In this document: positions 1-32,246 of the stretch, in pieces
Numbering within the stretch: position 1 is the first letter of the stretch
How the letters are laid out: each line of letters begins with the position of its first letter
Origin: Pseudomonadota bacterium
Lineage (GTDB): Bacteria; Pseudomonadota; Alphaproteobacteria; RF32; CAG-239
Assembly: GCA_021617435.1 (NCBI GenBank)
Contig: JAJWCP010000001.1
Span: 1,388-33,633, forward strand
Reading direction: 5' to 3'
Length of the DNA: 32,246 nucleotides
The notes under the pieces: model-generated
Databases searched by the model: none
What the model saw: only the letters and a program-made list of their open reading frames with translations
Told to the model about the DNA's origin: nothing
Made by a program: the position numbers and the translations under genes

Positions 1-1
1 G

Positions 2-877
2 CAACCGAGTGAGCAGGGAGTTGTTTTGCGTTTTGGCAAATATATAACAACCACCGATTCGGGGCTGCATTATCATTTGCCGTACCCGATTGAGAGCGTG
101 ATAAAAGTTAATGTTACGCAAGAGCGCAGTATCAATTTGGGCGTTTCGGAAAATACTAATGCTGCGGCGCATTATTACAATAACAATCAGTCAAGCGTTG
201 CTCTCAACTCTTTTACCGAAAGCCACATGTTGACCGGCGATGAAAATATTGTTGACATTAACTTAACCGTGGTTTGGAAAATTAAAGACGCTAAAGATTA
301 TTTGTTTAACGTTAGGAGTCCTGATGTAACGGTCAGGGTTGCGGCGCAGTCGGTCTTGCGTGAAATTGTCGGACAGTCCGAAATGCAACCGATTATTACC
401 GGCGACCGCGGCATGGTTGAAGATGAAACCAAAGCCGAATTACAAAAATTGTTGGACGACTTTGGCGCCGGCGTGGTAATTGTGCGCGTAAAGTTGCAAA
501 AAGCCGACCCACCCAAGCAGGTTGTTGACGCGTTTAATGAAGTTCAGCGCGCCAAGGCCGATAAAGAAAGATTTAAAAACGAGGCGGAAGCCTACCGCAA
601 TGAGGTTTTGCCTAAAGCCAAAGGCGAGGCGGTAAAGCGCACGCAGGAGGCGGAAGCCTATAAAGAAGCGGTAATCAACAAAGCACAAGGCGAGGCGGAA
701 CGCTTTTTATCGGTTTACAATGCGTATAAACAAGGCAAAAAAGTTACGGCTGAGCGCCTGTATCTTGAAACTATGGAAGATGTTCTTTCCAAGTCAGATA
801 CCGTAATTGTTGACCCGTCGGCAAAAGGCGGAAATGTACTGCCGATTTTATCGGTTAAAGGTAAGGAGGTAAAATAA
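2..877 (+). CDS. hflK: HflK, SPFH/band-7 protease modulator (5' end truncated by the window edge)
   Basis: The frame is open from base 2 (QPSEQGVVLRFGKY...), so the TTG at 26 in the ORF track is probably internal. It has an SPFH-type core and a Lys/Glu/Ala-rich coiled-coil tail (KERFKNEAEAYRNEVLPKAKGEA...AQGEAERF). It is followed directly by hflC, with stop and start overlapping at 877. Confidence 0.9.
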   Translation, partial: QPSEQGVVLRFGKYITTTDSGLHYHLPYPIESVIKVNVTQERSINLGVSENTNAAAHYYNNNQSSVALNSFTESHMLTGDENIVDINLTVVWKIKDAKDYLFNVRSPDVTVRVAAQSVLREIVGQSEMQPIITGDRGMVEDETKAELQKLLDDFGAGVVIVRVKLQKADPPKQVVDAFNEVQRAKADKERFKNEAEAYRNEVLPKAKGEAVKRTQEAEAYKEAVINKAQGEAERFLSVYNAYKQGKKVTAERLYLETMEDVLSKSDTVIVDPSAKGGNVLPILSVKGKEVK

Positions 878-1743
878 TGAACAAAAATATAAGAGCTTAT
901 CTTTTAATTATATTGGCGGTTACCATAGTGGTTTTAAGCGGCTCGCTGTATGTGGTTAATCAAACCGAACAAGCTATTGTGTTGCAGTTCGGCGAGCCGG
1001 TGCGTTTGGTCAAAGATGCCGGTCTAAAAATCAAACTGCCGCTTATTCAAAATGTTGTTTACTATGATACCCGTTTGCTTAATTTGGATCCTCCGGCGCA
1101 AGAAATTGTATTAAACGATAAAAAGCGCTTGGATGTTGACAGCTTTACCCGTTATCGCATTGTTGATCCGCTGAAGTTTTATCAAACCGTGCGCACTGAA
1201 ACTCAAGCCCGTAGCAAGCTTGAAGAGATTGTTAATTCTTCCGTGCGCAAAGTTTTGGGTCGGGTAACTTTGCAGGAGCTTCTTTCCAAAGAGCGGGCGC
1301 AGATTATGGCAGACATCAGCAACGCGGTTAAAAACGATGCCGAACAAATCGGGGTGAGCGTGGCTGAAGTTCGGATTCGTCGCGCTGACTTGCCGATTGA
1401 GGTTTTGCAGGCGATTAATGACCGCATGAAAGCCGAACGCGACCGCGATGCCAAAGAGTTCAGAGCGCAAGGTCAACAAGAGGCGCAACAAATACGCTCC
1501 AAGGCGGACAAAGAGCGCACCATTATTATTGCTGAGGCTGAAAAGCAAGCGCAAATTATCCGCGGTGAAGGCGATAAAGAGGCGACTGCCATTTGGAACA
1601 AAGCGGCAGCAACCGATCCGCAGTTTTATGCTTATTATCGTTCGCTTGAAGCTTATCGCACTTCGCTCGGCAATGATAAAAACTCGTTTGTGTTATCGCC
1701 GGAATCTGACTTTTTCCGTTATTTTAAGGGGAGCTTGAAGTAG
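877..1743 (+). CDS. hflC: HflC, SPFH/band-7 protease modulator
   Basis: There is an N-terminal TM helix (AYLLIILAVTIVVLSGSLYVV), then the QAIVLQFGEPVR start of the SPFH domain. A coiled-coil follows (AERDRDAKEFRAQGQQEAQQIRSKADKER...GEGD). The gene appears translationally coupled to hflK. Confidence 0.92.
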   Translation: MNKNIRAYLLIILAVTIVVLSGSLYVVNQTEQAIVLQFGEPVRLVKDAGLKIKLPLIQNVVYYDTRLLNLDPPAQEIVLNDKKRLDVDSFTRYRIVDPLKFYQTVRTETQARSKLEEIVNSSVRKVLGRVTLQELLSKERAQIMADISNAVKNDAEQIGVSVAEVRIRRADLPIEVLQAINDRMKAERDRDAKEFRAQGQQEAQQIRSKADKERTIIIAEAEKQAQIIRGEGDKEATAIWNKAAATDPQFYAYYRSLEAYRTSLGNDKNSFVLSPESDFFRYFKGSLK

Positions 1744-1746
1744 CTA

Positions 1747-3051
1747 ATGGTGTTTCGTTCTTTAATTGCGGCATTGCTTGCCGGAGTGTGCGCAGTTGGT
1801 TCGGCAAAAGCGCAAACTTCTTTTGCGCCGCTCGTTGAAAAAGTTATGTCGTCTGTGGTTAATATTTCAGCTCGGCAGCAAGAGGCGGAAGACGCGCCAG
1901 AAATTCAGAACAATTTAGTGTTTGCCAATCAGGAAAATCATTTCGGTATTGGCTCAGGTTTTGTTATCAGCGCTGACGGCTACATAGCCACCAACCGCCA
2001 TGTTATAGAAAATGCAGATGCTATTACCGTGATAACCGATGATAAAAAAGAGTATCAGGCAATTTTAGTCGGGCAAGATTTTCAAACTGATTTAGCGCTG
2101 ATAAAAATTGAACCGAAAGCCAAATTGCAGGCTGTTGAGTTTGGCGATTCCGATAGAATTAAAGTCGGCGATTGGGTTATGGCGGCGGGTAATCCGTTCG
2201 GGCTCGGCAACAGCGTGAGTGCCGGTATTATTTCCGCCAAATCACGCGACATCGGCAGTGGCTCTTATGATAACTATTTACAAACTGATGCGGCCATCAA
2301 TCAGGGTAATTCCGGCGGTCCGTTGTTTGATATGGGCGGTCGCGTTATCGGGGTTAATACCGCTATTTTTTCCACCACCGGCAACAGTGTCGGGGTGGGG
2401 TTTGCCGTCCCTTCCAATCAGGCGGAGTGGGTGCTTGCTAAGCTTCAATCTGACGGCAAGGTTGAACGCAGTTGGCTTGGCGTTACCGTAAAATCAACGC
2501 AGGCGCAAGACGGCGCCAATGCTCTGACGGTTGTTTCATTGCAGGATGAAAATTTGGCTTTAAAAAACGGCTTGCAGGTTGGCGATATGATAGTTGCCTT
2601 AAATAATGAACCGATAACCGCAATTACGGCTTTTGTGTCGCAAATTGCGCAAATGTCGCCTGCCAGCGCAATAAAGCTCACAATTCGGCGCGCCGGAGAG
2701 GTTCGTGAACTTGATGCTCAGACCGCGCTTATGCCGGAAGTAAAAGAAACTCAAGCTCAACGCTTAAAAGCTGTAACTGAACCGGCGGAAGAAAAGTATA
2801 ACAAGTTGGGCATGACCTTTAACGGCTTGCGGGTTATGGCGGTCAAATCCGGCAGTGAGGCGGCGCAAAAAGGGGTAAAAGCCGGCGATGTTTTGCTTAA
2901 AATCAACGGTGTTCCGGTTTATGTGCCCGATGAAATTGAGCGCCGGATTTCGGAGGCGGAATTAAGCGGCGAGCAGCTAAGACTGGATTTTAATGATCCG
3001 CGCGCCGATGAAACCTATTTTGTTGAGTGCGTGGTTGCGCCGCAAAAGTAA
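1747..3051 (+). CDS. htrA: Periplasmic serine endoprotease, HtrA/DegP/DegQ family
   Basis: It has a signal peptide (MVFRSLIAALLAGVCAVGSAKAQ). The trypsin-like triad contexts are TNRHV, DLALIK and GNSGGPL. Two PDZ-like segments are present (GLQVGDMIVALNNEPI; GVKAGDVLLKINGVPV). The hflKC-htrA synteny is conserved. Confidence 0.9.
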   Translation: MVFRSLIAALLAGVCAVGSAKAQTSFAPLVEKVMSSVVNISARQQEAEDAPEIQNNLVFANQENHFGIGSGFVISADGYIATNRHVIENADAITVITDDKKEYQAILVGQDFQTDLALIKIEPKAKLQAVEFGDSDRIKVGDWVMAAGNPFGLGNSVSAGIISAKSRDIGSGSYDNYLQTDAAINQGNSGGPLFDMGGRVIGVNTAIFSTTGNSVGVGFAVPSNQAEWVLAKLQSDGKVERSWLGVTVKSTQAQDGANALTVVSLQDENLALKNGLQVGDMIVALNNEPITAITAFVSQIAQMSPASAIKLTIRRAGEVRELDAQTALMPEVKETQAQRLKAVTEPAEEKYNKLGMTFNGLRVMAVKSGSEAAQKGVKAGDVLLKINGVPVYVPDEIERRISEAELSGEQLRLDFNDPRADETYFVECVVAPQK

Positions 3052-3066
3052 TGAACGGAGGACAAG

Positions 3067-3522
3067 TTGAGCCGAGTAGATTTTTATCATCTCCAAAAAC
3101 AAACGTTGGAAGACGTATTGCCTAAATTGTTGGAAAAAGCTTATTCTTCCGGCAGTAAAATCAAGGTTAAAGTCGGCACTGAGGCGCGGGTTGATTTTTT
3201 AAATTCTCTGCTCTGGACTTATAATGATGAGAGCTTTTTGCCTCATGGCAGCAAAAAAGACGGGGCGGCGGAATTGCAACCGATATGGCTTTCCGCGGAT
3301 GATGATAATCCTAACGGAGCATCTATGTTGTTTTTAACTGATGAAGCTATGCTCTCAGAGAGCGATACTGAAATCTATACCCGCATTTTTAATATTTTTG
3401 ACGGCAACAATTCTGAGGCGCTGCAAAATGCGCGCGATTTATGGAAAAATTTGCGTAGCTCCGGAGCCGAACTTCATTATTGGCAGCAGGATAATGACGG
3501 ACATTGGGCTGAAAAAGCTTAG
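3067..3522 (+). CDS. holC: DNA polymerase III subunit chi
   Basis: The protein is 151 aa. Its N-terminus (VDFYHL, then LPKLLEKA) and the LNSLLWTYNDESFLPHG block are typical of chi subunits. It uses a TTG start with a strong GGAGGA Shine-Dalgarno about 6 nt upstream (3056-3061). Confidence 0.75.
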   Translation: MSRVDFYHLQKQTLEDVLPKLLEKAYSSGSKIKVKVGTEARVDFLNSLLWTYNDESFLPHGSKKDGAAELQPIWLSADDDNPNGASMLFLTDEAMLSESDTEIYTRIFNIFDGNNSEALQNARDLWKNLRSSGAELHYWQQDNDGHWAEKA

Positions 3523-3623
3523 CCGGTATAATATTCTGTATAAATACCGTAAAAAAAACTTGCTAACTGCGGAATAAGATTCTAATTTAAAGCCATTGGA
3601 TTGAACTTATTTTGGAGGTTTAA

Positions 3624-4601
3624 ATGGCTGAAAACAGCAAACTCGCAAACGATATTGCCAGTGCAAAAAGAACTATTGACAAAGAAGTTGAAGCTTTGCG
3701 CATGATGGAAAATTCCTTTGATGAAAGCTTAACTCAGGCTCTTGATTTAATGCAAAATTGCAAAGGCCGCGTGATTGTTACCGGTATGGGTAAATCAGGG
3801 CACATTGCTCGTAAAATTGCCGCAACTTTGGCTTCAACCGGCACGCCGTCTTTTTTTGTGCACCCGAGTGAAGCAAGCCACGGCGATTTGGGTATGCTGA
3901 CCACTGATGATGTGGTTATTGCCATTTCTAACGGCGGCGAGAGTAAAGAACTTGCTGATATTTTGCTCTATTGCAAACGCTTTAGCATTCCGCTTGTTGC
4001 TATTACCAAAAATCCGGATAGTACCTTAGGTAAAAACAGTAATCTTGTTTTAAGACTTCCTAATGACGGCGAAGCATGCCCATTGGGTCTTGCTCCTACT
4101 TCCTCAACTACCGCCACTTTGGTTATGGGCGATGTTTTGGCTATTGATTTAATGGAACGCAAAGGCTTTTCGGCAACTGATTATAAACAACGTCACCCGG
4201 GCGGAAAACTTGGCGCTATTTTAAGCAAAGTATCTGACCTTATGCACAGTGGTTCTGAAATGCCGATTGTCGGTGAAGAAACCATTATGCAAGACGCGCT
4301 GATGGAAATGACTGCTAAAATGTTAGGTTGCGTTGGTATTGTTGATAAAAATGGCGATTTAATCGGCATCATCACTGATGGTGACTTGCGCCGTTGGATG
4401 TCGCCGGGGCTTATTTTGGAAAAAGTTTCCACCGTTATGACCAAAAATCCTAAAACTATCGGTCCTGATGCGTTGGCGGTTGAAGCCTTAAAAACCATGA
4501 ACACCACCGGCAAAGGGATTACCAACCTGTTTGTGGTTGACGGAAAAAAACCGATTGGCTTGATTCATATTCATGACTGTTTGCGTGCAGGGGTTGCGTA
4601 A
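3624..4601 (+). CDS. kdsD: Arabinose-5-phosphate isomerase (KdsD/KpsF/GutQ family)
   Basis: It has a SIS domain motif (GRVIVTGMGKSGHIARKIAATLASTGTPSFFVHPSEASHGDLG) followed by a tandem CBS pair. A GGAGG Shine-Dalgarno lies at 3614-3618. The gene sits upstream of the lpt genes, as in the kdsD-lptC-lptA-lptB cluster. Confidence 0.92.
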   Translation: MAENSKLANDIASAKRTIDKEVEALRMMENSFDESLTQALDLMQNCKGRVIVTGMGKSGHIARKIAATLASTGTPSFFVHPSEASHGDLGMLTTDDVVIAISNGGESKELADILLYCKRFSIPLVAITKNPDSTLGKNSNLVLRLPNDGEACPLGLAPTSSTTATLVMGDVLAIDLMERKGFSATDYKQRHPGGKLGAILSKVSDLMHSGSEMPIVGEETIMQDALMEMTAKMLGCVGIVDKNGDLIGIITDGDLRRWMSPGLILEKVSTVMTKNPKTIGPDALAVEALKTMNTTGKGITNLFVVDGKKPIGLIHIHDCLRAGVA

Positions 4602-5873
4602 TTGGTTGATTATGGCAAGATAGACTCGTTTTTTAACGGGGAGCATCCTTTTGAAGAAAAAAACAGTCGCCGTTTAAGCTTAAAAGCCAAGCTCATACGC
4701 GGGGCAAAGCTTGTTATGCCTTCAACAGCGGCTGTTTTAATCGCTTTACTTATGCTTTATCCGTCATTAAAAAAAGACGAGGCTGTTGCTAATTTAGATG
4801 TTACGTTGCCTAAAAAAGGCGAGCTTGAAAAACTCCATATTGAAAAGACTGAATTTTCGGTTACTGATAAAGATAATTTGGTCAGTTTAATCAAGGCTGA
4901 CCAGGTTGATGAAACCACTGCCGGCTCCAAGGTTATGAAAATTATTAATCCGCAAGGCACAATTCCGGCCGGAAGCAATGACAAACCGGTGGCGGTCAGC
5001 TCCAAAGTCGGCTATTATGACCAAAAAAACAATATCATGAAATTGGAAAAAAATGTTAAGGCCGTGTATGCCGATGGTACCACTGCTGAAACGCAGGAAG
5101 TTAAATATGATTTTAAAAAATCTTTAGGTAACGGCACGCAAAAACTTTATGCTTACGGTGCTTGGGGAAAACTGTGGTCAGAGCAATTTACCTATAATCA
5201 CGCCGCGCAGGTTTTAACCTTAATCGGCAAGTCAAAAGTAACAGATGAAAAAAACACTTTGTTTGCTGACGGACAGGTTCGTTATTATCGTGCTGAAAAC
5301 AAGGCTGAAGCTGATGAAAACGTTAAAATTGAAACGCCGCAAAATGTTATAACTTCCGATAAAATGCGTGCTTTTATCAAGCAAGCCAAAAACTTAGAGT
5401 TTGAAAAAACCGAGGCATGGGGCAATGTTAAATTAACCGCTGAAAAAAACACTATGTATGCCGACAGAGCAGTGGTCTTTTTTCAAAACGGCGCAGTCAG
5501 CAAGGCGGAAGCTTATAATAATGTAAAAGTTATTGAAGGCGATAACACGATGTACGCTGATAAGGTTTTTGTCTTTTTTAAGGACGGCGGCACGCAAGAT
5601 ATTGAAAAAATTGAAGCTTACGATAATGTAAAGGTAGTAACGCCGGACGGAGTTGCCAAAGGCGATTACGGGTTGTATCAACCCCATAAAAATGAAGTTG
5701 AACTAAAGCATAATGTTGCCATAACGCAAAATGGCAGCGTTATTTACGGCGACCGCGCGATTACCGACTTAAAAACTTCCGTCAGCCGCGTGTTGTCTGA
5801 TACGCATAATAAGCGCGTTTCCGGTGTGATTACCGGCGCTGCAATTAAAGGTGAAAAAAATGAAAAAAAATAA
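4602..5873 (+). CDS. Membrane-anchored LptC-like plus LptA/OstA-like fusion protein (LPS transport bridge)
   Basis: The TTG start directly abuts the kdsD stop. There is an N-terminal anchor (RRLSLKAKLIRGAKLVMPSTAAVLIALLMLYPSL). The first half is LptC-like. The second half carries OstA-type repeats (EKNTMYADRAVVFF...AEAYNNVKV; GDNTMYADKVFVFF...IEAYDNVKV; GDYGLYQPHKNEVELKHNV). The position between kdsD and lptB fits. The start codon is uncertain. Confidence 0.7.
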   Translation: MVDYGKIDSFFNGEHPFEEKNSRRLSLKAKLIRGAKLVMPSTAAVLIALLMLYPSLKKDEAVANLDVTLPKKGELEKLHIEKTEFSVTDKDNLVSLIKADQVDETTAGSKVMKIINPQGTIPAGSNDKPVAVSSKVGYYDQKNNIMKLEKNVKAVYADGTTAETQEVKYDFKKSLGNGTQKLYAYGAWGKLWSEQFTYNHAAQVLTLIGKSKVTDEKNTLFADGQVRYYRAENKAEADENVKIETPQNVITSDKMRAFIKQAKNLEFEKTEAWGNVKLTAEKNTMYADRAVVFFQNGAVSKAEAYNNVKVIEGDNTMYADKVFVFFKDGGTQDIEKIEAYDNVKVVTPDGVAKGDYGLYQPHKNEVELKHNVAITQNGSVIYGDRAITDLKTSVSRVLSDTHNKRVSGVITGAAIKGEKNEKK

Positions 5874-6600
5874 TCAGGATTCGGTATTAGAAATTTTTAA
5901 TATCGGCAAAAAATATAAAAATCGCGCCGTTTTGAAGAATGTTTCGCTACATGTTCGCCGCGGTGAGGCAGTCGGTTTGTTAGGACCTAACGGCGCCGGT
6001 AAAACCACATGTTTTTATTGCGTTATCGGCTTAATTACGCCTGATTACGGCGATGTTCATATTAACGGCGAAGATATTACCAATATGCCGATGTACCGTC
6101 GCGCCCGTATGGGCATCGGTTATCTGCCGCAAGAAGCTTCTATTTTCAGAAGTTTAAGCGTGGAAGACAATATTAAAGCTATTTTGGAAATTGTGGAAGA
6201 AGACGAAAGTAAGCGCGAAAATATGTTAGAAGAATTGTTAAATGAGTTTTCAATCGCACACTTGCGCAAATCTCCGGCAATTGCGCTGTCAGGCGGTGAA
6301 CGCCGCCGTTTGGAAATTGCCCGCGCGCTTGCCAGCAATCCTGATTTTATTTTGCTTGATGAACCGCTTGCCGGTATTGACCCGATTGCGGTGGGCGAAA
6401 TCCGTTCACTGGTATCGCAGCTTAAAAACCGCGGCTTGGGTGTGCTGATTACCGACCACAATGTGCGCGAAACCTTAGACATTATTGACCGCGCCTATAT
6501 TTTGCACGGCGGCTCCGTATTAATGGAAGGCACGCCGGAAGAAATTGTTGCCAGTAAAGAAGTTCGCAAAGTTTATTTGGGTGATAATTTTTCTATGTAG
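5860..6600 (+). CDS. lptB: LPS export ABC transporter ATP-binding protein LptB
   Basis: It has Walker A (GPNGAGKTT), the ABC signature (LSGGERRRLEIARAL), Walker B (ILLDEP) and an H-loop (ITDHN). I chose the ATG at 5860 because AAGGTG lies about 6 nt upstream. The ORF track start (GTG at 5851) is the alternative. The gene overlaps the 3' end of the preceding ORF. Confidence 0.93.
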   Translation: MKKNNQDSVLEIFNIGKKYKNRAVLKNVSLHVRRGEAVGLLGPNGAGKTTCFYCVIGLITPDYGDVHINGEDITNMPMYRRARMGIGYLPQEASIFRSLSVEDNIKAILEIVEEDESKRENMLEELLNEFSIAHLRKSPAIALSGGERRRLEIARALASNPDFILLDEPLAGIDPIAVGEIRSLVSQLKNRGLGVLITDHNVRETLDIIDRAYILHGGSVLMEGTPEEIVASKEVRKVYLGDNFSM

Positions 6601-6608
6601 CCTATACC

Positions 6609-6642
6609 CCTCATTGCTTGCAGTGAGGAGAATTTTATTTTT
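6609..6642 (+). terminator. Putative rho-independent terminator of lptB
   Basis: An 8-bp stem (6609-6616 cctcattg pairing with 6621-6628 cagtgagg, one G-U pair) has a cttg loop. It is followed by the T-rich run aattttattttt. Confidence 0.5.
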
Positions 6643-6645
6643 CAG

Positions 6646-6677
6646 ATTTACGAGTCCGGGGTGTGTATAAGTTGTAT
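6646..6677. repeat. Left copy of a 32-bp direct repeat flanking the low-GC cassette
   Basis: The sequence atttacgagtccggggtgtgtataagttgtat matches 8914-8945 at 29 of 32 positions on the same strand. Confidence 0.85.
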
Positions 6678-6746
6678 TTAAATCCGCAATATAAAAAATT
6701 CCCCTCTGATGATATTGTAGCGTTCGCGCGCTCTTTTGCAGGAAAA

Positions 6747-8771
6747 TTATAAATCAAGTTGCTTTTTTACATTGGCAAATACTAAATTTACAGCCGCTTC
6801 AATTTTCCTTTCTTTCTTTTTAACTTCTTTTACATATTGTTGAGCTTTTTCTTTAGTATTAGTCATGTCATGCAACAAGCCACGGTAACAGCTTTGAGGG
6901 TGAGGACCTCCATAATAAATTACTTTATGGTGCGAGTCTTCATTGGTAAATTCATTAATAATCCTGATGCGGCGGGCATTAGGCGTAACCGGTTCTTGCG
7001 TGGCAATTTTATCTTGCGGGGTTTTAGCATTAGGATTTTCATATAATTCAATTAACGGACTGTCTTGTTGGTGTAAAAACTGATGAGACAGCTTGTTAAC
7101 AATTACAAAATTATCCGGTGTGTTTTCACCGCCGTCTTTTAAGGGCTTTTTGTGATGAACCTGGAAATTGGTTGCTCTGTATACATACGGGTCGCCGACA
7201 TTTGCGGCATTTTCCCAAATTTCATCAATGGTTACATTATCATCTGTTAAGTCAGCCGATATGGTTTTAACTAATTTTTTGTTTTTTGCAACCTCTTTCC
7301 AGAAAGCATGGCGAGCATCTTCAATCTTATGTCCTGATTTAAGTTCACTGAGGACAAATCTGTCTTTATGAAAATAACGACCATCCCACTCATCATAAGC
7401 AACATAATATTCATATTCATTATTTTTAGCAACCATTTCGTTAATATCTTTAAGGTTAAATTTAACGGCAATTTTCGGCGGTACATGCATGTTACAAAAC
7501 ATGTCCTTTACTGTTCCGATATATTCATCAAAACCATATTCTTTAAGACTTTTAATAGCAATGCTTTCATCATCTAATCGGTCATAATCATTATATTTAA
7601 ATTTATGATTATTATCAGGTTTAAATTCTAAAAATTCTTTAGTATGTAGCATACTACGGAACCTTTCATCTTCCACTTTACCGACCATTGCGTCAAATTG
7701 CAAACGTTTGACAGAATTGATATTGGTGTCGGATATGTCGCCATAAGTATAAGTAACTTTAAGCCCGTACATGCCACGGAAGTTATTAACTGCGTCTAAA
7801 TTTTCTTGTGTGAAGTTATTAACTAAATACCGCATAATCTCGCTATCCATATCCAGTAATTTTTCGTCATCATAGCCCATAATGCAGTTATAAAAAAATT
7901 CTTTATCTTCCGGATTGTCTGATTTAGTAACTGCAGTTGTTTCACGTAATAACTGCTCTGCAAACGGCATATCGGGGTATTTTTCGTTAAGAGCGCCTTC
8001 TAAATAGTTGTTTTTTGCTAATAGTTCAAAGATTGCTGACTTAAAATTTTTATCTTTGACGTTTGGATTGTTGGCTAAATTAATAAAATAATCAATGTTT
8101 TCAGTTTGGCAATTTCGTAAAAATGACCAGTCATCACAGCCGTTAGTATTTAATGCTGATATACATGGTTGTAAAATTTTGTCGTCATCTGTGTTGATGG
8201 CAATATGCTTGATTAAATCTATTTTGTCCTTTTTGCTTGCTTTGTTCATAGTATTGCACGCCGTTGCAAGTATACATTTTGTGATTTTCGGATTAGACCT
8301 AATTTTTGTGTTGCTACCTAAACACTCTAAAAAATTTTGTATGGTTCTGCCGGTATATAATTTCGGATTTTCCAGTTGTTGGAGTAAAAATTTATCATCA
8401 TTATAAAAATCATTGTAAGCAACAGCTGCGTATAATTTAATTTGATCATTCAATAAACGGTCATTGGTAATTTTAGTAGCTCTGAATAAATCAATAAAAG
8501 CTTGTTGTGTGCCGTAGTTAAATGTTTTTATATTATTGTAGAGATGTTGTGGAGAATTATTATAAATATTGTGCGGGTCATAAAAGTTTGCTTTAAACAA
8601 ATCTTGATAAGTGTTTATAGGTTTATTGTGATCATAAGTCATAGTAGGCTTATTAGACTCATCTGTTACAGAGTTATTGGAATCGTAATCTAATGATGAG
8701 TGACGCTTTCTTAGTTTTTTGGCAGATGGATTGTTAATTGTATCGTACAAATAGTCTGTATCCTGATTCAT
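6747..8771 (-). CDS. Hypothetical 674-aa protein with a C-terminal HNH nuclease motif and an orphan N-terminal region
   Basis: This is a long uninterrupted ORF in AT-rich DNA. GGAG lies about 8 nt upstream of the ATG. The HNH-type motif NFQVHHKKPLKDGGENTPDNFVIVNKLSHQFLH occupies residues 535-569 (DNA 7065-7169). I recognise nothing in the first ~530 aa, which are rich in Asn, Asp, Lys and Tyr. Confidence 0.75.
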   Translation of the reverse strand: MNQDTDYLYDTINNPSAKKLRKRHSSLDYDSNNSVTDESNKPTMTYDHNKPINTYQDLFKANFYDPHNIYNNSPQHLYNNIKTFNYGTQQAFIDLFRATKITNDRLLNDQIKLYAAVAYNDFYNDDKFLLQQLENPKLYTGRTIQNFLECLGSNTKIRSNPKITKCILATACNTMNKASKKDKIDLIKHIAINTDDDKILQPCISALNTNGCDDWSFLRNCQTENIDYFINLANNPNVKDKNFKSAIFELLAKNNYLEGALNEKYPDMPFAEQLLRETTAVTKSDNPEDKEFFYNCIMGYDDEKLLDMDSEIMRYLVNNFTQENLDAVNNFRGMYGLKVTYTYGDISDTNINSVKRLQFDAMVGKVEDERFRSMLHTKEFLEFKPDNNHKFKYNDYDRLDDESIAIKSLKEYGFDEYIGTVKDMFCNMHVPPKIAVKFNLKDINEMVAKNNEYEYYVAYDEWDGRYFHKDRFVLSELKSGHKIEDARHAFWKEVAKNKKLVKTISADLTDDNVTIDEIWENAANVGDPYVYRATNFQVHHKKPLKDGGENTPDNFVIVNKLSHQFLHQQDSPLIELYENPNAKTPQDKIATQEPVTPNARRIRIINEFTNEDSHHKVIYYGGPHPQSCYRGLLHDMTNTKEKAQQYVKEVKKKERKIEAAVNLVFANVKKQLDL

Positions 8772-8913
8772 GGCGTTTACTCCGTATCAAAAACATAGGT
8801 TATATTAACATGCAAAATTAAATAAATCAAGCCAATAGGACTTTTTAGACAAAACAATTCGCATATTATCTTATAATATGAGAAGATTTTAGCTCGCGTT
8901 TTTTTTTTGCAAT

Positions 8914-8945
8914 ATTTACGAGTCCGTGCTGTGCATAAGTTGTAT
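8914..8945. repeat. Right copy of the 32-bp direct repeat flanking the low-GC cassette
   Basis: The sequence atttacgagtccgtgctgtgcataagttgtat matches 6646-6677 at 29 of 32 positions. It lies 2,268 bp downstream of that copy on the same strand. Confidence 0.85.
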
Positions 8946-8955
8946 GTGTATCATT

Positions 8956-8984
8956 AAAAAATCCGGCATTGTTGCCGGATTTTT
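8956..8984 (-). terminator. Rho-independent terminator of the atp operon (after atpC)
   Basis: The perfect hairpin atccggca / ttgt / tgccggat (8961-8980) is flanked by an A-run on the left and a T-run on the right. On the minus strand it reads as a hairpin followed by a T-tract, 7 nt after the atpC stop. Confidence 0.8.
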
Positions 8985-8990
8985 AACTAT

Positions 8991-9337
8991 TTAGCCGAAT
9001 ATTTTTAAGTATTCGTATATTTTTTGGTAAAAAGCGGAGCTTGCCGCCAAAGTTTCGGCTTCCGCCAAGCTGATTTTTTGTAAGTCAACCGCGCGTTCCG
9101 CCGCAACTTTGCATTTGTTTTCGGCAATATCGGCAAATCCGCCGCTGATAAACCAACGTTTCAGCATTTTGTTTTCAGCGTTTAAGGTTGCAATAACTCC
9201 GCCTGAGAGCATCAAAGAACTTGGCGCTCTGCCGTCAATAACGGTCAAGTTGCCGACATCAATCGGCAAAATCACTTTATCTGATTTTTCTTCCGCAATC
9301 AGTTGTTCCGGAGTGCAAATTGCTAAACTTATTGCCA

Positions 9338-9338
<1 letters not shown>
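8991..9338 (-). CDS. atpC: F1 ATP synthase subunit epsilon
   Basis: This 115-aa ORF lies immediately after atpD, with stop and start overlapping at 9338. The position and size fit the short epsilon subunits seen in reduced alphaproteobacterial genomes. Confidence 0.85.
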
Positions 9339-10813
<1,475 letters not shown>

Positions 10814-10820
10814 TTATTGC

Positions 10821-11741
10821 TCAGAGCGCCTCAGCGCCGGAGATAATTTCGGTCAATTCAGTGGTAATGGCAGATTGCCGTATACCGTTGTATTTTAATG
10901 TTAATTCGCCAATCATGTCTTTAGCGTTGCGGGTTGCGTTATCCATTGCCGCCATACGCGCGCCTTGTTCGGAAGCTTGCGAATTTGCCATTGCGTTAAA
11001 AATCAAATTAACAATCAGTTTAGGAAGCAGTGCGTCAAGCATTGCAAAACGATTGGGGTAATAGTCATAATAAGCATCGCCCACGCGCACCAAATTTTTA
11101 TCTTCATCGCTTGCTTCTAAAGAATTTTTTTGCAATGGATAAATTTGCATGGCTGAAATTTCGCGGCTGATAGCTGAATGGTATTTACTGAATACAATTT
11201 CGCATACGTCACAAGTGCCGTTATTGCAAGCCTCGCCGATTTTTTTGCCGAGCTCGGCAGCTTCGTCAAACGACAGCCCTTTAGCGGCAATTGCCTCGTT
11301 TATTTCCAAAATTTTATCGTTGTATTGCTTTTTCAAAATTGCGTACGCTTTTTTGCCGTAACAAATAATTTTTACGGATTTTCCGGCGTTTTCCAACTCT
11401 TTAATGCGGGCGCTTGCGGCTTTGCCGACGTTTTGATTATAACTTCCGCATAACCCGCGGTCAGATGAAAAAACAAACAGCAGATAGTTTTGAGCTTGCG
11501 GGCGCGGACGCAACAACTCCGGAAGCAGAAACTTAACTTTTTTCTCTTTTTCTTCCAAAGCAATATCCGCCATAATTCTTCTGATGGTTGTTTTAATCAT
11601 CTGTGAATAATAAGCGCTGCGGTTGAGCGCAAGGTCGGCTTTACGCAGCCGCGAGGCAGCCACAAGCTTCATCGCCGAGGTTATTTTCTCGGTAGATTTA
11701 ACACTTTCCAAACGGTTGCGTAATTCCTTTAATCCTGCCAT
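10821..11741 (-). CDS. atpG: F1 ATP synthase subunit gamma
   Basis: It has the canonical N-terminus ([35 protein letters not shown]) and C-terminus (RQSAITTELTEIISGAEAL). Confidence 0.96.
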   Translation of the reverse strand: MAGLKELRNRLESVKSTEKITSAMKLVAASRLRKADLALNRSAYYSQMIKTTIRRIMADIALEEKEKKVKFLLPELLRPRPQAQNYLLFVFSSDRGLCGSYNQNVGKAASARIKELENAGKSVKIICYGKKAYAILKKQYNDKILEINEAIAAKGLSFDEAAELGKKIGEACNNGTCDVCEIVFSKYHSAISREISAMQIYPLQKNSLEASDEDKNLVRVGDAYYDYYPNRFAMLDALLPKLIVNLIFNAMANSQASEQGARMAAMDNATRNAKDMIGELTLKYNGIRQSAITTELTEIISGAEAL

Positions 11742-13291
11742 TATGCCGCCTTTTCAGTTTGCTTAAAGTTATTAAGTTGTTCGGCGTAAAAATCTTTAAG
11801 TTTTGCTTCCAGTTCCGGCGATATGATTTTGTTTTTAACAATTTCAGCCAGATATTCGGGATGATGCGCTTTAAGAGCGCTTAAAGATTCTTGCTCAAAC
11901 TTTTTAATTTCGGCAAGCGGTAAGTTATCCAAATAACCCTTTACACCGGCAAAGACGGATACAATCTCGTCTTCAACCGCCATCGGATGATAAACCGGCT
12001 GTTTTAACAGTTCGGTCAAGCGGGAGCCGCGGTCCAAGAGCTTTTTGGTAGATGAGTCTAAATCGGAGGCAAACTGCGCAAATGATGCCATCTCGCGGTA
12101 TTGCGCCAAATCAAGCTTCATGCTGCCTGCCACTTGTTTCATGGCTTTAATTTGCGCTGCCGAACCAACGCGGCTTACTGAAATACCAACGTTTACCGCC
12201 GGTCTAATACCTTGATAGAACAATCCGGTTTCCAAAAAGATTTGTCCGTCGGTAATTGAAATTACGTTAGTCGGAATATACGCCGAAACGTCGCCGGCCT
12301 GCGTTTCAATAACCGGCAGCGCGGTTAAGGAACCGGCGCCTTCTTCATCATTCATTTTGGCGGCGCGCTCAAGCAAACGTGAGTGCAAGTAAAACACATC
12401 GCCCGGATAAGCCTCACGCCCTGGCGGACGACGGAGCAATAATGACATTTGGCGATATGCTGTTGCCTGCTTGGATAAGTCATCATAAAAGATAACCGCG
12501 TGCATGCCGTTATCGCGGAAATATTCGCCCATGGCGCAGCCTGAATACGGAGCAATAAACTGCAATGGCGCCGCCTCTGACGCGGTGGCGGCAACCACAA
12601 TGGTGTAATCCATAGCGCCGTGGTCTTTTAAGGTTTTTACCACCTGAGCCACTGATGAGCGCTTTTGTCCGACGGCGACATAAATGCAAAACAACTTGTC
12701 TTTATCTGATTTTGCCGCGTCGTTAATACGTTTTTGATTAATGATGGTATCTAATATAATAGAGGTTTTGCCGGTTTGACGGTCGCCGATGATAAGCTCG
12801 CGCTGTCCGCGGCCGATAGGAATTAAGGCGTCAATAATTTTAAGACCTGTTTGTACCGGTTCATGCACGCTTTTACGAGCAATAATCCCCGGAGCTTTAA
12901 CTTCCGAGTTGCTGAATTGTTTAGCCTTAATGGCGCCCAAGCCGTCAATCGGTTCGCCCAAAGCATTTACGACGCGTCCCAAAAGTTCTTTTCCGACCGG
13001 AACACTCACAATTTTATCGGTGCGCTTTACGGTGTCGCCTTCTTTAATACTTTCATCAGAGCCGAAAATAACCACGCCGACACTGTTTTCTTCCAAGTTA
13101 AGAGCCATGCCCTTAACGCCGGAGGCAAATTCCACCATTTCATTTGATTGCACTTTGTTTAAGCCGTAAACTTGCGCAATACCGTCGCCGACCGAAAGCA
13201 CGCGGCCAACCTCGCTCATGTCGGCTTCCAGTCCGTATTGCTCAATTTTTTCTTTTAAGATTGATGAAATTTCATCAGCTTGTATAGACAT
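11741..13291 (-). CDS. atpA: F1 ATP synthase subunit alpha
   Basis: It has Walker A (GDRQTGKT) and conserved alpha blocks ([40 protein letters not shown]). The stop overlaps the atpG start. Confidence 0.98.
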
Positions 13292-13842
13292 TAGGCATTA
13301 CCTTTCATAATTTGTTCAAGGCGTTGTAATTTTCCGGCAACGGAGTCGTCAACTTTAACAGAGTTGTATTCTATGCTGAGTCCGCCCAAAATTGCCGGAT
13401 TAATTTTATAATTTACGATAATAGGAGTATTTAAAGCTTTTTCCAAGCCTTTTTCAAGTTTTTGTTTTTGTTTATCGGAAAGTTCCTGCACGCTTTCGGC
13501 GTTTATTTCCAAAATTCCCTGCTTTTTCAAATCAAGATGCCGAACATATTGCAAAATATCGCTTAATAAGTTAAAGCGGCGCTTTTCCGCCAATAATTCC
13601 AAAAAATTAACGGTCGGTTGCGAAAGTTTGAAAACCTTGGCAATTTCCGCTATCAGATTCTTTTTTTCGGAAAGCTTAAATTCAGGACTGTTTAAAATAT
13701 TTAATTGCGGAGTTTGCGTTATAAGCTCAGCCAAGTTTCGGCAGTCAGAGCGCACCGCGTCAAGCAAATTTTCAGCTTCTGCCGCTTTAAACAAAGCGTT
13801 TGCGTAATTTTCCGTAATTTGTAGTTTTGAAACTTTTGCCAT
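13291..13842 (-). CDS. atpH: F1 ATP synthase subunit delta (OSCP)
   Basis: The protein is 183 aa and is the first gene of the atpHAGDC block. It has an OSCP-like C-terminus ([25 protein letters not shown]). Confidence 0.9.
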
Positions 13843-13854
13843 TTGCTTTATCCG

Positions 13855-16065
13855 TCACATAAACGAGTAGGGGTCAACATCAACCTCAACTCTTACACTA
13901 GCAGGAATATTTAACATTCCAAGCCATTTTTTTAATATCAACTGAATATTTATATTTCGTAAAGTTTTTAAAAGCAAGCGATAACGAAATTTTCCCCTCA
14001 ACATATATATCGGCGCCGGCGCCGGACCCAAAACCGAAACGCCTTCGCCGTTCGGCGCGTATTTTTTTAACTCGTAAGCAATTTTTTCGGTCGCTTTTTC
14101 ATTGGCGCCTGAAACAATTAAGGCCGCCAATTTGCCGTATGGCGGCAGATTAAGTATTTGCCGGCTTTGTTTTTCAAGCTCTAAAAACCGCGTGCGGTCG
14201 TTGTCAACCAAAGCTTTCAGTACCGCGTTTTCGGGGTATAAAGTCTGTAAATAAACCGTGCCTTTTTTGGCGCCGCGTCCGGCGCGTCCCGCCACTTGCG
14301 ATAAAAGCTGAAAAGTTTGTTCCGAGGCGCGCAAATCGCTGCCTGCCAAACCTAAATCGGCATCAACGATTCCCACTAATGTTAAAGCCGGAAAGTGGTG
14401 ACCTTTGGCCAAAATCTGCGTACCGATTAAAATATCAATCTCTTGTTTTTCCATGCGGCTGATAACTTCCGAAACCTCTAAAAATGACGAGGTCGTGTCG
14501 CTGGATAAAATTTCAATCCGAGCATTCGGAAAGCGCCCCTTAACTTCTTCGGCGATTCGCTCCACTCCCGGACCGCATGCGGTTAATCCGTCTTCAGAAC
14601 CGCATTCGGGGCAAGTTTTCATAATTGCGGTGGTGTAGCCGCAATGGTGGCAAATCAGTTTGCCGGTTGCGCGGTGTTCGGTAAGCCATGCCGTGCAGTT
14701 GGGGCACTGAATACGATGTCCGCAGTCGCGGCAGATTAAAAGCGGGGCATAGCCGCGGCGGTTTAAAAACAACACGGATTGCTCGTGTTTTTGCAGGTTT
14801 TCCTCAAGCGCGGCGCACAAAGTCGGCGCCAACCACGAAACTTTCGGCTTTTGCGGATTATTGCTGTCGGAGTTTGCCGGAAGCCATTTTACCGGCTTGT
14901 CCTTTTTCAAATCTATAATTTTTATTTCCGGCAACATGGCGGCGGCGTACCGGCTTTTCAGCTGAACAATTCCGTATTTGCCGCTTTCGACATTGACCAC
15001 CGTTTCCAAATCAGGCGTCGCGGTTGAAAGTATAATCGGAATATTTTCAAGCTTGGCGCGCAGCACCGCCATGTCGCGAGCCTGATAATTAACCATATCT
15101 TCTTGTTTAAATGAGTGGTCATGGCTTTCGTCAACAACAATCAGTCCTAACGACGCAAACGGTAAAAACAAGGCGCTGCGGGCGCCGACCAACACTTTTG
15201 CTCTGTTTTCAGCCACGGCTTTCCAAGTTTCAGTGCGCTCGCCGGCGCTTAATGCCGAGTGCCATTTGGCGGGTTTTACGCCGAAGCGCTTTTCAAAACG
15301 CCCGAGCCATTGTGTGGTGAGTGAAATTTCCGGCACTAAAATCAAAACTTGTTTGCCTTGCTCCAAAACTTTGGCGGCGGCCTCAAAATAAACTTCGGTT
15401 TTGCCGGAACCGGTAACGCCGTCAAGTAGCGTGGCAGAAAATCCGCACTCGCACTTTGCGCATAAATAATCGGCGGCGACTTGTTGTTCGCCGGTTAATT
15501 CCACTTTTTGATAATCGGCTTGCGGGGCGGCAAATTCTTTTTGTTTTGCTACCGGCATTGCCTCTAACAATCCGGCGTCAATTAAGGTTTTTATCACGCT
15601 TTGCGAAACTCCGGCGCCTTTGGCGATTTCGGCTCGCGAGTATGGCGCGTGCTTTAACAAATCAATCACCCGCCAACGGGCATCGGAGTTTTTAAGCTTT
15701 GCTTCCGCTAAGGTTTTGCCGGTAAGTTTGTATAAAAAATTAAGTTTAGGGTCGTCAAAAACGCCTTTGGCGCACAGCACCATTTTAAGCACTAAACCGA
15801 TATATGCCAGATTATATTTAGCCACCCATTCCACAAAAGTAATTATTTCGGGTTTGAGGGGCGGAAGGCGCAGCGGCTCAATAATGCTTTTGATTTTTTT
15901 ATCATCAAGCGACGACGATTTTCCGTTTTTCCAAACCACGCCGACCACTTCATCGCGCCCGAACGGCACACGAACAATTTGCCCGATGGTAATATCGCCA
16001 TCGGCACGGTAATCAAAAACATCATTAAACGGCAGGGGCAGCATTACCCCGACAATTTTATCCAT
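13855..16065 (-). CDS. priA: Primosomal replication restart helicase PriA
   Basis: It has Walker A (GVTGSGKTEVY) and a DExH box (VVDESHD). The Cys-rich zinc-binding insert reads CRDCGHRIQCPNC...CHHCGY...CPECGS. Length is 736 aa. Confidence 0.95.
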   Translation of the reverse strand: MDKIVGVMLPLPFNDVFDYRADGDITIGQIVRVPFGRDEVVGVVWKNGKSSSLDDKKIKSIIEPLRLPPLKPEIITFVEWVAKYNLAYIGLVLKMVLCAKGVFDDPKLNFLYKLTGKTLAEAKLKNSDARWRVIDLLKHAPYSRAEIAKGAGVSQSVIKTLIDAGLLEAMPVAKQKEFAAPQADYQKVELTGEQQVAADYLCAKCECGFSATLLDGVTGSGKTEVYFEAAAKVLEQGKQVLILVPEISLTTQWLGRFEKRFGVKPAKWHSALSAGERTETWKAVAENRAKVLVGARSALFLPFASLGLIVVDESHDHSFKQEDMVNYQARDMAVLRAKLENIPIILSTATPDLETVVNVESGKYGIVQLKSRYAAAMLPEIKIIDLKKDKPVKWLPANSDSNNPQKPKVSWLAPTLCAALEENLQKHEQSVLFLNRRGYAPLLICRDCGHRIQCPNCTAWLTEHRATGKLICHHCGYTTAIMKTCPECGSEDGLTACGPGVERIAEEVKGRFPNARIEILSSDTTSSFLEVSEVISRMEKQEIDILIGTQILAKGHHFPALTLVGIVDADLGLAGSDLRASEQTFQLLSQVAGRAGRGAKKGTVYLQTLYPENAVLKALVDNDRTRFLELEKQSRQILNLPPYGKLAALIVSGANEKATEKIAYELKKYAPNGEGVSVLGPAPAPIYMLRGKFRYRLLLKTLRNINIQLILKKWLGMLNIPASVRVEVDVDPYSFM

Positions 16066-16217
16066 TGCGGCTCCTTAAACTTTCCTGATACTAACCGCTT
16101 TGTTCGCAAATATCTATAATTAAGCGCACTTTCCCCACAATAATTTACAACTGGACAAAATTGTGGTTGACAAAATTAGTATCAAGATGTAACATAACAG
16201 CAGTTAAAATACTTATT

Positions 16218-16706
16218 ATGGGAAAATTTTTAAAAGATTGGTCGTTCAGCGCTTTTGTCGGCGTGTTTTTCGGCCTGCTGTTATTTATTCTTTGGCTCTT
16301 TTTAGCAAGAGTTGCACCTTCAGTACTAGTAGTATTTTTCGGAGTGCTGGAGCTATTGGCGCTTGCCGCTATGGTAGTCTATTCAGTTAACCATGTTGAC
16401 GGAGGTATGTGTTTTATGCATGCAGTGTTGATTGCTGCCGTGTTTTACATCTCCGGCGCTGCGTTTAAGCTTGATTGGCTTACCCTTGTCGGCTTGCCGG
16501 CAGGTCTTGAAAGCATCAACAACGTATGGGTGTTACATATGTTTTTCGGTGCATTGTATTGGATAGTCATATCAATGGGAATTATAATCCTCATGATATG
16601 GGTTGATTCCAAACAGCATTTTAAAACGTTGCTGTATGTCTTAACCGCTGGCGCAGCTACTTTTTGTATTTTATATGCAGGCAATATGGTATTTTCAATT
16701 GTCTGA
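16218..16706 (+). CDS. Hypothetical small integral membrane protein (about 5 TM helices)
   Basis: The translation is strongly hydrophobic. I prefer the ATG at 16218 (MGKFLKDW...) over the TTG at 16161 in the ORF track. The gene is followed at once by a terminator hairpin. I recognise no family. Confidence 0.6.
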   Translation: MGKFLKDWSFSAFVGVFFGLLLFILWLFLARVAPSVLVVFFGVLELLALAAMVVYSVNHVDGGMCFMHAVLIAAVFYISGAAFKLDWLTLVGLPAGLESINNVWVLHMFFGALYWIVISMGIIILMIWVDSKQHFKTLLYVLTAGAATFCILYAGNMVFSIV

Positions 16707-16713
16707 TGTTATG

Positions 16714-16740
16714 GCACCGTGTTTTTACGGTGCTTTTTTT
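16714..16740 (+). terminator. Rho-independent terminator after the small membrane protein gene
   Basis: The hairpin gcaccgt (16714-16720) / gttttt / acggtgc (16727-16733) is followed by seven T (16734-16740). Confidence 0.75.
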
Positions 16741-18729
16741 ATGCCTGATTATAAAAAAATTAATATTTCGCGCTTATCTTATTATGAGGTATTAATTTTT
16801 TTTATGGTGATAACAATGCACGGGCTTCATCCTCTGATTGCTGATTTAACCTTAATTACGGTTTATGCCGCTGTTACCACGCTGATTTTTAAAAAATTAA
16901 AACAGCCGATGGTGTTGGGCTATTTGTTGGCCGGTATTTTTGCCGGACCGTATTTAAACGTTCTGCCGACGGTTACCGAAAGCGAAAACTTAACCTTGTG
17001 GGCGGATATCGGAGTTATCTTTTTGCTGTTCAGCTTGGGGTTGGAGTTTAGCTTTAAAAAAATGGTTAGCGTTGGCAAATCTGCCATGATTACCGCCACC
17101 TTAAACATCTTTTTAATGCTGTTTGTCGGGCATTATGTCGGCTTGTTTTTAGGCTGGAGCACCATAGACAGCTTTTTCTTGGGTTCTATGATTTCAATGT
17201 CGTCAACCACCATTATTATTAAAGCCTTTGACGATTTAAGCATTAAAAAACAAAAATTTACTGACTTAGTATTCGGTGTTTTGGTAATTGAAGATATTAT
17301 GGGCATTTTGCTCTTGGTATTGCTCCCGACGGTGGCTATCGGCAGCGGCATTAACGGCGGCGAATTAGGGCTCGGCACTTTAAAACTTATTCTGTTTTTG
17401 GTGTTGTGCTTTGTGGTCGGAATTTATTTTGTGCCGACAGTGTTAAAAAAAATAAGCAACTTTTTAAATGATGAAATGCTGTTACTGGTCTCAGTTGCTT
17501 TAAGTTTGGCAATGGTTTGTTTGGCTGTTTATTCCGGATTTTCATCAGCGTTGGGCGCGTTTATTATGGGCTCAATTTTATCTGAAACAGCGGTTATCAG
17601 CCGTATTGAAAATGTTATTAAGCCGCTTAAAGACTTTTTCGGCGCGGTATTTTTCGTAACTGTTGGCATGATGGTAAACCCTGAGATGTTCATTACTTAC
17701 GCGTACCCGATTTTTATTATCACTTTGGTGGTTTTGTTCGGAAAAGTTATTTTTTCGGTGTTCGGTTTTGTAATTTCTGGTCAGCCGCTTAAAACCGCGG
17801 TATACAGCGGGTTTTCACTGGCGCAGGTCGGCGAGTTTGCGTTTATTATTGCTTCGCTCGGTATGAGTCTTGGTGTTTTGGATAAGTTTGTGTATCCGAT
17901 TATCGTTGCTGTTTCGGTTATTACCACCTTTTTAACCCCGATTATGATAAATTCATCAGGTAAAGCCTATAAGGTAATTGATAAAATCATGCCGCAAAAA
18001 TGGCATGCGTATATTGACCAAAGTTCGCAATCAAGCGTAACCGCCATAACGGAAGAAAAATTGTGGAAGTCTTTGTTTAAAAGCTATTTTATCCGCATGT
18101 TTTTGTTCTCAATTATTTTATACGCAATTATCGCCTTTGTAAGCCAAGGGGTACGCCCTTATATGGCAAAATGGCTGCCGAATGTGCCTATGCGTATATG
18201 CGTAACCGCGCTTGCGCTGTTGTTGATGTCGCCGTTTTTGCGGGCATTAACCGGTTGGAATGTGGTGGTGCCGGATATTTTCAACAAAGTTTTAATTAAG
18301 CTGCGCTTGCGTAAAGCTAAAGCGCCAGAAGAGCCGTGCGAAGGAGAAATGCCGATTAATGAAACTTGCGTTCCGTCCGGTCAGGCGCTGAAAGAGGTTC
18401 TGAATAATAAAGACACGGTTAAAAATTTGTTGGTATCAAATCATCGTATTGCTCGTATTTATGCGGTTTTGTGGTACGGAAGACCTGCCAACCGCCTGCC
18501 GCTGCTGATTTTAACCAGTTTCAGGCTCTTTTTGGTGGCGTTCTTTATTGTTACCGCCGTGCATCAGTTTTTAACCGAAAATCCCAAATTTATTTTGGTG
18601 CTTTTAATTGGTTCCGTATTCTTGATTATGCAGTCTAAATGGTTGTTAAACCAGTATCTTAAAATAGAAACGCAATTCCTGAACAATTTACAGGGCGAAC
18701 CGTCGGGAGATTCGGAAAATAAAGAATAA
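16741..18729 (+). CDS. Cation:proton antiporter, CPA2/Kef-like (Na_H_exchanger family) with an atypical membrane-embedded C-terminal extension
   Basis: The N-terminus is typical of CPA2 (LIADLTLITVYAAVTTLIFKKLKQPMVLGYLLAGIFAGP), followed by more than 12 hydrophobic segments. The ORF-track start at 16675 lies upstream of the 16714-16740 terminator, so I moved the start to the ATG at 16741. The ATGs at 16804 and 16816 are also possible. Confidence 0.85.
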   Translation: MPDYKKINISRLSYYEVLIFFMVITMHGLHPLIADLTLITVYAAVTTLIFKKLKQPMVLGYLLAGIFAGPYLNVLPTVTESENLTLWADIGVIFLLFSLGLEFSFKKMVSVGKSAMITATLNIFLMLFVGHYVGLFLGWSTIDSFFLGSMISMSSTTIIIKAFDDLSIKKQKFTDLVFGVLVIEDIMGILLLVLLPTVAIGSGINGGELGLGTLKLILFLVLCFVVGIYFVPTVLKKISNFLNDEMLLLVSVALSLAMVCLAVYSGFSSALGAFIMGSILSETAVISRIENVIKPLKDFFGAVFFVTVGMMVNPEMFITYAYPIFIITLVVLFGKVIFSVFGFVISGQPLKTAVYSGFSLAQVGEFAFIIASLGMSLGVLDKFVYPIIVAVSVITTFLTPIMINSSGKAYKVIDKIMPQKWHAYIDQSSQSSVTAITEEKLWKSLFKSYFIRMFLFSIILYAIIAFVSQGVRPYMAKWLPNVPMRICVTALALLLMSPFLRALTGWNVVVPDIFNKVLIKLRLRKAKAPEEPCEGEMPINETCVPSGQALKEVLNNKDTVKNLLVSNHRIARIYAVLWYGRPANRLPLLILTSFRLFLVAFFIVTAVHQFLTENPKFILVLLIGSVFLIMQSKWLLNQYLKIETQFLNNLQGEPSGDSENKE

Positions 18730-18741
18730 AAGCGGTTAAAT

Positions 18742-19218
18742 TTAATTTTCGCCTTGCTTTTTATTACTGCGCTTGGCGGCAAAAAAGGCTTTAAGCATTA
18801 AAGACGATTCTGCGGCCGCAACTCCGGCAGTAATTTTCGGCTTGTGGTGGCAAGTGCTTTGTTCAAAAAATTTAACGCCGTTTATAACCGCTCCGCCTTT
18901 GGCATCGTTGGCGCCGAATATCAGGCGGCGGATTCGGGCAAAAGATATGGCGGCGGCGCACATGGTGCACGGTTCAAGCGTAACATACATATCGCAATTC
19001 CACAGGCGTTTGCTTTTTAAGTTTTTGCATGCTTTTCTGATGGCGACAATTTCGGCGTGGGCAGTGGGGTCGTTACCGTGTTCGCTTTGGTTACGGGCTT
19101 TGGCAACTATTTTACCGGTGGCGGAATCTACAATAACCGCGCCGACCGGAACTTCATCGCGGGCAGAGGCTTTGGCGGCTTCTTTTAAGGCGGCAAGCAT
19201 AAATTTTTCGTCAGACAT
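18742..19218 (-). CDS. tadA: tRNA-specific adenosine deaminase
   Basis: It has the cytidine/deoxycytidylate deaminase zinc motifs HAEIVAIRKA and LEPCTMCAAAI. Its 158-aa length is typical of TadA. Confidence 0.92.
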   Translation of the reverse strand: MSDEKFMLAALKEAAKASARDEVPVGAVIVDSATGKIVAKARNQSEHGNDPTAHAEIVAIRKACKNLKSKRLWNCDMYVTLEPCTMCAAAISFARIRRLIFGANDAKGGAVINGVKFFEQSTCHHKPKITAGVAAAESSLMLKAFFAAKRSNKKQGEN

Positions 19219-19285
19219 AAATATCCTTTGTGTTTTGAAAATTTTAGGTTATATTACAGCAAATATTGCAAAAGGAAAGATAAAA

Positions 19286-20008
19286 ATGGCAGAAAGATTG
19301 GCAAAGTTTATGGCTCGTTCCGGCGTATGTTCGCGCCGGCAGGCTGAAGAGTATATAAAACAAGAGCGGGTAACGGTTGACGGTCATGTTATTTCGTCAC
19401 CGGCGTTTAATGTTGAGGGAACGGAAAAAATTTTGTTTGACGGAGAAAAACTCCCGACTCGCGAGGCAACCCGTTTGTGGCTTTATCATAAGCCGGCGGG
19501 GCTGGTTACCACCCATAAAGACGAGCGCGACCGTCCGACCGTGTTTGATAATTTGCCCGCCGGAATGCCGCGGGTAATCAGCGTAGGACGTCTTGACTTA
19601 AACTCCGAAGGGTTGCTCTTGCTCACTAATAACGGCGAACTTTCGCGCGAGTTGGAACTTCCTAAAAACGCATGGAGCCGCCGCTATCGCGTGCGGGTGC
19701 ACGGTAGAATTGATACCAAGCAACTTGCCGGTTTGCAAAACGGTGTTACGATAGAGGGTGCGGTGTATGGCAACGTCAGCGCGGTTGTTGACAGCCAAAA
19801 CGGCACCAACGCATGGCTTACCGTTACCTTAAATGAGGGTAAAAACCGCGAAATTCGCAAGCTTATGAAGTTTATCGGACTTGAGGTAACGCGTTTAATC
19901 AGAGTGTCGTACGGGCCGTTTCAGCTTGGCAACCTTGCCAAAGGCGAAGTACGTGAAGTTCCTCTTAAAGTGCTGAAAGAACAGCTCGGAAGTCGTATTG
20001 CGTTATGA
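19286..20008 (+). CDS. Pseudouridine synthase, RsuA/RluB/RluE/RluF family
   Basis: It has an S4 RNA-binding N-terminus (RLAKFMARSGVCSRRQAEEYIKQERVTVDG) and the catalytic Asp motif (GRLDLNSEGLLLLTNNG). The ATG at 19286 is preceded by AAAGGAAAG. The longer ORF-track version runs antisense through tadA and is rejected. Confidence 0.9.
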   Translation: MAERLAKFMARSGVCSRRQAEEYIKQERVTVDGHVISSPAFNVEGTEKILFDGEKLPTREATRLWLYHKPAGLVTTHKDERDRPTVFDNLPAGMPRVISVGRLDLNSEGLLLLTNNGELSRELELPKNAWSRRYRVRVHGRIDTKQLAGLQNGVTIEGAVYGNVSAVVDSQNGTNAWLTVTLNEGKNREIRKLMKFIGLEVTRLIRVSYGPFQLGNLAKGEVREVPLKVLKEQLGSRIAL

Positions 20009-20553
20009 GAATAGTGGCGGGAAAATATCGCGGCAAAAAGCTCTTCACGCCTGATTATGAGGGGGTTAGACCCACCTCGGAGCGAGCAAGAGAAGCTTTG
20101 TTCAGCATTTTGTATTCGCGCCTCGGCGGGTTCAGCGGCTGTAAAGCGCTTGATATTTTTGCCGGTACCGGCGCTTTCGGACTTGAAGCGCTTTCCCGCG
20201 GGGCGGCAAAAGTTGCGTTTGTTGATAAAAACCCAAAGCTCTTAAACAAAAATACAGCTTTATTTTTGCCCGAAAAAGATAAAATAAAAATAGTGGTTGC
20301 CGATGCTTTGCGTTTGCCACCGGCAACAGAGGCGTATAATCTGATTTTTTCAGACGCGCCGTATGCGCAAAATTTAAGCTCTCCGGCAATATGCGATGCT
20401 ACGGATAAGGGGTGGATTGCGTCGGGGGCGCTTTGTCTTATTGAAACACGCAAAGATGAAGAATTGGCGTTGCCTGAAAATTTTGTGCAAGTTGATGAGA
20501 GAATTTACGGAATTGCCAAAATCAGCTTTTATATATACAATCAAGCCGACTGA
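20005..20553 (+). CDS. rsmD: 16S rRNA (guanine966-N2)-methyltransferase RsmD
   Basis: It has the N-terminus MRIVAGKYRGKKL, SAM-binding motif I (DIFAGTGAFGLEALSRGA) and a DPPY-like motif IV (IFSDAPYA). There is a 4-nt overlap with the preceding gene. Confidence 0.88.
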   Translation: MRIVAGKYRGKKLFTPDYEGVRPTSERAREALFSILYSRLGGFSGCKALDIFAGTGAFGLEALSRGAAKVAFVDKNPKLLNKNTALFLPEKDKIKIVVADALRLPPATEAYNLIFSDAPYAQNLSSPAICDATDKGWIASGALCLIETRKDEELALPENFVQVDERIYGIAKISFYIYNQAD

Positions 20554-20644
20554 TTTTTTGCTGATTTTTTGACAAAAAGTGTTGCTATTTAATTTAATTC
20601 GTGATATTTTTTAGGTAAATTAAAAAAAGTTAAGGAGCGTTTTT

Positions 20645-22720
20645 ATGGCAAGAACATATTTGCAAACCAATACGGTTAATCATAATCACCAAACCGGCAG
20701 CTATGAAAATATTGAACGGGAGCTGATTAAGGAGCAGCAATATCTTAATGCTCAGCTCGCGCGTGTCAGTGCTGATATTTTAAGAGGCGAGGGTGATGAT
20801 GCCGCGCTGAATGCTGAGCGAACATCGTATCGTCAGGCTCTTGACACGGCGGTGCAGGATATGGCATTGCTTAAAAAATATCCCGAATCTTTTCCGTATT
20901 TATATTCAGTGCGCGAACATGCCAAAGCTGATGAAATGCAAGGCACGTTTCGCGAAGTTTTAAGTGATGATGCTGAAATCGTGACTGAAGCCGGTGACGT
21001 TATGCCGCGTGATGAAGCGCTTGAGCTTAACTATGAAATTGACGGCGTTCCGTTTGCCGTATCCGCCGAGCCTTATGATAAACCCGGTGAAGATGAGGCT
21101 CAGCTTAGAGGGCGTATTAATTTCAGTGTCAAAGCCATAGAAAATTTAAATGAAGAACGCTTAAAACAGATTTTGGCCTTTTGCGAGCAACATGGCATGT
21201 CGGTTTATGATATTGATATTCCGATGAAAGAGGGTAAGGTTGATTTAGATGAAAAACTTGCCTCGTTAATGCAAAAAGTTATGGATGCTCGTCGTGCGCA
21301 GGATGCTGCTAATCCAGGTGCCGGTGCTGATGATGAAAATCTTAATCATTATCAGGAAATTACGCCTGAAACTAAAGATTTAGACGTGGCTTTTGTCAAA
21401 GGGACGAAGGTGAAACCTAAAGCCAAAGCGCCCAAAACTTTAAACAACGTTAAAAATGACCTGTTGGAATTGATTGAAAAAGATATGAAGAAAACCCGCG
21501 GTTTAACCTTTTTTGAACGCACTCGTAATGTCGGCGGGTTGTCAACAACTGTCTTCAGTATTTATGATAAACCGGATAAGGATAATGAGAAAAAAGACGG
21601 TCTTAAAGATAAAAACGGCGTTTATGTGCCTACTTATACTTATCGCCTTTATGTTTCGCAGAACTCTAAAACCGGACGCTTTGTGTTCGGCTATTCCACC
21701 CCTAATGGCAAAAAATTAGATGATGCCATGGCGGGCGATTTTATCGGTGTTATTAAAAAGAGTGGTGCAACCCATGTAAACTTTTCAAACCTCAGCAATG
21801 CAGATAAGGGTGTTTGGATGATGGCCTGCGCTGAAAAAGGCTTGGTGCCGATTGGTATCAGTATCAATATGGCTAAAGCCAAAGCGATGGTTGAAGCGGC
21901 GCGCAAAAAACTCAATCATGAAGAATTTGTTTTGTTCAAAAAACGCCTTGCCGACCAAATGATTGAAAACTCTGAAAAGAAGAACCCGGGTAAAGCTCGT
22001 TTCGGCATGGAAAAATCAGAGTATGATTTTGTTCAGACTATGCGATCAGGTTATGACTTTGAAAACTTCCGCTCTGCTTATGACGCGGAGGGAGGCTTGT
22101 ATACCACGGTGCTCTCGCGTATTGAAGAGGGTGGCGCTAACGCGGAAAAAGGCGCGGCTATTACCTTCGGCGCTATGCGCGCGTTGCGTTCGGTATTTGA
22201 CTTGTACGTTAAAAATCAGAATGAAACCTTTGGCGAGGCTTTGGCAAAATCAACCGGTGCCAATAACAAATATGCTTTAACCAAAGAAGAAGTTTTAGCA
22301 CTCTCGCAAATTCCGGCCGGTAAGCCGATGATGGACTTAAATACTGATGACTTTATGGCTATTTACCGCGTTTTGGAACCGCGTCAGATACGGCAAGCGG
22401 AAGAAGATATTTTAGCCGCTTATCGCCGTGAGCTTAAACGCAAACCGCAGCGTGCCGATACTATTGTTTTAGCCAGCGATTTGTTCCCGAAAGTTAAATC
22501 GGAAGTTAACGGTATTAATATTTACTTAGGTCGTGAAGGTATTGACACCTTAACGTTGCCTAATGAACACAGCGGTTTGAGCTATGCTCGTCCTGAAGAA
22601 CTTAATCCTCAGCCGACCGCGCAAAATACGCAGGTTCTGCAAAATACTCAGACTAACCAACCGCAAGCTACTAATAAAGTGGTTAACGCTCAAGTGCAAA
22701 ATTCCGGTAATACCCGCTAA
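20645..22720 (+). CDS. Hypothetical 691-aa protein with no recognisable domain and a Gln/Asn/Thr-rich C-terminal tail
   Basis: This is a long ORF with host-like composition. TAAGGAG lies 8 nt before the ATG. A strong terminator follows at 22766-22796. No TM segment, signal peptide or catalytic motif was recognised. Confidence 0.8.
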   Translation: MARTYLQTNTVNHNHQTGSYENIERELIKEQQYLNAQLARVSADILRGEGDDAALNAERTSYRQALDTAVQDMALLKKYPESFPYLYSVREHAKADEMQGTFREVLSDDAEIVTEAGDVMPRDEALELNYEIDGVPFAVSAEPYDKPGEDEAQLRGRINFSVKAIENLNEERLKQILAFCEQHGMSVYDIDIPMKEGKVDLDEKLASLMQKVMDARRAQDAANPGAGADDENLNHYQEITPETKDLDVAFVKGTKVKPKAKAPKTLNNVKNDLLELIEKDMKKTRGLTFFERTRNVGGLSTTVFSIYDKPDKDNEKKDGLKDKNGVYVPTYTYRLYVSQNSKTGRFVFGYSTPNGKKLDDAMAGDFIGVIKKSGATHVNFSNLSNADKGVWMMACAEKGLVPIGISINMAKAKAMVEAARKKLNHEEFVLFKKRLADQMIENSEKKNPGKARFGMEKSEYDFVQTMRSGYDFENFRSAYDAEGGLYTTVLSRIEEGGANAEKGAAITFGAMRALRSVFDLYVKNQNETFGEALAKSTGANNKYALTKEEVLALSQIPAGKPMMDLNTDDFMAIYRVLEPRQIRQAEEDILAAYRRELKRKPQRADTIVLASDLFPKVKSEVNGINIYLGREGIDTLTLPNEHSGLSYARPEELNPQPTAQNTQVLQNTQTNQPQATNKVVNAQVQNSGNTR

Positions 22721-22765
22721 AATAGCCGGTTGCTAAAATGCCATTTCAGGCGTTGTAAATACCTT

Positions 22766-22796
22766 AAAAATGCAAGATTTTTCTTGCATTTTTTTT
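22766..22796 (+). terminator. Rho-independent terminator after the 691-aa gene
   Basis: The arm aaaaatgcaaga (22766-22777), a tttt loop and the arm tcttgcattttt (22782-22793) form the hairpin. The T-run continues to 22796. Confidence 0.8.
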
Positions 22797-22899
22797 GTAA
22801 ATAGTGTAAAAACTTAGCAGTTTAAAATCAAATTATTCGGTGAATACGCTCCGAGTTTGGCGCAATGCTAAGGGGTTCGGGCGATTCGGTCGCACTTGA

Positions 22900-22922
22900 C
22901 GCATCTTTTTTGAAAAGATGCG
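22900..22922 (+). promoter_or_regulatory. 10-bp stem hairpin in the rpoB 5' leader (possible attenuator or processing structure)
   Basis: The perfect inverted repeat is cgcatctttt / ttg / aaaagatgcg. It lies about 140 nt upstream of the rpoB start and is followed by an A6-CG-T7 palindrome at 22936-22950. Its function is not established. Confidence 0.3.
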
Positions 22923-23059
22923 GATAAGTATTATGAAAAAACGTTTTTTTATATTAACCTTCTGTTTGCGGGGTTTGGTGTTAAATCGGGTAGCTCCCGA
23001 ATTTTGGTGCCGATAGAATGGCTGCAGAATTTACAACCAATGAAAAGGATAAAAACATA

Positions 23060-26000
23060 ATGAAGGAATCTTATACGAGTAAACGACGTGTGAGGAAAAA
23101 CTTCGGCAAGATTGATTCTGTTATTGATATGCCGAGTTTAATTGAAGTTCAGACCGGTTCTTATTCAAGCTTTATCAACAACGTTGATGCCTACGGGCAG
23201 CATTGTGAGTTCGGTTTGGAAGAAGTATTCAAATCTATTTTTCCGATTAAAGATTTTTCGGGTAATGGCGAGCTTGAATTTGTAAAATACGAGCTTGAAG
23301 AGCCGAAATATGACGTTGATGAGTGCATTAAGCGCGATATGACTTATGCCGCTCCGATTAAAGCGACGTTGCGTTTGGTGGTTTGGGATATTGACGAAAC
23401 TACCGGCGCTAAATCGGTACATGACATTAAAGAACAAGATGTCTACATGGGCGATATTCCGTTGATGACCGATAAAGGTACATTTATTTTCAACGGAACT
23501 GAGCGTGTGGTTGTTTCGCAGATGCACCGTTCTCCTGGCGTGTTCTTTGACCATGATAAAGGTAAAACCATGTCTTCAGGTAAATACCTGTTTGCCGCCC
23601 GCGTTATTCCGTACCGCGGCTCATGGCTTGACTTTGAATTTGATGCCAAAGACTTAATTTATGCCCGTATTGACCGTCGCCGTAAATTGCCGGTAACCTC
23701 AATTTTGTATTCATTGTATTCCAAAGAAACCGAAGCTCGTCTTAAAGCCGGTGAAAAAGTTCCTGCCGAAGAAATCAAAGGTATGGATAAAGAGGAAATT
23801 TTAAATTACTTCTATGACGCCGATGAGTATGTTGCGAGCAAAAAAGGTTGGAAAGTTAAATTTAATCCCGAACGCATGAAAGGTGTTAAATTTGACTTTG
23901 ATTTGGTTGATGCTAAAACCGGTAAAACCATTTGGGAACAAGGTAAAAAAATTACTCCGAGAACTGCTGCTAAATTGGCTGAAGGCGGTTTGGAATATTA
24001 TCAGGTTGCCAAAGAACGGCTTTACGGTAAATTCTTGGCTAAAGCTGCGGTTGCTCCTAAAACCGGAGAAGTTATTGCCGATGCCGGAGCTGAATTAAAT
24101 GAAGAAACTTTAGGCAAAATCGCTGACGCAAAAATTAATGAACTCAGCATTTTGTACATTGATGGCGTTAATGTAGGACCTTATATCCGCAACACTTTGG
24201 AAGCGGATAAAAACCATTGCCGTGAAGAGGCTCTGCTTGATATTTACCGCGTTATGCGCCCGGGTGAACCGGCAACCTTAGACACCTCATATCACTTGTT
24301 CAAAGATTTATTCTTTGACGGCGAGCGTTATGACTTGTCATCGGTCGGTCGTGTTAAAATGAATTTGGCTTTGGATATTCCGTTTGAAGAGGCTCCCGAC
24401 ACTTACCGCACTTTGCGTAAAGATGATATCCTGCGCATTGTTAAACACATGATTGAATTGCGTGACGGCAAAGGCGAAGTTGATGATATTGACCACTTGG
24501 GCAACCGTCGTGTTCGCTCAGTCGGCGAATTGATGGAAAACCAATATCGTATGGGCTTGCTCAGAATGGAACGCGCAATCCGTGAAAAAATGAGCGCTGA
24601 GGTTTTGAACAACGTTAAGCCACAAGATTTGGTTAATGCTAAGCCGATTGCTTCCGTTATTCGTGAATTTTTCGGTTCATCGCAGCTCTCGCAATTTATG
24701 GACCAAAACAACCCGCTGTCTGAAATTACTCACAAACGCCGTTTGTCTGCGTTAGGTCCCGGCGGTTTGTCACGTGACCGCGCCGGTTTTGAAGTGCGCG
24801 ACGTGCACCCGACCCATTACGGACGTATCTGCCCGATTGAAACTCCTGAAGGCCCGAACATCGGTTTGATTAACTCGCTTGCAACTTATGCCCGCATTAA
24901 TAAATACGGCTTTATAGAATGTCCGTATCGTAAAGTTATTGACGGTGTTGTTACCAAAGACGTTGTTTATTTGTCAGCTGATGAAGAAGGCAAATACATT
25001 ATCGCGGAAGCAAACGCCAAAGTTAACGATGACGGTCGTTTTGCCAATGATATGATTGCCTGCCGTAAAGCCGGTGAAGTTATTTACGCGGCTCCTTCCG
25101 ATATTAATTTGATTGACGTTTCGCCAAAACAGTTGGTATCAGTTGCGACCGCATTAATTCCGTTCTTGGAAAACGATGACGCGAACCGCGCTTTGATGGG
25201 TTCAAACATGCAACGTCAAGGCGTTCCGTTGCTCCGCAGCGAGGCTCCGCTTGTTGGTACCGGTATTGAAGCTACCGTTGCTAAAGATTCCGGCGCAACT
25301 TTGGTTGCCAAATATGATGGTGTTGTTGACTCGGTTGACGCTAACCGCATTGTTATTCGCTCAGATGACCAACATGCTAATGACGTCGGCGTTGAAATTT
25401 ATCGTCTGCAAAAATTCCGTCGCTCCAACCAAAACACCTGCATCAATCAGGTTCCGCTTGTTAAAGTCGGTGACAAAATTAAAGCCGGTGACATTATCGC
25501 CGACGGTCCTTGTACCGAAATGGGCGAATTAGCGCTTGGTAAAAACGTTTTGGTGGCCTTTATGCCGTGGAACGGTTTGAACTATGAAGATGCTATTTTG
25601 CTTTCGGAACGTATTTCCCGCGATGACGTTTTAACTTCGCTTCATATTGAAGAATTTGAAGTTATGGCTCGCGATACCAAACTTGGTCAGGAAGAAATCA
25701 CCCGCGATATTCCGAACGTTGGTGAAGAAGCCTTGCGCAACCTTGACGAGGCCGGTATTGTATACATCGGCGCTGAAGTTAAAGCCGGTGATATTTTGGT
25801 TGGTAAAGTTACCCCGAAAGGCGAATCTCCGGTTACTCCGGAAGAAAAATTGTTGCGCGCCATCTTTGGTGAAAAAGCCAGCGATGTTCGCGATACTTCA
25901 TTGCGTGTTCAGCCGGGTATTGAAGGCGTTGTTGTTGACGTTCACGTATTTTCACGCCGCGGTGTTGAAAAAGACGAACGCGCCCTCTCTATTGAACAGC

Positions 26001-27226
26001 ATGAAATTTCACAGCTTGCTAAAGAGCGTGACGATGAAATTGCTATTCTTCGCCGCAACTATGATGCCCGCTTAAAAGCTATGCTCACCGGTCAAACCGT
26101 TGTAGATGCTCCGAAGGGCATTGATAAAAAGGCAACTTTAACCGCTGAAATGCTTGATACAATTCCGTCATCACAGTGGTGCAAGATTGTAGTTAAAGAT
26201 GAAGCGATTATGGCTCAGATTGAAGAGTTCTCCGCTGCGTTTGACGCGCGCGTTGCCAAAGTTCAGGCTCACTTTGATGATAAAGTTGAAAAAGTTCAAC
26301 GAGGTGATGACCTGCTTCCGGGCGTGTTGAAAATGGTTAAAGTATTTATTGCTACTAAACGTAAAATGCAAACCGGTGATAAAATGGCCGGTCGTCACGG
26401 TAACAAAGGTACTGTATCACGCGTTCTGCCGCTTGAAGATATGCCGTATATGGAAGACGGTACTCCGGTTGACATTGTGTTAAACCCGCTCGGCGTGCCT
26501 TCACGTATGAACGTAGGACAAATTTTGGAAACGCACCTGGGCTGGGCAGCCAAAGAACTTGGCAAACAGTTAAACGAGATGTGCGAACAGTACAAAAAAG
26601 GTGAGAAAACCATTGACGAGCTTAACGCCCGTTTGAAGGAAATTTACGGTGAAAAACAGTATAAAGCTGAAATTGAGCCGATGAATGAACCTGAAAAAAT
26701 GGAACTTATTTCTAACCTTAAAAACGGTATTCCGATGGCAACTCCGGTATTTGACGGCGCCAGCGGCGATGATATTAACCGTATGCTGTCAATGGCAGGT
26801 TTGCCGACCTCCGGTCAAATTGACCTGTATGATGGTCGTACCGGTGAAAAATTTGATCGTAAAGTTACCGTCGGTATCATTTACATGATTAAATTGCACC
26901 ACATCGTTGACGAAAAAATGCACGCTCGTTCGGTTGGTCCGTACAGCCTTGTTACTCAGCAACCTTTGGGTGGTAAAGCTCAGTTCGGCGGACAACGTTT
27001 CGGTGAAATGGAGGTTTGGGCATTGCAAGCTTACGGTGCCGCTTACACCTTGCAAGAAATGTTGACGGTTAAATCCGATGACGTAAACGGCCGCACCAAG
27101 GTTTATGAAGCTATTGTTCGCGGTGAAGATACGTTTGAAACCGGCGTTCCTGAATCATTCAACGTTTTGGTAAAAGAAATGAAGTCTTTGTGCCTAAATG
27201 TTGAAATGTTGAACGAAGAAGTTTAA
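23060..27226 (+). CDS. rpoB: DNA-directed RNA polymerase subunit beta
   Basis: RpoB blocks are unmistakable ([11 protein letters not shown]...[52 protein letters not shown]). I prefer the ATG at 23060 because AAGGA lies about 10 nt upstream and the N-terminus matches typical RpoB. The ORF-track ATG at 23018 is the alternative. Confidence 0.98.
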
Positions 27227-27246
27227 GGATAAGGAGTTTAATAATA

Positions 27247-30200
27247 ATGAATGATGTAATGAAATTTTTTGGTCAGCAGCCGGCTGAAGAGAACTTTGAT
27301 GAAATCAAAATCTCTATTGCTTCTCCTGAACAAATTCGTTCATGGTCTTATGGCGAAGTTAAAAAGCCTGAAACCATTAACTATCGTACCTTTAAGCCGG
27401 AGCGCGACGGTTTGTTCTGCGCCCGCATTTTCGGTCCGGTAAAAGATTATGAATGCTTGTGCGGTAAATATAAAAGGATGAAATATCGCGGCATCGTTTG
27501 CGAAAAATGCGGTGTTGAAGTTACGCTTTCCAAAGTTCGTCGTGAAAGAATGGGGCATATTGAACTGGCTGCGCCGGTTGCCCACATTTGGTTCTTAAAG
27601 TCTTTGCCGAGCCGCATTTCAATGCTCACCGATATTCCGATGAAGTCATTGGAAAGAGTTTTGTATTTTGAAAGCTACATCGTAATTGAGCCGGGCTTGA
27701 CTGACTTAACCGTTAATCAGCTCTTGAGCGAAGACGAGTATTTAGACGCTTTGGATAAATATGGTGAAGACGCGTTTCGTGCCGGCATCGGTGCTGAAGC
27801 TCTGCGCGAAATTTTGGCCAACATTGATTTGGAAGCCGAACGCGCCGACATGCGTGCCGAATTAAAAGAAACTAATTCTGAAGCTAAACGTAAAAAGTTG
27901 GTTAAGCGCCTGAAGATTGTTGAATCCTTTATTGAATCCAACACCAAGCCTGAATGGATGATTTTAACCGTTCTGCCGGTTATTCCGCCTGAATTGCGTC
28001 CGTTGGTTCCGTTGGACGGAGGCCGCTTTGCAACTTCAGATTTAAACGATTTGTATCGCCGTGTTATTAACCGCAACAACCGTTTGAAACGCTTGCTTGA
28101 ATTGCATGCTCCGGATATTATCGTCCGTAATGAAAAGAGAATGTTGCAAGAATCGGTAGACGCATTGTTTGACAACGGTCGTCGTGCTCGTGCCATTACC
28201 GGCACCAGCAAGCGCCCGCTTAAATCTTTGTCCGATATGCTCAAAGGTAAACAAGGTCGTTTCCGTCAAAACTTGTTAGGTAAACGTGTTGACTATTCAG
28301 GTCGTTCCGTTATTACCGTTGGTCCTGAACTCAAACTGCAACAGTGCGGTTTACCTAAAAAGATGGCGCTTGAGTTGTTTAAGCCGTTTGTATATTCAAA
28401 ACTTGAATTATACGGTCACGCAACCACCATTAAAGCAGCCAAACGCATGGTTGAAAAAGAACGTCCGGAAGTATGGGACATTTTGGAAGAAGTTATTCGT
28501 GAGCACCCTGTATTGTTAAACCGCGCGCCAACCTTGCACCGCTTGGGTATTCAGGCATTTGAACCGGTATTGGTTGAAGGTAAAGCTATTCACTTGCATC
28601 CGTTGGTATGTACCGCGTTCAACGCCGACTTTGATGGTGACCAAATGGCTGTTCACGTCCCGCTTTCGTTGGAATCTCAACTTGAAGCTCGTGTGCTGAT
28701 GATGTCAACCAACAACATTTTGTCGCCTGCTTCAGGTAAACCGATTATTGTACCATCACAAGATATGGTGCTTGGTATTTATTACCTTACTTATGATGCT
28801 GACGGCGTAACCGGCGAGGGCAGCATATACGCTGATGCCGATGAAGTTATGTTAGCGTTAAATGCCAAAGTTGTTGATTTGCACGCTAAAATCAAATGCC
28901 GTATGGAATATGTTGATGATAACGGCGAAACCAAGTATGGCTTGGTTGATACCACACCGGGACGTATTATCGTTTCCGATATTTTGCCGAAAAACCCGCA
29001 CATTCCGTTCTCATTGGTAAACCGCTTGATTAAAAAGAAAGAAATTTCTGAAATCATTGACACCGTATATCGTCATTGCGGTCAAAAAGAAACCTGCATC
29101 ATGGTTGATAAAATCATGACTTTGGGCTTCACCAATGCTTGTAAGGCCGGTATTTCATTCGGTAAAGATGACTTGATTGTGCCTGATGCCAAGAAAGAAC
29201 TCATTGCCGAAACCACCAAGCAGGTTAAAGAGTTTGAACAGCAGTATCAAAACGGTTTGATTACCAAGGGTGAAAAATACAACAAAGTTGTTGATATTTG
29301 GGCAGCTTGCACCGATAAAATTGCTGATGAAATGATGAAAAATATTTCCAAAACCGAGCATGGCTACATCAACTCCGTATACATGATGGCTCACTCCGGT
29401 GCGCGTGGTTCTGCCGCTCAAATGCGTCAGCTTGCCGGTATGCGTGGTTTGATGGCAAAACCGAGCGGTGAAATTATTGAACAACCGATTATTTCAAACT
29501 TTAAAGAAGGTTTGACCGTGTCGGAATACTTCAACTCCACTCACGGTGCTCGTAAAGGTTTGGCAGATACCGCGTTAAAAACCGCTAACTCCGGTTACTT
29601 AACCCGTCGTTTGGTTGACGTTGCTCAAGATGTTGTTGTTACTGAAACCGATTGCGGAACCGAGCGCGGCATTATTGTTCGTCCGGTTGTTGACGGCGGT
29701 AACGTTATTGTTTCAATCGGCGATCGTATTTTGGGTCGTACCATTCAAGAAGATATTGTTCACCCTGAAACCGGCGAAGTTTTGGTTAAAAAAGGCAGAC
29801 TTATTGATGAAAACGACGCTGAATTGGTTGAAAAGGCAGGTGTTGAACAGGTTAAAATCCGTTCGGTATTAACCTGTGAATCTGAGCACGGTGTTTGCGC
29901 CGCATGTTACGGTCGTGACCTTGCTCGTGGTACTCCGGTTAACGTTGGTGAAGCTGTCGGTGTTATTGCCGCTCAGTCCATTGGTGAACCCGGCACCCAA
30001 CTTACCATGAGAACCTTCCACATTGGTGGTGCGGCTTCAAAGTCAGCTGAACAGTCCAGTGTTGAAGTTCCGTTTGCCGGCGTATTAAAGCTTGAAAACA
30101 AGCATACTGTCACCAACTCTGATGGTCACTTGATTGTTTTATCACGTAACTGCGAGATTGTAATTTCTGACTCGCAAGGTCGTGAAAAATCACGTCACCA

Positions 30201-31434
30201 CGTACCGTACGGTACCAAGATTTTGGTTGAAGAAGGCACCAAAGTTAAAAAAGGTCAGAAAGTGGCAGAATGGGATCCGTTCACTATTCCGGTAATTTCA
30301 GAAAAAGCTGGTGTTGCCCAGTTGGTTGACCTTATCAACAACGTTTCGGTTAAAGAAAACATGGATGAAACAACCGGTATCGTTTCAAAAGTTGTGATTG
30401 ATTGGCAGTCCGCTTCTTCAGCCAATGCTTCATTAAAACCGAGCATTGTGTTGAAAGACGCCAAAGGCAAAGCCGTAAACTTTGATAACGGTAAAGAAGC
30501 TCGTTATTATCTGTCAGTTGACGCGGTATTAAACGTTGATAACGGCTCTGAAATTAAAGTCGGTGACGTTATCGCCCGTATTCCGAGAGAGAGTTCCAAG
30601 ACCAAAGATATTACCGGTGGTTTGCCGCGTGTTGCCGAGTTGTTTGAAGCTCGTCACCCGAAGGATCAGGCCATTATTTCCGATACCGATGGTATGGTAG
30701 AATTTGGCAAAGACTATAAAGCTAAACAGCGTATTATGGTTGTTCCAGCCAAAGGCGAACCGATTGAATACTTAATTCCTAAGGGACGTCACCTGGTTGT
30801 TCAAGACGGTGATGTTGTTAAAAAAGGCGATATGCTGGTTGAAGGCACTCCGGCTCCGCACGATATTTTGCGCGTGTTGGGTGTTGAAAAATTGGCCGAA
30901 TACCTGGTTAAAGAAGTTCAAGACGTATACCGTCTGCAAGGTGTTAAAATTAACGATAAGCACATTGAAGTTATCGTTTCGCAAATGCTCAAGAAAGTTG
31001 AAATTACCGTTCCTGGTGACACAACCTTCTTAATCGGCGAACAGGTTGACCGTGATGTGTTTGAGGAGGAAAACGCTAAAGTTTTGGCTGAAAACGGCAC
31101 TCCGGCTCAGGCTGATCCGGTTCTGCTTGGTATCACCAAGGCTTCATTGCAGACCAAGTCGTTTATTTCAGCGGCATCATTCCAAGAGACCACCCGCGTC
31201 TTGACCGAAGCCGCCGTATCCGGCAAAGTTGATCACTTAACCGGTTTGAAAGAAAACGTTATCGTCGGTCGTTTAATTCCGGCCGGTACCGGTACGGTAT
31301 TGCGTTCGCTTAAACGCGTTGCCGCTCAAAATGATAAAGAAATTTTGGCTCAACGTGAAGCAAACAGCAATGAGCAAATTGAGCATAATGCTGAAACTCC
31401 GGCTCCCGCAGCTGAAGAAACTCCGGCAGAATAG
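27247..31434 (+). CDS. rpoC: DNA-directed RNA polymerase subunit beta prime
   Basis: It has the catalytic motif [12 protein letters not shown] and an N-terminal zinc motif ([23 protein letters not shown]). The protein is 1395 aa. AAGGAG lies upstream of the ATG. Confidence 0.99.
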
Positions 31435-31450
31435 CTTAAATTAGCAACTA

Positions 31451-31485
31451 AAAACCCTCGCTTTAGCAATAAGGCGAGGGTTTTT
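31451..31485. terminator. Bidirectional rho-independent terminator between rpoC and the convergent pilin-like gene
   Basis: The sequence is aaaa-ccctcgc (31455-31461) ... gcgaggg (31474-31480) -ttttt. The A-run on the left and T-run on the right allow termination from either strand. Confidence 0.75.
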
Positions 31486-31502
31486 GTTTGGATTAAAGCA
31501 AC

Positions 31503-32231
31503 TTAGAAAGTCATCTGATAATAAAAAGCGCAACTGTCTTTGTCTTCGCAAACGTTACAAAAGTCTTCCATTTCAGCAATGGTTAAATCTTTCAGGCATT
31601 TTGTGTCAGATGTGCAATAACTATCGCCATTAACTATGTTGGCCGAGGAATTTTCTTCACCTTTGGTTGTTTTAAACTTGGTACGCCAAAGTTGCTCTCT
31701 TTTGGCTTTAGCGATTGTAAATAAATTCATGCACGATTCTTTTTGCCCCTTGTTTAAGTATAACAAAAACTCAAAGGTATAACCGCTATCGAAATAGTTT
31801 GCGAGAACAATCGTAGTCCCAAAGACGTCAAATATAGCGTCATTTCTGTTTTCGCGTATCATTTCTTGCGGGATAACGTTTAATTTTTTAAGTAAAGGTA
31901 TCATATTGGCGGAAATAGTTGTTTTTGAGCGTTTAAAATCATCTAAATGAATATTGACATAGTCTAAAATTGAGCCGATTTGCTCCGTTTGTTTGTTAAG
32001 TTTGTATTTCATCATTGCTTTGCTGTAACCGGCGATAGCGCCGACTGACAGAACGCCGATAATCGCCAAAACGCCGAGCATTTCTACCATAGACCGACCG
32101 GCATTCACAATCTTGTCATTATCGGGCTTGAGCGATACGTCCTTCCCCTTTCTGTCATTATCGGGCTTGAGCGATGCGCCCGCCCCCTCTCTGTCATTAT
32201 CGGGCTTGACCCGATAATCCAGGTGGGACAA
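31503..32231 (-). CDS. Type IV pilin / pseudopilin-like protein (prepilin-type N-terminal cleavage/methylation signal); 5' end uncertain
   Basis: It has a class III signal: G|RSMVEMLGVLAIIGVLSVGAIAGYS, with Glu at +5 after the predicted cleavage Gly. The C-terminus is Cys-rich. The frame stays open to the window edge at 32246. A GTG at 32108 would give a normal short leader (M-N-A-G) and a CDS of 31503-32108. The TTG at 32231 would place the repeats KPDNDREGAGASL/KPDNDRKGKDVSL in front of the signal. Confidence 0.6.
   Translation of the reverse strand: MSHLDYRVKPDNDREGAGASLKPDNDRKGKDVSLKPDNDKIVNAGRSMVEMLGVLAIIGVLSVGAIAGYSKAMMKYKLNKQTEQIGSILDYVNIHLDDFKRSKTTISANMIPLLKKLNVIPQEMIRENRNDAIFDVFGTTIVLANYFDSGYTFEFLLYLNKGQKESCMNLFTIAKAKREQLWRTKFKTTKGEENSSANIVNGDSYCTSDTKCLKDLTIAEMEDFCNVCEDKDSCAFYYQMTF
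32114..32218. repeat. 39-bp tandem repeat (2 full units plus a partial third) ending in a 9-bp-arm palindrome
   Basis: Unit 1 (32114-32152) and unit 2 (32153-32191) match at 34 of 39 positions. Unit 3 shares its first 18 nt (32192-32209). It then completes the palindrome attatcggg (32196-32204) / cttga / cccgataat (32210-32218). The array may continue beyond the window. Confidence 0.85.
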
Positions 32232-32246
32232 ATTTGCTACTTTATT

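What the first reader, a model, noticed from the sequence alone, without database searches (positions are those of the whole stretch)
6646..8945. 2.27-kb low-GC single-gene cassette bounded by 32-bp direct repeats between the convergent lptB and atpC
Seen in the sequence:
- atttacgagtccggggtgtgtataagttgtat (6646-6677) and atttacgagtccgtgctgtgcataagttgtat (8914-8945) lie on the same strand. They match at 29 of 32 positions and are 2,268 bp apart.
- The left copy starts right after the T-tract of the lptB terminator hairpin.
- The right copy ends 10 nt before the atpC terminator hairpin.
- Deleting the interior plus one copy would therefore leave a compact intergenic region with two convergent terminators.
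- The interior holds one minus-strand ORF with its own Shine-Dalgarno.
- My hand counts of two 60-nt samples inside it (7381-7440, 8521-8580) gave about 32% and 27% G+C. Samples in atpD (10021-10080) and in the 691-aa gene (21001-21060) gave about 50%.

No integrase, transposase or terminal inverted repeats are present.

Inference: this is a horizontally acquired cassette, and its flanks look like attL/attR or a duplicated target. How it moved is unexplained.
Basis: partly seen in the sequence, partly recalled or inferred. Interest (0 to 1): 0.7.

Follow-up and report, generated by a model that had tools for sequence, protein, structure and literature searches.

The report
Nuclease gene in a pilin-promoter slot
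The two 32-bp "cassette ends" are copies of a promoter-associated sequence that occurs at least 21-43 times per genome in front of a large family of pilin-like genes in uncultured human-gut Alphaproteobacteria, and the low-GC gene between them is a rare HNH nuclease sitting in one of those pilin slots, not a self-mobile element with attachment sites.

Summary
Two 32-mers (29/32 identical, 2,268 bp apart) flank one low-GC gene (33% GC against 44%).

The 32-mer is the distal end of a conserved element of about 65 nt: 32-mer, then TTGCAA, A(8-12), CGCGAGC, TAAAAT. I counted at least 126 copies in four related gut alphaproteobacterial MAGs. Almost all lie 60-66 nt upstream of a prepilin-type (type IV pilin-like) ORF.

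In sister strains the atpC-lptB gap holds 1-3 such pilin units plus up to about 8 kb of other genes. No empty site was found.

The closest relative (L011, 98-99.5% identical) has atpC-[element]-HNH gene-[element]-pilin-lptB. The window is that arrangement minus about 860 bp. The left "repeat" is therefore the stump of the next pilin unit.

The same HNH gene, again between elements, lies after clpB in another species.

The 674-aa protein has an intact colicin-E7/E9-type HNH DNase motif in an otherwise unmatched fold. It has no immunity gene and only 36 relatives among 1.84 billion representative proteins.

Best reading: an accessory nuclease gene captured under a pilin-family promoter, moved or rearranged by recombination between dispersed promoter copies.

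The parts
8914..8945 (-). Right 32-mer. It is the promoter-distal block of the family element that heads the HNH gene (gene sense: ATACAACTTATGCACAGCACGGACTCGTAAAT).
   Evidence: Across 98 copies, conservation begins abruptly at this block's outer end; information content is about 0 upstream of it.
8886..8913 (-). Promoter-proximal part of the element. It holds a putative -35 TTGCAA (8907-8912), an A10 tract within a 15-nt spacer (8892-8906) and a putative -10 TAAAAT (8886-8891).
   Evidence: The sequence is read. The same block precedes pilin-like, GT2, Cys-rich and HNH genes, and the shared part ends at TAAAAT. A copy with A12 is called TTGCAA-17-TAAAAT by the promoter scan. This A10 copy is not called.
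8772..8878 (-). Cassette-specific 5' leader of the HNH gene (107 nt), with the Shine-Dalgarno GGAG upstream of the ATG at 8771.
   Evidence: It is conserved in L011, L012, L124 and L125, and from 'ttttgtctaaaaa' onward in L013. It has no homology with pilin units.
6747..8771 (-). 674-aa ORF. Residues 1-46 are disordered, about 55-320 form an alpha-solenoid, about 321-480 are a conserved middle domain, 482-568 are the HNH DNase domain, and 570-674 are a conserved C-terminal extension.
7068..7328 (-). Colicin/pyocin-type HNH DNase domain (aa 482-568). H539, H540, G547, G548, H563 and H567 are invariant in 39 family members.
   Evidence: Pfam PF21431 scores 29.2 bits against a cut-off of 27. A family profile aligns to colicin E7 DNase chains, including the helix FRKKFWEEV (DARHAFWKEV in the window protein), at E about 1e-3. 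The invariant columns are listed.
6678..6746 (-). 3' tail of the HNH unit. Positions 6678-6706 (gene sense ...gaggggaatttt..gcggatttaa) match the tails that precede other element copies.
   Evidence: (6633-6706 matches L003, L004 and L005 at 83-86%).
6646..6677 (-). Left 32-mer. It is the stump of the element of the next (pilin) unit; its promoter-proximal part and the pilin ORF are deleted.
   Evidence: L011 has the full element plus a 266-aa pilin-like gene here. The window is 99.5% and 97.8% identical to L011 on the two sides of the gap.
6629..6645 (-). 17-nt junction. It is the residue of the last codons and the stop codon of the deleted pilin-like gene.
   Evidence: It aligns to ...TGGGAATAACATAATTACC of L071 and L011.
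6609..6628 (+). lptB terminator hairpin. It marks the end of lptB-side synteny.
8961..8980 (-). atpC terminator hairpin (atccggca-ttgt-tgccggat, followed by a T-run).
   Evidence: Read. It is conserved next to the first element in all relatives.
31503..32246 (-). Another member of the pilin-like family; its 5' end and its element lie beyond the window. The leader carries 2.5 in-frame copies of a 39-nt repeat (32114-32209).

Best explanation
The 32-mers are two copies of the upstream end of a promoter-type element of about 65 nt that heads each member of a large family of prepilin-type (type IV pilin-like) genes. The family occurs in a small clade of uncultured human-gut Alphaproteobacteria.

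**The element.** In gene sense it reads: 32-mer, then a -35-like TTGCAA, an A(8-12) tract plus CGCGAGC, then a -10-like TAAAAT.

**The locus.** The atpC-lptB gap is a hypervariable array of such units.

**What happened in this lineage.** Steps 1-3 are shown by comparison. Step 4 is partly shown and partly inferred, and step 5 is inferred.
1. The first slot is occupied by a compositionally foreign 674-aa gene instead of a pilin gene. The join lies just downstream of the -10, so the gene would be transcribed from the family promoter.
2. The gene is followed by the element of the next pilin unit.
3. An illegitimate deletion of about 860 bp then removed that unit from just after its 32-mer to two codons before the pilin stop. 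This left a lone 32-mer against the lptB terminator and created the look of a cassette with direct repeats.
4. The same gene sits between elements at a second locus, after clpB in L013. I infer that it moves or is rearranged by ordinary homologous recombination or gene conversion between the many dispersed, nearly identical elements. It does not move by a recombinase acting on att sites.
5. The protein is an active-looking HNH DNase of the colicin E7/E9 type, fused to an alpha-solenoid and a novel middle domain. It has no immunity partner. It is most likely a regulated intracellular nuclease (defence or stress-type effector) rather than a bacteriocin. This last point is the least certain.
For: **Copy number and placement of the element.**
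- At least 106 stretches and 126 copies were found, all in four related MAGs, or 21-43 per MAG as a lower bound.
- 94 of the 126 copies lie 59-66 nt (three at 35-36 nt) upstream of an ATG that opens G|RSMVEMLGVLAIIG... ORFs. Most of the remainder are cut by contig ends.
- Conservation starts abruptly at the 32-mer.

**Promoter reading.**
- The part shared with unrelated cargo (GT2 glycosyltransferases, Cys-rich secreted proteins, the HNH gene) ends at TAAAAT.
- An A12 copy is called as TTGCAA-17-TAAAAT.

**Alternative states of the locus.**
- Ten strains with an identical AtpC carry pilin units, with or without Fic, PepF and DUF2207 genes, between atpC and lptB.
- L011 has atpC-element-HNH-element-pilin-lptB.
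- The window is L011 minus about 860 bp.

**Other occurrences of the gene.**
- L013 has clpB-element-HNH-element.
- Three Logan contigs of 2.2 kb carry the gene and break inside the elements on both sides.

**The protein.**
- PF21431 lies just above its cut-off.
- It aligns to colicin E7.
- The HH...H...H residues are invariant in 39 relatives.
- The models are confident (pLDDT 81 and 88) but have no PDB fold match.
- There is no ORF of 50 aa or more, and only 69 nt, between the stop codon and the next element.
Against: **Promoter function is unproven.**
- No transcription start site or expression data exist.
- With the modal A10 tract the -35/-10 spacer is only 15 nt, which is poor for sigma-70.
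- The 32-mer's own role (activator site, UP-like element or something else) is unknown.

**Hints of a special role for the 32-mer.**
- The element has a very sharp outer boundary.
- Several rearrangement end points fall at or near the 32-mer: the window's deletion, the partial 18-nt duplicate in L002, L005 and L007, and the synteny break in L008.
- These could mean the 32-mer is also a preferred recombination site.

**Weak spots in family assignment and function.**
- Prepilin models score just below their cut-offs.
- The nuclease's biological role is inferred only from domain content and the lack of an immunity gene.
Confidence: 0.8

Rival explanations
1. Site-specific cassette system. The 32-mer is an att-like or attC-like core at which an unlinked recombinase inserts, excises and shuffles gene cassettes (pilin genes, the HNH gene, GT2 genes), as in an integron or a Xer-dependent module array.
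For: - The outer boundary of the repeat is sharp and uniform in every context.
- Different cargo types lie behind the same element.
- The HNH unit is found between elements at two loci.
- A partial 32-mer plus tail remnant occurs in L002, L005 and L007.
- The window's deletion starts exactly at the inner end of the 32-mer.
- By eye, TTATGCACAGC resembles a XerC-type dif arm in 9 of 11 positions. This rests on my own recollection of the E. coli dif sequence and was not tested.
Against: - No recombinase gene lies in the window or next to the arrays examined.
- The element always faces a start codon at a fixed distance and contains -35/-10-like hexamers.
- Cargo junctions lie after TAAAAT, not at the 32-mer.
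- The sequence on the far side of the 32-mer shows no second conserved arm.
- No empty site or precise excision product was seen.
- Remnant copies are truncated at different points: L037, L095 and L117.
Confidence: 0.07
2. Selfish nuclease gene. The HNH protein recognises the conserved element, or a pilin-slot sequence, and cuts it. It spreads among slots by break-induced gene conversion, as a free-standing homing endonuclease does.
For: - An intact HNH catalytic motif.
- The gene is embedded between copies of a conserved repeat at two different loci.
- Its distribution among close strains is patchy.
Against: - The domain is of the colicin DNase type, whose characterised members are non-specific (own knowledge).
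- At 674 aa with a solenoid it is unlike known homing enzymes.
- Relatives at 35-47% identity lie beside a tRNA gene, dnaJ, clpB or cas genes. In L014, the only one of these loci I searched, no copy of the element was found.
- Only one slot per genome is seen occupied.
Confidence: 0.05
3. Bacteriocin-like or contact-dependent toxin. The protein is exported and kills competitors, and the producer's immunity is encoded elsewhere.
For: - Colicin/pyocin DNase homology.
- Variable N-terminal regions on a conserved C-terminal module across the family, giving lengths of 353-1185 aa.
- Co-regulation with surface or secreted proteins is suggested by the shared promoter.
Against: - No adjacent immunity gene here or in six other contexts.
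- No signal peptide and no recognised trafficking domain (Pfam found none).
- The conserved module is about 420 aa, not just the toxin tip.
Confidence: 0.15
4. Assembly artefact. The repeats caused a chimeric join, so the cassette next to lptB is not real.
For: The element is a multi-copy repeat at which short-read assemblies break.
Against: - An independent 64-kb contig (L011) shows the same atpC-element-HNH-element order.
- The window-specific junction leaves the repeat into unique sequence that matches the 3' end of the deleted pilin gene. A repeat-mediated misjoin would not produce this.
Confidence: 0.03

Closest known systems
Mycoplasma hyorhinis vlp-type multigene families (conserved promoter with a homopolymer tract between -35 and -10)
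   Same: - Many paralogous surface-protein genes each carry a near-identical 5' region.
- A poly-A tract lies in the putative -35/-10 spacer.
- Tract length differs between copies (8-12) and between strains at the same locus (9-12).
- Spacer-tract insertions and deletions switch vlp, maa2 and vmm transcription on and off according to PMC2268961.
   Different: - The organism is a Gram-negative alphaproteobacterium.
- The genes encode prepilin-type proteins, not lipoproteins.
- The copies are dispersed over the genome.
- No expression data exist.
- PMC2268961 also shows that such a tract can be functionally irrelevant, as in the vpma locus.
Colicin E7/E9 and pyocin S2/AP41 DNase domains (Pfam PF21431, HNH)
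   Same: - The HH-x-P-L-x-D-GG-x-N-x-x-D-N...H-x-x-x-H motif is shared.
- The preceding FW-containing helix aligns as well.
- The catalytic residues are invariant in the family.
   Different: - No immunity gene.
- No receptor-binding or translocation domains.
- The domain is internal and is followed by a conserved 105-aa extension (YYGGP motif).
- The surrounding fold has no PDB match.
Type IV pilin or pseudopilin paralogue sets, and large prepilin-N-terminal families (for example the Verrucomicrobia 'Verru_Chthon cassette' proteins, TIGR02596)
   Same: - The flanking genes have the G|xxxxE prepilin motif, a hydrophobic helix and C-terminal Cys pairs.
- The best model hits are all prepilin-type.
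   Different: - Scores are just below the curated cut-offs.
- Position +1 is Arg.
- Many members have 50-90-aa leaders built from in-frame 39-nt repeats.
- 21-43 or more copies per small genome, each with its own copy of the promoter element.
Integron gene cassettes and Xer-dependent (pdif-type) modules
   Same: Single genes are bounded by short conserved repeats, with different cargo behind the same repeat.
   Different: - No integrase is present.
- The repeat lies on the promoter side and contains the promoter, whereas integron cassettes are usually promoterless with attC at the 3' end (own knowledge).
- The repeat has no palindromic attC-like structure.
- No excision products were seen.

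Membership tests
   At least 126 copies occur in four MAGs, or 21-43 per genome. Relatives have 2-3 copies in the same gap, each in front of a pilin-like gene. No empty site was seen among 10 strains with identical AtpC.
   The interior has one ORF, an HNH nuclease. The flanking genes are housekeeping genes.
   L013 has clpB-element-HNH-element. However, the 'ends' there are again full promoter elements of neighbouring units, and the unit's inner junctions differ.
Colicin/pyocin DNase (PF21431) toxins | An HNH beta-beta-alpha-metal motif with the catalytic His and Asn residues, and a family model hit above its cut-off. | tested here: met
   PF21431 scores 29.2 bits against a cut-off of 27. H539, H540, H563 and H567 are invariant. 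The match is marginal in score.
Colicin/pyocin DNase (PF21431) toxins | A cognate immunity gene lies immediately downstream. | tested here: not met
   Only 69 nt, with no ORF of 50 aa or more, separate the stop codon from the next element. No conserved small neighbour appears in L011, L013, L014, L122, L126 or L128.
Colicin/pyocin DNase (PF21431) toxins | N-terminal receptor-binding and translocation domains, or another export signal. | tested here: not met
   No Pfam domain is found in the N-terminal 480 aa here or in nine longer relatives. The fold search gives only weak ARM/HEAT-like similarity, E of 0.04 or more.
Prepilin-type (type IV pilin-like) proteins, for the neighbouring family | An N-terminal G|xxxxE cleavage/methylation motif followed by a hydrophobic helix. 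| tested here: inconclusive
   The motif is visible in all 94 ORFs. TIGR02532 scores 15.1 against a cut-off of 16.3, PF07963 scores 14-17 against 21.2, and PilS scores 20.1 against 22.
Prepilin-type (type IV pilin-like) proteins, for the neighbouring family | A prepilin peptidase and pilus or T2SS assembly genes in the genome. | not tested
   Only fragments of the genomes were fetched.
Phase-variable promoter with a homopolymer tract in the spacer (vlp type) | A homopolymer lies between the -35 and -10 hexamers and is length-polymorphic. | tested here: met
   The counts for A8:A9:A10:A11:A12 are 1:17:96:4:1. Orthologous slots vary from 9 to 12 between strains. Hexamer assignment rests on consensus only.
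Phase-variable promoter with a homopolymer tract in the spacer (vlp type) | Tract length switches transcription on and off. | not testable with these tools
   This needs RNA or reporter data, or read-level heterogeneity within a population.
Known anti-phage defence systems (PADLOC) | A match to a defence-protein model. | tested here: not met
   The only hit is a stray one at E = 0.031. The relative P0013 has none.

The most novel reading that the evidence does not exclude
The 32-mer is more than a promoter part. It would be the recombination hotspot of a pilin-diversification system, and the HNH nuclease, encoded inside a pilin slot and driven by the same promoter, would make the DNA breaks at the element that drive gene conversion, deletion and slot exchange among the 20-40 or more pilin-like loci. 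That would be a nuclease-driven antigenic-variation or cassette-exchange mechanism in a gut commensal.
Probability: 0.05. Interest if true: 0.85.

Novelty: new variant of a known kind. Interest (0 to 1): 0.45.

Why it matters
**For the finding as posed.** Short direct repeats around a low-GC gene are not evidence of an att site until their genome-wide copy number is known. Here the "unexplained mobility" dissolves into a family promoter plus a lineage-specific deletion.

**What the follow-up uncovered.** A clade of uncultured human-gut Alphaproteobacteria devotes at least 21-43 loci per genome to prepilin-type proteins. Each locus sits behind a near-identical promoter element with a length-variable A-tract. 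Many of these genes carry variable in-frame leader repeats. If these genes are expressed combinatorially, this would be a large surface-variation system in a poorly known gut lineage.

**The nuclease.** The same promoter has been recruited by a rare, structurally unmatched HNH nuclease family (36 representatives among 1.84 billion proteins). That gives a concrete handle for studying this regulon and the nuclease.

Tried and rejected
- **Exact look-up of the 674-aa protein.** It is not on record.
- **JGI metagenome scan with the protein.** There were 42 pattern hits, none confirmed.
- **Viral and plasmid origin.** The 32-mer pattern gave 0 hits in IMG/VR contigs. tblastn of the protein against phage and plasmid collections found no match. 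There is therefore no evidence for phage or plasmid carriage.
- **Rfam on 6400-9200.** Nothing came near a gathering score.
- **PADLOC, PHROGs and NCBIfam on the protein.** Only stray sub-threshold HNH hits appeared.
- **Foldseek against the PDB.** The full model and the 321-674 module gave no match with E of 0.001 or less.
- **Sigma-54 promoter reading of the element.** I rejected it by eye because the GG-to-GC spacing is 15 rather than 12.
- **Xer/dif-like reading of the 32-mer.** I considered it and left it as a low-probability rival, because there is no conserved second arm.
- **RNA hairpin in the pilin leaders.** It folds strongly. Covariation is mostly wobble-type, so it cannot discriminate between RNA structure and a DNA palindrome.
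- **Literature search.** A search for a described pilin multigene family in gut Alphaproteobacteria found nothing relevant.
Full report
**1. Checking the observation**

- ATTTACGAGTCCGGGGTGTGTATAAGTTGTAT (6646-6677) and ATTTACGAGTCCGTGCTGTGCATAAGTTGTAT (8914-8945) are direct copies with 3 mismatches.
- They are the only two in the 32-kb window and are never reached in shuffles. Weaker similarity runs a little further on both sides (D4).
- The lptB terminator hairpin (6609-6628) ends 17 nt before the left copy.
- The stem of the atpC terminator (8961-8980) starts 15 nt after the right copy.
- The interior holds one ORF, 6747-8771 on the minus strand, 674 aa.
- Its GC is 33.2% and its GC3 is 29.6%. 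The other 21 ORFs average 44.1% and 44.5%, giving z = -3.5 and -3.9.
- The tetranucleotide distance peaks over 6501-9500, with a robust z up to 6.4.

**2. What the repeats are**

An exact look-up of the window's AtpC returned ten long contigs from human-gut metagenomes and one MAG. In all ten, atpC is followed by a prepilin-type gene, not by the 674-aa gene.

In seven of the ten, lptB is reached within the fetched flank, about 8-10 kb downstream of atpC. That interval holds:
- two or three small genes of 207-298 aa with no Pfam hit;
- in some strains a Fic gene;
- a block of PepF, an NTP-transferase, a DUF2207 gene and a 112-aa membrane protein.

The 32-mer occurs one to three times in each of these intervals. 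Read in gene sense, each copy continues into ATTGCA-A(9-12)-CGCGAGC-TAAAAT-CTTCTCAAA...TTTGAGAGGATTTT and then an ATG.

The genes behind it encode proteins that start (M..)G|RSMVEMLGVLAIIGVLSVGAIAGYSKAM. This is a prepilin-type cleavage motif with Glu at +5 and a hydrophobic helix. They also have Cys pairs near the C-terminus. All their best model hits are prepilin-type families, just under the curated cut-offs.

All came from four MAGs of uncultured gut Alphaproteobacteria, one of them mislabelled Lachnospiraceae.
- These stretches contain 126 copies, or 21-43 per MAG as a lower bound.
- 94 copies lie 59-66 nt (three at 35-36 nt) upstream of a pilin-like ORF.
- 19 are cut by contig ends.
- Among the remaining 13 are truncated pilin leaders, a few decayed remnants, and units with other cargo: two GT2 glycosyltransferases and three Cys-rich secreted proteins.

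Conservation begins abruptly at the outer end of the 32-mer; information content is about 0 upstream. The part shared by all cargo types ends at TAAAAT.

The hexamers TTGCAA and TAAAAT are separated by the A-tract plus 7 nt. That makes a spacer of 15 nt for the modal A10 and 17 nt for A12. The consensus scan calls the A12 copy a promoter and does not call the window's A10 copy. Tract length varies between copies (8-12) and between strains at the same slot (9-12).

I therefore read the 32-mer as the upstream block of a family promoter or operator, not as a recombination scar. What the block itself does (activator site or something else) is unknown.

**3. How the window's arrangement arose**

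- The contig that carries the 95%-identical protein P0002 (L011) is 99.5% identical to the window on the lptB side and 97.8% on the atp side.
- It reads atpC - element - HNH gene - element - 266-aa pilin-like gene - lptB.
- The window lacks about 860 bp of this. The missing stretch runs from the base after the second 32-mer to two codons before the pilin stop.
- The 17 nt at 6629-6645 still align with the pilin 3' end.

The left "repeat" is thus the stump of the next unit. Its position against the lptB terminator is a secondary deletion.

Unique cassette DNA runs from just after TAAAATCTTCTCA (8878) to about 6707. The tail at 6678-6706 is shared with tails that precede other elements.

Three 2.2-kb Logan contigs that carry close homologues break in the A-tract on one side. 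On the other side, two break in the next 32-mer and the third about 30 nt short of it. This is expected when the unit is flanked by multi-copy repeats.

In another species (L013, protein 89% identical) the gene lies downstream of clpB, again with an element on each side. The inner junction sequences differ there.

No integrase or transposase is nearby in any of these contexts. Related loci show other repeat-associated rearrangements:
- an 18-nt partial 32-mer plus tail remnant in L002, L005 and L007;
- a synteny break behind the first pilin gene in L008.

The simplest mechanism is homologous or illegitimate recombination among many dispersed, nearly identical 5' regions. That is an inference.

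**4. The gene**

Domain evidence:
- Pfam gives Col-Pyo_DNase (PF21431) at aa 482-568, just above its cut-off, and HNH just below.
- A family profile aligns with colicin E7 DNase chains, including the FW helix and the HH...DN...H...H motif.

The family is rare:
- 7 clusters among 5.8 billion proteins;
- 36 representatives among 1.84 billion.

Within the family, the conserved module is aa about 250-670 and the N-termini vary (353-1185 aa in total). H539, H540, G547, G548, H563 and H567 are invariant. The longer relatives have no Pfam domains in their N-termini.

AlphaFold models are confident:
- The full-length model has mean pLDDT 81, rising above 90 over most of residues 240-670.
- The 321-674 module has mean pLDDT 88.
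- They show an alpha-solenoid, a mixed middle domain, the HNH core and a beta-rich extension ending in a long helix.
- Foldseek finds nothing significant in the PDB.

There is no room for an immunity gene. Relatives in six other contexts have no conserved small neighbour. Those contexts are beside a tRNA gene with its own TTGACA-17-TATAAT promoter, after clpB, after dnaJ, and near cas9/cas1. PADLOC, PHROGs, and the phage and plasmid collections give nothing.

I conclude that it is very probably an active DNase. Its role is not established. A regulated intracellular effector (defence or stress) seems more likely than a secreted bacteriocin.

**5. Comparison with known systems**

- The promoter architecture works like the vlp-type families of mycoplasmas. 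There, a homopolymer in the -35/-10 spacer switches individual family members on and off (PMC2268961, which also warns that such tracts can be inert).
- The nuclease domain is a member of the colicin/pyocin DNase family by sequence. The protein is not a colicin-type toxin by architecture: it has no immunity gene and no translocation or receptor domains.
- The integron, Xer-module and homing-endonuclease models were considered. Each fails at least one tested defining feature (see the membership table).
- I found no paper describing this pilin-like family.

**6. Verdict**

The horizontal-acquisition inference is reasonable.

The feature is an accessory HNH nuclease gene occupying a slot in a hypervariable array of pilin-family transcription units. 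A lineage-specific deletion made it look like a repeat-bounded cassette.

Interest is moderate. The mobility puzzle is largely explained. The underlying promoter family and the unmatched nuclease are new variants of known themes and deserve a look by people working on gut Alphaproteobacteria.

Noticed in passing
window 31503-32246 (-); L016-L121: A very large family of prepilin-type genes, with 21-43 or more element copies per MAG, occurs in four related gut alphaproteobacterial MAGs. Each gene has the same promoter element of about 65 nt. The window's own second member runs off the right end.
   Followed up: partly
window 32114-32209; L001-L010 about 10490-10700: Many pilin-like ORFs carry in-frame 39-nt tandem repeats in the leader, upstream of the G|RSMVEM cleavage motif (encoding ...SLKPDND... 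or ...LDYRVKPDND...). The repeat contains a small palindrome. Copy number differs between paralogues and between strains at the same slot (207- against 274-aa alleles). The result is 50-90-aa leaders.
   Followed up: partly
L001:12585-12632 and about 85 other pilin units (absent from window 8772-8878): The standard pilin leader is a near-perfect inverted repeat of about 20 bp, GAGCTAAAATCTTCTCAAA...TTTGAGAGGATTTTAGCTC, ending at the ATG. It covers both the -10-like hexamer and the Shine-Dalgarno sequence (folding z = -7.7). Variation is mostly wobble-compatible. The HNH unit keeps only the left arm.
   Followed up: partly
L005:19297-19325 compared with window 8886-8912: The length of the A-tract in the putative promoter spacer differs between strains at orthologous slots (9-12). 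Only the long form gives canonical 17-nt spacing. This makes it a candidate for phase variation.
   Followed up: partly
L013 (clpB), L122/L123 (clpB plus 4 unknown genes), L126/L127 (dnaJ): Members of the HNH family lie directly downstream of heat-shock chaperone genes, on the same strand, in three of the seven distinct genomic contexts examined. This could be coincidence or a stress-regulon link.
   Followed up: no
L008:10490-20348: In one strain, synteny breaks right after the first pilin-like gene: HAD hydrolase, flavin reductase and other genes follow instead of the PepF...lptB block. This suggests that pilin slots are break points for rearrangement.
   Followed up: no
L086:2337-2600; L013:12020-12107: Another short repeat (...aaaattcccctctatggaggg.tgccg.aggcggggtgg...) recurs in the tails upstream of elements in different species. 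It may be a separate terminator-like or REP-like repeat family.
   Followed up: no
L020 and the other CAVBCV01 loci (GCA_963594125.1): This assembly is titled 'Lachnospiraceae bacterium' but carries 43 copies of the alphaproteobacterial element plus the pilin-like family and the HNH gene. It is probably a mislabelled bin.
   Followed up: no
window 4602-5873 (+): The 423-aa ORF upstream of lptB matches both LptC and LptA models, so it looks like a fused LptC-LptA protein.
   Followed up: no

Follow-up and report, generated by a model that had tools for sequence, protein, structure and literature searches.

The gene at positions 6747-8771 raises the question of what kind of nuclease an uncultured gut alphaproteobacterium carries as a single gene between atpC and lptB, and how a cell that makes it would survive. 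A non-specific DNase made in the cytoplasm without an inhibitor should kill its cell. In the window, by which we mean the whole stretch of 32,246 nucleotides analysed here, we find a known colicin-type DNase in an otherwise unrecognised core, apparently expressed from a borrowed pilin promoter. Thus, we conclude that the locus represents a known toxin type in a new architecture and not a new kind of system. The reading we favour, with about an even chance of being correct, is that of a nuclease used in conflict, most probably a bacteriocin-like toxin that acts between bacteria and lacks a Sec signal, which has a new architecture and is present here as a solo cassette.

The coding sequence occupies 6747..8771 of the minus strand, stop codon included, and appears in the list of open reading frames as 674 codons with an ATG start. 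An earlier note on this DNA had described this frame, with an HNH segment at 7065-7169, no signal peptide or transmembrane segment and no room for a partner gene, and we confirm each of these points. The highest 19-residue hydropathy is 0.54, and the product is a soluble protein of ~78 kDa made in the cytoplasm. It is separated by 146 bp from the lptB stop at 6600 and by 219 bp from atpC at 8991; neither gap holds a neighbour-independent open reading frame of at least 40 aa in the list, and Rfam and tRNA scans of the window were empty. The gene is under purifying selection (dN/dS ~0.3; 0.26-0.34 against the loci L005 and L016), with intact copies in five or more clusters and intact orthologues at 83-97% identity across many samples. 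Its GC content is 33.2% against 43-45% in the flanks, and a value 5-10 points under the flanks was found at most of the 12 family loci examined.

The peptide quoted in that note, NFQVHHKKPLKDGGENTPDNFVIVNKLSHQFLH, corresponds to residues 535-567, and the DNA range given for it (residues 535-569) is therefore right. Pfam assigns residues 482-568 (7068..7328, minus strand) to the Col-Pyo_DNase family PF21431 (E 1.1e-6; 29.2 bits, gathering score 27; positions 41-124 of the 124-position model), and the same segment is related to the DNase domains of colicins E7, E2 and E9 and pyocins S2, AP41 and S8. A phmmer search of the PDB with the single protein returned mainly colicin/pyocin DNases (best colicin E7, E 5e-5), the lone unrelated match being McrA at E 0.05; with the family profile, all PDB matches below E 0.1 were colicin/pyocin DNases. 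Just 3 of 37 family members match PF21431 at E <1e-3, so membership is marginal and distant, and PF06958 and PF03515 gave no match to the window protein even at E up to 10.

Within this segment lies the motif HH-X13-N-X8-H-X3-H (residues 539-567; 7071..7157, minus strand), located by sequence and by a family regular expression, with the motif residues H539, H540, N554, H563 and H567. The four histidines show little or no variation across 37 members, the most distant of them at 16-20% identity (alignments A1, A2 and A5), and N554 is invariant in the eight closest sequences (A1) and nearly invariant in a 21-sequence core alignment (A5), the loop from N to H lengthening to 9-32 residues in other clades. 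AlphaFold places the catalytic residues on a predicted beta-beta-alpha unit (E537-540, E555-558, H560-566); in two models H539 and H540 lie on the first strand, N554 before the second, and H563 and H567 on or just after the helix. From sequence and predicted topology, we read the motif as an HNH/His-Me finger (beta-beta-alpha-Me) signature and more than a chance match. Thus the assignment to HNH nucleases, which the earlier note had thought profile searches or structure might overturn, stands on a Pfam match above the gathering score, relatives in the PDB, conserved residues and model topology. The same note rightly saw no Cys zinc ligands; more precisely, this is the colicin/pyocin DNase subtype, which to our knowledge never carries them. 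Foldseek searches with the full-length and core models listed no colicin DNase, their best match being the Gme HNH nicking enzyme at E 3.7, and may miss a small embedded domain; core-model searches of the PDB and BFVD gave only short local beta-beta-alpha matches to HNH proteins.

Outside the DNase, the protein matches nothing in Pfam, NCBIfam, PADLOC or PHROGs and has no significant Foldseek match, in agreement with the initial impression of an unrecognised sequence. Residues 1-56 (8604..8771, minus strand) form a probably disordered, low-complexity, N/D/Y/K-rich N-terminus without a hydrophobic signal-like segment. Its disorder is judged by pLDDT, which is no more than a proxy and is <50 at residues 1-46 and 48-56 when the whole protein is modelled with AlphaFold. 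An all-helical, repeat-like region is predicted for residues 57-335 (7767..8603, minus strand; helices H55-H333), with weak ARM/HEAT/TPR-type (alpha-solenoid) Foldseek matches only, at E 0.02 or worse. The first ~170 residues of this solenoid are clade-specific; family-wide conservation begins at about residue 230, and profile matches of distant members start at profile positions ~200-250.

The family-conserved core, delimited by an exhaustive profile search and alignments A2 and A5, spans residues ~230-674 (6750..8084, minus strand) and comprises an acidic helical/beta mid-region (net charge -12 for residues 230-430), the DNase and a C-terminal extension. Within it, residues 300-674 are predicted by AlphaFold to fold together compactly as a single unit (pLDDT 89.6, pTM 0.87). 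The extension, residues 571-674 (6750..7061, minus strand), is family-specific, with the pattern DSPLIxLY...YYGGP..S.Y.G and conserved columns D570, P572, G621 and G622, and is modelled as four beta strands (E576-631) followed by a 35-residue terminal helix (H639-673). In the window protein 107 residues follow the last catalytic His, and 57-152 do so in each of the 32 members, out of 50, in which the motif was located. Nothing in the PDB or BFVD resembled the core model significantly in fold searches, and we therefore draw no function from structure for the mid-domain or the extension.

The protein is not alone. The exhaustive profile search recovered ~44 clusters at 50% identity that share the ~440-aa core and carry variable helical N-termini; a protein search with a 37-sequence profile returned the same 7 proteins and added none. 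It is a small family and, judged by the labels of its carriers, limited to uncultured Alphaproteobacteria, bar one probably mis-binned contig; carriers include gut-associated uncultured bacteria, and homologues also occur in a bioreactor metagenome. Members elsewhere adjoin motA, an H+-PPase, dnaJ or a type I R-M system. A Pfam scan of 37 members detected the DNase and no secretion or trafficking domain (PAAR, Rhs, LXG, TPS, MafB-N), 49 representatives contained no signal-peptide-like or transmembrane-like segment, and the loci inspected held neither secretion-system genes nor effector signals. We count the low GC content, strain variability and differing contexts in favour of an accessory, mobile nuclease gene.

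In one clade the nuclease has company. At P0007/L007 and its relatives, in at least five different genomic contexts, a 135-aa open reading frame overlaps the nuclease stop codon. Ten homologues of this partner were compared with SUKH families: SUKH_6 matched seven (best E 0.0033), SUKH_5 four (best E 5.4e-4) and SMI1_KNR4 two, all below Pfam gathering scores although mutually consistent, and the 135-aa protein had no sequence match in the PDB. Immunity to nuclease toxins is a described role of SUKH proteins (PMC3113570, PMC3482391), and the partner is probably an immunity protein translationally coupled to the nuclease. The partner HMM, run on six-frame translations, recovered no such gene from the window or from L005, L016, L002 and L006; tblastn likewise found none in the window clade, and no fusion of the partner to the nuclease proteins was detected. 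Thus, the description of the window gene as an orphan without a partner holds for its own locus and fails for the family, which has many members and one clade with a SUKH-like partner.

An adjacent immunity gene is missing from the window clade and from the clades of L002, L006, L023 and L025. The convergent genes downstream of the nuclease in L006 and L023 are mutually unrelated, with no informative Pfam matches, and a scan of the window's open reading frames found no Colicin_Pyocin immunity family. One frame, 16161-16706, has a weak match to Colicin_im. This is a membrane immunity family for pore-forming colicins, and the frame, a polytopic membrane protein 7 kb away, was therefore not taken as the missing DNase immunity.

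The site after atpC is a strain-variable hotspot, usually occupied by pilin-like genes. Its left border is fixed in all strains by the atpC intrinsic terminator (CCGGCA-ACAA-TGCCGG plus a T-run; 8955..8978, minus strand), and the terminator-module junction is identical in L008-L016. The module in question is a 65-nt stretch upstream of the nuclease (8879..8943, minus strand), recognised as direct repeat D2 and by comparison of module copies, that is shared with the pilin-like family. Its core, GACTCGTAAAT at 8914-8924, occurs twice in the window against 0.03 expected, and a 52-nt direct repeat brackets the nuclease gene. The module lies ~75 nt ahead of every pilin-like ATG in L005 and L008-L016, was also found in 84 metagenome stretches and precedes more than 50 pilin-like genes; its A-tract varies from 9 to 12 between copies.

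This position suggests that the module acts as a promoter and leader, with candidate elements TTGCAA (8907-8912) and TAAAAT (8886-8891) on the minus strand around a 15-nt spacer with an A10 tract. A sigma-70 scan found nothing in the module because of that 15-nt spacer. An ECF-type reading, AAC-N18-CGT, may apply; a sigma-54 reading was rejected by eye, the GG-to-GC spacing being 15 and not 12. Between module and ATG, the nuclease has its own 5' leader (8772..8878, minus strand), conserved in L005 and L016 and unrelated to pilin leaders. Homology between the window and L005 (90.8%) begins at the module and ends exactly at the stop codon.

On the other side, the 146-bp gap contains just an orphaned module copy (6646..6708, minus strand; core 6646-6656 plus an extended 5' part from AGAGGGGAATTTT) and the lptB intrinsic terminator (6609..6628, plus strand), which a terminator scan and the L016 alignment identify as the right border of the insertion in the window strain. 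In that alignment, ~860 bp are missing from the window, comprising the remainder of the module together with a pilin-like gene of 266 aa. This gene has been deleted, and the downstream copy therefore now abuts the lptB terminator. From the alignment, the downstream "repeat" is best understood as the orphaned module of a deleted pilin gene and not as a homing scar. The nuclease itself is absent from the eight atpC loci displayed, which encode an identical AtpC protein and were drawn from 23 contigs read, and from all 59 module copies surveyed in metagenomes; an 89%-identical copy adjoins clpB instead of atpC. A Fic gene is also found in the hotspot, and short-read assemblies break at both modules, leaving 2.2-kb contigs.

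Variable N-termini on a conserved toxic module, together with a disordered N-terminus, as in colicins (PMC5536347), argue for a conflict role. We propose that residues ~430-570 belong, though distantly, to the colicin/pyocin HNH DNase family and that, by analogy with colicins E7 and E9, H540 would be the general base, H563 and H567 together with H539 would hold a divalent metal and N554 would brace the loop. The outcome would be metal-dependent DNA cleavage, probably not sequence-specific. The toxin would leave the producer without a Sec signal, and in one clade a SUKH-type immunity protein translated together with it would neutralise it. The window clade would represent a solo, horizontally moving, strain-variable single-gene cassette that landed in the pilin hotspot after atpC and owes its expression to a captured pilin-family module, its producer being protected by an unlinked immunity gene or by latency that the extra domains impose. 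Several observations count against a toxin: the window clade and four others have no adjoining inhibitor gene, family members show no secretion or trafficking domain and no signal peptide, no lysis gene accompanies the nuclease, the DNase is not C-terminal and lacks the DPY translocation motif of nuclease bacteriocins, Foldseek listed no colicin DNase, the SUKH matches of the partner are sub-threshold, and the DNase segment is mildly acidic (pI 6.2), whereas colicin DNase domains are basic.

The alternative that survives best, although we consider it unlikely, is a stand-alone intracellular defence nuclease of the abortive-infection kind, in which the helical repeats would sense a phage or plasmid cue and free a latent DNase that destroys invader and host DNA alike; the SUKH-like partner of one clade would then be an antitoxin-type brake. 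Solo single-gene insertion into variable accessory contexts, one of them directly adjoining a type I R-M system, would suit such a role, as would the Fic gene in the same hotspot, the strain variability and low GC of the nuclease and the lack of an export signal in every family member. A large helical domain, and a DNase packed on extra domains in a compact core, would also fit a latent enzyme. However, a recognisable defence island appears in only one of about ten contexts, PADLOC-DB v2 yields only a partial match to a CARF-Lon model (E 0.031), PHROGs yields none, and the Pfam scan of the protein reveals no NTPase or other known sensor module. Additionally, it is chiefly in secreted toxin systems that colicin-type DNase domains and SUKH partners are known to occur.

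Two further readings, both improbable in our judgement, start from the pilin module. The module is common to more than 50 pilin-like and secreted-protein genes, and the nuclease would for that reason be co-regulated with the pilin system. In the first, the nuclease would be wired into an expanded pilin-like system and possibly released or delivered via a type IV pilus or T2SS-like apparatus as a self-inhibited, immunity-independent DNase toxin, the acidic mid-domain or C-terminal extension masking the colicin-type active site and so providing built-in latency. In the second, to which we likewise give little credence, it would be a non-toxic DNA-processing nuclease of the pilus system, co-expressed via the module and acting, for example, on extracellular or incoming DNA. 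Sharing module and hotspot with the pilin-like genes speaks for this non-toxic role, and an enzyme that does not harm its producer would account for the missing immunity gene. Yet its relatives in other genomes are linked neither to pilin genes nor to the module, the protein has no export signal, and the sister clade needs a dedicated partner. The gene is missing from most strains of the species, and is therefore not part of core pilus function.

A slim chance remains for an effector against a eukaryotic (host or protist) genome, for which self-immunity would be dispensable, like Usp of uropathogenic E. coli. The N-terminus is not that of a bacteriocin, no immunity gene adjoins the colicin-type DNase and the carriers are gut-associated uncultured bacteria, all of which would be compatible with this role, and Usp provides a precedent as a colicin-like HNH DNase acting on mammalian cells (PMC5536347). 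However, neither secretion-system genes nor effector signals were found at any locus, homologues also occur in the bioreactor metagenome, and the presence of a SUKH partner in the sister clade speaks for an enzyme able to harm bacteria. Moreover, an enzyme made in the cytoplasm still meets its producer's own DNA.

The earlier proposal of a homing-type endonuclease that explains its own insertion is weakened by these results, and we now regard it as very improbable. A free-standing endonuclease that cuts at or near the pilin module, and is copied into module sites or stimulates exchange of pilin cassettes, would be consistent with module copies on both sides of the gene in the window and L005, with its presence in related strains at either of two module-bearing sites, one following atpC and the other clpB, and with assemblies that break at both modules. 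However, each flanking module is a gene's promoter, apparently, the downstream one having lost its pilin gene by deletion; none of the 59 surveyed metagenome copies has the nuclease; and no such repeats surround family members in other genomes. Ordinary homologous recombination would already move the gene between modules. Colicin-type DNases are non-specific, Pfam finds no homing-endonuclease DNA-binding modules, and the coupled SUKH-like partner in one clade favours the world of toxins and immunity over homing. A decaying remnant or annotation artefact, to which low GC and an absent partner gene might point, is effectively refuted by the intact 674-codon frame, the dN/dS of ~0.3, the many intact orthologues and the conserved catalytic residues.

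The locus matters for two reasons. Colicin-type DNases are textbook toxins unable to exist without a tightly bound immunity protein. Here the same catalytic machinery is under purifying selection in a family with at least five clades without an adjacent inhibitor and one clade with such a gene. If the solo forms are active, the ~440-aa core, which has no structural relative, must hold a new means by which a non-specific DNase is kept latent, or else the immunity gene is unlinked; either answer would extend the understanding and recognition of toxin/immunity systems. Additionally, dozens of pilin-like genes under one module, with a recombination hotspot after atpC, make this uncultured gut alphaproteobacterium a tractable case of accessory genes capturing resident promoters. 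No new category is opened, as novel architectures around known toxin domains are often found.

Comparison with known systems places the protein more closely. Free-standing phage HNH homing endonucleases resemble it as single HNH genes with flanking repeats and alternative sites in related genomes. They differ in that the window protein is of another HNH subtype, is two to four times larger and lacks site-specific DNA-binding modules, and in that its flanking repeats appear to be promoter modules of neighbouring genes, most module sites being empty; the flanks are not an interrupted target site. In Usp the N-terminal domain is Hcp-like and small Imu immunity-like open reading frames come next, whereas the window protein has neither, and a eukaryotic target for it is putative. 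The likeness lies in a colicin-type DNase on a non-bacteriocin N-terminal region, Usp being a colicin-like HNH DNase genotoxin that is not classed as a bacteriocin (PMC5536347). We also considered the divergent-HNH toxin family Rehh (bioRxiv 10.64898/2026.09.22.753552) and set it aside, since Rehh is reported to show no detectable similarity to known nucleases, and the window protein matches a colicin DNase profile.

Polymorphic toxins (Zhang, Iyer and Aravind 2011, PMC3113570; Zhang et al. 2012, PMC3482391) share with this family a nuclease toxin domain, accessory, strain-variable genes of low GC and, in one clade, a small, translationally coupled, SUKH-clan-like gene downstream. Such systems have an N-terminal secretion or trafficking domain or a signal peptide, and an immunity gene directly behind the toxin gene (PMC3482391). 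Unlike them, the family has no N-terminal trafficking domain in 37 members and no signal peptide in 49, the immunity gene is missing in the window clade and four others, and there are no arrays of spare toxin/immunity cassettes. The pattern of variation is also the reverse of classical tip polymorphism, with a conserved C-terminal module and a variable N-terminus.

Nuclease bacteriocins (colicins E2, E7, E8 and E9, pyocins S1, S2 and AP41, and klebicins) share with the window protein the Pfam PF21431 DNase family and are its sole solved relatives below E 0.05, although sequence similarity is marginal at about 29 bits. They are defined by a killing domain at the extreme C-terminus, an immunity gene at most 60 bp downstream with conserved motifs, and a DPY motif, D-X4-FP-X8-Y, inside a pyocin_S/T-domain (PMC5536347). 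The window DNase, by contrast, lies 107 residues from the C-terminus, colicins and pyocins having nothing equivalent to the family-specific extension behind it, and on its upstream side it is joined to an acidic mid-domain of ~200 aa that is conserved. The window protein has no DPY motif and no pyocin_S/T-domain, the strict DPY pattern being absent from all 50 family sequences, and its locus, a chromosomal pilin hotspot of an uncultured alphaproteobacterium, contains neither a lysis gene nor, within 60 bp, an immunity gene of the Im type. Further features are common to both. The window motif departs from the bacteriocin consensus HH-X14-N-X8-H-X3-H (PMC5536347) by a first loop one residue shorter, and is preceded by the shared FxxxRxxFWxxV helix. 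Both lack a signal peptide and combine variable N-terminal parts with a conserved killing domain, and the disordered N-terminus recalls the intrinsically disordered region of 5 of 8 nuclease-bacteriocin groups (PMC5536347). Thus, the toxin type itself is already known, and what is new is the architecture built around its colicin-type DNase.

The ORF at 6747-8771 (minus strand) encodes, from its ATG, a 674-aa nuclease whose catalytic centre is of the colicin/pyocin type, conserved, and maintained by selection. It follows atpC (8991-9338, minus, the same strand) after 219 bp, and across a 146-bp gap it converges with lptB, which ends at 6600. Neither gap holds an independent ORF of at least 40 aa, the protein has no hydrophobic segment (maximum 19-residue hydropathy 0.54), and the gene is a compositional island, with a GC content of 33% against 43-45% in its flanks. 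What an earlier note had described here is borne out in every detail: the HNH segment NFQVHHKKPLKDGGENTPDNFVIVNKLSHQFLH spans residues 535-567, and the DNA range 7065-7169 is correct.

Pfam PF21431 (Colicin/Pyocin-S2 DNase domain) matches residues 482-568 at E 1.1e-6, with 29.2 bits, just over the curated cut-off of 27 bits; the score against the generic Pfam HNH model lies slightly under its cut-off. A phmmer search of all PDB sequences returned mainly the DNase domains of colicins E7 and E9, pyocin AP41 and klebicins (best E 5e-5), the sole unrelated match being McrA at E 0.05. The alignment spans the catalytic hairpin-helix plus the helix before it, ED-AR-HAFWKEVAKNKKL in the nuclease versus DDFRKKFWEEVSKDPEL, and this preceding helix is typical of the colicin/pyocin subfamily. 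Additionally, every PDB match below E 0.1 to the family-core profile is a colicin/pyocin DNase (E7, E2, S2, AP41, S8; best E 7e-4). Motif spacing is HH-X13-N-X8-H-X3-H, compared with HH-X14-N-X8-H-X3-H in the nuclease-bacteriocin consensus (PMC5536347). Two AlphaFold models put the catalytic residues on a beta-beta-alpha unit made of strands 537-540 and 555-558 and helix 560-566; Foldseek searches with the models did not retrieve colicin DNase structures. Sequence profiles argue for a distant but real membership of the colicin/pyocin DNases. Cys zinc ligands are normally absent from this subtype, and their absence, recorded in the earlier note, stands as normal. The nuclease would cleave DNA in a metal-dependent and probably non-specific manner, with H540 presumably the general base and H563 and H567 the metal ligands, by analogy with colicins E7 and E9.

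The earlier note had called the protein an orphan, which it is not. A word-indexed search found seven clusters only (five at 83-97% identity, one at 42%, one at 33%), and an exhaustive profile search of 1.84 billion representatives gave 44 related proteins at E <=1e-3, 34 of those at E <=1e-30. Family members reach 1185 aa and have variable N-termini; what they share is a conserved novel core, window residues ~230-674. Conserved positions include the catalytic H539, H540, H563 and H567; N329, G336, R356, F359, Y396 and D442 in the mid-region outside the DNase, with its motifs VNNFTQENLxxVNxLRxxYGLK and HVPPE; and D570, P572 and G622 in the C-terminal extension (DSPLIxLY...YYGGP). The motif could be located in 32/50 members, and in all 32 it is followed by 57-152 residues after the last catalytic His. 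Pfam found nothing besides the DNase in 37 members, and signal-peptide-like or TM-like segments were absent from 49/49 family representatives. The full-length AlphaFold model (pLDDT 82.5) shows residues 1-56 disordered, helices up to ~335 and, beyond them, a confidently predicted core of mixed alpha/beta structure; a model of residues 300-674 (pLDDT 89.6, pTM 0.87) indicates that they would form one compact unit, for which neither PDB nor BFVD held a significant structural neighbour. Genome matches that bear a label were two MAGs named "uncultured Alphaproteobacteria" and a bin assigned to Lachnospiraceae. In the latter, contig CAVBCV010000031.1 (L005) carries a nuclease 89% identical, and a pilin module 97% identical, to the window's. 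Because that module is present at 97% and the window encodes LPS-export genes, this contig was probably mis-binned into a Firmicutes MAG.

One clade, the most distant (P0007, L007), pairs the nuclease with a small partner of its own. This is an ORF of 133-135 aa whose start overlaps the nuclease stop codon or lies close behind it; the first two examples share 53% identity, and ten homologue clusters were found. In 3/3 long-contig members examined, the partner lies directly after a 561-573-aa gene, with overlaps of the 6001/6001 type, and the genes around the pair differ from locus to locus. These upstream genes are nuclease family members with intact catalytic residues. Partner homologues match SUKH_6 (7/10), SUKH_5 (4/10) and SMI1_KNR4 (2/10), all of one clan and all sub-threshold (best E 5e-4), so that a SUKH fold is probable but unproven. 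SUKH proteins have been described as immunity proteins of nuclease toxins (PMC3113570, PMC3482391), and we conclude that this clade holds a toxin/immunity-type pair. No relative of the partner was found in the window, L005, L016 (a 95% homologue), L002 or L006, and in no nuclease checked was it fused to the nuclease; the absence of a partner gene recorded in the earlier note is right for the window and also in most of the sampled clades. Four more clades have a solo nuclease, located between motA and unrelated genes (L002), after H+-PPase (L006), after dnaJ (L023) and beside a type I R-M system (L025); the convergent genes downstream of the L006 and L023 copies are not related to each other. 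The nuclease genes are accessory and low in GC, and they occur at many loci as single-gene insertions that vary between strains. Elsewhere in the window, a 181-aa polytopic membrane ORF (16161-16706, plus strand) gave a sub-threshold Colicin_im match (E 4e-4), probably a composition effect; we rejected it as a DNase immunity gene, Colicin_im being the immunity family of pore-forming colicins. L016 has a similar-sized gene at this position.

The stretch from atpC to the next housekeeping gene is a hotspot that varies between strains. An AtpC identical to that of the window is encoded on 23 contigs, and in eight loci drawn from them (gut metagenome assemblies, two named Hadza) atpC is directly followed by other genes, coding for 207-298 aa and in some cases joined by a Fic gene; the nuclease is in none of the eight. 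All these genes are type-IV-pilin-like, with a common N-terminus G|RSMVEMLGVLAIIGVLSVGAIAGY and variable Cys-rich C-terminal parts; their Pfam N_methyl and PilS matches are sub-threshold only. At this site (window ~6600-8990), L008-L016 carry one or two pilin-like cassettes, sometimes with an opposite-strand DUF4172-Fic gene, and the right-hand neighbour varies by strain among lptB, peptidase M3 and HAD hydrolase. In several pilin-like genes (L008 6490-7314, L011 6490-7368, L012 7407-8303, L016 12173-12973) an in-frame leader of 60-90 aa (MKSYISRFLHHTLSHS…) precedes the G|RSMVEML cleavage-type motif, and its DNA includes palindromes such as ATTATCGGGTCAAGCCCGATAAT; usual type IV prepilin leaders are far shorter. 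A further member in the window (31503-32231, minus strand; …GRSMVEMLGVLAIIGVLSVGAIAGY…), which has a weak PilS_N match and LKPDND repeats in its long N-terminal leader, continues past the end of the window, so that its module would lie outside.

The nuclease gene is flanked on both sides by a 52-nt direct repeat (6633-6684 and 8901-8952; 79% identity), whose core CGGACTCGTAAAT occurs in the window only in these two repeats, where chance would give 0.03 copies. The window and L005 are homologous (90.8%) from precisely the upstream repeat to precisely the stop codon; the L005 gene sits after clpB, not atpC, with one repeat copy downstream at the contig end and a third 7 kb away. The repeat belongs to a 65-nt module, ACAACTTATGCACAGCxCGGACTCGTAAATATTGC-A9-12-CGCGAGCTAAAATCTTCTCA, present at window 8879-8943 and 6646-6708 and also in L005, L008-L016 and L026-L105; dozens of pilin-like genes have it ~75 nt ahead of them. 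In it lie TTGCAA, a 9-12-nt A-tract leading into CGCGAGC, and TAAAAT, and its sequence suggests a sigma-70-like promoter with a spacer of 14-17 nt, mostly 15 nt. The repeat core lies ~75 nt before the pilin-like genes after atpC, but 153 nt before the nuclease ATG. The nuclease gene uses a resident module, the promoter function of which we infer. L016 has the window's locus plus a 266-aa pilin-like gene after the nuclease; by alignment, the window lost that gene through a deletion of ~860 bp that begins just past the module core and reaches the lptB terminator. What looks like a direct repeat is therefore a pair of promoter modules, of which one serves the nuclease and the other is orphaned. 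Scanning metagenome contigs turned up 84 stretches with the module, ~55 from one sample and many of them at contig ends; many contigs break at the module, which points to a very large family of pilin-like paralogues within a single gut alphaproteobacterial population. Downstream sequence could be read for 59 copies: pilin-like genes follow 55, broken pilin-like genes two, Cys-rich proteins with signal peptides two, and a nuclease none. The closest nuclease homologues lie on 2.2-kb contigs, a length that fits the 2268 bp from module to module and would be expected of an assembly that breaks at a multi-copy repeat. Cys-rich signal-peptide proteins that are not pilin-like (…CETLGYY…CGHYIYCPFDTNYKRC…), encoded after the module on L069 and L094 (minus strand), are a second cargo type. 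The A-tract (window 8901-8910, and other module copies) is 9 to 12 long and gives the putative TTGCAA…TAAAAT promoter a spacer of between 14 and 17 nt, so that pilin (and nuclease) expression could conceivably undergo phase variation by slipped-strand mispairing.

Other window genes also merit mention. The N-terminal half of a single 423-aa ORF (4602-5873, plus strand) matches LptC and its C-terminal part LptA; from these matches the ORF, which overlaps the lptB start, looks like an LptC-LptA fusion. A TadA-like deaminase ORF (18742-19218, minus) overlaps the opposite-strand RluD-like pseudouridine synthase ORF (18773-20008, plus) within the long 5' extension of the latter; since its S4 domain begins only at residue 174, its true start is probably much further downstream. 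A 691-aa ORF (20645-22720, plus), of non-anomalous GC, lies between an RsmD-like methyltransferase gene and rpoB; no Pfam family matches it at E 0.001 or below.

A role in conflict would fit the nuclease. We favour, on an even balance, an inter-bacterial toxin, given the domain family, the SUKH-like partner, the accessory distribution and colicin-like features (no signal peptide, a disordered N-terminus, variable N-terminal parts). Against this stand the absence of an adjacent immunity gene in five clades, the failure to find a recognisable export route, and a DNase that is not C-terminal and lacks the DPY motif. The earlier note's interpretation, which ranged over defence, homing and secreted-effector readings, is supported in part. 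A latent intracellular defence nuclease is unlikely; one solo copy neighbours an R-M system, and PADLOC defence models do not match the protein. A non-toxic, pilus-linked DNA-processing enzyme is improbable, although the gene shares its module with pilin-like genes. We consider a eukaryote-directed genotoxin like Usp very unlikely; the loci come from gut assemblies, and one clade pairs the enzyme with a SUKH-like protein. There is very little to recommend an endonuclease that would act at the module in homing or recombination; the gene is flanked by module copies in the window and in L005, but the repeat is two promoter modules, and none of the 59 copies surveyed precedes a nuclease. The decaying remnant raised in the earlier note can practically be dismissed: copies are all intact, and dN/dS among the window, L005 (89% aa identity) and L016 (95%) is 0.26-0.34, lowest in the mid-region, DNase and extension, a pattern indicating a functional gene.

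The main point of interest is the persistence of a conserved colicin-type DNase without a linked inhibitor; the pilin hotspot and its shared promoter module are a well-documented by-product. The nuclease may resemble colicin/pyocin DNases in mode of action. However, three of five testable defining features of nuclease bacteriocins fail (C-terminal position, adjacent Im gene, DPY motif), and thus it should not be filed among them. Its toxin domain, and the immunity partner of a sister clade, are reminiscent of polymorphic toxins, from which it differs in that the family has no trafficking domain and the polarity of variation is reversed. It is best described as a new architecture, and a new family, around a known toxin domain.
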